A DNA stretch of 32,000 nt from Desulfocapsa sulfexigens DSM 10523 (lineage in GTDB: Bacteria; Desulfobacterota; Desulfobulbia; Desulfobulbales; Desulfocapsaceae). Made by a program: the position numbers and the translations under genes. Below are positions 1 to 32,000 of the stretch, in pieces. Location of the stretch: contig NC_020304.1 of NCBI RefSeq assembly GCF_000341395.1, positions 210,001 through 242,000 on the forward strand. The letters are read 5' to 3'. The notes beneath the pieces are model-generated. The model saw only the letters and a program-made list of their open reading frames with translations, was not told the DNA's origin and did not search any database. Numbering within the stretch: position 1 is the first letter of the stretch; every line of letters starts with the position of its first letter.

Positions 1-1
1 T

Positions 2-1612
2 CACCATCTCTATGTAACGTCCATCATAAGCAACCAAAGTGATACCCTGATTCGAATTCAGCAGCAATTCTCCGAGTTATATGATGAGGTGGACAAACAG
101 CTTGTGGCATTGATGGCTGTGCTTCCAGAATCTTCCCGTGCCGGAATGGAAAGCCTTCGTGATGAATATTTCACCCTTGAAGATGGTGTACAGACTGTAA
201 CTTCAATCCGTATCACCATTACTGAAACTCAGAATCAGACAGTGAAGGTTCTGGAACAGATCAATTCTGCCATAACCACAACATCACTGGATCAGGAGGG
301 AGAGTCTGCTCGTCTCATGGCTGACGGTCTCAGCCTGGCTCAAAGAAATCTGGTTATAATGTCAGTAAGTCTTGTGCTTGCCGCGCTCATGTTCGCGATC
401 ATCGCCTTTTTCCTCCATACCAGAATGATCAGGCCACTGGTCGATTTTATTGAACTGCTGCGCCGCATGACAGCACTTCTTGCCGGAATGCGGACAAAAC
501 AGGTATCCGAAGATGAAAACTTCCTCTCTCTTTCCAATATGTCAGACAAACGCCATGATGAGATCGGGGAAGTAGCCGAGGCAGTCAAACGACTGATTCT
601 GCGTTTACGTGAACTATCCATATTCAGGCAGACCATTGAAGCTGATGAGATGACAAGCGAAATTTATACCCGCCTGGCTCGAATTTTTATGCATAAGCTG
701 GGGCTTGATACGTTTATCATTTACGAAAAAAATTCAAAATCAAAGGGGATGCTCCCTATCTACTGTCAACCTCCTGAGATCGAGGAGGACTTACCGGACT
801 TCAGTGTAGCTGACAGGTGTCGGGCACAGCGAACCGGAACCCTTATTACCTCTCAGGATGATCTTTTAATCTGCAAGCAGTTTCCTCTTCATGATGTAAT
901 GCATCATGTTTGTATTCCCATGATGGTAGGTGGACAGGTCATTGGTGTGGTGCAGTTTTTGTATTCAATAGATCTTTCCCGGAGTGAGCACCTGAAAATC
1001 ACGAGGGCTATTGAAGAGGCTCGACACTATATTCTTGAAGCCCTGCCGGTGCTGCAGAGCAAACATCTTGCAGAAAAGCTTGAAGAGATGGCAACAGAGG
1101 ATCAGCTCACCGGATTATATAACAGGCGCTATCTTGAATCGTCCCTTGAACAGATCGTAGCCGGTGTACAGCGACGTCAGACAAAGCTTGGAGTTCTGAT
1201 GTGTGATATGGACTATTTTAAACAGGTAAACGACAATTACGGACATGACGCCGGCGATGCAGTACTTATCCAGTTGGCTCAACTGTTGTCCGATTCTGTC
1301 AGAAAATCTGATATGGTTATTCGTTTTGGAGGGGAGGAATTTCTTATTCTGCTGGTTGATTGCCAGGATTCCCAGGCAGCTCAGCTAGGAGAAAAAGTAC
1401 GAAAAGTAGTCGAGGAGCACAAGTTCCAGATCGGTGGTCAGTCCATACAAAAAACTTTGAGTATTGGGGTCTCGGAATTCCCCATTGACTCCGCCAAAGG
1501 AATCTGGGAAGTGATCAAACACGCTGATGTTGCACTTTACAAGGCTAAGGAACAGGGAAGAAACAGGGTGGTTGAATTCAACCTGGAAATGTGGCCCGGT
1601 GATTCCTACTAA
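2..1612 (+). CDS. Sensor diguanylate cyclase (sensor fragment - TM - HAMP-like linker - GAF-like - GGDEF), 5' end cut by the window edge
   Basis: The reading frame is open from nt 2, with no stop before the GTG at 89 used by the ORF track, so the gene probably starts left of the window. TM helix LVIMSVSLVLAALMFAIIAFFL is followed by an IRPLVDFIELL HAMP-like segment. The C-terminal GGDEF domain has DQLTGLYNRRY, DxDxFKxxND, active-site GGEEF and an RxxD I-site (RKSD) just upstream. Confidence 0.88.
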   Translation, partial: HHLYVTSIISNQSDTLIRIQQQFSELYDEVDKQLVALMAVLPESSRAGMESLRDEYFTLEDGVQTVTSIRITITETQNQTVKVLEQINSAITTTSLDQEGESARLMADGLSLAQRNLVIMSVSLVLAALMFAIIAFFLHTRMIRPLVDFIELLRRMTALLAGMRTKQVSEDENFLSLSNMSDKRHDEIGEVAEAVKRLILRLRELSIFRQTIEADEMTSEIYTRLARIFMHKLGLDTFIIYEKNSKSKGMLPIYCQPPEIEEDLPDFSVADRCRAQRTGTLITSQDDLLICKQFPLHDVMHHVCIPMMVGGQVIGVVQFLYSIDLSRSEHLKITRAIEEARHYILEALPVLQSKHLAEKLEEMATEDQLTGLYNRRYLESSLEQIVAGVQRRQTKLGVLMCDMDYFKQVNDNYGHDAGDAVLIQLAQLLSDSVRKSDMVIRFGGEEFLILLVDCQDSQAAQLGEKVRKVVEEHKFQIGGQSIQKTLSIGVSEFPIDSAKGIWEVIKHADVALYKAKEQGRNRVVEFNLEMWPGDSY

Positions 1613-1692
1613 CAGCCGTTACAGGCTCAACAACACCCCCGTATTAATAATTTGACTGCATACCAAGCGCAGCCATTTTTGTTCGTCATCAG

Positions 1693-1741
1693 AATCCCCC
1701 TGCCCATATCAGATATGATCTGCACAGGGGGATTTTCTTTT
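1693..1741 (+). terminator. Rho-independent terminator of the GGDEF gene
   Basis: A 10-bp perfect stem, aatccccctg (1693-1702) / cagggggatt (1725-1734), with an inner catatc/gatatg helix. It is followed by ttttcttt. Confidence 0.75.
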
Positions 1742-1794
1742 ATTCCATCCTGATTCTCCAGCCATTTGTCCGACTAGATACTCAAAAGGACGGA

Positions 1795-3339
1795 CTAGAA
1801 GCGGACATCCATCAGAAAATAGTAGTTATCAAGGGTTGCATCAGACTCAATGGGGGCACCAATATGCTGTCCACTCCCGCTGTAATCGTAATCAATATGG
1901 ATATATCCTGCTCTGAAGAACAGGTACCTGTTTATCGGCTGGATGTAATAGAGATCATAGACACTGCCCCTGGTTGCCAGTTTGTTGAAAAGGTCGGGCG
2001 TCCCCATGGTCATGCTAAACCAGTATTCAGACCCTTTGTTGTACTCAAAACCAATTTTAGGCATATTGAGAGCTTCAATCGGCATGGTATAACGTAAACC
2101 GGTATAAAAGGAATACCCCGAGTGATTCGACTGTCCGTCAGATGATAAGAGTCCGAATGCCCCCAAAGGCGCATTTCCATTTGCCTTACTCCGATTACCA
2201 CCATAGGAAAAGAAAAGGTCCAGTCCAGTGGCTGCGATATCAGAGGCCTGCAAGTGTATCCCCCAGAGATCCATATCCCCAAGATCCACATTGGCCATGC
2301 CGGTTTCATAGAGGTTGGGGCCAGTAAGGTAAAACGGAAGATCCCACACTTTGGCATAACTTAACACCGCAAGACTGTTTTTTAAGCCTGGAATCTTTGT
2401 TTCAAAAAAGGTGGCTGCCATGGTTGAATCGCCGGCCTCACCGTCATCAAAGAAAGGAAAAGCTGAGCCAGTATTATTGTCATCGTCTGAGTGGTAGGCC
2501 TTTCCGTAGGCAAAACGCCACCCGGCCTCCTTGAGACCGGTATAACGATCAAGACCAAAGGTCACTACAATTCCATCATTTTCACCATCAAAAAGCAGGG
2601 CAGGATATGTTGATTGACGCAGCCTGTTTTCTCTGTACTCAAAAGGAGGTCCTTCAGTGGACGGATGGCGGCCAACGGTAATTGCAAGAGGAATTGGGAA
2701 TCCTGAAGGAATCCAGTCAACATACGCTCTGTCTACCCAGAGGTTACTGCTTCCAGGGCGATGACCACGATTAAAATCATTCAGCATATATGAAGCGCTG
2801 GCATCATCGCTGTCTCCCCAGTTTTTATACATCGCCAGGCGACCATGAAATTGAAGGGAGTCTGAAATTTCTGCCTCCATGTTGATGCGAAAGCGGTTTG
2901 TCCAGTTGTTGGAGTCACTCTCCTTGTCATGATAAGTCATTGCTGCACCCATGGCCTGCGTCGGGCTCATACCCGCCATCACGTTCTGCTGAAAACCCGT
3001 CATGTCAATGGTGTTATAATTTTTTGCCCTATAATTATCAGCTCTTACCCGAAGTTCTGCACCAAAATTCATTTTATTCTGGACACTTTTGGTCTCAAGA
3101 TCATCAATAGTGTTGTAAATAATATTGATGTCTTCTGTTACTTTTTCATAATGGGCTTCTGGAACGTTCACGGCCCGCTGAGGAGTTGATTCAAGAATTT
3201 CAACGCGCCGCTGCAGGGCATCCAGTCTGTTCATTATCGCCTTATAGTCTTCTGCCGGGATGGTTACAGTTTCACCCTCAGCATATGCACTGCCAGCCAT
3301 AGTCAGCATCATGCCAACACTTACCAGAGTCTTCTTCAT
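1795..3339 (-). CDS. Outer-membrane beta-barrel protein with N-terminal coiled-coil segment (DUF3373-like by recollection)
   Basis: Start trimmed to the internal ATG at 3339, which is preceded by AGGAGG (cagcAGGAGGacagagATG). Signal peptide MKKTLVSVGMMLTMAGSAYA. Heptad-like segment IPAEDYKAIMNRLDALQRRVEILE. About 470 aa are Gly/aromatic-rich with an alternating pattern. The C-terminus is ...NYYFLMDVRF, a terminal-Phe OMP beta-signal. Confidence 0.75.
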   Translation of the reverse strand: MKKTLVSVGMMLTMAGSAYAEGETVTIPAEDYKAIMNRLDALQRRVEILESTPQRAVNVPEAHYEKVTEDINIIYNTIDDLETKSVQNKMNFGAELRVRADNYRAKNYNTIDMTGFQQNVMAGMSPTQAMGAAMTYHDKESDSNNWTNRFRINMEAEISDSLQFHGRLAMYKNWGDSDDASASYMLNDFNRGHRPGSSNLWVDRAYVDWIPSGFPIPLAITVGRHPSTEGPPFEYRENRLRQSTYPALLFDGENDGIVVTFGLDRYTGLKEAGWRFAYGKAYHSDDDNNTGSAFPFFDDGEAGDSTMAATFFETKIPGLKNSLAVLSYAKVWDLPFYLTGPNLYETGMANVDLGDMDLWGIHLQASDIAATGLDLFFSYGGNRSKANGNAPLGAFGLLSSDGQSNHSGYSFYTGLRYTMPIEALNMPKIGFEYNKGSEYWFSMTMGTPDLFNKLATRGSVYDLYYIQPINRYLFFRAGYIHIDYDYSGSGQHIGAPIESDATLDNYYFLMDVRF

Positions 3340-3398
3340 CTCTGTCCTCCTGCTGTTCACTTTAGCGAAAATCGGATTACCCGCAATTTTGTTCATCA

Positions 3399-3719
3399 TT
3401 ATTTGCCTTGTTTGGGAATAATCGCAGCAACAGGATGATCACTACCTGCTGCATGATTCTGTAAAAACACAACGATCTGATTCATTTCATCAGCATTGAT
3501 TGTTCCATTAAGATCTCCGGGGTGCCTATCTCGTTTAAAATACTTAGCCCAGACAACACCAGCTTTAGCTGCCGGGTTGACAGGTTCTGCCCCTCCTCCC
3601 TTCTTGTGACACGAACCGCATCTTTCGAGAAATATATCAAGGTCACTGGCAACTACCATGGAAGACAGGAGCAAAAAGAAACACGCTGTCACTGCAGTAT
3701 ATATAAACTTTTCGTTCAA
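3399..3719 (-). CDS. Small periplasmic monohaem c-type cytochrome (copy A)
   Basis: TTG start 8 nt after GGAGG. Signal peptide FIYTAVTACFFLLLSSMVVA. A single CxxCH (CGSCH). Paralogous to the adjacent upstream gene. Confidence 0.8.
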   Translation of the reverse strand: MNEKFIYTAVTACFFLLLSSMVVASDLDIFLERCGSCHKKGGGAEPVNPAAKAGVVWAKYFKRDRHPGDLNGTINADEMNQIVVFLQNHAAGSDHPVAAIIPKQGK

Positions 3720-3740
3720 TCAACGTGCCTCCGGCTTTGA

Positions 3741-4049
3741 TTATTTTGGAATTGCTGCAGCCACCGGGTGATCACTATCCGCGGCATGCTCCTGGAGGAA
3801 TCCAAGAATAGTCATCATTTCATCATTGCTGATCCGAACTGAAAGGTCAACGGGATGTCGTCCCCGCTTAAAATACTTACTCCAGACGACTCCAGCTTTG
3901 TCAGCAGGATTAACCGGAGCAGCTTCACCACCTTTTTTATGACATACGCCACATTTCTGGACAAAGACTGTTGCGGCATCATCGGCAAATGCAGGGGTGA
4001 GCATCACCAGTGACAACACGATACAGCCAAAAAGAATTTGAAACCTCAT
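3741..4049 (-). CDS. Small periplasmic monohaem c-type cytochrome (copy B)
   Basis: Start trimmed to the ATG at 4049, 6 nt after AGGAGG. Signal peptide MRFQILFGCIVLSLVMLTPAFA. A single CxxCH (CGVCH). By hand alignment, 52 of 78 mature positions are identical to copy A. Confidence 0.8.
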   Translation of the reverse strand: MRFQILFGCIVLSLVMLTPAFADDAATVFVQKCGVCHKKGGEAAPVNPADKAGVVWSKYFKRGRHPVDLSVRISNDEMMTILGFLQEHAADSDHPVAAAIPK

Positions 4050-4474
4050 CCATGTCCTCCTTTCCCTTATTGAAACTTGAGCTGCCGGTAAAAAGTTTCT
4101 GTTTTGAGGGCTTATTACTTTCTCCAATCCAAATACCGGGACAGGGGTGAAACAACCTGGTAAGTGACAAGAATTTACTTTCCATTATAAAAGTACCAAG
4201 AAGAAAAACACACTCCAATCGCTTAAAACACCCTATAATACTCCCATTCAATCGGCAAGATCAAAAAGTTGGATTCCCAAAAATCCTGTAAAACAATCCA
4301 TATAGTATGTAAAATCAAAGATGCGCAAAGCGACAATGATGCGATCACCTTGCCTATTCGTATATAAAATGATACGACTATCCCATGCAAAAGAGTCAAT
4401 GTATATGGCGAAATAGCAACTGCCTGTTTTTGTATTATGACGCAAGTGCATTTGGAATTACGAGAAAATAGACT

Positions 4475-6007
4475 ATGAAGCCATCACAGCATGGTATCTG
4501 GATTCTACCTGAAGACTATGTACCTTCAGACCTAAAGCATTCCTTTTCCGATACGTTTATTGTGCGAACCGGTTCTGTGAAAAAAAGTAGCCGGATCTGG
4601 TATGACACCTTTGACTGGCGCCTTTTTCGCAAAAAACAGAGGCTGACCAGTGACGGGAGCAACTGGGTCCTTGACGATTTTCAGGGACGGCAACTTGCTG
4701 TTTTGGAAAGTCCACGGAAGTCATTTCGTTTTTCCTGGCAGTTTCCCGATTCTCCACTTCGACAATCCCTTGAAAAAACATTGGATGTCCGGGGAGTTCT
4801 CCAAATTTGTGTTGAAGAGCTTGAGTCTTATTCGTTAAACCTGTGTAATACAGATGAAAATATTGTTGTCTTTCTGGATATTCAGCAATCAACGAACAGG
4901 CTGACTCGAAGCAAGAGGAGTGTCGCGCATATTAAGGAGATGCGCGGCTGTGGCAAAAGGTTCAAAAGAGCTGTCAAAATTCTTGAAAGCTCAGGTGCAG
5001 TGCAAGTAAGCAGCATTGCTGACCTATTCCCTTTTGTTCTTGAAGGAAGTGGCCGTAAGGCCCTGGATTATAATTCCGGCTATGCTGTCCCCCTAGCACC
5101 TGAGCTAAGGAGTATTGACGCGATTCGAAAGATTCATGCATTCTTACTGGAATGTATGCGTCGGAATGAAGAAGGGGTTATTACTGACCTTGATTCGGAA
5201 TTCCTTCATGATCTGCGGGTGGCGGTACGAAGAACTCGTTCTGCCTTGACCCTGTTCAAGGGGGTACTTGCAACTGATATAACGGATCGTTTCAAAGAGG
5301 ATTTTCACTATATTGGCCAAATTACCGGATCGGTTCGAGACCTGGATGTCTATCTGCTCAATGAGAAGCAGTACAAGGATAGTGTACCTGAGCGTTTGCA
5401 ACAGGGATTGACCTATTTTTTTGATAACCTTACAGAGAGCAGAAAAGAAGAACAACGAAAGCTTGTCAGTTCTATACGTAGCAAACGGTATCAACAGATC
5501 CTGACAGACTGGTCTCAACTGCTTGACAAAGAGAGTCTCCTGCCTGCAGCGGAAAAGGGTGATATACCCATTGCTGTCCTTGCTGGAAAAATAATCCATA
5601 AGCGGTTTCGCAGAGTCTTACAGGATGGTCGCAATATCCATCGAGGTACACCGGATATTGCACTGCATAAACTGCGTATCCAGTGCAAGAAACTCCGTTA
5701 CTGCCTCGAATTTCTCGCCCCTCTCTATGGGCCAAAACAGATGAAACAGTTTATTCGACAGCTCAAGATGTTGCAGAATAATCTTGGTGATTTTAATGAT
5801 CTCTCTGTACAGCAGCAGATACTTGCTAAGTATCTGTCAACAATCAAACCCGGTACCAGGAAGTCCGTGGAATTGGCGGCATCCATAGGTGGACTCATGA
5901 CTAGCCTTGCTGCACAGCATCAGTGGACAAGGGATCATTTCGAGAAGACGTTTACCCACTTCTGTTGCCCCAAAAATATGGCGCTTTATCAAAAGATTTT
6001 TGATTGA
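4475..6007 (+). CDS. CYTH-like / CHAD domain protein
   Basis: The C-terminal half has the helical His/Arg-rich CHAD signature (LHDLRVAVRRTRSALTLF, LHKLRIQCKKLRYCLEF). The N-terminal ~200 aa resemble the CYTH fold (IWYDTFDWRLFRKKQRL), but I cannot find the N-terminal ExExK motif. Confidence 0.75.
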   Translation: MKPSQHGIWILPEDYVPSDLKHSFSDTFIVRTGSVKKSSRIWYDTFDWRLFRKKQRLTSDGSNWVLDDFQGRQLAVLESPRKSFRFSWQFPDSPLRQSLEKTLDVRGVLQICVEELESYSLNLCNTDENIVVFLDIQQSTNRLTRSKRSVAHIKEMRGCGKRFKRAVKILESSGAVQVSSIADLFPFVLEGSGRKALDYNSGYAVPLAPELRSIDAIRKIHAFLLECMRRNEEGVITDLDSEFLHDLRVAVRRTRSALTLFKGVLATDITDRFKEDFHYIGQITGSVRDLDVYLLNEKQYKDSVPERLQQGLTYFFDNLTESRKEEQRKLVSSIRSKRYQQILTDWSQLLDKESLLPAAEKGDIPIAVLAGKIIHKRFRRVLQDGRNIHRGTPDIALHKLRIQCKKLRYCLEFLAPLYGPKQMKQFIRQLKMLQNNLGDFNDLSVQQQILAKYLSTIKPGTRKSVELAASIGGLMTSLAAQHQWTRDHFEKTFTHFCCPKNMALYQKIFD

Positions 6008-6112
6008 CCTTCCACTACTACAGCTACCTGAAGAGTGGATAGCAACAACCACAGGTCACTCACCTCTCCATGCAAAACCTCTTAGAACATTCCTCAAAAA
6101 AACATTAAAAAC

Positions 6113-6149
6113 AAGGGGCTTTTTAATGGGTGCCCCCTTTTCTTTTTGA
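6113..6149 (+). terminator. Rho-independent terminator after the CHAD gene
   Basis: aaggggc ... gccccctt hairpin followed by ttctttttg. Confidence 0.6.
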
Positions 6150-6237
6150 CTCGCCGATGAGATTCAAGAAAAAAAATACCTGGATCAGACAACTAACGCA
6201 AACAAAACTACTTGTCACGCCCAAATGGAGGTAACAA

Positions 6238-8067
6238 ATGATTCTACGACCCTTATTTCAGGCACTCATTCTGTCATGTCTCTCAGTTCTATACTGTAGC
6301 ATAACCATTGCGAATGAAAGAGCAGTTACTCCACAGGTACTTTCAAGACCAACGAACACGACCGTAGAGTCAAGCCATAGTCAGTCAAAAGATTTCAGGA
6401 AAGGTCCGCCTAACAAGCTTCAACCAATAAGTACATTACCCGAAAAGCTCACTCCCATGGGGTATTGTTGTAAAAATGGTAAAATCACACGGTCAACAAC
6501 AGATGTATGCAAAAAAGAACATGGAACATTCTACCGTACAGAAAAAGCCGCTACAGAACAATGCAATGGCTACTGCTGTAGCAATTTCACCATTGTCAAG
6601 ACAAGCCAACAAAAATGCAAAGCCACTCAGGGGAAATTTTTTCCGGGAAAACAGCAGGCAGTTCAGTTTTGTGAGCACCAGAAAGGTTACTGTAGCGCCG
6701 GTGGAGATATTCTGCGACTGACTCAGAATCAGTGCGAAAAACAGAAGGGCTTATTTTTCACCAACTATTCTCTTGCAAGACAAAACATTTTAAAAATAAA
6801 GCAACAAGCTCTTGTCCAAAAGAAATCCGGGCAAGATCTCCAATCGACACAATCGCCTCAACAACTGAGTGGTCTGCGCACTACACTGTCTGACCTTTAC
6901 CTGTCTCAGAGAAAGTGGTCCGCACAACCAAAATTTGGTGATAAAATTGGCTACTCCCCACTACTCAACTTGACGGTGAAAAACCAAGGGACGGCAACTT
7001 CCTCCCAAACAAACATACAAATAGTCGCGGAGCAGGCTCCTGGGGGCGTGACTGCTTCTGACACCAACATCTTACAGATGTCAATACAGATCCCTCCACT
7101 ACATCCCGGCAAGACCTTCTCCTTTGCCTGGCCTCAGCCCTCGGAAGAAAAGTGGAGAAAAGGCAACTATCGCATTCGCCTCTCTATTCCAGTTGATCCC
7201 GGTGGAGAATCTGATGCGACAAATAACGAGGTTATCATATATTTCACATGTCAATCAAACACTCCAATGTTCCAAGCAACAGCGCACCCAGGGCTTTCAA
7301 CAAGTATAAACGCACCGCTTATTAGCAGCAGTAAACCAGATCTCACTGTCACTCTTCAAGCTCCAGATACAATACTCTATCACGAATTCCTCTACACTTT
7401 TCGAGGCCAAGTAAGCAACATTGGTACTGCTATCGCGCCCAAGTCCGAGGTGTCATTAGGACTACTTGGCTCGGGAGTGATACCTGTAGACAGCCAGAAT
7501 ATTCCTGCATTAGGCACTACTATGGGTGTATTACCAACTAGCATTTTTTTAGAGCTTAAGGGCACGATCTCCTCAAGTTGCAACGGTTCAAGACAACTGT
7601 TCCTACAGGTAGATCCCGCCAATTTAATAGATGAGGCAAACGAAGACAACAATATCATAGCTTTTGATGTCGAGTGTCGAAAACCACAGTATCTCAGTTA
7701 CGATCTCGGTCTATTCGAAAAGGGATCACAGGAGGCATATGGTCTCAAACATATCGGATACACACATGAGCCTGTCAATTATTCCATAAAAGTCTATAAC
7801 TTCCGCAACAATTCAGTATCTCCGGAAACACAACTTACGGTATCCTGTGATGTAGAATCTGACCAAACTGTTGTAATCAAACCGATCAGTGCCTCAGACA
7901 GCACGATCAACTACCGTGAGTTCCATTTCACAAATAGTTGGGCAACAAACGGTAACTACCAATGTCAGGCAAAATTATCTGATGTAGCAGGATTCACGGA
8001 TTCAGATACAAGTAACAACCAAATGTCTTTTTCAGTCCAGATTACAGGCCATTTACCGGGACAATAG
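6238..8067 (+). CDS. Secreted protein: three Cys-rich repeats followed by three CARDB-like domains
   Basis: GGAGG lies 6 nt before the ATG. Signal peptide MILRPLFQALILSCLSVLYCSITIA. CARDB hallmarks recur three times: VKNQGTATS...VDPGGESDATNNEV; PDLTVT...VSNIGTA...VDPANLIDEANEDNN; and VYNFRNNS...FTDSDTSNNQM. Confidence 0.8.
   Translation: MILRPLFQALILSCLSVLYCSITIANERAVTPQVLSRPTNTTVESSHSQSKDFRKGPPNKLQPISTLPEKLTPMGYCCKNGKITRSTTDVCKKEHGTFYRTEKAATEQCNGYCCSNFTIVKTSQQKCKATQGKFFPGKQQAVQFCEHQKGYCSAGGDILRLTQNQCEKQKGLFFTNYSLARQNILKIKQQALVQKKSGQDLQSTQSPQQLSGLRTTLSDLYLSQRKWSAQPKFGDKIGYSPLLNLTVKNQGTATSSQTNIQIVAEQAPGGVTASDTNILQMSIQIPPLHPGKTFSFAWPQPSEEKWRKGNYRIRLSIPVDPGGESDATNNEVIIYFTCQSNTPMFQATAHPGLSTSINAPLISSSKPDLTVTLQAPDTILYHEFLYTFRGQVSNIGTAIAPKSEVSLGLLGSGVIPVDSQNIPALGTTMGVLPTSIFLELKGTISSSCNGSRQLFLQVDPANLIDEANEDNNIIAFDVECRKPQYLSYDLGLFEKGSQEAYGLKHIGYTHEPVNYSIKVYNFRNNSVSPETQLTVSCDVESDQTVVIKPISASDSTINYREFHFTNSWATNGNYQCQAKLSDVAGFTDSDTSNNQMSFSVQITGHLPGQ
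6460..6762 (+). repeat. Three tandem Cys-rich peptide repeats inside the CARDB protein
   Basis: GYCCKNGKITRSTTDVCKKEHGTFY / GYCCSNFTIVKTSQQKCKATQGKFF / GYCSAGGDILRLTQNQCEKQKGLFF. The first two units carry a further Cys (EQC, QFC) in the spacer. Confidence 0.7.
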
Positions 8068-8092
8068 TCACAGAATTGTCCGATGAATGATA

Positions 8093-8121
8093 CACCCTGT
8101 GAACTCTGGTCTCACAGGGTG
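8093..8121 (+). terminator. Hairpin terminator after the CARDB gene
   Basis: A 10-bp perfect stem, caccctgtga / tcacagggtg, with a 9-nt loop. The T-tract is weak (atttg). Confidence 0.5.
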
Positions 8122-8236
8122 ATTTGAAAGTACGGGAAAAAGAAGCGGTTCTAATCTTAAAACCACTGTATCTGACGGCCTATTCGAACGCGACAAGTAA
8201 CCATAATCAAAAATGGTTATGACTATTTTTGAAAAA

Positions 8237-8270
8237 TTTTGAACTAAAACGAATTTTGAGCTAAAACGAA
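8237..8270. repeat. Two tandem 17-nt units
   Basis: ttttgaactaaaacgaa (8237-8253) is followed immediately by ttttgagctaaaacgaa (8254-8270), with one mismatch. Confidence 0.7.
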
Positions 8271-8272
8271 AA

Positions 8273-8304
8273 ATGGGTTAAGCCAAATTATTGACTTAAC
8301 CCAT
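8273..8304 (-). terminator. Rho-independent terminator of tRNA-Phe
   Basis: A 10-bp perfect stem, atgggttaag / cttaacccat. On the minus strand it is followed by ttttcgtttt. It lies 11 nt downstream of the tRNA 3' end. Confidence 0.75.
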
Positions 8305-8315
8305 TGATATTCAAG

Positions 8316-8391
<76 letters not shown>

Positions 8392-8407
8392 ACCTTATGT
8401 GCAGTGC

Positions 8408-8436
8408 TATTTACTGAACATTACACTTTGTGTCAA
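8408..8436 (-). promoter_or_regulatory. Sigma70-type promoter for tRNA-Phe
   Basis: Minus strand reads TTGACA - 17 nt - TAAATA, ending about 16 nt before the tRNA 5' end. Confidence 0.6.
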
Positions 8437-8457
8437 CTGATTTTCTTCTGAAAAAGA

Positions 8458-9252
8458 CTAATCAAGAGAAAGAGAGATACCATCCAGACTTCCAGATGAT
8501 TTTTCTTTCTGAGGAGCAGGAGCTGCATCCAGTCCGTCAAGTTCCAAATCCAGGCTCAATTCATCCAGATCACTATTTTCTTCAACGATATCTCCGGGTG
8601 ACAAATCTATATCATCAAGAGACAACGACAGGTCATCATCGACAGTACTGGATCCGGAATTCAAGCCCAGATCCAAATCGAGGCCGTCCAGATCCAGATC
8701 TTCATCCAGACTCATTTCATCGTCCAGTGAAAGATCCATCCCGGATGAAACGGAAGCAACAGGGCCATCAGTCTCACCAGGCGGGGCAAGATCAGAGATA
8801 TCAGCTAATTCATCGGGGACAGCAAGTGTGGCGGGAGCAGCAGGTTCATCTTCTGAAAAATCAAAATCGTCACCGTCATCGAGATCAAAATCAAAGCCGT
8901 CTTCACTTTCTCCATCACTTTCAGGCTCAAGTAGAAAATCATTATCCGAATCCTGAGTGGCAAAAGCGGTTCCCTCTTCACTCTCATCTTCATCAACAAG
9001 AATATCCAGATCAGGATCAGAGAAGTCATAATCATCCTCTGCATAGTCTTCACCCATACTAATGGTTCCGCTGTCCTCGTCGACAGGATCAGGCTCCGGC
9101 GGTGAATTTTTGTCTGGAACTCTTAGGAAGGAGGGTGCTGCAGCATGATACGTTGTGCCTGCAACGCTAGTGCTCCCTGAAATATCTTTCTTACATTTCA
9201 GACAACTCTCCATATGATCAAATGAGATATAACCACACTTAGGACAACGCAT
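8458..9252 (-). CDS. Zinc-ribbon protein with very long acidic low-complexity tail
   Basis: Start trimmed to MRCPKCGYISFDHMESCLKCKKDISG (CxxC...CxxC). A stretch of roughly 190 residues without any Lys/Arg/His follows. It is dominated by D/E/S/L with recurring LDLD/DLSLD motifs. Confidence 0.65.
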   Translation of the reverse strand: MRCPKCGYISFDHMESCLKCKKDISGSTSVAGTTYHAAAPSFLRVPDKNSPPEPDPVDEDSGTISMGEDYAEDDYDFSDPDLDILVDEDESEEGTAFATQDSDNDFLLEPESDGESEDGFDFDLDDGDDFDFSEDEPAAPATLAVPDELADISDLAPPGETDGPVASVSSGMDLSLDDEMSLDEDLDLDGLDLDLGLNSGSSTVDDDLSLSLDDIDLSPGDIVEENSDLDELSLDLELDGLDAAPAPQKEKSSGSLDGISLSLD

Positions 9253-9408
9253 ATTTGGACACCTTCGCTGGATTTTATTTACACTTTTTCTGTATCGAGA
9301 CAAAAAATAATTATCTTCGCGTACTAGATCTTGTCATTATGGCACATCTTTCCCCAAAGAATCAAGAAATTTTCTATTATACAGGGCTGTTGCTTCAGAG
9401 AAAAGGGA

Positions 9409-10251
9409 TCAGGGCAGTATCTGCCAATCCATGCCGATGTCACAGGAGGGGGCAGAATGGGTAAGCGCACCCACCGAAATAATATCAACCCCGGTGGCAG
9501 CAATACCCGCCACCGTATCCAGATTCACGCCGCCGGAGGCCTCAACCAGAGCCCTTCCATCAATCATGGCCACAGCCTGTTTCATGGTTTCAAGATCCAT
9601 ATTGTCGAGCATGATGATATCTGCATGGCACTCCAGACATTCACGCACCTGATCCAGAGTATCGGTTTCCACCTCAATCTTTATGGTGTGCGGAACCTTT
9701 TCCCGTAGTATCTGAACTGCCTGTGTCAGGGAACCACGGGCCGCAATATGGTTGTCTTTAATGAGCACACCATCACTGAGATTGAAACGATGATTATAGC
9801 CGCCCCCAACACGGACGGCATATTTCTCAAGCATACGCAGGCCCGGAGTGGTTTTGCGGGTATCGGTTATTCGTACGGGAAAGAGCTTTGTTTTTTCAAC
9901 AAAACGGGCTGTGAGGGTCGCGATGCCGGAAAGGCGCTGCAGCAGGTTTAAAGCGACGCGCTCTGCCTTAAGCAGATCGACCACAGGGCCAGACACCATA
10001 AGAAGAATATCCCCAGGGGAAACCACGCGTCCATCATTTACTGCCCCAGTACATTGAATTTCAGGATTCTGCAGCGAGAACACCTGCGCTGCCACGCTGT
10101 CTACTCCGGCAGCGACAAAAGATTCCCTGGCAACAAGACGGGCACAGCCCTGTTCGTCTTTCCCGAATAATGGCTCACTGCTCAGATCACCATTTCCGAT
10201 ATCCTCACGGAGAAATGATCTCAGCAGGCTGGTGAGCAGATCTTTATCCAA
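9409..10251 (-). CDS. nadC: Nicotinate-nucleotide diphosphorylase (carboxylating), quinolinate phosphoribosyltransferase
   Basis: Typical NadC length and motifs (LREDIGNGDL, LIKDNHI, IMLDNM, EASGGV). Apparent TTG start overlaps the valS stop by 8 nt. Confidence 0.9.
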   Translation of the reverse strand: MDKDLLTSLLRSFLREDIGNGDLSSEPLFGKDEQGCARLVARESFVAAGVDSVAAQVFSLQNPEIQCTGAVNDGRVVSPGDILLMVSGPVVDLLKAERVALNLLQRLSGIATLTARFVEKTKLFPVRITDTRKTTPGLRMLEKYAVRVGGGYNHRFNLSDGVLIKDNHIAARGSLTQAVQILREKVPHTIKIEVETDTLDQVRECLECHADIIMLDNMDLETMKQAVAMIDGRALVEASGGVNLDTVAGIAATGVDIISVGALTHSAPSCDIGMDWQILP

Positions 10252-12907
10252 TTTCCGCGAGCCTCTTTTCAGCTTCAGCTATCTTAGCAAGCGTTGCCTC
10301 GAGCTCCGCACGTTTTCCCTCTTCCTTCGCAACAATCTCAGCTGGAGCATTGGCCAGAAATTTCTTGTTTCCAAGCTTGCCATTGATTTGTTTCAGGGAT
10401 TTTTCTATCTTGTTACGTTCACGCTCAAGCTTCTCTCGTTCTTTTTCCACATCAACCAGGCCTTTGAGCGGCACGTACATTTCGATGTCCTGATAAATAT
10501 AGGTGGCGGCATCGCTTGGTTTATCCCCTTCTGCTGCAACAGTTAATGATTCAAGCCGTGTCATTGAGGAGATGGCAGGGGAGAATGTTTCAATCAGTGT
10601 TCTTTTCTGAGAATCAGCGCAGAGCACAAAGGCGTCGATCTTGGCTGAAGGATGGACATCGGCTTCAGAACGAATATTCCGAATTCCGGTGATTACTCCC
10701 ATAAGGAGCTCCACCTGGTTCTCAACACTATCATTCTGCCAATCATGAACAACAGGAAAGTCGCTGGTCACAAGCATTGAGCGATCCCCCGGCAGTACAC
10801 TCCAGATTTCCTCGGTGACAAAGGGGGTAATGGGATGAATCAACTTAAGAATGGTCTCCAGAACGTACAGTAGAACGCCTCGTGCCTGATCACGCAGGGT
10901 TTCATCCTTGCTGAAAAGATCTGCCTTGCTCCACTCCAGATACCAGTCACAGAATTCATGCCACACAAACTGATAAATCACCGAAGCAGCGTCATTAAAA
11001 CGATATTCATCAAGCGCCCTGCGCACAGCTGCAGTGGTCTTCGCCGTTCTGCTTAATATCCATTGATGGATAAGAGGCAGGTCAGCTGGAGTGTTTACCA
11101 CCTCGGTGATTGAGGCGTCACATTCCTCAACATGCATCAGGGTAAAACGGGCGGCATTCCAGAGTTTATTGATAAAAAAACGATATCCCTCAATGCGTTC
11201 TTCATCGAGTTTTATCTCACGCCCCTGGGCCGCAAAAGCAGTGAGGGTAAAGCGCATGGCGTCGGTTCCATACTGTTCCATGATAACCAGCGGATCAATA
11301 ACGTTCCCTGTTGACTTGGACATCTTCTTTCCATGCTTGTCACGAACCAGAGCATGAAGATACACATCTTTAAAGGGTACCTCATCCTCCATAAAGTGAA
11401 GGCCGAACATCATCATCCTGGCCACCCAGAAAAAGAGGATATCAAAAGATGTTATCAGTACGGAGGTGGGATAAAACGTCTGCAATTCCTTGGTGTTTTC
11501 AGGCCATCCCATTGTGGAAAAAGGCCAGAGAGCCGAGGAAAACCAGGTATCTAGAACATCGGTTTCCTGCTCAATAGCAGAAGAACCACACTTGGAACAC
11601 TTCGTGGGATCAACGGTCTCCACCATTAACTCGCCACAGTCCTTGCAGGTCCAGGCAGGAATACGGTGTCCCCACCAGATCTGGCGGGAAATGCACCAGT
11701 CCCGAATATCTCCCATCCATGAATAGTAGGTGTTATACCAGGTTTTTGGATAGAGAGTGATGCGTCCATCGCGCACCGCAGAAACAGCCTTCTCGGCAAG
11801 AGGTTTCACCGAAACAAACCACTGCAGCGAGGTGGTGGGCTCCACTACCGTGGAACAGCGATAACACTGCCCTACGGCATGGTCGTAATCTTCAATTTCT
11901 TTAAGAAATCCCTGATTTTTCAGATCTTCTACGATCTTTTTCCTGCAATCAAACCTATCAAGCCCCTCATATTTTCCGGCCTTGGCATTCATATTGCCAA
12001 AATCATCCATTACCTTCAGGATAGGAAGAGAATGACGGAGACCAATTTCATAATCATCACGATCATGAGCAGGAGTTACTTTCAGGGCACCGGTTCCGAA
12101 ATCTTTCTGTACGTGGTGATCAAAGACAATGGGAATTGTTCGATCTGTGAGTGGCAGGTTAATCCCCACATCAGCAAGATGCGAATAGCGTTCGTCATCG
12201 GGATGAACTGCCACAGCAGTATCACCAAGCATGGTTTCCGGCCGTGTTGTTGCAACCACCACATGACCCGAGCCATCGGCAAAGGGATAACGGATATGAT
12301 AGAGTTTTCCCTTCTTGTCTTCATGCTCCACTTCATCATCAGCAAGTGCGGTGTGACAACGTGGGCACCAGTTTACAATATAGTCGCCCTTATAGATCAA
12401 GCCATCATTATAAAGCTTCACAAAGGCATCACGCACAGCGGTGGAAAGTCCTTCATCCATGGTGAAGCGTTCCCGCTCCCAGTCACAGGATGCACCCAGG
12501 CGTTTTAGCTGGTTGATGATGGTTCCACCTTTTTCTCTGCGCCACTCCCATACCCGCTCTATAAAAGCCTCTCGCCCCAGATCATGGCGTCCCTTGCCTT
12601 CTGTGGCAAGTTGTCGTTCGACTACATTCTGAGTTGCAATGCCCGCATGGTCAGTGCCGGGAACCCAGAGGGTGTTGTCGCCACACATTCGATGATAGCG
12701 CACCAGCACGTCCTGCATGGTATTGTTCAAGGCATGACCAACGTGCAGAACACCAGTCACATTCGGAGGTGGAATAACAACGGAAAACGATGGCTTACCC
12801 TCTTCCATCTTCGCTCTGAACGAACCGGCTTCTGCCCAACGTTCCAGCCACTTTTCTTCTACATTGTCATACTGATAACTTTTTGCCAGAGTCTTTTTAT
12901 CATTCAT
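10244..12907 (-). CDS. valS: Valine--tRNA ligase
   Basis: Class I HIGH-type motif PPPNVTGVLHVGHAL, KMSKS loop, 887 aa, and the C-terminal coiled coil typical of ValRS. Confidence 0.95.
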   Translation of the reverse strand: MNDKKTLAKSYQYDNVEEKWLERWAEAGSFRAKMEEGKPSFSVVIPPPNVTGVLHVGHALNNTMQDVLVRYHRMCGDNTLWVPGTDHAGIATQNVVERQLATEGKGRHDLGREAFIERVWEWRREKGGTIINQLKRLGASCDWERERFTMDEGLSTAVRDAFVKLYNDGLIYKGDYIVNWCPRCHTALADDEVEHEDKKGKLYHIRYPFADGSGHVVVATTRPETMLGDTAVAVHPDDERYSHLADVGINLPLTDRTIPIVFDHHVQKDFGTGALKVTPAHDRDDYEIGLRHSLPILKVMDDFGNMNAKAGKYEGLDRFDCRKKIVEDLKNQGFLKEIEDYDHAVGQCYRCSTVVEPTTSLQWFVSVKPLAEKAVSAVRDGRITLYPKTWYNTYYSWMGDIRDWCISRQIWWGHRIPAWTCKDCGELMVETVDPTKCSKCGSSAIEQETDVLDTWFSSALWPFSTMGWPENTKELQTFYPTSVLITSFDILFFWVARMMMFGLHFMEDEVPFKDVYLHALVRDKHGKKMSKSTGNVIDPLVIMEQYGTDAMRFTLTAFAAQGREIKLDEERIEGYRFFINKLWNAARFTLMHVEECDASITEVVNTPADLPLIHQWILSRTAKTTAAVRRALDEYRFNDAASVIYQFVWHEFCDWYLEWSKADLFSKDETLRDQARGVLLYVLETILKLIHPITPFVTEEIWSVLPGDRSMLVTSDFPVVHDWQNDSVENQVELLMGVITGIRNIRSEADVHPSAKIDAFVLCADSQKRTLIETFSPAISSMTRLESLTVAAEGDKPSDAATYIYQDIEMYVPLKGLVDVEKEREKLERERNKIEKSLKQINGKLGNKKFLANAPAEIVAKEEGKRAELEATLAKIAEAEKRLAEIG

Positions 12908-12971
12908 ATCTTGTTAACAGCTATTAATTTATTGTAATTTTATTCAACAGTACACAGGTTAAACATTCGAG

Positions 12972-14066
12972 CTACAATCTTGCATTCCATGGCTTCGGCA
13001 GGAAAATCTGTTCATAAATACGCATGGCATAACGATCCGTCATCCCGGCAATAAAATCACAGACACGACGATGCGCCTGGTTCTCATTTTCCCAGGAGTC
13101 TGCTCCGAATGTTTCCCAGGAACTCCCATCAAACTGCCCCAGACCATTCTCCATAAAATAACCATAAAGATCACGTATAATTCGCTGTGCCTTCTCAAAC
13201 TCGTTATGCACTCTATAATAGCGGTATACGTTTTCATATAGAAACATTCGCAGATCAGTAATGGCACGGAGCATTTTTTTACTTATATGAAGCCTGCCGT
13301 CTGCCGCCTGGAGAGTCTCAATAATAAGATCCCTGACCATGGCCCCGGTTCTCTTTGAATGTCTCTCGCCAACCACCGCCCTGATATCTGCAGGCAGATC
13401 ATTCTCTTTGAGGATTCCAGCACGCAGTGCATCATCCATGTCATGATTTACGTAAGCCACGATATCAGCAACCCGCACAACCTGCCCTTCCAGAGTAGCT
13501 GGAAGTTCAGCATCATTCCTGGGGAAGATATCATTACGTCCCTTGGAGTGTTTGACGATCCCATTGCGCACCTCGAAGGTGAGATTCAAGCCCTGCTTCT
13601 CATTTTCCAGGAAATCCACCACCCGCAGACTGTGAATATAATGACGAAAACCTCCCGGATGCAATTCGTTCAGTGTTGCCTCTCCTGCATGCCCGAAGGG
13701 TGTGTGTCCCAGGTCATGTCCAAGTGCAATTGCCTCGGTCAACGGTCCGTTCAGGCAGAGTGCCGCAGCCATGGTTCTGGCAATCTGTGAGACTTCAAGA
13801 ACATGCGTAAGGCGCGTACGATAATGATCGCCAGCGGGTGCAAGAAAGACCTGGGTTTTATGTTTCAAACGACGAAATGTTTTCGAATGGGTTATACGAT
13901 CCCTATCCCGCTCAAAGGGCATACGGATATCACACTCATCATCTTTTTCGATCCGCATGCGTCCTGCAGTATTTTTATTGAGACACGCATAGGGGGAAAG
14001 AATTTCCTCTTCTCTGTCTTCCAGCTGCCGCCGGATAGACCTTCCTACAACCGGTGTGTATGCCAT
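12972..14066 (-). CDS. dgt: dGTP triphosphohydrolase-like HD-domain protein
   Basis: HD-domain signature TRLTHVLEVSQIAR...GHDLGHTPFGHAGE and the Dgt-like C-terminal region (DFIAGMTDRYA). Confidence 0.85.
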   Translation of the reverse strand: MAYTPVVGRSIRRQLEDREEEILSPYACLNKNTAGRMRIEKDDECDIRMPFERDRDRITHSKTFRRLKHKTQVFLAPAGDHYRTRLTHVLEVSQIARTMAAALCLNGPLTEAIALGHDLGHTPFGHAGEATLNELHPGGFRHYIHSLRVVDFLENEKQGLNLTFEVRNGIVKHSKGRNDIFPRNDAELPATLEGQVVRVADIVAYVNHDMDDALRAGILKENDLPADIRAVVGERHSKRTGAMVRDLIIETLQAADGRLHISKKMLRAITDLRMFLYENVYRYYRVHNEFEKAQRIIRDLYGYFMENGLGQFDGSSWETFGADSWENENQAHRRVCDFIAGMTDRYAMRIYEQIFLPKPWNARL

Positions 14067-14331
14067 GATTTATTCCAGGATTTTTCCAGATATGTGGTCA
14101 TTACAACATGTTTCTAGTTTTCTACACGCACTGTAAGTACACTGCAAGGTTTAACACACCTCGGTTCCAGGATTTTTTTTTGAGACCGATATCTGTCTCC
14201 TTTTTTTAAAAATAACTTCTCGTTTGTTTCTCAGTTTCTTATTATAGGATGCATTTATTAAAAATAATATTACATTGTTGCCAGTAAAATCATAGTGACA
14301 GGCACTATCATTAACACAACGGAGGAAGAAG

Positions 14332-15297
14332 ATGATTAGAAAAGTATTACCCCTGTTTTTTGCAGCCCTGCTTATGGTATGCAGCGGCCAGGCCATGGCC
14401 GGTGGCAGTCAAAACTATCCCAATGGCGCAGAAGCCTTTCTGGCAGGAGCAGTTCCTCCGCCCGGCTTCTACTTTCTTGACTACATGTATTACTACAATG
14501 CAGACACCATGAAAGATGACAACGGCGATGATATTGCCGCATTCGATGACGTGTCAGTGGTTGCCAACGTGTTCCGTTTTTTATGGATGAGCGACAAACA
14601 GATCCTTGGCGGAAATTATGGTATGCATGCCTTCCTGCCCATTCTCAGTACCGACCTCAGTTTTAATGCTCCGGTTGGCCCCGAATCTACAAATTCCTAC
14701 GATGACACCAATGTTCCCTATGTCATTTTCAGTCCTTTCATTCTTTCCTGGCATCTCCAGGAGGGGAAACTCCATCTCGTAACCTCTCTTGCCGATATCT
14801 ATATCCCAACCGGACAGGATGAGGGCAACATGGCATCCGTGGGTAAAAATTTCTGGACCATTGAACCGGTATTTGGCATCACCTATATGACAAATGGCTG
14901 GGAATTTTCAGGAAAATTCATGTATGACTTCAGCACCAGTCAGGACAACTACGCCACTGTTTACGGTTTCAATGTTGATCGCGATCCAGGCCAGGAATTT
15001 CATTTTGATTACTCAGCATCCTATGAAGTCAGCCCAGGCCTTCGTCTTGGCCTGAACGGTTACTACTATACCCAGACAACTGATGATTCATACGATATAG
15101 ACAGTTCTCTTCCCGCTCCCGTTCAAGCTCTGCTGCAGGAAGACGAAGGAAATCGTAGTGAGGTTTTTGCTGCGGGTCCAGGAATCTGGTACAATCATAA
15201 GAACATGTTTTTCTCTCTGAGAAATCAGTGGGAGATGGCTGCGAAAAACAAAACTGAAGGATATAACATCTGGGCAAAGTTCACCTATGCCTTTTAG
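14332..15297 (+). CDS. Outer-membrane transporter of the putative MetA-pathway phenol-degradation (transporter) family
   Basis: GGAGG RBS. Signal peptide MIRKVLPLFFAALLMVCSGQAMA. N-terminal NYPNGAE...PPPGFY motif and C-terminal ...KFTYAF beta-signal. Confidence 0.75.
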   Translation: MIRKVLPLFFAALLMVCSGQAMAGGSQNYPNGAEAFLAGAVPPPGFYFLDYMYYYNADTMKDDNGDDIAAFDDVSVVANVFRFLWMSDKQILGGNYGMHAFLPILSTDLSFNAPVGPESTNSYDDTNVPYVIFSPFILSWHLQEGKLHLVTSLADIYIPTGQDEGNMASVGKNFWTIEPVFGITYMTNGWEFSGKFMYDFSTSQDNYATVYGFNVDRDPGQEFHFDYSASYEVSPGLRLGLNGYYYTQTTDDSYDIDSSLPAPVQALLQEDEGNRSEVFAAGPGIWYNHKNMFFSLRNQWEMAAKNKTEGYNIWAKFTYAF

Positions 15298-15363
15298 TAG
15301 TTTAGAAATTCTTTTCAAGTTTTCTTGAAAACAATTTCCTGATTTTAAGTCATTTTTTACAGC

Positions 15364-15395
15364 AAAAGGCCACACGATTATTCGTGTGGCCTTTT
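15364..15395. terminator. Bidirectional rho-independent terminator between convergent genes
   Basis: A 13-bp stem, aaaaggccacacg / cgtgtggcctttt, with a 6-nt loop and T-tracts on both strands. It starts 1 nt after the stop of the minus-strand Fe-S gene. Confidence 0.8.
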
Positions 15396-15396
15396 G

Positions 15397-16596
15397 TTAT
15401 TTCCGCACCTGCCCGAGTAACTGCGCAAGGTGCAACACCTTCACATCACTCCCTGCTGCAGTCAGTCCCTGCTGCCATTGCATCAGGCAGCCCGAACAAG
15501 TCGTTGTAATTACATCTGGATCCAAGGCAAGAACATCCTCCACCAGCTGATCACGGATGCTTGCCGATATCTCAGGGTGTGCCACATGAAAAAGCCCCCC
15601 CTGACCGCAACATCTTGGCCCATCGGGAAGTTCAAGCACTTTTACTGTCCCCGTTTTTTGTAACTGCTGTCGCGCCCTGTCAACACCCTCTGCTCCATGA
15701 CGCAGATGACAGGGATCGTGGTAAAACACCCGGAGTCTCTGCTCCTTTTGAATAACATCCTGTTTATTTTCAGGATTTTGCTGCTCAAGAAATGTACTGA
15801 ATTCCACAACCCGTGCGGCCATATTCTCGGCTCGCAGCTGCCAGGCACCATCCTTTGCAAAAAGTTCCGGATAGGCTTTTAATTGAGCATAACAGGAAGC
15901 ACAGGAGACTAAAATCGGTCCCTCTGTCGTTTCCATTACTTCAATATTTTTTCGCCCACTTCTTCTAGCACCCTCAAGATCTCCCGCGGCAAGATCGGCA
16001 AGCCCACAACAGGCAAGCTCGTTGGGGTACTCCAGAGAAAATGTATTATCAGCCAGAATCGATCGGCAGGACTCAAGAATATCCGGAAAAAGATATCGTG
16101 CCGAGCACCCTGGGAACCAGCTGAGACTGGCGCCACCGGAAATTCCAGCCTGCTCCCGAGGTTCCCTCACCACCGAGAGCGCATCATCCTGAAACATTGC
16201 CAGGCGCAACCTGAGTCCGGAATCGCTGGGTAGCCTCTTACCAAGCAGTTTTCCACAGGCTTTTCCTAAAACACGAAAACCCGTCAAACTTCCGGGAAAA
16301 TCGAGAAGTTTACGGGCGAGATATTTTTCGTAAGCATGGGGGCCAGCCAGCACAGAGAAGCTCTCTCTTGCACTGACCAGCTCCTTAGGTATATCAATAT
16401 TTCTTGGGCAAACAGCGGCGCAGGCACCACAGAGGAGACAGGCAGAGAAAATATCCACAAAAAGAGTACTGCTTTTTTCAAGACCTAATGTATCTAAAAG
16501 GTGCAGCTTACCCCTTGCAGTATGTCCCTCTCTGCCACTTGTTCGAAAAACCGGACAGACCGTAGAACAGGCTCCGCATTTTGCACACTCTGACAA
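15397..16596 (-). CDS. (Fe-S)-binding protein with two 4Fe-4S motifs and two CCG domains (GlcF / HdrD-like)
   Basis: CAKCGACSTVCP and CLLCGACAAVCP ferredoxin motifs, plus two Cys-rich CCG-type segments (ELACCGLAD, PRCCGQGGLF). Apparent TTG start lies 8 nt after the prfB stop. Confidence 0.8.
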   Translation of the reverse strand: MSECAKCGACSTVCPVFRTSGREGHTARGKLHLLDTLGLEKSSTLFVDIFSACLLCGACAAVCPRNIDIPKELVSARESFSVLAGPHAYEKYLARKLLDFPGSLTGFRVLGKACGKLLGKRLPSDSGLRLRLAMFQDDALSVVREPREQAGISGGASLSWFPGCSARYLFPDILESCRSILADNTFSLEYPNELACCGLADLAAGDLEGARRSGRKNIEVMETTEGPILVSCASCYAQLKAYPELFAKDGAWQLRAENMAARVVEFSTFLEQQNPENKQDVIQKEQRLRVFYHDPCHLRHGAEGVDRARQQLQKTGTVKVLELPDGPRCCGQGGLFHVAHPEISASIRDQLVEDVLALDPDVITTTCSGCLMQWQQGLTAAGSDVKVLHLAQLLGQVRK

Positions 16597-16604
16597 GGTT
16601 TTCC

Positions 16605-17715
16605 CTACTTGGCCCAGAGTAAATAGGCCTTAATAAACATATCCAGATTCCCATCAAGCACGGCATCCACGTTTCCCATCTCAACTTCTGTCCGATGGTC
16701 TTTAATCAGACGATAGGGCTGGAGCACGTAGGAGCGGATCTGACTTCCCCAGGAGATATCCTTCTTATCTCCATGCAGTCCCGCCTGCTGTTCCGCCTGC
16801 TTTTCCTTCTCCAGTTCATACAGGCGGGAAGCCAGCATTTTCATAGCCATATCCCTGTTTCTATGCTGGGAACGTTCATTTTGACACTGTACCACCACAC
16901 CACTGGGGATATGAGTGATGCGAATGGCAGAATCTGTTTTGTTAACATGCTGCCCGCCCGAGCCACTGGCCCGATAGGTGTCTACGCGCAGATCCTTCTC
17001 ATCGATATCGACGTCAATAGTATCGTCTAGCTCTGGCATAACCATAACCGAAGCAAAGGATGTATGACGTCTACCACTTGCATCAAAGGGTGAAATCCGG
17101 ACAAGACGATGGATACCAAGTTCCGAGCGCATATACCCGTATGCAAAACGTCCCTTGATTATAAAAGTCACACTCTTGGTGCCGGCCTCATCTCCCGCCA
17201 GTATATCCAAAATATCCGCCTTAAACCCTTTGGCTTCTGCCCAGCGAAGATACATCCGGAGCAAAATCCCAACCCAATCCTGAGCCTCGGTTCCTCCGGC
17301 TCCGGCATGAATCGAGATAATGGCATTGGAAGTATCGTGTTCACCGGAAAACATGCACTCGAGTTCTGCAACCTCAAGGGTTGTTTCCATATCGGGCAGA
17401 GACGCAGCCACTTCGTGCTCTGTATCGTAATCCTCTTCTTCAGCCGCCATTTCAAGGAGAAGGTCTGCCTCCTCGAGTAGAGCCCAGCGTCCCTCCCAAC
17501 CCTCTATCAGGTCCTGAAGTTTTCCAAGTTCCTTCTGAACCCTTTTAGCCGTATCAGCATCATCCCAAAACCCCGGCTGAAGGGTCTGCTGTTCCAAATT
17601 TTCAAGATCGTCCTTCCGTCGAGCTAAGTCAAAGATGCTCCTTCAAGGCCAGCATTCGACCTTTAAGATCCTGCAGTTTCTGTTTCGAAACCGCAGCTCC
17701 CGTTTCTGTTGACAT
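16605..17715 (-). CDS. prfB: Peptide chain release factor 2, expressed via programmed +1 frameshift
   Basis: The ORF-track piece (16605-17597) holds the RF2 body, including GGQ (SGSGGQHVNKTDSA) and SPF (RISPFDAS). The upstream frame ATG(17715) MSTETGAAVSKQKLQDLKGRMLALKEHL ends at CTT TGA C. A +1 shift continues as DLARRKDDLENLEQQTLQPGFWDD. Confidence 0.93.
17628..17643 (-). promoter_or_regulatory. RF2 autoregulatory +1 frameshift site
   Basis: Minus strand reads AAGGAG CAT CTT TGA C: an internal SD-like element 3 nt upstream of the slippery CTT followed by the in-frame UGA. Confidence 0.9.
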
Positions 17716-17721
17716 GATTCC

Positions 17722-19296
17722 TTACTCCAATAAGTTATAATTTTTTATTTTTCGCCCAAGGGCAATCAGGCCACCCATACAGGCCAATACAAGGCACGCA
17801 GGAGCAAAAAGGTAGCCACCACGTACAAAAAAAGTGCGCTCATCCATTACAGCAACCTTCTCCGTTGCCTGCCATGGAACAAACAGAGGGGACACCTGCT
17901 GCACACGTCCCATGGGATCAATAAATCCGGAAAACCCAGTGTTGGCAGAGCGCACAATGGAGCGCCGTGTTTCAACCGCCCGTAATCTGGTCATAGCCAG
18001 CGTCTGATAAGGAGCACTGGAATTCCCGTACCAGGCATCATTTGTCATGTTGACCAGGAGACTGGCACCGGCATCCACCCATTTTCTGGAAATATCTCCG
18101 AAGATAGATTCGAAGCAGATTAATACTCCAATCCGCGTCGTCTTACAAGCAGGAGGATTACGAATTTCTCCAGGAGTAAAATCCCCCACAGCTTCTACCA
18201 GTGGAGCAATAAACGGCAGGAATCGCTTAAAAGGCACATACTCTCCAAAGGGAACCAGATGACTTTTGGAAGTGCGAGCAATGATCTCACCACTGATGTC
18301 AAAAAGAAGGCTTGAGTTGAAAAGCTGATACTTCTCTTCCTCACCTTCCACTTCCTCGTACCAGGGCGATCCGGCCAGAAGCATTACCTGCTCATCAATT
18401 ATAAAACGCCTGATGGGTGTCAGAAGAGGATGATTACGCGGAAAAAAAGGCAGCGCGGTCTCGGGCCAGACAATAAGATCAGGCCGGAGGAAATCACTTC
18501 TCGTCCCCCTCATCAGCTGCAGACTCTGGCCGATATAGCCCTGAACTGTCCGTACCTTCACAGCCGGATCCCATTTCTGCCCCTGAGCAACATTCCCTTG
18601 AATCACTGCGACATTGAGAGTTTCAGCCTGAATAAGATTTTTTTTGACCTGCTGCCAGCGCCAACCGGAGTACAAAAGAGTGGCAACACATAGCACACAG
18701 ACGGGAGCCGCCAGTCGCACAGCCATTCGCATGTCTGTGCGATTAAGGAGAGCAAGAGCAAAAAGGCCGTTAAGCTGTACAATGAGAAAGGTCAGTCCGT
18801 AGTGGCCCCACAGATCCGCTGACTGGAACAGAATTGGTAGACCAGCGACCCCGTAGCCAAGATCCATCCAGGGAAAGCCGGAAAAGAAAAAGGAACGAAG
18901 AAAATCCAGGGCAACCCAGGCCACCGGAAGCAACCATATGGAGACGGCGGCTGGGAAACGGTGTACAAAGAGGCGAGTGAGCAGCACAAAAGCAACAAGA
19001 TACGCCGTCATGTAAAGACAGAGCAGCAGCAGGGCTGGAACAGAAAAAAACAGCGGTAAACCACCATACTGTCCCAATACAAAAACTATCCAGTAGAGCA
19101 GAATAAGAAAATGACCAATCCCCGTCAGCAGGGCACAGAAGAGAGCCTGTTTCCTGCTCGCCCTGAAGACATACACAAAAAAAGGAACACAGGAGACAGC
19201 AAGCAGAGGCCAGGCACCGAGGCCAAGGGCCAGCCAGAGTAAAAGGACTGTAGCACCACTCACCAGTAGTGTTGCACCGGTGGAAGATCCTTTCAT
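17722..19296 (-). CDS. lnt: Apolipoprotein N-acyltransferase
   Basis: Multi-TM N-terminal half plus a C-terminal CN-hydrolase domain (VIWPETALPFF, IGVLICFESIF, LLVNMTNDAWYG). ATGA start/stop overlap with corC. Confidence 0.9.
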   Translation of the reverse strand: MKGSSTGATLLVSGATVLLLWLALGLGAWPLLAVSCVPFFVYVFRASRKQALFCALLTGIGHFLILLYWIVFVLGQYGGLPLFFSVPALLLLCLYMTAYLVAFVLLTRLFVHRFPAAVSIWLLPVAWVALDFLRSFFFSGFPWMDLGYGVAGLPILFQSADLWGHYGLTFLIVQLNGLFALALLNRTDMRMAVRLAAPVCVLCVATLLYSGWRWQQVKKNLIQAETLNVAVIQGNVAQGQKWDPAVKVRTVQGYIGQSLQLMRGTRSDFLRPDLIVWPETALPFFPRNHPLLTPIRRFIIDEQVMLLAGSPWYEEVEGEEEKYQLFNSSLLFDISGEIIARTSKSHLVPFGEYVPFKRFLPFIAPLVEAVGDFTPGEIRNPPACKTTRIGVLICFESIFGDISRKWVDAGASLLVNMTNDAWYGNSSAPYQTLAMTRLRAVETRRSIVRSANTGFSGFIDPMGRVQQVSPLFVPWQATEKVAVMDERTFFVRGGYLFAPACLVLACMGGLIALGRKIKNYNLLE

Positions 19297-20177
19297 TTGT
19301 CTTCTTCTCCGGGAAGTGGCAGACGATCCACCCGTAACAAGTCGATCTGACGCCTGGAGGCACCGAGCACCGTAAACCGGAGTCCTTCAGCATCAACCGT
19401 ATCTCCGACCACTGCCAGACGGCCAAGGAGAAAAATCACAAAACCGCCTATGGACTCGTAATTTCCCTCGGCAGTGGTTACACCGAAATAGTCTTCAATA
19501 ACCTCAATATCTGCCTGAGCCTTCACCTGGACACTGTTTTCATTAATAACCTGCAGCAGGCTTCTTTCCACATCAGACTCATCGTCAATTTCACCAACGA
19601 TTTCTTCGAGAATATCCTCAAGTGTCACCAGACCACGCACTGCTCCAAATTCATCAGCCACCACTGCCACATGCACCTTCTGTTTTTGAAACTCACGAAG
19701 AAGATCCACGATCGGTTTATCTTCAGATATCACCCGTGGAGGATTTAAAAAATCCTCAAGTCCTTTCCCTTCATGCGCTCTGGCACACATCTGTAACAAA
19801 TTTTTAGCATGAACAATGCCCACAATATTATCAACAGTATCCCGATATATGGGAATCCTGGTAAAGCCCTTTTCAATAACCAGATCCACCAGTACGTTCA
19901 TATCGGTACCGATATCAGCACTCACAATCTCAGTCGATGGGGTCATCACCTCTCCCACCAGGGTATCATGGAAATCAAAGATGGAGTTGATCATCCGCTC
20001 TTCAAGGGAGGATATCAACCCCTGCTCTTCACCCTCTTCGAGCAATTCCTGAATTTCTTGCTCGAGATCTTCTGTCGTCTCCGGACCTCGTCCAAATCGA
20101 AGCAGGGATGTCAACCGTGCCAGCAGGGTCTTCTTTTCAGCAGGAGCGGCCGGTTCTTCTAGGTTTTCTTTTGTCAT
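19293..20177 (-). CDS. corC: CBS-pair / CorC_HlyC domain protein (Mg/Co efflux-associated CorC/YbeX family)
   Basis: Tandem CBS region (VMTPSTEIVSADI..., RIPIY) and a C-terminal transporter-associated domain. Canonical ybeX-lnt gene order. Confidence 0.85.
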   Translation of the reverse strand: MTKENLEEPAAPAEKKTLLARLTSLLRFGRGPETTEDLEQEIQELLEEGEEQGLISSLEERMINSIFDFHDTLVGEVMTPSTEIVSADIGTDMNVLVDLVIEKGFTRIPIYRDTVDNIVGIVHAKNLLQMCARAHEGKGLEDFLNPPRVISEDKPIVDLLREFQKQKVHVAVVADEFGAVRGLVTLEDILEEIVGEIDDESDVERSLLQVINENSVQVKAQADIEVIEDYFGVTTAEGNYESIGGFVIFLLGRLAVVGDTVDAEGLRFTVLGASRRQIDLLRVDRLPLPGEEDK

Positions 20178-20417
20178 GTTGGTTGAGAATAAAAGTTATT
20201 GTAATTGGAGTATCGGAATGAAGGCACTGGAAAAATAGTACCTTTTTTCTTTTCTAATTGCTACCGTATGGCTATAGTAGGCATCATTCGAGAGTGTTGC
20301 CAAAAAAAAAGATCGTTTAAATGAATTATTCGATCCTGTGAATACCCTATAAAAGCATTATGATGCAGCATGGAAGACAGTTTCCCTGTATCTAGGATTA
20401 CGATAAGAGGATAAAAA

Positions 20418-21821
20418 TTGGACGGAAAAGTTCTTATTGCAAACAGGGGCGAAATCGCCATTCGGATCATGGAGGCCTGCAAAGATCTAGACCTTGACTA
20501 CGTTGTGGTTTACACCGATGCTGACCAGGACTCCGAGCACGTTCAACGTAACAGGACCAGTGGTCCCGATCAGAATGCCTGGCGGATTAACAGCTACACG
20601 GAACCCAACGATCTCTTTGCCGTAGCCACCCATACGGGTTGTACTGCCATCCACCCTGGATACGGCTTCTTTTCAGAAGATTTTCGTTTTGCCAGACGGG
20701 CAACAATTCGTGACCACTCACTTATCTTTATTGGTCCAAGCTGGGAAGTCATCAGAAATCTTGGCGACAAAATCAACACCAAGAAAGTTGCCAACGAACT
20801 GCACATCCCCACCATTCCCGGAACCGACAGCCCTATTTACAACGAAATGGAGGCCGAGGAAATTGCTTTCCATTTACTTGAAAGCCAGAAGATACAGGAA
20901 ATCGAACGTCCTTCCATTCTCATAAAAGCTGCGGCTGGCGGCGGCGGAATGGGTATTGAAGAAGTTACGGAAATAGCCCAGTTCCGACGCATTTATCGTC
21001 AGGTACAGAATTATGCCAAACGACAGTTTGGAGATGGCGGAGTACTCATTGAGCAGTGCCTCACCGACTACAATCACCTGGAGGTGCAGCTGCTCTGTTC
21101 CCGTCACGGTGAACGTATCCACTTCGGATCCCGCAACTGTACTATCCAGTCCACCGGGCGCCAGAAACGAGTGGAGGCCGCGCCAGGCTTTCATGGATCC
21201 TGTTTTAATTACGATTTTGACGAGAAAAAAGTACTCGACATGATAGTCGAATACTCGCTCAAACTTGCCGCACATGTCCGCTACGACAATGTCGGCACCT
21301 GGGAATGGATCGTCTCCCGTTCAGGACAACCCTACCTGCTCGAAGTAAACACCAGGATTCAGGTGGAAAATGACGTCTCGGCCCGTATCAGTTATCTCGA
21401 TGACAAACATCCAAACCTGATCCGTGAACAGATCAGACTGGCTCTCGGGGAAAAGATCGGCTACAAACAGAATAGTGTGGAATTTAAAGGAGCATCCATT
21501 GAACTGCGTATCGTGGCAGAAGACACCAGACGCGGCTTTGCCCCCTGGATCGGCACCATTACTGAATTCAGCTTCCCAAAGCACGACTGGTCTGTTGTCT
21601 ACACCCATGTGCCCTTTGACCGTCCGTACACCATTCCAAGCGAGTATGATCCGAACCTTGCCCTGGCGCTCGTCTGGGGCGAAAACATGGATGAAGCGAA
21701 AAAACGTGCGGCTCGTTTTATTGATGAAGTACAAATCAAAGGAAAGGACTCCCAGGGTGGCGACATTATAACGAATCTTGACTATTTAAAAGTTAACCTG
21801 GACCGGCTGTTGACCTTCTAA
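20418..21821 (+). CDS. accC: Biotin carboxylase-like ATP-grasp enzyme (divergent AccC)
   Basis: TTG start after AGAGGA. N-terminus KVLIANRGEIAIRIMEACKDL, glycine-rich loop KAAAGGGGMGI, EVNTRIQVE. No BCCP/biotinyl domain at either end. Confidence 0.8.
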   Translation: MDGKVLIANRGEIAIRIMEACKDLDLDYVVVYTDADQDSEHVQRNRTSGPDQNAWRINSYTEPNDLFAVATHTGCTAIHPGYGFFSEDFRFARRATIRDHSLIFIGPSWEVIRNLGDKINTKKVANELHIPTIPGTDSPIYNEMEAEEIAFHLLESQKIQEIERPSILIKAAAGGGGMGIEEVTEIAQFRRIYRQVQNYAKRQFGDGGVLIEQCLTDYNHLEVQLLCSRHGERIHFGSRNCTIQSTGRQKRVEAAPGFHGSCFNYDFDEKKVLDMIVEYSLKLAAHVRYDNVGTWEWIVSRSGQPYLLEVNTRIQVENDVSARISYLDDKHPNLIREQIRLALGEKIGYKQNSVEFKGASIELRIVAEDTRRGFAPWIGTITEFSFPKHDWSVVYTHVPFDRPYTIPSEYDPNLALALVWGENMDEAKKRAARFIDEVQIKGKDSQGGDIITNLDYLKVNLDRLLTF

Positions 21822-21849
21822 CAAATCCAACCGAAACATATATCACAAT

Positions 21850-24126
21850 ATGATAGAACTACTTAAAGCGCTCCAGAAAATTGAAGAGCGTATAAACTAC
21901 CTGATACAGATCAAAGACTTCACCAACTGGGGCAACCTTTTCGGATTCCAGGAGACCTGCACCAAACTCAAGCAGAACCCCTACGATTTTCACGAGGAGC
22001 AGTTTGCCCAGGAAATCCGTAAGCTTGACGAGTCAATCTCATTCCTGGAAGAACGGGCTGAGGAGCAGCTGACCCCCATGGAACGGGTTCGCATCGTACG
22101 AACCAAAGAACGTTTCAGCCTCAAGGATATCCTGGAAAATGTCTACGAGGACTATACGGAACTTGGCGGACAGGATGAGGCCAACATCGACCCCGCAATG
22201 GTCTGCGCCAAAGCTACCATTGTCAGGAAGATTAAAGGAAAGCCCTACACGGCAACGGTCATGGTTATTGGCCAGGAAACCGGGCACGGGGAAGAGTTTC
22301 GTAATGGTGGGTCATGCAGGCCTGAGGGGAATGAAAAAGCATTGCGCTACATGAAAGTTGCCGAGACAGAGGGTATCCCCATTCATTTTTATATCTTCAC
22401 CCCTGGCTCCTTCCCCATAGAAGAGTACCCGGGTGCGGCCCAGCAGATCGCCCGTAACATCTACACCATGACCAAGCTGCGGGTCCCGTCGGTGTCACTT
22501 ATTTCAGAAGGTGGCTCTGGTGGTGCTGAAGCCATTGGACTTTCAGACTTTCGCCTCATGTGTTCTCATGGATACTACTCAGTAATCTCCCCTGAAGGAG
22601 CTGCTGCCATTGAAGGGAGAATAAAGGAGGGAGAGAAAGTCCCCAAAGAACTGGTTGAAGTGTGTGCCGAACGCCTGAAGCTCACTGCAAAAGACAATCG
22701 ATCCATGGGGACCATTGATGCCATCGTTAAAGAACCCCCTCTTGGTGCCCGTCACGATGATTTTGCCTTTTTTGCTCAGATCCGTTCGGAGATCACCCGG
22801 GCAACGGATAAAGTTGTACTCAGTGCAAAAAGCTTCAAAGCCTTCCGCGACTGGGAGAATAGAAGAAGAAAGAAAAAAACCGAACGGAAACATCTAGCCG
22901 TTGATATCCCCTGGGACCTTAACCCGGACGAGCAGCGGAGACTGCTTGCACTGCGCTCAAAAAAATATCGGGACATGGCCCTTGCAGGTTTTAGTGGCCA
23001 TCCTGCACCCACTGAAACCTTCTTTAAGCAGTTCCAGGAAAAGAGTGAAAAGGTCTATTACAACCTGCGTTATGATGTATTAAAAAATTCCCAGAAGCAG
23101 ATCAAGAAAGCGGTTCGAGATATGTCCGGCGAAGGTTCGGTCATAATCAAGCGTCTCTCGACCCCGTTGATCACGGTAAAAGAGTTCTTCGCCAAAGAGG
23201 GAACAAAACAGGGACCACCTCTGCGCATCACCCATAATACATCCGTACCTATACAGACATCTCAGCCCATGCACGACCCGCTGGAATTGACAGATACCTA
23301 CACCAGCCCTCGAGCGAATGAGGACAGAACCGTAACCTGTCCGAACAGCGGTACCCATGGTTGCAAGGATCTCTGGATACCTGATTTGTATGGCGAATTT
23401 GGAGGTGTGTGTGAAAACTGTGGCCACCATTTTCCACTTGAATACAAATGGTACCTGCATAACATTTTTGACCCGAATTCCATCTTCTTTTTCAATATGG
23501 ATATCACCTCAGGAAACCCGTTGGGATATAAGGGTTTTGATGCACGACTGAAGGACGCCAAGAAAAAAACCGGCCGTAATGCAGGCAACATGACATTTAC
23601 TGCCAATGTGATGGATATCAAAATCGTGGTCTCCATGCTCTATCAGGATTTTCGCAGCGGCACCGTCGGTTCCGCAGAAGGAGAAAAATTTGTTCAGGCC
23701 TGTGAGCTGGCTGCAAGAAAGAAACGCCCCCTGCTCTCTTACGTTCATACCACCGGCGGTATCAGAATCCAGGAAGGTACTTTCGGAGTCACCCAGATGC
23801 CCAAATGCACCATGGCGGTTCGTGAATATATTGATGCAGGCGGACTCTACATCGTTGTCTACGATAATGACTCCTACGCAGGACCAGTTGCCAGTTTTCT
23901 CGGATGCTCACCCTACCAATTCGCCATCCGCTCCAGCCGCGTCGGATTCGCAGGGCCGCGGGTCATCAGAGAAACAACGGGAACCGACATTCCACCGGAT
24001 TACCACTCAGCCCGTAACGCCTTAAAGCGCGGTCACATTCAGGGAATATGGGATCGCAGGGACTTCCGTCGCAATCTTTACAAATCCCTTATGACCATGG
24101 GAAGCCACAACCTTTATTACAGATAA
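21850..24126 (+). CDS. Fused carboxyltransferase, AccA-like N-terminal half and AccD-like C-terminal half
   Basis: The N-half aligns by eye with AccA (FIFTPGSFP..., SEGGSGGAEAIG, YSVISPEGAAAI). The C-half aligns with AccD, including a Cys-ribbon (CPNSGTHGC...CENCGHHF), TTGGIRIQEG and GFAGPRVIRETTG. About 150 aa of basic linker lie between them. Confidence 0.85.
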   Translation: MIELLKALQKIEERINYLIQIKDFTNWGNLFGFQETCTKLKQNPYDFHEEQFAQEIRKLDESISFLEERAEEQLTPMERVRIVRTKERFSLKDILENVYEDYTELGGQDEANIDPAMVCAKATIVRKIKGKPYTATVMVIGQETGHGEEFRNGGSCRPEGNEKALRYMKVAETEGIPIHFYIFTPGSFPIEEYPGAAQQIARNIYTMTKLRVPSVSLISEGGSGGAEAIGLSDFRLMCSHGYYSVISPEGAAAIEGRIKEGEKVPKELVEVCAERLKLTAKDNRSMGTIDAIVKEPPLGARHDDFAFFAQIRSEITRATDKVVLSAKSFKAFRDWENRRRKKKTERKHLAVDIPWDLNPDEQRRLLALRSKKYRDMALAGFSGHPAPTETFFKQFQEKSEKVYYNLRYDVLKNSQKQIKKAVRDMSGEGSVIIKRLSTPLITVKEFFAKEGTKQGPPLRITHNTSVPIQTSQPMHDPLELTDTYTSPRANEDRTVTCPNSGTHGCKDLWIPDLYGEFGGVCENCGHHFPLEYKWYLHNIFDPNSIFFFNMDITSGNPLGYKGFDARLKDAKKKTGRNAGNMTFTANVMDIKIVVSMLYQDFRSGTVGSAEGEKFVQACELAARKKRPLLSYVHTTGGIRIQEGTFGVTQMPKCTMAVREYIDAGGLYIVVYDNDSYAGPVASFLGCSPYQFAIRSSRVGFAGPRVIRETTGTDIPPDYHSARNALKRGHIQGIWDRRDFRRNLYKSLMTMGSHNLYYR

Positions 24127-24181
24127 TTTTCATACATTCACCCCCCTGTCCAACAGCTTTCCGAATAAATGGAGATAAAAA

Positions 24182-24532
24182 ATGTTTGAAGAAAAACGTC
24201 AATTCAAACGTATTGCCAGTAATGTTCGTGTAGGATTCAATAAACAGCAGGTTGACAAAGAGACGGAAGAATATTTCCAGGGGGTAGCTGAAGATTGTGG
24301 ACTCAGTGGTATGTTTCTCGCAACCGAGCATCTGATGCCCAAAGGAAGCGTGGTTTCACTCAACTTTCAGTTTATCGATGAAGAGGGAGAGCAGGTTATG
24401 ATCCAGGCCCAGGCTGTTGTTCGCTGGACTCAGCGATTTCGTAAGCCAAAGGGAATGGGGCTGGAATTTTTCGAATTCAACGGACTGGGAGACCGAAACT
24501 TTGAGGAATGTTTGAGGCTTTTGTTAAAATAA
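24182..24532 (+). CDS. Single-domain PilZ protein
   Basis: GGAGA RBS. RxxxR motif (RQFKR) near the N-terminus, a DCGLSGMFL segment in place of the usual D-x-S-x-x-G, and C-terminal GMGLEFFEF. Confidence 0.7.
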   Translation: MFEEKRQFKRIASNVRVGFNKQQVDKETEEYFQGVAEDCGLSGMFLATEHLMPKGSVVSLNFQFIDEEGEQVMIQAQAVVRWTQRFRKPKGMGLEFFEFNGLGDRNFEECLRLLLK

Positions 24533-24540
24533 CCGTAACT

Positions 24541-24695
24541 GCTCAGGTGGATAGTCTGAAGTGCGCTTTTGCTTACGCAAAAGCTGGAAGGCTAAAGGTA
24601 AAAGCCTTCGGGCCCTCAGAGTCCCCACTTCGTTCCGCTTACCTGGCCCGTCTGTTTTACCTTTAGCCTTCAGTCTTCGGCCTACTTACCTGAAC
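24541..24695. other. Highly structured palindromic intergenic element (candidate ncRNA or REP/MITE-like element)
   Basis: Perfect 8-bp hairpin gcttttgc-ttac-gcaaaagc (24565-24584). Perfect 17-bp inverted repeat gaaggctaaaggtaaaa (24587-24603) / ttttacctttagccttc (24655-24671), enclosing a 6-bp cgggcc/ggcccg helix. Outer imperfect arms gctcaggt (24541-48) / acctgaac (24688-95). Confidence 0.6.
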
Positions 24696-24759
24696 AATTG
24701 CACCCCCTCCCGTACCCAATTCTCGTCCTCGATGAAGCCACCACGCCACATACCCGCCA

Positions 24760-25164
24760 TCATTCCACATTGATGGTCATCAGAGATCCATCCTTGGGAC
24801 TTTTGCAGCGTATGACAGCAGTAGCCCCCCTGCCTGGAAGAGGTGACTTATAGTTCAAAATAATATGCTGTACCCCCGGAGCAGGATTTTTAAATAACCA
24901 CTTTGCCTCATTTTTCCCCGACGAAAATTTACTGTACTCAGGACTTGCGCTCCGCACCTGGATTCCTCCAGGGATGCGCTGATTAACAATAATGGAACTC
25001 GGCGCAGGATTCTCAATAATAATCTCCAGAACACTTCTCCCAGCACTGTTCTCCAGGTACCTGGCCTGAACCCCCTCGGCCCTGACCTCAGCACTCAGAA
25101 CCAGACACACACACGACAGCAGCAAAACCCAGATATTCGGGAACCCTCTTCTATTCTTTTTCAT
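24760..25164 (-). CDS. Small secreted protein, paralogous to the extracytoplasmic domain of the upstream regulator
   Basis: The ORF-track ORF is trimmed to the ATG at 25164 (AGGAG 8 nt upstream), because the long version overlaps the upstream gene. Signal peptide MKKNRRGFPNIWVLLLSCVCLVLSAEVRA. Confidence 0.65.
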   Translation of the reverse strand: MKKNRRGFPNIWVLLLSCVCLVLSAEVRAEGVQARYLENSAGRSVLEIIIENPAPSSIIVNQRIPGGIQVRSASPEYSKFSSGKNEAKWLFKNPAPGVQHIILNYKSPLPGRGATAVIRCKSPKDGSLMTINVE

Positions 25165-25189
25165 ACTTTTTACTCCTGTCTCATTACCA

Positions 25190-26086
25190 TCATGGAATAA
25201 TATCAAAAGTTGACAGTTTCGCATCCCAGCGATACCCGGATCCCATCCAGATGGATTCCACTTCTTCAACATTAACGCCAAGACCTTCCACACGACCAAA
25301 ATCGTCATACACGGCGAGCAACTCTTCATCGTCAATGATGTTATTTTTATCGCTGTCAGCCCAGTGAAACTCCAGCAAACGGATGCGACTTCTGCCATCC
25401 ACAGTGATTTCCTCACGGCTCGACTGACGCACGAGAAGTGTGCCAGTGAAGGAAAGAGGCTCATTTTCTGTCTCCTCTCTGGCTACACACCGCGCTATAT
25501 AGGAAAAAACTCTTTTGCCTGGACCATCCTTATCTATCCATTTCAAAAACCCGCCATCCACCACCGTGGCCTGAGGCATGGAAGCCACAACATTGCAACC
25601 TGCCGCCAACTGCTCCTTAAAGAGCAGTGAGGAGTCTTTTCCCGATTCAAAGACAACCTCAACAACGACCGGGAAAGGATGCCCAGATACTGTATGGGCG
25701 GGCATGCGTCTCTGGGCCGAGAGTTGCAGGACATCAGCACTCCTGAAGGTAATAATAAAAAAGAGCAGGACCCCAAGCAATAGAACGTTTGCAGCTATAA
25801 ACAGCAGAGTCTTTTTACTTCTCGAGGCAGGGGAGACAGCCTCAACCTGCTCTGCCTTTTCTTCTGGAACGGCGAGAATCTCCGACAGAGAAACAGCCAG
25901 GGCATCGGCCAGTTTTATACCATTCTCCTCTTTCAGGGTAGGGGCTTCCTGACGTTCCCATCGGGAGATAGTCTCGGTGGTCACACCAACTGCGGTTGCC
26001 ACGTAGAGCTGTGTCAGGTTCTGTTCTTCACGAAGAGCGCGTACCTTAGTCCCGCTGACCTGCACCATGGCTATCCCTGATTTCAT
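25190..26086 (-). CDS. Membrane-tethered XRE-family HTH regulator with extracytoplasmic domain and EF-hand/dockerin-like loop
   Basis: N-terminal HTH (VRALREEQNLTQLYVATAVGVTTETISRWERQ). One TM helix (TLLFIAANVLLLGVLLFFIITF). A C-terminal ~190 aa domain containing DSDKNNIIDDEE. The true start may be the second ATG at 26068 (MVQVSG...). Confidence 0.7.
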   Translation of the reverse strand: MKSGIAMVQVSGTKVRALREEQNLTQLYVATAVGVTTETISRWERQEAPTLKEENGIKLADALAVSLSEILAVPEEKAEQVEAVSPASRSKKTLLFIAANVLLLGVLLFFIITFRSADVLQLSAQRRMPAHTVSGHPFPVVVEVVFESGKDSSLLFKEQLAAGCNVVASMPQATVVDGGFLKWIDKDGPGKRVFSYIARCVAREETENEPLSFTGTLLVRQSSREEITVDGRSRIRLLEFHWADSDKNNIIDDEELLAVYDDFGRVEGLGVNVEEVESIWMGSGYRWDAKLSTFDIIP

Positions 26087-26247
26087 CCTTTTTCGTCCTG
26101 ACTAAGTAAATGGCAGTTTTCGTTACAATTCAAATCCAACCTACGCTATTTTCCACAGTTTACAACTTTCTTTCATATATTTCGAGGCAAAACAAGAACT
26201 CAACAGACAATGTAACACACTGATATTACGAAACCAGCCAGTCACGG

Positions 26248-26280
26248 AAACCCGACATCTCCCGATATCGGGTTTTTTAT
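26248..26280 (+). terminator. Orphan intrinsic terminator-like hairpin with no upstream plus-strand CDS
   Basis: aaacccga (26248-55) / tcgggttt (26268-75) followed by tttat. It contains the perfect 12-nt palindrome cccgatatcggg (26261-26272). Confidence 0.55.
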
Positions 26281-26358
26281 TACCTCATTGTGACCTACAT
26301 TGAAGTCAAAGGAAAGGGCATTGAGCCCATCACAAACAATCCACCACCGGAGGAAAAC

Positions 26359-26571
26359 ATGAGAACAGTAACAGCATTGATTACAGCCCTGGCCCTCACC
26401 GTAATGATCAGCGTAACTGCACAGGCAGCCACTCTTAAATGTACGGTTGAAAAAGTTGAAGGAAATGTAATAACCATGGATTGCGGTGACAAAGCCGCAA
26501 GCCTTGCCGCAGGTACGGAGGTCAAAGTAAAAACGGCCACAACAAAGGCTGCCGCAATCGAAGGCTGCTAA
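26359..26571 (+). CDS. Small secreted Cys-containing protein (70 aa precursor)
   Basis: Trimmed to the ATG at 26359, 6 nt after GGAGG. Signal peptide MRTVTALITALALTVMISVTAQA. Mature ~47 aa with three Cys, the last being the C-terminal residue (..AAIEGC). Confidence 0.6.
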   Translation: MRTVTALITALALTVMISVTAQAATLKCTVEKVEGNVITMDCGDKAASLAAGTEVKVKTATTKAAAIEGC

Positions 26572-26585
26572 GCAGTATTACCTGG

Positions 26586-26617
26586 GGCTGGAAGCTCACA
26601 GAATTGGGTTTCCAGCC
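26586..26617 (+). terminator. Hairpin downstream of the small peptide gene
   Basis: An 8-bp stem, ggctggaa / ttccagcc, with a 16-nt loop. The T-tract (gtttttc) is displaced by about 10 nt, so function is uncertain. Confidence 0.35.
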
Positions 26618-26752
26618 TCTGACGGAGTTTTTCTCTTCATAAAAACACTCGTTAATTATGGCTTAGCGTAGAAAAGAGTGGTAGCACATCTGTTTTCCTG
26701 ATAGGGTCTTTCCTTTTTTCACCAAAGACAATTGAAAGAACAAGGAGTTCAG

Positions 26753-28060
26753 ATGAGTTTTAAACAGTTTCAGTTCATGGCACAGATCAACAGCAACATC
26801 AGCACCTGCGGCTATGAGCACCCGACCCCCATCCAGGAAAAAGCCATCCCTGAAGTGATGAGCGGGAAAGATATCCTGGGACTTGCCCAGACAGGAACGG
26901 GTAAAACCGCTGCCTTTGCTCTCCCCATTATCGAAAAATTAGCCGGGGGGCCACGGGGCAATGTCCGAGCGCTTATCATAGCACCAACCAGAGAACTCGC
27001 AGAACAGATTACCACAAGCTTTAAGGAACTTGCAGCAGACACCGGGCTACGAATCCTTGCTGTCTATGGCGGTGTGGGAAAAAAGCCTCAATTCGATGCA
27101 TTCAACCGCGGTGTTGAAATCCTCGTCGCCTGCCCTGGCCGTCTTCTTGACCATTTAAACAATCATGATCTCAAACTGACCAGTGTGGCAACACTCGTTC
27201 TCGATGAGGCAGACCAGATGTTCGACATGGGATTTTTTCCCGATATCCGTCGTATTCTCAAACACCTGCCGTCTAAGCGTCAAACCCTCCTCTTTTCTGC
27301 CACCATGCCGGCCGATATCCGTAAACTGGCAGATGAAACACTGACCAACCCGAAAGAGATACGGATCAAACTAGAGCAACCCCTTGACCTTATTACCCAG
27401 GCACTCTACCCGGTCTCAAAACGACAAAAATCCGATCTCCTCGTCCATATCCTTCAAAAGGACCCTGTGGAAGGATCGACTTTGATCTTCACCCGCACCA
27501 AATACGGCGCAAAAAATCTTGCTAAAAAGCTCGAAAAATCTGGATTCTCCACCTCTGCACTTCAGGGAAACATGTCACAAAACCAGCGAAACATGGCACT
27601 GGAAGGTTTTCGGGACGGGACATTCAAGATACTGGTGGCAACCGACATCGCTGCTCGTGGTATTGATGTGTCACGGGTAGCCCAGGTTGTCAACTTTGAT
27701 CTTCCCTCAACCGCCGAAGCCTACACCCATCGCATTGGACGGACAGGACGTGCCGAACGCAGTGGCCGTGCCATCAGTTTTATGTGCTACGATGACCAGG
27801 CAATGGTCAAAGCCATTGAAAAACTCCAGGGAAAGACCATCAAACGAATCGCTATTGACGGTTTTTATATGGAAGAGGCCAGTGAACAACAGGAACAGAA
27901 AGGAAACCAGGTTCCCCGTAAGCACAATCGCAGGCCAAAGAAACAGACAGGGCCGCGTCCTTCCGGCAACAGACAAAAGAAACCTGCCGCCAAGGCAAAA
28001 AAATCTACAGATCCAAAACGCGCCTCCAATATCTTTGGCCTCGGTCAAAAAGGGAAATAG
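26753..28060 (+). CDS. rhlE: DEAD-box ATP-dependent RNA helicase (RhlE-like) with basic C-terminal tail
   Basis: Start moved to the ATG at 26753 (AAGGAG 5 nt upstream). Q-motif region, AQTGTGKT, DEAD (VLDEADQMF), SAT, HRIGRTGRA. Lys/Arg-rich tail. Confidence 0.9.
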   Translation: MSFKQFQFMAQINSNISTCGYEHPTPIQEKAIPEVMSGKDILGLAQTGTGKTAAFALPIIEKLAGGPRGNVRALIIAPTRELAEQITTSFKELAADTGLRILAVYGGVGKKPQFDAFNRGVEILVACPGRLLDHLNNHDLKLTSVATLVLDEADQMFDMGFFPDIRRILKHLPSKRQTLLFSATMPADIRKLADETLTNPKEIRIKLEQPLDLITQALYPVSKRQKSDLLVHILQKDPVEGSTLIFTRTKYGAKNLAKKLEKSGFSTSALQGNMSQNQRNMALEGFRDGTFKILVATDIAARGIDVSRVAQVVNFDLPSTAEAYTHRIGRTGRAERSGRAISFMCYDDQAMVKAIEKLQGKTIKRIAIDGFYMEEASEQQEQKGNQVPRKHNRRPKKQTGPRPSGNRQKKPAAKAKKSTDPKRASNIFGLGQKGK

Positions 28061-28102
28061 CAGTAGAGGCAATCAGACCACTTCATATTGCTGACACCAC
28101 AT

Positions 28103-28132
28103 GATTGCAGCAAGGGATCCGTTGCTGCAATC
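28103..28132 (+). terminator. Hairpin after the helicase gene
   Basis: An 11-bp perfect stem, gattgcagcaa / ttgctgcaatc, with an 8-nt loop. There is no clean T-tract. Confidence 0.45.
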
Positions 28133-28278
28133 ACTTCCTCCTTTCCTCTGTTCCCCATCAAGGCACACTCTATCCTTGACAGGAAACAGGCTTTTCACAT
28201 ACCATTAAATAGAAAAAAGTATCTATTGCAAACAGGTTAAGGAGAATTTTCTTTTTCGATAGACCATAAGAGGAAAAC

Positions 28279-29232
28279 ATGCTTGAGACGCTGGACACTC
28301 CTGGATCCACCTTTCGCCCTTCGTACCGTCTGCGGCTGATATTTTCTCCGGTCCTTCGATCAGTGTCATTATGCATATTGTTATGGCTACCATTATGCTT
28401 TCCACTAACCGCTTCAAGTCAGGATCTTCAGGAAATCAAAAATTCAGGTGTTTTACGCCATCTGGGAATCCCCTATGCCAACTTTATAACCGGAAGTGGA
28501 GACGGCCTAAACATTGAACTGGTACAGGGATTCGCATCGTACATTGGGGTCAACTACCTGTTCATAGCAAGTGACTGGAACACTATCCTTGGCGATCTCA
28601 CCGGACGTCATGCCTCTCGCGATGAAAACGGTGCCAGATATCTCGAAAGCACCCCTGTGAAGGGTGATATCATTTCCACCGGGATGACAGTCCTCCCGTG
28701 GCGCCAGGCTGTTATCAATTTCTCAAACCCCACTTTTCCATCGGCCGTCTGGCTGCTAGCCCGCTCCGAATCCAACCTGCAGCCAATAAAACCGTCGGGC
28801 TCAATCGAAGCTGATATTGTTGCCGTCAAGAATTCCCTTGATGGCCACAGCGTGTTGGCCATGGAAAACACCTGCCTGGATCCCGCACTGTACAGGCTAT
28901 CGGAGACACGAGCCAATATCCGTCTGCCGAAAAAGAAAATCCGGCTCAATGAAATGGCACCGGCAATTTTAGCCCGTGAAGCGGAAGCCACCCTTCTGGA
29001 TGTTCCTGACGCTTTGATTGCCCTGGAAAAATGGCCGGGGCAGTTAAAAGTAATTGGACCCGTTTCCGCAAGGCAGGTGATGGGATCCGGTTTCAGAAAA
29101 GAGTCGCCAGAACTCCTTGAAGCGTTCAATATGTATCTAGAAAAGATCAAACGGGACGGCACCTATAACAGGATCGTGAAGAAATACTATCCCACGGTCT
29201 TCAGTTATTATTCAGACTTTTTCACAGAGTGA
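28279..29232 (+). CDS. Periplasmic substrate-binding protein, SBP_bac_3 (amino-acid-binding / MltF-like) family
   Basis: AGAGGA RBS. Hydrophobic leader SVSLCILLWLPLCFPLTA. SBP family-3-like core (GVLRHLGIPYANF..., GDIISTGMTVLPWR...). The N-terminal extent is uncertain. Confidence 0.7.
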   Translation: MLETLDTPGSTFRPSYRLRLIFSPVLRSVSLCILLWLPLCFPLTASSQDLQEIKNSGVLRHLGIPYANFITGSGDGLNIELVQGFASYIGVNYLFIASDWNTILGDLTGRHASRDENGARYLESTPVKGDIISTGMTVLPWRQAVINFSNPTFPSAVWLLARSESNLQPIKPSGSIEADIVAVKNSLDGHSVLAMENTCLDPALYRLSETRANIRLPKKKIRLNEMAPAILAREAEATLLDVPDALIALEKWPGQLKVIGPVSARQVMGSGFRKESPELLEAFNMYLEKIKRDGTYNRIVKKYYPTVFSYYSDFFTE

Positions 29233-29241
29233 TTCCAGCAG

Positions 29242-31101
29242 ATGATAAAGCGATTTCTTACATTTGCCGCAGCGCCCTTTTTAATAACCTACCTCCTCCT
29301 GCTGGTGGGATCCAGTTTTATGTCCCAGCAAAATCTGCGACAGGCCTCTGAAAGCAGCTTACGCTTTAACCTTGAAAAAAAAGCTGCCATACTCAGCTAC
29401 TTCCATTCGGAACGGGAAAACGACATCAACACTCTGGCCAGAGACCATAGCCTGGATAACTTTTTTTCCAACCGGGCCCTTGGCATGTCCATGGAATACG
29501 GCTTGCGTGCCAGTCTCATCTCAATGCGGGAAAGTTTCCAGAAAATAGTTCAAGAAAAGAAGCTCAACAATCTCCCCATTTACCTTCGTTTGCTGTTCAC
29601 GGAAAATCAGGGAAACAATCTGATTGATGTTGGATTATCAAGTGGCAAGAGCGTTCCCTGGTCGAATTCTGGTATACCCGAGACTGATCGAATTGCCTCC
29701 TTTGTCGTTATGAATGGAAAACGTATCCATGTAATCCTTACCCTCCCCTATTTTCACAAGGGCAAACGGATGGGAACAATCATCGCAGAGATCAACCGTG
29801 AGGAGGTTATTCAGTATCTGACCCATAGCCAGGAATCGGAAAACATCAAATACGCCACCATCATCGCTGACACCAAATACGTTATCAACAATGCCCCTTC
29901 CGGAAGTCCACAGCCAACTCCGCCCATTTCGGCCAATGCGACTTCACCTGTAATACAAATGCCCATAGGCGAGACTCCATTTATTTTGACGGCACAACAT
30001 GCTCACAGGGATGCACTCACTACCTTTCTTACATCACGCTGGTACCCTGTCTCTCTCATTCTTCTTACCCTTCTAGCGCTCTATTTCATAATGATTCGAA
30101 GTCAGGCGAAAGCCCACACCATGCTTTTACGCAGACAGGTTGAAGAGGCTGATCGTCAACATACCCTGATGCTTCAGAAAAATGCACTTCTTAAGCAGGA
30201 GGTGCAAAAACGACTGGACAGTGAAACACGTCTCCAGACTCTGGTAGAAACAATTCCTGATCTCGTCTGGCTGAAAAACCCTGAAGGAGTCTACCTTTCC
30301 TGTAACCCTAAATTCGAACGCCTATACGGCGCAACAGAAGAAGAAATTATCGGCAAGACAGATTACGATTTTGTCGAAAGGGAGCGGGCAGATTCATTAC
30401 GCATACTCGACCAGGAGGCTATGGATGCTGACGCCCCTCTTATCAACGAAGAGACGGTTACCTATGCTGACGATGGCCATGAAGAATCGGTGGAAATAAT
30501 ACGAACCCCTCTGCGTGACAGTGAAGGAACACTGGTGGGAGTTTTAGGGATAGCCAGAAACATCACAGCCCGAAAACAGGCTGAAGAAGAGGCCCGTTAT
30601 CTTTCTACCCATGATCCCCTGACCGGGCTTTTCAATCGCAGGATGCTGGAAAAGCGGGTAATTGAAGAAATTGACCGGGCAGAGCGTTACAACCATACTC
30701 TTTCAATCTTTATGGTGGATCTGGATCATTTCAAAACGGTCAACGACACCTATGGTCACCTGAGCGGAGATATTGTTCTCCGCCATCTGGCAAAAATTCT
30801 GGCAGTATCCATCCGCAAGACAGACTATGTCGCTCGATATGGTGGAGAAGAATTCATTGTCGTTCTCCCGGAGACACCTCTGACTGAAGCCCATGAACTG
30901 GCAGAAAGATTATGTAAAGAGATTAGAAGATACCCTATTCCACTGAAAGACGGACAGACAATCAAGGTAACGGCAAGCATAGGAGTGGCTTGTTTTCCAG
31001 AGCATCACAAATCCTGGGAAGGAATAATCGGGGCTGCAGATTCAGCGATGTATGCGGCCAAACAAGCTGGTCGAAATCAGGTGAAAATCGCAGCTCCCTG
31101 A
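29242..31101 (+). CDS. Sensor diguanylate cyclase (TM - ~230 aa periplasmic domain - TM - PAS - GGDEF)
   Basis: Two TM helices (FAAAPFLITYLLLLVGSSF; WYPVSLILLTLLALYFIMI). PAS segment (LVETIPDLVWLKNPEGVYLSCNPKFERLYG). GGDEF domain with DPLTGLFNRR, GGEEF and an RKTD I-site. Confidence 0.88.
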   Translation: MIKRFLTFAAAPFLITYLLLLVGSSFMSQQNLRQASESSLRFNLEKKAAILSYFHSERENDINTLARDHSLDNFFSNRALGMSMEYGLRASLISMRESFQKIVQEKKLNNLPIYLRLLFTENQGNNLIDVGLSSGKSVPWSNSGIPETDRIASFVVMNGKRIHVILTLPYFHKGKRMGTIIAEINREEVIQYLTHSQESENIKYATIIADTKYVINNAPSGSPQPTPPISANATSPVIQMPIGETPFILTAQHAHRDALTTFLTSRWYPVSLILLTLLALYFIMIRSQAKAHTMLLRRQVEEADRQHTLMLQKNALLKQEVQKRLDSETRLQTLVETIPDLVWLKNPEGVYLSCNPKFERLYGATEEEIIGKTDYDFVERERADSLRILDQEAMDADAPLINEETVTYADDGHEESVEIIRTPLRDSEGTLVGVLGIARNITARKQAEEEARYLSTHDPLTGLFNRRMLEKRVIEEIDRAERYNHTLSIFMVDLDHFKTVNDTYGHLSGDIVLRHLAKILAVSIRKTDYVARYGGEEFIVVLPETPLTEAHELAERLCKEIRRYPIPLKDGQTIKVTASIGVACFPEHHKSWEGIIGAADSAMYAAKQAGRNQVKIAAP

Positions 31102-31118
31102 ACGCTACGCCGGATTCC

Positions 31119-31148
31119 TTGACAAGACACCTTATTTGCACATAGGAT
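31119..31148 (+). promoter_or_regulatory. Possible sigma70 promoter for the downstream PilZ gene
   Basis: TTGACA - 18 nt - TAGGAT. Sequence match only. Confidence 0.3.
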
Positions 31149-31279
31149 TAAAAGAGGGATTCTTATAAAAGTAATCTGCAGCTGCATTCGAGCTGTCTGG
31201 ATGTTTCCCCCCCGAGTCCCCCTGGCTTTTCTTGAAAAAGAGTCTTTTTAATATCAACAGGACCGCAGAGGAAGCCATT

Positions 31280-31633
31280 ATGCTGGAACAACGAAAATAT
31301 GAGCGTTTTACTATTGCCAGTGAGATTCGAGCTCTTGCTTGCGATAAAGTTGCCAGGGTAACAGACATCAGTAAAGGGGGCCTTGCCTTAGTATTTCTAG
31401 ACGAAGCGACAAGCAATTTAAGAGGCGAATTTTCCCTTGACCTCCTCTGTCAGGCGAAGAATCTCGACGCAAGACAAATACCTGGAAAGGTTGTCTGGAA
31501 CAGGGAATTCTCCTTCTCAAAAATCCCCGGAATGGTTTACAAAAAAGCAGGAGTACAATTTGGTAAACTCTCTGTCACCCAACAGAAACTGTTAAGGATG
31601 TTACTCTTTGCTGATAACAAATCGTCATTATAG
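31280..31633 (+). CDS. Single-domain PilZ protein (canonical motifs)
   Basis: Start moved to the ATG at 31280 (GAGGAA 6 nt upstream). RxxxR (RKYER) and D-x-S-x-x-G (DISKGG) motifs, plus a C-terminal AGVQF strand. Confidence 0.8.
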   Translation: MLEQRKYERFTIASEIRALACDKVARVTDISKGGLALVFLDEATSNLRGEFSLDLLCQAKNLDARQIPGKVVWNREFSFSKIPGMVYKKAGVQFGKLSVTQQKLLRMLLFADNKSSL

Positions 31634-31651
31634 GAGAAATCATACTTTCTC

Positions 31652-32000
31652 ATGCAGCCATCCCATACCAGACTTTCTCTTAACAGCCTTGCCTGCTTTT
31701 TTCTGACCAGTTGTCTTTTTCTAACGCTCATACTGCCTGAACACAGTTTTTCAAAGCAGTTGAAAGTTGGTGTCTACAGTAACAAACCGCTTGTCTTTGA
31801 GGATGAACAGGGGAATTTCCAGGGCCTCACCATCGATGTTCTGCGCGCCATTGCAGCGGCAGAGGGATGGGAACTCGAATTCGTACCCGGCAGTTGGACT
31901 GAATGCCTGCAAAGACTCGAACGTGGAGAGATCGATCTCCAGGTTTCCATCGCCTATTCCTCTGTCCGCTCACAACTTTTCAGCTTCCCGGACGAAACCC
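31652..32000 (+). CDS. N-terminal part of a protein with a periplasmic SBP_bac_3-type domain (probable sensor), 3' end cut by window edge
   Basis: Own translation from the ATG at 31652 gives MQPSHTRLSLNSLACFFLTSCLFLTLILPEHSFSKQLKVGVYSNKPLVFEDEQGNFQGLTIDVLRAIAAAEGWELEFVPGSWTECLQRLERGEIDLQVSIAYS... The frame is open to the window end. This is the typical family-3 SBP start, as found at the N-terminus of many hybrid sensor kinases and cyclases. Confidence 0.7.
   Translation, partial: MQPSHTRLSLNSLACFFLTSCLFLTLILPEHSFSKQLKVGVYSNKPLVFEDEQGNFQGLTIDVLRAIAAAEGWELEFVPGSWTECLQRLERGEIDLQVSIAYSSVRSQLFSFPDET

Follow-up and report, generated by a model that had tools for sequence, protein, structure and literature searches.

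Small monohaem cytochrome genes paired with Omp50/DUF3373 porin genes in Desulfobulbia and beyond: a tentative two-part porin-cytochrome module

The locus and its gene products

Three co-directional genes lie on the minus strand of the window (the whole 32,000-nucleotide stretch of Desulfocapsa sulfexigens DSM 10523 DNA analysed here), in the order cytB, cytA and an outer-membrane barrel gene, with gaps of exactly 21 nt and 59 nt between them. The first gene, cytB (4049..3741, minus strand), starts with ATG behind a Shine-Dalgarno (SD) site, GGAGGA, at 4060-4055 and encodes 102 aa, comprising a signal peptide of ~22 aa and a mature protein of ~80 aa with one CxxCH motif (3953-3939) and a distal His65 (3857-3855) that is invariant. 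It is the distal copy of a predicted periplasmic monohaem c-type cytochrome. Its proximal paralogue cytA (3719..3399, minus strand), which begins 21 nt past the cytB stop, uses a TTG start (SD GGAGG, 3732-3728) and encodes 106 aa, of which ~24 form the signal peptide and ~80 the mature protein, again with a single CxxCH (3620-3606). The third gene (3339..1795, minus strand; ATG start; SD GGAGGA, 3350-3345) follows 59 nt past the cytA stop and encodes a predicted 514-aa outer-membrane porin of the Omp50/DUF3373 family. Typical Sec cleavage sites were found in the three proteins (TPAFA/DD, MVVA/SD and SAYA/EG, the slash marking the cut). This layout had been given in a preliminary description, and its gaps, SD sites and signal peptides were all borne out by the sequence, as were its small monohaem-type proteins of ~80 aa, each with its own stop, SD site and signal peptide and thus separate from the barrel.

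Downstream of the barrel stop, the stretch 1653..1794 (minus strand) separates the barrel from a convergent gene for a GGDEF protein. It folds at -58.6 kcal/mol (z = -6.5 versus shuffles) and includes two hairpins, one rich in G+C (~1734-1692) and one resembling a terminator (1675-1653); this structured 3' UTR is the probable end of the operon. On the other side, a divergent intergenic region (4050..4474) lies between cytB and a CHAD-domain gene (4475-6007, plus strand) and presumably holds the operon promoter, with one sigma-70-like match at 4264-4235 (minus strand) that serves as a placement only. Neither promoter nor terminator patterns were more numerous than in shuffled sequence. The surrounding genes of the window are housekeeping genes.

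The barrel protein matched DUF3373 (Pfam PF11853; TCDB 1.B.60-1.B.62), as had been predicted, with 237.5 bits (cut-off 26.1; E 3.6e-70; residues 142-499). Its profile aligned with the solved structure of Omp50 (PDB 10aw_A; E 6.7e-65, profile positions 62-504 versus residues 24-473) at 31% identity and with common motifs, such that the neck and the whole barrel are covered by this homology. By these matches the barrel is a member of a characterised porin family. Behind a signal peptide (residues 1-20) it carries a tip, TVTIPAEDY, and two heptad helices (residues ~24-89; 3270-3073), followed by a beta-barrel of ~16 strands (residues 90-514). The heptad runs (Y32-I35-L39-L42-V46-L49 and V67-I71-I74-I78-L81) were modelled by AF2 as helices 29-51 and 62-89, and the chain ends in LMDVRF; the terminal F514 and the signal peptide are invariant. 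The ~510-aa barrel with a heptad N-terminal segment and terminal Phe of the preliminary description is therefore recovered. Homology to Omp50 nonetheless marks the coiled-coil neck as a trait of the family and no adaptation for cytochromes. The AF2 model has ~16 strands at moderate confidence (pLDDT 70.9), where an older prediction for the DUF3373 family gave 18 (PMC4827864), and its best Foldseek match was OmpM1 (8bys, E 1.4e-14); the modelled fold is thus a stalked general-porin fold of 16 strands. Judging from model and alignment, conservation in the family is highest in an in-folded loop that Omp50 has as well.

The small proteins, which according to the preliminary description might hit nothing closer than generic cytochrome c, matched only PF13442 in Pfam, below threshold (16.1 and 17.6 bits, where the cut-off is 27), and no NCBIfam model. 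On sequence criteria they form an uncurated, class-I-like family. The CxxCH motif and one distal His (His39 in mature numbering, within RxRH) are invariant in 124 of 124 sequences, and no conserved Met was found in this alignment that might act as sixth haem ligand. Because ~34 of the mature sequences have no Met at all, 14 of these having just two His, and the distal His is invariant, haem ligation is predicted to be bis-His and probably low-spin. The AF2 model (pLDDT ~70, moderate) consists of three helices and a conserved unstructured tail, AADSDxPxAAxIPK; its weak best matches were to cytochrome c6, below significance (Foldseek E 0.28). The same domain forms the C-terminus of Ser/Thr-kinase-like proteins (P0412, P0419 and P0433); in P0399 it is joined to a solute-binding-like protein. 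The conserved tail was considered as a porin-docking motif and rejected: it is also present when the domain is fused to kinases, and is therefore more likely intrinsic to the haem domain.

Conservation of the cytochrome-barrel pair

The proposal that the genes are linked beyond a single operon was examined from both directions. A genome scan with the barrel returned 80 loci, and in all 75 that were testable (the other five run off a contig edge) a cytochrome gene lies immediately upstream on the same strand. Conversely, a metagenome scan with the cytochrome returned 66 loci, and a barrel lies just downstream in each of the 61 having room for one. The two independent scans together amount to 136 locus observations, some contigs having contributed to both. 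The gap between the two genes has a median of 42 nt (range 14-174, n = 123). No other conserved neighbours surround the pair in the 80 genome loci. The cytochrome-then-barrel arrangement is far beyond chance, and the suggested link extends well past the window. The duplication of the cytochrome, in contrast, is real here (cytB and cytA are 69% identical across 75 aa) and a minor, lineage-restricted feature elsewhere, with tandem cytochromes in 8 loci only; ancestrally, the unit consists of a single cytochrome and a single barrel.

Distant cytochromes recovered by an exhaustive search also precede DUF3373 barrels (for example at loci L151, L153, L154, L155 and L157 and on the P0366 contig). The barrels paired with them score 225-253 bits on the clade HMM, compared with 222.6 bits for C. 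jejuni Omp50, and by this measure the pairing reaches barrels as distant from that of the window as Omp50. Adjacency is kept from 98% down to Omp50-level barrel divergence while all other neighbours change. On one contig the order is COX2-COX1-COX3-COX4-SCO1-cytochrome-DUF3373, with the pair directly after the oxidase and SCO1 genes on the same strand, and at L157 the cytochrome and DUF3373 genes are followed by a 472-aa cytochrome with ~8 haem motifs. The hosts are for the most part anaerobic Desulfobulbia, and iron reducers and sulfur disproportionators are among them, for instance Hydrosulfovibrio ferrireducens (L049).

A homologue search with Omp50 for distant DUF3373 barrels returned C. 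jejuni clusters only, and none were found by tblastn against plasmids or in a viral-contig scan with family-wide patterns. With this sampling empty, the barrel-first test beyond the Desulfobulbia clade consists of C. jejuni, whose orthologue has no adjacent cytochrome. An outcome that the preliminary description had named as contrary to its proposal, a characterised porin family whose orthologues lack the cytochrome, is therefore seen in this one lineage and not in the family at large. No cytochrome-barrel fusion occurred among the best 150 of 281 representatives from the exhaustive search. Covariation analysis (MI with APC) of 90 distinct cytochrome-barrel pairs, corresponding to a Neff of only 36, gave top pairs scattered over the barrel and no outliers. 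In the literature found on DUF3373, cable-bacteria cytochromes and Desulfobulbaceae porin-cytochrome operons, the cytochrome-DUF3373 pair is not described, and the supplements of the D. alkaliphilus transcriptome paper list no DUF3373 entry. The earlier view that the system could not be mapped to a described one thus stands for the pair, but not for the barrel, which belongs to the Omp50 family.

What the pairing may mean

Taken together, the cytochrome and the barrel very likely constitute a true functional unit, and their pairing suggests that pore traffic is probably linked to redox chemistry. As to how, we tentatively favour an undescribed two-part porin-cytochrome module, in which a logic like that of Cyc2 would be split between two proteins. 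One component would be the Omp50/DUF3373 porin, probably trimeric, with ~16 strands and a periplasmic coiled-coil neck; the other would be a dedicated cytochrome of the c type, small, periplasmic and monohaem, whose haem is probably low-spin and His/His-ligated. The two would cooperate where the outer membrane faces the periplasm: some small solute or ion with redox activity would come in through the porin and trade electrons with the cytochrome, which would be kept at or close to the periplasmic mouth or neck of the porin and would also exchange electrons with the periplasmic cytochrome pool. With one haem and a porin of ~16 strands, such a module could not wire electrons across the membrane. 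Several points stand against this mechanism: in C. jejuni, Omp50 functions as a porin with no cytochrome, no fusions were found among the best 150 representatives, and the models are of moderate confidence. In addition, Desulfurivibrionaceae already have canonical Geobacter-type porin-cytochrome complexes for iron-oxide respiration (PMC12545173).

The occurrence of the cytochrome domain in kinase-like and solute-binding-like fusions fits a sensor role as well as that of an electron carrier; in the kinase-like proteins the domain sits at the extracytoplasmic C-terminus. The bis-His haem protein could accordingly be a sensing or gating subunit that reports periplasmic redox state or a ligand and alters porin permeability or signals to a neighbouring receptor, in place of a role in metabolic electron flux. 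In keeping with this, the gene immediately after the barrel encodes a methyl-accepting chemotaxis protein in 33 of the 80 loci, and the omp50-cj1169c operon influences oxygen tolerance in C. jejuni (PMC3694039). However, most loci have no chemotaxis gene, the gene downstream in the window being the convergent GGDEF gene, and the oxidase and multihaem contexts suit electron transfer better. We also know of no gating mechanism in the Omp50/DUF3373 porin family, and overall we regard a sensing subunit as unlikely.

Somewhat less probable still is the absence of any direct coupling, whereby the barrel would be the hosts' major general porin and the cytochrome an abundant periplasmic electron carrier, co-transcribed with it for reasons of expression only. 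Omp50 is indeed a characterised general porin, in Dissulfuribacter a DUF3373 protein ranks with the most abundant ones (PMC13490349), and the neighbourhood in the window is a housekeeping one. Yet this cytochrome family stands beside a DUF3373 barrel in every testable locus, and co-expression alone leaves such adjacency, seen from both directions, unexplained.

The pair that directly follows a cox operon and a SCO1/SenC gene on the same strand raises a further alternative, in which Fe or Cu ions would enter through the porin and be oxidised or reduced in the periplasm by the cytochrome, for uptake or cofactor assembly, for instance of Cu for the oxidase via SCO1. The original paper on Omp50 reportedly found it to be cation-selective, which would suit this role, but the context is a single one, most loci including the window have no metal-handling neighbours, and metal handling is really a special case of the split porin-cytochrome explanation; as a separate account we consider it improbable.

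Very improbable is a true trans-outer-membrane conduit of the MtrAB/Pcc type, with the cytochrome inserted in the barrel and electrons passing to extracellular minerals or partners: the hosts include iron reducers and sulfur disproportionators of the Desulfobulbia, and the one distant locus L157 has its ~8-haem-motif cytochrome right after the barrel, but direct support was not found, given a single haem too short to span the membrane, a ~16-strand model whose most conserved segment is an in-folded loop, against 20-26 strands and 8-10 haems in known conduits (PMC8406198), no fusions among the best 150 representatives, and no extracellular cytochrome gene in the window or the 80 genome loci.

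The two-part module may itself be a local form of something broader. DUF3373/Omp50 porins in general might have a dedicated small periplasmic partner, ancestrally a bis-His monohaem cytochrome, making up a minimal, widespread "split Cyc2-like" redox gate that trades electrons with solutes or metals in the pore and, in some lineages, feeds oxidases or multihaem cytochromes; Cj1169c, encoded by the small gene of the C. jejuni omp50 operon, would then be a haem-less relic. We consider this generalisation doubtful. Comparison of Cj1169c with the narrow cytochrome alignment was not significant by hhalign, and a shuffle test with the core HMM gave p ~0.13; against the profile of the wider cytochrome family there was a weak signal (p ~0.002; hhalign P 6.5e-4, probability 27%), which is suggestive of homology. 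Cj1169c is absent from the PDB.

Electrons are known to move across or at the outer membrane through large complexes of multihaem cytochromes or through Cyc2, a fusion. A conserved and very cheap module, made of a porin and a single small cytochrome, would count as a porin-cytochrome system of a new kind, found throughout the Desulfobulbia, including sulfur disproportionators, iron reducers and sulfide oxidisers, and in far more distant lineages. Should it handle electrons, it would be a candidate for unexplained redox exchanges in sediments; should the cytochrome instead be a sensor or gate, it would represent a rare porin with a dedicated redox-responsive subunit. The module would also offer a functional handle on a large DUF porin family with one studied member, Campylobacter Omp50, whose oxygen-tolerance and colonisation phenotypes are puzzling.

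Comparison with known systems

With class I cytochromes (c6, c551/c552 and PsbV/c550) the small proteins share an N-terminal helix ending in CxxCH, a small all-helical fold and a periplasmic location; they differ in having no conserved Met, an invariant distal His and a conserved tail, and neither PF00034 nor PF13442, the class I models, matched above its curated cut-off. The barrel resembles OmpM1, the outer-membrane attachment porin of Veillonella parvula (8bys), in being a 16-strand porin preceded by a periplasmic coiled-coil stalk. In OmpM, however, the stalk is capped by a peptidoglycan-binding SLH domain, whereas here a short conserved peptide takes that place, with only ~8 residues preceding the first helix, and Pfam gave no SLH match in the barrel protein.

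Like MtrAB, MtoAB, PioAB and the Geobacter Pcc system (OmaB-OmbB-OmcB), the pair sets the gene of a periplasmic c-type cytochrome beside that of a barrel in the outer membrane. Those systems thread deca- or octahaem cytochromes through barrels of 20-26 strands and add extracellular cytochromes, in contrast to one haem per protein and ~16 strands here, and no extracellular multihaem cytochrome adjoins the pair in the window or among the conserved neighbours of the 80 genome loci.

Omp50 (Cj1170c; PDB 10aw/10dn) belongs to the same barrel family and likewise has a helical neck at its N-terminus, the conserved loop GRxP..GP...RQSTYPAL and a Phe as last residue, whereas the Desulfobulbia barrels have an extra conserved N-terminal tip, TVT[IL]PAxDY. 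The omp50 gene is co-transcribed with cj1169c, the gene for a small signal-peptide protein (PMC3694039); unlike the cytochrome genes, this one comes after the barrel and encodes no CxxCH motif. 

The nearest parallel in logic is found in another porin family. Cyc2, the iron oxidase of Zetaproteobacteria, Gallionellaceae and Acidithiobacillus, is a fused cytochrome-porin. In the arrangement proposed for it (PMC8406198), the substrate enters the pore of a 16-strand porin, at whose periplasmic mouth the monohaem domain lies. Compared by description, both systems consist of one CxxCH unit followed by a porin of ~16 strands, the order of domains from N- to C-terminus in Cyc2 being that of the genes here. 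The units are fused in Cyc2 and are here two polypeptides with separate stops, SD sites and signal peptides; the cytochrome here forms an entire domain of 80 aa and three helices, predicted to be His/His-ligated; and the barrel is of the Omp50/DUF3373 type with a coiled-coil neck, where that of Cyc2 is OprO/P-like.

The cytB-cytA-barrel operon and its protein families

Genes for two small, predicted monohaem cytochromes, cytB (4049..3741; 102 aa) and cytA (3719..3399; 106 aa, TTG start), form a tandem array on the minus strand with the gene for an outer-membrane barrel protein (3339..1795; 514 aa), with spacers of exactly 21 nt and 59 nt. Each gene is preceded by GGAGG(A) 5–8 nt before its start and encodes a Sec-type signal peptide, as the preliminary description had reported. 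Both cytochromes contain a single CxxCH, measure ~80 aa in their mature form and share 69% identity over 75 residues. Upstream of cytB are a divergent intergenic region of 425 nt and then a CHAD-domain gene; downstream of the barrel gene, for whose 3′ untranslated region RNA folding gave very stable hairpins (z = −6.5), lies a convergent GGDEF gene. Given that the remaining genes of the window are housekeeping (valyl-tRNA synthetase, nadC, prfB, lnt, acetyl-CoA carboxylase), the three genes form a stand-alone operon. The closest relatives are Desulfocapsa MAGs (78–83% barrel identity). The same three-gene operon is found on a metagenome contig, L081 (JGI10211J34971_10000938), with a cytB 99% identical to that of the window, and this contig probably derives from the same or a sister population.

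Elsewhere in the window, the listed ORF of prfB (17714..16605) starts late because of a classic programmed +1 frameshift site (CTT TGA C, 17634-17628, minus strand), preceded by an SD-like AGGAGC. Other genes encode a secreted 609-aa protein whose N-terminal repeats are Cys-rich and which carries CARDB domains (6238-8067, plus strand), and a 281-aa protein whose N-terminus resembles a zinc ribbon (CxxC..CxxC), whose tail is very acidic and repetitive, and which matches no family (8458-9303, minus strand). The window also encodes a member of another outer-membrane barrel family, PF13557 (MetA-pathway phenol-degradation-like transporter; 14332-15297, plus strand), with nothing evident to connect it to the operon.

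The barrel protein matched Pfam DUF3373 (237.5 bits; cut-off 26.1), as predicted beforehand. A profile of 35 barrel homologues matched PDB entries 10aw and 10dn ('50 kDa outer membrane protein') with E 6.7e-65, the match running from the neck through the last residue. A homologue search identified this protein as Campylobacter jejuni Omp50, alias 'outer membrane tyrosine kinase', so that DUF3373 includes a porin that has been characterised and whose structure is solved; the six chains of this structure over two entries suggest a trimer. The AF2 model of the window barrel (pLDDT 70.9) has N-terminal helices at 29-51 and 62-89 and 16 strands, its top structural match being OmpM1, a stalked 16-strand porin, followed by OmpF/OmpC and OprP. 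Aligned with Omp50, the barrel shows the same terminal Phe, loop GRxPxxxGP...RQSTYPAL and heptad neck, and the neck is thus a family trait; the sole feature specific to barrels of the Desulfobulbia clade is TVT[IL]PAxDY at the N-terminal tip.

Neither cytochrome reached a curated family (PF13442, 16–18 bits against a cut-off of 27; no NCBIfam model), in keeping with the expectation that they might match nothing beyond generic cytochrome c, and PDB searches by sequence and by fold found nothing better than weak matches to cytochrome c6 or CcoP around CxxCH. All 124 distinct mature sequences carry CxxCH and a distal His (RxRH; His65 in cytB); Met is absent from ~34 of them, and 14 have neither Met nor any His beyond these two. 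Since Met-free members exist and the distal His is invariant, the usual His/Met ligation is excluded for the family, and the simplest reading of the sequences would be His/His ligation. The C-terminus is nearly always ...AADSDxPxAAxIPK.

Conservation of the pair and other contexts of the cytochrome

The barrel profile, run against a set with a single genome for each species, returned 80 loci, all Desulfobulbia-type, including Desulfocapsa, Desulfobulbaceae, Desulfurivibrionaceae, a Desulfobulbus propionicus MAG, Hydrosulfovibrio ferrireducens and one Ca. Anaeroferrophillacea MAG. A cytochrome of this family lies directly upstream on the same strand in 75 of the 80, and the remaining 5 barrels touch a contig end. 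The cytochrome profile recovered 66 metagenome loci, with a barrel in every one that had room downstream (61); adjacency held at all testable loci of both scans (75/75 and 61/61). The two scans share some contigs and together hold 90 distinct full-length pairs. The median spacer is 42 nt. Tandem cytochromes occur in 8 loci only, which makes the cytB/cytA duplication a side feature.

Clustering of flanking ORFs revealed no other conserved neighbour of the pair except a chemotaxis receptor gene. This methyl-accepting chemotaxis protein gene follows the barrel by 1–170 nt on the same strand in 33/80 genome loci (L015, L020, L030, L031, L033, L039, L048, L066 and L074 among them), encodes HAMP and MCPsignal domains without CxxCH, and has no counterpart at that position in the window; its placement is suggestive of a connection with taxis or sensing.

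An exhaustive profile search yielded 281 cytochrome representatives (clustered at 50% identity) at E ≤ 1e-3 and 63 at E ≤ 1e-10, the majority of the 281 being monohaem proteins of 100–110 aa with the motifs QW.RFF..N.H and HAADSDxP in common. No cytochrome-barrel fusion was seen among the best 150 of the 281. The domain is also fused to Ser/Thr-kinase-like proteins and to one solute-binding-like protein: in the set P0412, P0419, P0433 and P0399 it forms the extracytoplasmic C-terminus of Ser/Thr-kinase-like or repeat proteins, or the N-terminus of the solute-binding-like one. Such fusions suggest that the domain can act as a sensor module. For the pair itself, a role as redox sensor or gate seems rather unlikely.

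Distant relatives and Campylobacter jejuni omp50

We examined contigs of eight distant cytochromes from the exhaustive search and two divergent ones from the first homologue search. Three were too short; where there was enough sequence, a DUF3373 barrel followed the cytochrome (L148, L150, L153, L154, L155, L157 and the P0366 contig). These barrels score 225–253 bits on the Desulfobulbia HMM, the same range as Omp50 (222.6), and the pairing therefore dates back to the family's deep splits. On the P0366 contig the pair comes after a caa3-type oxidase operon and SCO1/SenC (COX2-COX1-COX3-COX4-SCO1-cytochrome-barrel), and in L157:1438-5141 it precedes a 472-aa cytochrome with ~8 haem motifs; judged by gene content, both contexts are respiratory. 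L151:2-1120 looks like tandem modules, its cytochrome being flanked on one side by the C-terminal end of a DUF3373 barrel and on the other by the signal peptide and coiled-coil start of a second, barrel-like gene.

The preliminary description had counted a characterised porin family whose orthologues lack adjacent cytochromes as evidence against the module. C. jejuni fits that picture, with a prolyl isomerase gene and no cytochrome upstream of omp50, whereas the other testable loci keep the cytochrome. A complete lack of coupling between barrel and cytochrome sits poorly with the adjacency at these loci, and we consider it distinctly unlikely.

Directly downstream of omp50 lies Cj1169c (L147:4433-4660), whose 75-aa product carries a signal peptide but lacks CxxCH. 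It is in an operon with omp50, and strains from which the operon is deleted are less oxygen-tolerant and colonise chickens less well (PMC3694039). The wide cytochrome profile, built from the wider family, aligns with Cj1169c between the P..K..W region and the AAD motif; Cj1169c has a 10-residue deletion that takes out the distal-His loop, and CASLM in place of CxxCH. The weak match to the family (hhalign P 6.5e-4, probability 27%) gave p ~0.002 in a shuffle test with the wide profile and ~0.13 with the narrow, close-clade one. Cj1169c may be a haem-less relic of the porin's cytochrome partner, which we offer as a lead only.

Possible mechanism and relation to known systems

By analogy, we tentatively favour a split Cyc2-like mechanism, in which the porin would let in a small redox-active solute or metal ion and a dedicated cytochrome, held near it, would swap electrons with the admitted solute and with the periplasmic cytochrome pool. 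Metal handling by the pair, which shares with this scheme the possible entry of a metal ion, appears improbable. A true conduit is very improbable, as no membrane-spanning wire can be made from one haem and a porin modelled with ~16 strands and a conserved in-folded loop.

Our literature search found no description of a small cytochrome paired with a DUF3373 barrel. The barrel family (DUF3373/Omp50) is already known; the novelty lies in the cytochromes as a family and in their conserved coupling with it. The pair falls within a known kind of system, the porin-cytochrome module. Cyc2 combines one haem domain with a 16-strand porin; the former is placed at the periplasmic mouth of the latter, and the pore admits the substrate (PMC8406198). 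Cyc2 is the closest working model, and we therefore propose for the present module the same logic split over two proteins.

Follow-up and report, generated by a model that had tools for sequence, protein, structure and literature searches.

A conserved gene pair of Desulfobulbia encodes a membrane-tethered XRE-family regulator and a secreted beta-sandwich protein, its candidate periplasmic co-component

Results

The window (the whole 32-kb stretch of DNA analysed) carries a conserved two-gene cassette of Desulfobulbia, consisting of a gene for a membrane-tethered regulator of the XRE family (25190–26086, minus strand; 298 aa, stop codon included in the coordinates) and, on the same strand, a gene for a secreted DUF11-like beta-sandwich protein (24760–25164; 134 aa). 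We read this pair, with somewhat more belief than doubt, as a transmembrane transcription regulator and its periplasmic co-component: the tethered regulator would act on GAYRTCGGG repeats, and the sandwich protein would act with the regulator's outside domain. What is new is the presence of these repeats and of a conserved divergent gene for a cysteine protein, with a cytochrome c ORF.

Domain layout of the regulator

The layout proposed in the first-pass annotation, i.e., a cytoplasmic XRE helix-turn-helix (HTH), one transmembrane (TM) helix and an outside domain, is borne out by Pfam and by the AF2 model. The HTH domain (aa 12–70, 25877–26053, minus strand), delimited by Pfam and by the homologue alignment, matches HTH_3 (PF01381) over aa 15–70 (E = 2.4e-11, 43.9 bits; curated cut-off 23), and HTH_31 is also above its cut-off. 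Its recognition region, TQLYxATxVGVTTxTISRWE, is nearly invariant and is better kept than the sensor, in a family (243 full-length homologues) that stays full-length down to 33% identity. A profile search of PDB sequences gives the P22 C2 repressor and PezA, both DNA-binding repressors, as the nearest solved relatives of this HTH. In the AF2 model (pLDDT 89.5), the helical HTH domain (aa 1–70) is followed by a disordered segment (aa 76–90), a long helix (aa 92–115), a beta-sandwich (aa 122–237) and, finally, two helices plus a beta-hairpin (aa 241–297). The long helix is the predicted single TM helix (25742–25813, minus strand), assigned from the AF2 secondary structure, pLDDT and sequence; it is a hydrophobic helix of 24 residues, with the basic RSKK on its N-terminal, presumably cytoplasmic side. 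Met7 (26068) is an alternative start of the gene with a better-spaced ribosome binding site.

RodZ has a comparable layout, in which an HTH and a linker precede a single TM helix and an extracytoplasmic domain rich in beta structure. The regulator could on this ground be taken for an orthologue of RodZ, or for a morphogenetic protein of RodZ type with an XRE-like HTH that binds MreB instead of DNA. The first-pass annotation had itself set RodZ orthology against its reading. We find this very improbable, and orthology was rejected on domain matches, HTH relatives and unconserved synteny. The HTH is of the HTH_3 type here and of the HTH_25 type in RodZ: Pfam finds no HTH_25 (E ≤ 1) or DUF4115 match in the window regulator, neither family appears among the precomputed Pfam matches of the listed homologues, and no RodZ model matches in NCBIfam. 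The PDB-sequence profile search gives repressors, and none of the 50 Foldseek matches listed is described as RodZ. The neighbours in the window (acetyl-CoA carboxylase genes, PilZ and a DEAD helicase) differ between lineages and show no rodZ-type synteny. Moreover, an operator-like DNA repeat accompanies the regulator gene, and the family is confined to a single class, Desulfobulbia, with members encoded in at least 408 of the 185,579 species genomes scanned.

The linker between HTH and TM helix is disordered and varies among homologues from ~20 to ~75 aa. Such a linker would suit a regulator that is inactive while tethered and is freed by regulated proteolysis, in the manner of anti-sigma factors or eukaryotic membrane-bound transcription factors. 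Site-1 cleavage would then be governed by the outside domain together with the small protein; control of stability by a periplasmic partner is also a proposed mode for ToxR/ToxS and TcpP/TcpH (PMC9214523). We consider release by proteolysis unlikely: no protease gene is conserved in the neighbourhoods of the regulator loci inspected, the sequence bears no cleavage-site mark, and ToxR, CadC and BcrR act from the membrane (PMC10269533).

Sandwich and EF-hand-type module of the outside domain

The C-terminal 180 aa of the regulator match no family in Pfam or NCBIfam. They comprise a periplasmic DUF11-like Ig-type beta-sandwich (aa 120–238, 25373–25729, minus strand; AF2, Foldseek and hhalign) and a C-terminal periplasmic module (aa 241–298, 25193–25366, minus strand), in which alignment and AF2 place an EF-hand-type loop, two helices and a beta-hairpin. 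Foldseek matches of the sandwich include CLIPPER (9ifr, E = 8.8e-7), complement MG domains, cohesin-like 2jh2 and CARDB 3idu. The AF2 models and Foldseek support the Ig-like fold that had been claimed for both outside domains.

Within the C-terminal module, H241, W242, D244, D253, E255, L257, W280 and Y285 are invariant. Its twelve-residue loop of Ca-binding type, DSDKNNIIDDEE (aa 244–255, 25322–25357, minus strand), had been recognised by inspection, and its conservation in 45 homologues agrees with this assignment. Position 1 is D (D244) and position 12 is E (E255) in 45/45, position 8 is I (I251) in 43/45, positions 3 (246) and 5 (248) are D/N, and position 9 is D/S; the loop therefore presents the EF-hand pattern of ligands at 1, 3, 5 and 12 and a hydrophobic residue at 8. 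The EF-hand_6 match of the module is under the Pfam cut-off (E = 0.066), and ~40 of its 41 weak matches in a profile search of PDB sequences are EF-hand proteins (best E = 0.0068). In the AF2 model, a strand and not an entering helix precedes the loop. Type I dockerins have two tandem Ca-binding loop-helix repeats and the regulator has one loop only; its second helix (aa 273–281) bears no loop motif, and Dockerin_1 gives no Pfam match. The outside module was only seen fused to the regulator HTH: the best 120 of its 175 matches are HTH proteins of ~290–330 aa, except for four short partial sequences (169–205 aa), and these 120 include no other architecture such as kinases or anti-sigma factors.

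The small secreted protein and its linkage to the regulator gene

The small gene starts 25 nt past the TGA of the regulator gene and has its own AGGAG, 9 nt ahead of its ATG. The product begins with a signal peptide (aa 1–29, 25078–25164, minus strand; conserved A-E-G cleavage region), and the mature protein (~105 aa), for which Pfam and NCBIfam hold no curated family, is modelled as an all-beta Ig-like sandwich (AF2, pLDDT 86). ORF and sequence are in these respects as first described. A lipoprotein reading of this protein, suggested by LLSC in the signal peptide, was dropped because this Cys is unconserved among the small-protein homologues. Cys120 was rejected as a redox site: it is invariant in close homologues but not family-wide, being Tyr in the most distant one (L005).

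The small gene lies directly downstream of the regulator gene in 66 of 86 loci (66 of the 84 with room for it), and 4/4 informative distant small-protein loci also lie behind such a regulator; this order was found in every small-protein locus examined. Conservation of the gene pair, a check set beforehand, is thereby supported. The gaps between the two genes range from -4 to ~37 nt, with a 4-nt overlap in L091 and L092, which suggests coupled translation. On the other hand, 18 of the 84 loci (Desulfurivibrionaceae, Desulfopila and others) have no adjacent small gene; the partner is therefore not obligatory in cis, and the regulator can exist without an adjacent copy.

These 18 loci would fit a stand-alone transmembrane one-component regulator, with the downstream sandwich merely a co-expressed periplasmic product that makes no contact with the sensor. 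In that case the sandwich protein would be structural or bind something else. We regard this reading as possible though doubtful. The position of the small gene directly behind the regulator gene in the 66 loci and the 4/4 distant ones argues against it, and so do the short gaps or overlaps. Furthermore, the surface motifs ARYLENS, PAPSS and AVIRCKSPxDG of the small protein are unusually conserved for a passive sandwich.

Relationship between the two sandwiches

The first-pass annotation had aligned the two outside domains by eye and had concluded that the regulator's extracytoplasmic domain recurs, by duplication, as a secreted protein. The alignment is real but weak. BLASTP of the regulator's outside domain against the small protein gives no alignment at E ≤ 100, so that profiles were needed to detect the homology; hhalign of the two family profiles recovers the same register with 94.9% probability (E = 4.2e-8; regulator 141–187 against small protein 45–93), and with trimmed domains the probability is 96.6% (E = 6.9e-10, 61 columns). 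The small-protein HMM matches all 120 regulator homologues in one register with at most 21.2 bits, and 95 of the 120 exceed the 5.9 bits of the highest-scoring control (n = 720, reversed or shuffled), the window's own regulator reaching only 4.2 bits. Structure prediction, which had been proposed as a check together with hhalign, gives a one-to-one strand order between both sandwiches (AF2 models), and the Foldseek targets common to them are 9ifr, 5jpn_B, 3frp_G and archaeal chitin-binding domains.

The BLASTP result and the 4.2 bits of the window's regulator might be taken to mean that the similarity is a chance likeness of beta-strand patterns. This we find hardly credible in view of the hhalign probabilities, the single register with its controls, the equal strand order and the shared Foldseek targets; in addition, both sandwiches match repeats from DUF11-bearing proteins at 98.4–98.5% hhalign probability. 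As judged by profile comparison, the two sandwiches are remote homologues.

By the same comparison, both belong, remotely, to the widespread DUF11-type class, and neither is closer to the other than to generic DUF11 repeats. The hhalign score is 86 for the regulator against DUF11-like repeats (E = 1.9e-15, 103 columns) and 81.5 for the small protein against the same repeats (E = 5.7e-15), but 56 for the regulator against the small protein (E = 6.9e-10). Per domain, the small-protein profile likewise reaches 38.7 bits at most on DUF11 repeats versus 21.2 on regulators. Under their Pfam thresholds are the Chlam_OMP6 match of the regulator (E = 0.099) and, in a few small-protein homologues, DUF11 (PF01345; E = 0.042) and Chlam_OMP6 (E = 0.0047). 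A library-wide search with the small-protein profile returned DUF11 multi-repeat proteins, with no regulator-length proteins among the 150 matches listed, which argues against a specific duplication. Thus, remote homology of the sandwiches stands, whereas their specific duplication is unsupported, since generic DUF11 repeats are nearer to each of them than the other sandwich is. The small protein corresponds to no more than the sandwich, the first ~120 aa of the outside domain, and the EF-hand-like module is confined to the regulator. With the sandwiches not nearest to each other, homology alone gives no reason to expect that they pair; this, and the frequency of DUF11-type domains in surface or periplasmic proteins of unrelated function, adds to what favours the stand-alone regulator.

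Intergenic elements and the divergent gene

Tandem GAYRTCGGG repeats 10 bp apart (26251–26272, no strand assigned) form a candidate operator in front of the regulator gene. The palindrome cccgatatcggg, to which the first-pass annotation had drawn attention, belongs to these repeats and proves to be part of a conserved cis-element. The repeat block is conserved across 22 close loci in the intergenic alignment, and its tandem is the only one in the window. An exact motif occurs within 330 nt upstream of the regulator gene in 49 of 77 loci, against ~6% expected, and in distant loci the repeats are phased at ~10, 21 or 30 bp. With a T-run at its end, the element might also be taken for a weak hairpin terminator instead of an operator; a simple terminator scan did not call the palindrome and T-run a terminator. 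An Rfam search of 24000–27000 gave nothing credible, so that the intergenic region is not a known riboswitch or sRNA.

The divergent gene (26359–26571, plus strand) encodes a 70-aa secreted protein with a signal peptide and a mature part of ~47 aa, KCTV..DCGDKA..VKVKT..AIEGC, which has three Cys, one of them C-terminal; no Pfam family matches it. In 49 of 86 loci, a homologue of this cysteine protein is encoded upstream of the regulator gene in divergent orientation, and a secreted three-CxxCH cytochrome c ORF lies between the cysteine-protein gene and the regulator gene in 8/8 distant loci inspected. The divergent cysteine-protein gene is the likely regulated target.

A conserved TAcAnT block of the intergenic alignment points to TACATT (26296–26301, plus strand) as the -10 hexamer of the divergent gene, which would put the centre of the palindrome near -41.5 of its promoter. 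An inverted repeat, GGGCA-N4-GCCC (26316–26328, no strand assigned; intergenic alignment), falls into the predicted 5′ UTR of this gene and may serve as a further operator or form an RNA hairpin. For the regulator operon, conserved block 3 suggests a promoter with TTGTAA, 16 nt and TAGGTT (26138–26165, minus strand), which reads TTGAAA-N17-TAnnnT in relatives. A simple consensus promoter scan did not pick up these conservation-inferred promoters (-10, transcription start). In close relatives, ~135 nt separate the repeats from the predicted promoter of the regulator itself, which lies downstream of them, and autoregulation is therefore uncertain.

Proposed mechanism

In the co-component reading that we favour, the regulator would be oriented N-in, with its XRE HTH ~20 residues from the membrane and, on the other side, its DUF11-like Ig sandwich followed by the small module with one putative EF-hand-type cation-binding loop. 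While membrane-bound, it would occupy the phased GAYRTCGGG repeats of the divergent promoter region and from there control the cysteine-protein gene (with the triheme cytochrome c in many relatives) and, probably, also its own operon. Activation of the divergent promoter may be of class II type, as suggested by the palindrome near -41.5, the conserved -10 and the lack of a -35. In the periplasm, the secreted DUF11-like sandwich, presumably co-transcribed with the regulator, would join the regulator's outside domain as co-sensor, stabiliser or competitor in the response to a putative signal.

A more specific version, which we put forward tentatively and think rather unlikely, is that the XRE activator is set by a cation-dependent, cohesin/dockerin-like periplasmic contact, coupling the state of the periplasm (Ca/metal, redox/sulfur) to cytochrome and cysteine-protein expression. 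The contact would join the regulator sandwich and EF-loop module with the free sandwich, and possibly with the cysteine protein; the cassette would then be a non-homologous counterpart of ToxR/ToxS in sulfur-cycling Desulfobulbia.

Discussion

To our knowledge, studies of membrane-tethered transcription factors with periplasmic partners come almost exclusively from enteric pathogens and deal solely with DNA-binding domains of OmpR type. The cassette would be an independent realisation of this logic, with an XRE domain and Ig-like sandwiches as its parts, in a class that is environmentally important and includes sulfur disproportionators. Three of its features can be tested directly: the candidate operator, the candidate target (a periplasmic cysteine protein, often with a triheme cytochrome) and the candidate cation site. 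Should the cassette indeed govern periplasmic electron-transfer proteins, it would give a rare handle on regulation in these poorly tractable organisms.

The predicted position of the site near -41.5 is reminiscent of class II activation, of which cI at PRM is an example. Lambda cI and P22 C2 are repressor-activators to which the regulator is akin through the nearest solved HTH relatives by sequence. These proteins are soluble and dimerise through their C-terminal domain, whereas the regulator is anchored in the membrane and has phased 9-mers, direct or inverted, as candidate sites.

The DUF11 (PF01345)/CARDB-type repeats of large surface proteins resemble both cassette sandwiches, as the 98% hhalign matches indicate, and P0228, with three DUF11-like repeats plus Dockerin_1, parallels the sandwich-plus-Ca-loop layout of the regulator. 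However, the cassette domains are single-copy, one as part of a transcription factor and the other on its own, and both are under the Pfam DUF11 threshold; moreover, dockerin-bearing surface proteins have a duplicated dockerin repeat in place of the one Ca-type loop.

BcrR of Enterococcus faecalis, a protein with four TM helices, detects bacitracin inside the membrane and lacks a large outside domain and a partner (in part from Table 1 of PMC10269533). It is also of XRE type and, like the regulator, combines a DNA-binding domain and TM segments in one protein expected to act at the membrane (PMC10269533); in contrast to BcrR, the cassette regulator has an outside module without a curated family.

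The statement that no characterised system has this composition still stands; the kind is known, as transmembrane transcription regulators and co-component systems (PMC10269533, PMC9214523). The former are defined by a DNA-binding domain plus at least one transmembrane region, which the regulator has in its HTH_3 domain and predicted helix; among the 50,302 surveyed, the DNA-binding domain is most often an HTH, and single-pass proteins outnumber the other types (PMC10269533). In the co-component systems ToxR/ToxS, VtrA/VtrC, TcpP/TcpH and PsaE/PsaF, the gene of a bitopic tethered transcription factor lies directly upstream of that of a periplasmic partner, sometimes overlapping it (PMC9214523), and the same arrangement is found here with a 25-nt gap in the window. 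The cassette shares with them an N-terminal DNA-binding domain, one TM helix, a periplasmic domain and a conserved two-gene unit. The differences lie in the parts: an XRE/Cro-C1 type domain replaces the OmpR-type winged helix, an Ig-like DUF11-type sandwich with an EF-hand-type loop replaces the alpha-beta fold of VtrA/ToxR, and a signal-peptide-secreted Ig-like sandwich replaces the membrane-anchored lipocalin-like barrel of the partner. Those systems belong to enteric bacteria and the cassette to Desulfobulbia, with no detectable homology between them, and their periplasmic heterodimer is obligate, whereas the cassette is known from sequence and single-chain models. By analogy, the pair would be a functional analogue of ToxR/ToxS or VtrA/VtrC made from different folds.

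Organization of the regulator and its downstream gene

The regulator gene (25190-26086, minus strand) encodes a protein of 298 aa. Pfam HTH_3 matches residues 15-70 (E 2.4e-11, above the curated cut-off), and the remaining 200 aa match no curated family in Pfam or NCBIfam. We modelled the structure with AlphaFold2 from 45 homologues. The confident model (mean pLDDT 89.5) consists of a helical HTH domain (aa 1-70), a disordered stretch (aa 76-90), a single long hydrophobic helix preceded by RSKK (aa 92-115), an all-beta domain (aa 122-237) and a C-terminal module of two helices and a hairpin (aa 241-297). Judging from sequence and model, the protein is most likely a single-pass transmembrane transcription regulator. 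Two starts are possible: the ATG at 26086 directly abuts AAGG, Met7 (26068) has a better-spaced AGGGA and some homologues begin at its equivalent, but SGxAMV ahead of Met7 is conserved in many others.

RodZ, another membrane-anchored HTH protein, was considered and rejected. Neither HTH_25 nor DUF4115 is present in the window protein or in the precomputed Pfam annotation of its homologues, no RodZ model was matched in NCBIfam, and 0 of the 50 listed Foldseek matches are described as RodZ. Moreover, among solved structures the HTH is closest in sequence to the P22 C2 repressor and PezA, and the synteny is not rodZ-like.

The co-oriented small gene (24760-25164, minus strand; 134 aa) starts 25 nt past the regulator stop, and AGGAG precedes its ATG by 9 nt. 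The encoded protein begins with a signal peptide, whose A-E-G cleavage region is conserved, and its mature part is all-beta (model pLDDT 86). The ORFs, HTH, transmembrane helix, outside domain, signal peptide and AGGAG were thus all found as the first-pass annotation had described them.

Conservation of the gene pair

We retrieved 243 full-length regulator relatives, with identity down to 33%, and relatives occur in at least 408 of the 185,579 species genomes scanned. The best 80 loci include Desulfocapsa, Desulfobulbaceae, Desulfurivibrionaceae, Desulfopila and other Thermodesulfobacteriota, as well as MAGs titled only Deltaproteobacteria, Proteobacteria or Pseudomonadota. In a search using the outside module by itself, it was seen solely in this architecture, the best 120 matches being HTH proteins of 290-330 aa apart from four short partials.

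In 66 of 86 regulator loci, the gene immediately downstream, in the same orientation, encodes a small-protein homologue; two others have no room downstream, and 18, mainly from Desulfurivibrionaceae and Desulfopila-type genomes, lack the small gene. Starting instead from the small protein, we looked up five distant representatives; the four that were informative all lie behind an HTH_3 protein of 295-320 aa, at a gap of -4 to +37 nt. The co-occurrence survey suggested in the first-pass annotation therefore bears out the pairing. Since the outer neighbours vary from lineage to lineage, the conserved unit is the pair itself.

Where Desulfurivibrionaceae-type loci lack the sandwich gene, the regulator is directly followed by a small, convergent ORF rich in cysteine (..CFKCxHFYITHEPSHPYGCQAMxFK..; minus strand; L040 5890-6123, L042 5896-6204, L047 3070-3375, L051 5896-6204). 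In the window, 20418-24532 holds three adjoining genes, for a biotin carboxylase, a 758-aa ACCA-type carboxyltransferase and a 116-aa PilZ protein (24182-24532), and the same three flank the pair in the homologous locus L001. The carboxyltransferase, which has an internal CxxC..CxxC motif, is possibly an AccA-AccD fusion. On the other side, 28279-31101 encodes an SBP_bac_3 solute-binding protein followed by a PAS-GGDEF diguanylate cyclase, so that c-di-GMP components flank the cassette on both sides.

Relationship of the two outside domains

BLASTP gives no match between the two outside domains, and the window pair by itself would not carry a homology claim; the families do. When the 45-sequence regulator alignment was compared with the 34-sequence small-protein alignment, hhalign gave 94.9% probability (E 4.2e-8), placing regulator residues 141-187 on residues 45-93 of the small protein, the register proposed by eye; with trimmed domains the values were 96.6% and E 6.9e-10 over 61 columns. 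The small-protein family HMM matches 120 of 120 retrieved regulators in a single register, at up to 21.2 bits. The control maximum of 5.9 bits (720 reversed or shuffled sequences) is exceeded by 95 of the 120, the window's own regulator scoring 4.2 bits. Furthermore, the predicted strands of both models pair one to one over the entire sandwich, and both models share Foldseek targets, namely the CLIPPER domain 9ifr, the complement MG domains 5jpn_B and 3frp_G, and archaeal chitin-binding domains. Taken together, these profile and model comparisons indicate that the two are homologous Ig-like sandwiches.

The first-pass annotation had gone further, regarding the secreted protein as a duplicate of the outside domain. 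A small-protein profile search of 1.84 billion representatives (E <= 0.001) gave 274 proteins. Among the 150 listed, most are stand-alone proteins of 125-160 aa and 11 are large multi-repeat proteins. Pfam scanning of four of these 11 found DUF11 in all four, above cut-off in two, and a type I dockerin in one. Single repeats of the 11 score up to 38.7 bits with the small-protein profile, a value that no regulator reaches and that lies far above the score of the window's own. By hhalign, the DUF11-like repeats are nearer to the regulator sandwich (score 86, E 1.9e-15, 103 columns) and to the small protein (81.5, E 5.7e-15, 72 columns) than these two are to each other (56); the weak Pfam matches of both families to DUF11 and Chlam_OMP6 are in line with these scores. 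By these profile scores both sandwiches are remote members of a DUF11-type class. The remote homology thus stands, but there is no sign that either sandwich was copied from the other, and a specific duplication is unsupported; nothing in the small protein corresponds to the regulator's final 58 residues. That the homology is generic, and that 18 loci are without the small gene, keeps in play the main rival to a functional partnership, in which the small protein is merely co-expressed and makes no contact with the sensor domain; the conserved linkage of the pair speaks against this rival.

The EF-hand-type loop

The C-terminal module contains DSDKNNIIDDEE, a textbook EF-hand-type loop of 12 residues. 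The pattern, already pointed out in the first reading of the sequence, is conserved in 45 homologues: D at column 1 and E at column 12 in 45/45, D or N at columns 3 and 5 in all, I at column 8 in 43/45, and D or S at column 9. Pfam EF-hand_6 matches the loop below threshold (E 0.066). The module profile gave 41 weak matches to PDB sequences (best E 0.0068), about 40 of them EF-hand proteins aligned on the loop and exiting helix. The module conforms neither to a canonical EF-hand pair nor to a dockerin, as there is one loop only and the model has a strand, not a helix, ahead of it. Cation binding by the module would be a reasonable inference from the conserved pattern. The 464-aa protein P0228, from the small-protein profile search, has three DUF11-like repeats and then a type I dockerin, a parallel to the regulator's sandwich-plus-Ca-loop layout.

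Upstream elements and the divergent gene

Alignment of the upstream regions of 22 regulator loci reveals three conserved islands in otherwise diverged DNA. One is the predicted regulator promoter, a -35/-10 pair at 26138-26165 (TTGAAA-N17-TAnnnT in relatives). Another, at 26251-26272, consists of tandem GAYRTCGGG repeats (cccgacatc-tc-ccgatatcggg), in two or three copies spaced 10-11 bp across the alignment; the palindrome noticed earlier is part of this element, whose tandem form occurs once in the 32-kb window. The third, just upstream of the divergent gene, includes a -10-like hexamer (TAcAnT, 26296-26301) and, in the predicted 5' UTR, an inverted repeat (GGGCA-N4-GCCC, 26316-26328) that could be a second operator or an RNA hairpin, with few variants and no clear covariation.

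In distant loci the same 8-9-mer forms direct and inverted arrays with a phase of about 10, 21 or 30 bp. Of 77 non-identical loci, 49 have an exact GAYRTCGG in the 330 nt preceding the regulator, and 38 of these have at least two copies, as against an expected frequency of about 6% from the rest of the same loci (binomial P ~1e-40, overstated since the loci are related). A conserved operator fits the HTH recognition region, which is nearly invariant throughout the family. If transcription starts about 7 nt past the conserved hexamer, the palindrome centre would lie near -41.5; with a T-run where the -35 is expected, this would be the layout of an activator-dependent promoter.

The divergent gene (26359-26571, plus strand) encodes a 70-aa secreted protein of no Pfam family. 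Its mature part of about 47 aa (KCTV..DCGDKA..VKVKT..AIEGC) has three Cys, the final one being the C-terminal residue. In 49 of 86 loci a homologue is encoded at this divergent position (e.g., L001 5486-5701; L002 5584-5793), also in some without the downstream sandwich gene. In 8/8 distant loci inspected, an ORF of 150-190 aa separates the cysteine protein gene from the regulator and shares the strand of the former (minus in L037 4173-4772, L043 1107-1673, L082 4158-4673, L040 4271-4729 and L088 760-1284). Three CxxCH motifs and a hydrophobic segment at the N terminus characterise its product, which in L088 weakly matches Pfam Cytochrom_CIII. Given these two genes, the regulon is likely periplasmic and redox-flavoured.

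Proposed working and comparison with known systems

We propose that the regulator would bind the phased repeats, its candidate operator, from the membrane, and would control the gene or genes on the divergent side and perhaps its own expression too, while the co-transcribed periplasmic sandwich protein would modulate its outside domain. Release of the regulator by proteolysis is possible and compatible with this model. The original observation is confirmed, and its interpretation supported in part.

The regulator fits the large general class of transmembrane transcription regulators, in which HTH domains are dominant (PMC10269533). Co-component systems such as ToxR/ToxS and VtrA/VtrC (PMC9214523) would resemble the pair in the working logic proposed here, a tethered regulator with a periplasmic partner. 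However, the DNA-binding domain, the periplasmic fold and the partner fold of the VtrA/ToxR superfamily all differ from those of this pair, which is therefore not a member. We regard the pair as an uncharacterised, lineage-restricted form of a known signalling device, for which both a candidate operator and a candidate target can be named: its architecture is new in its parts, and its principle is already known.
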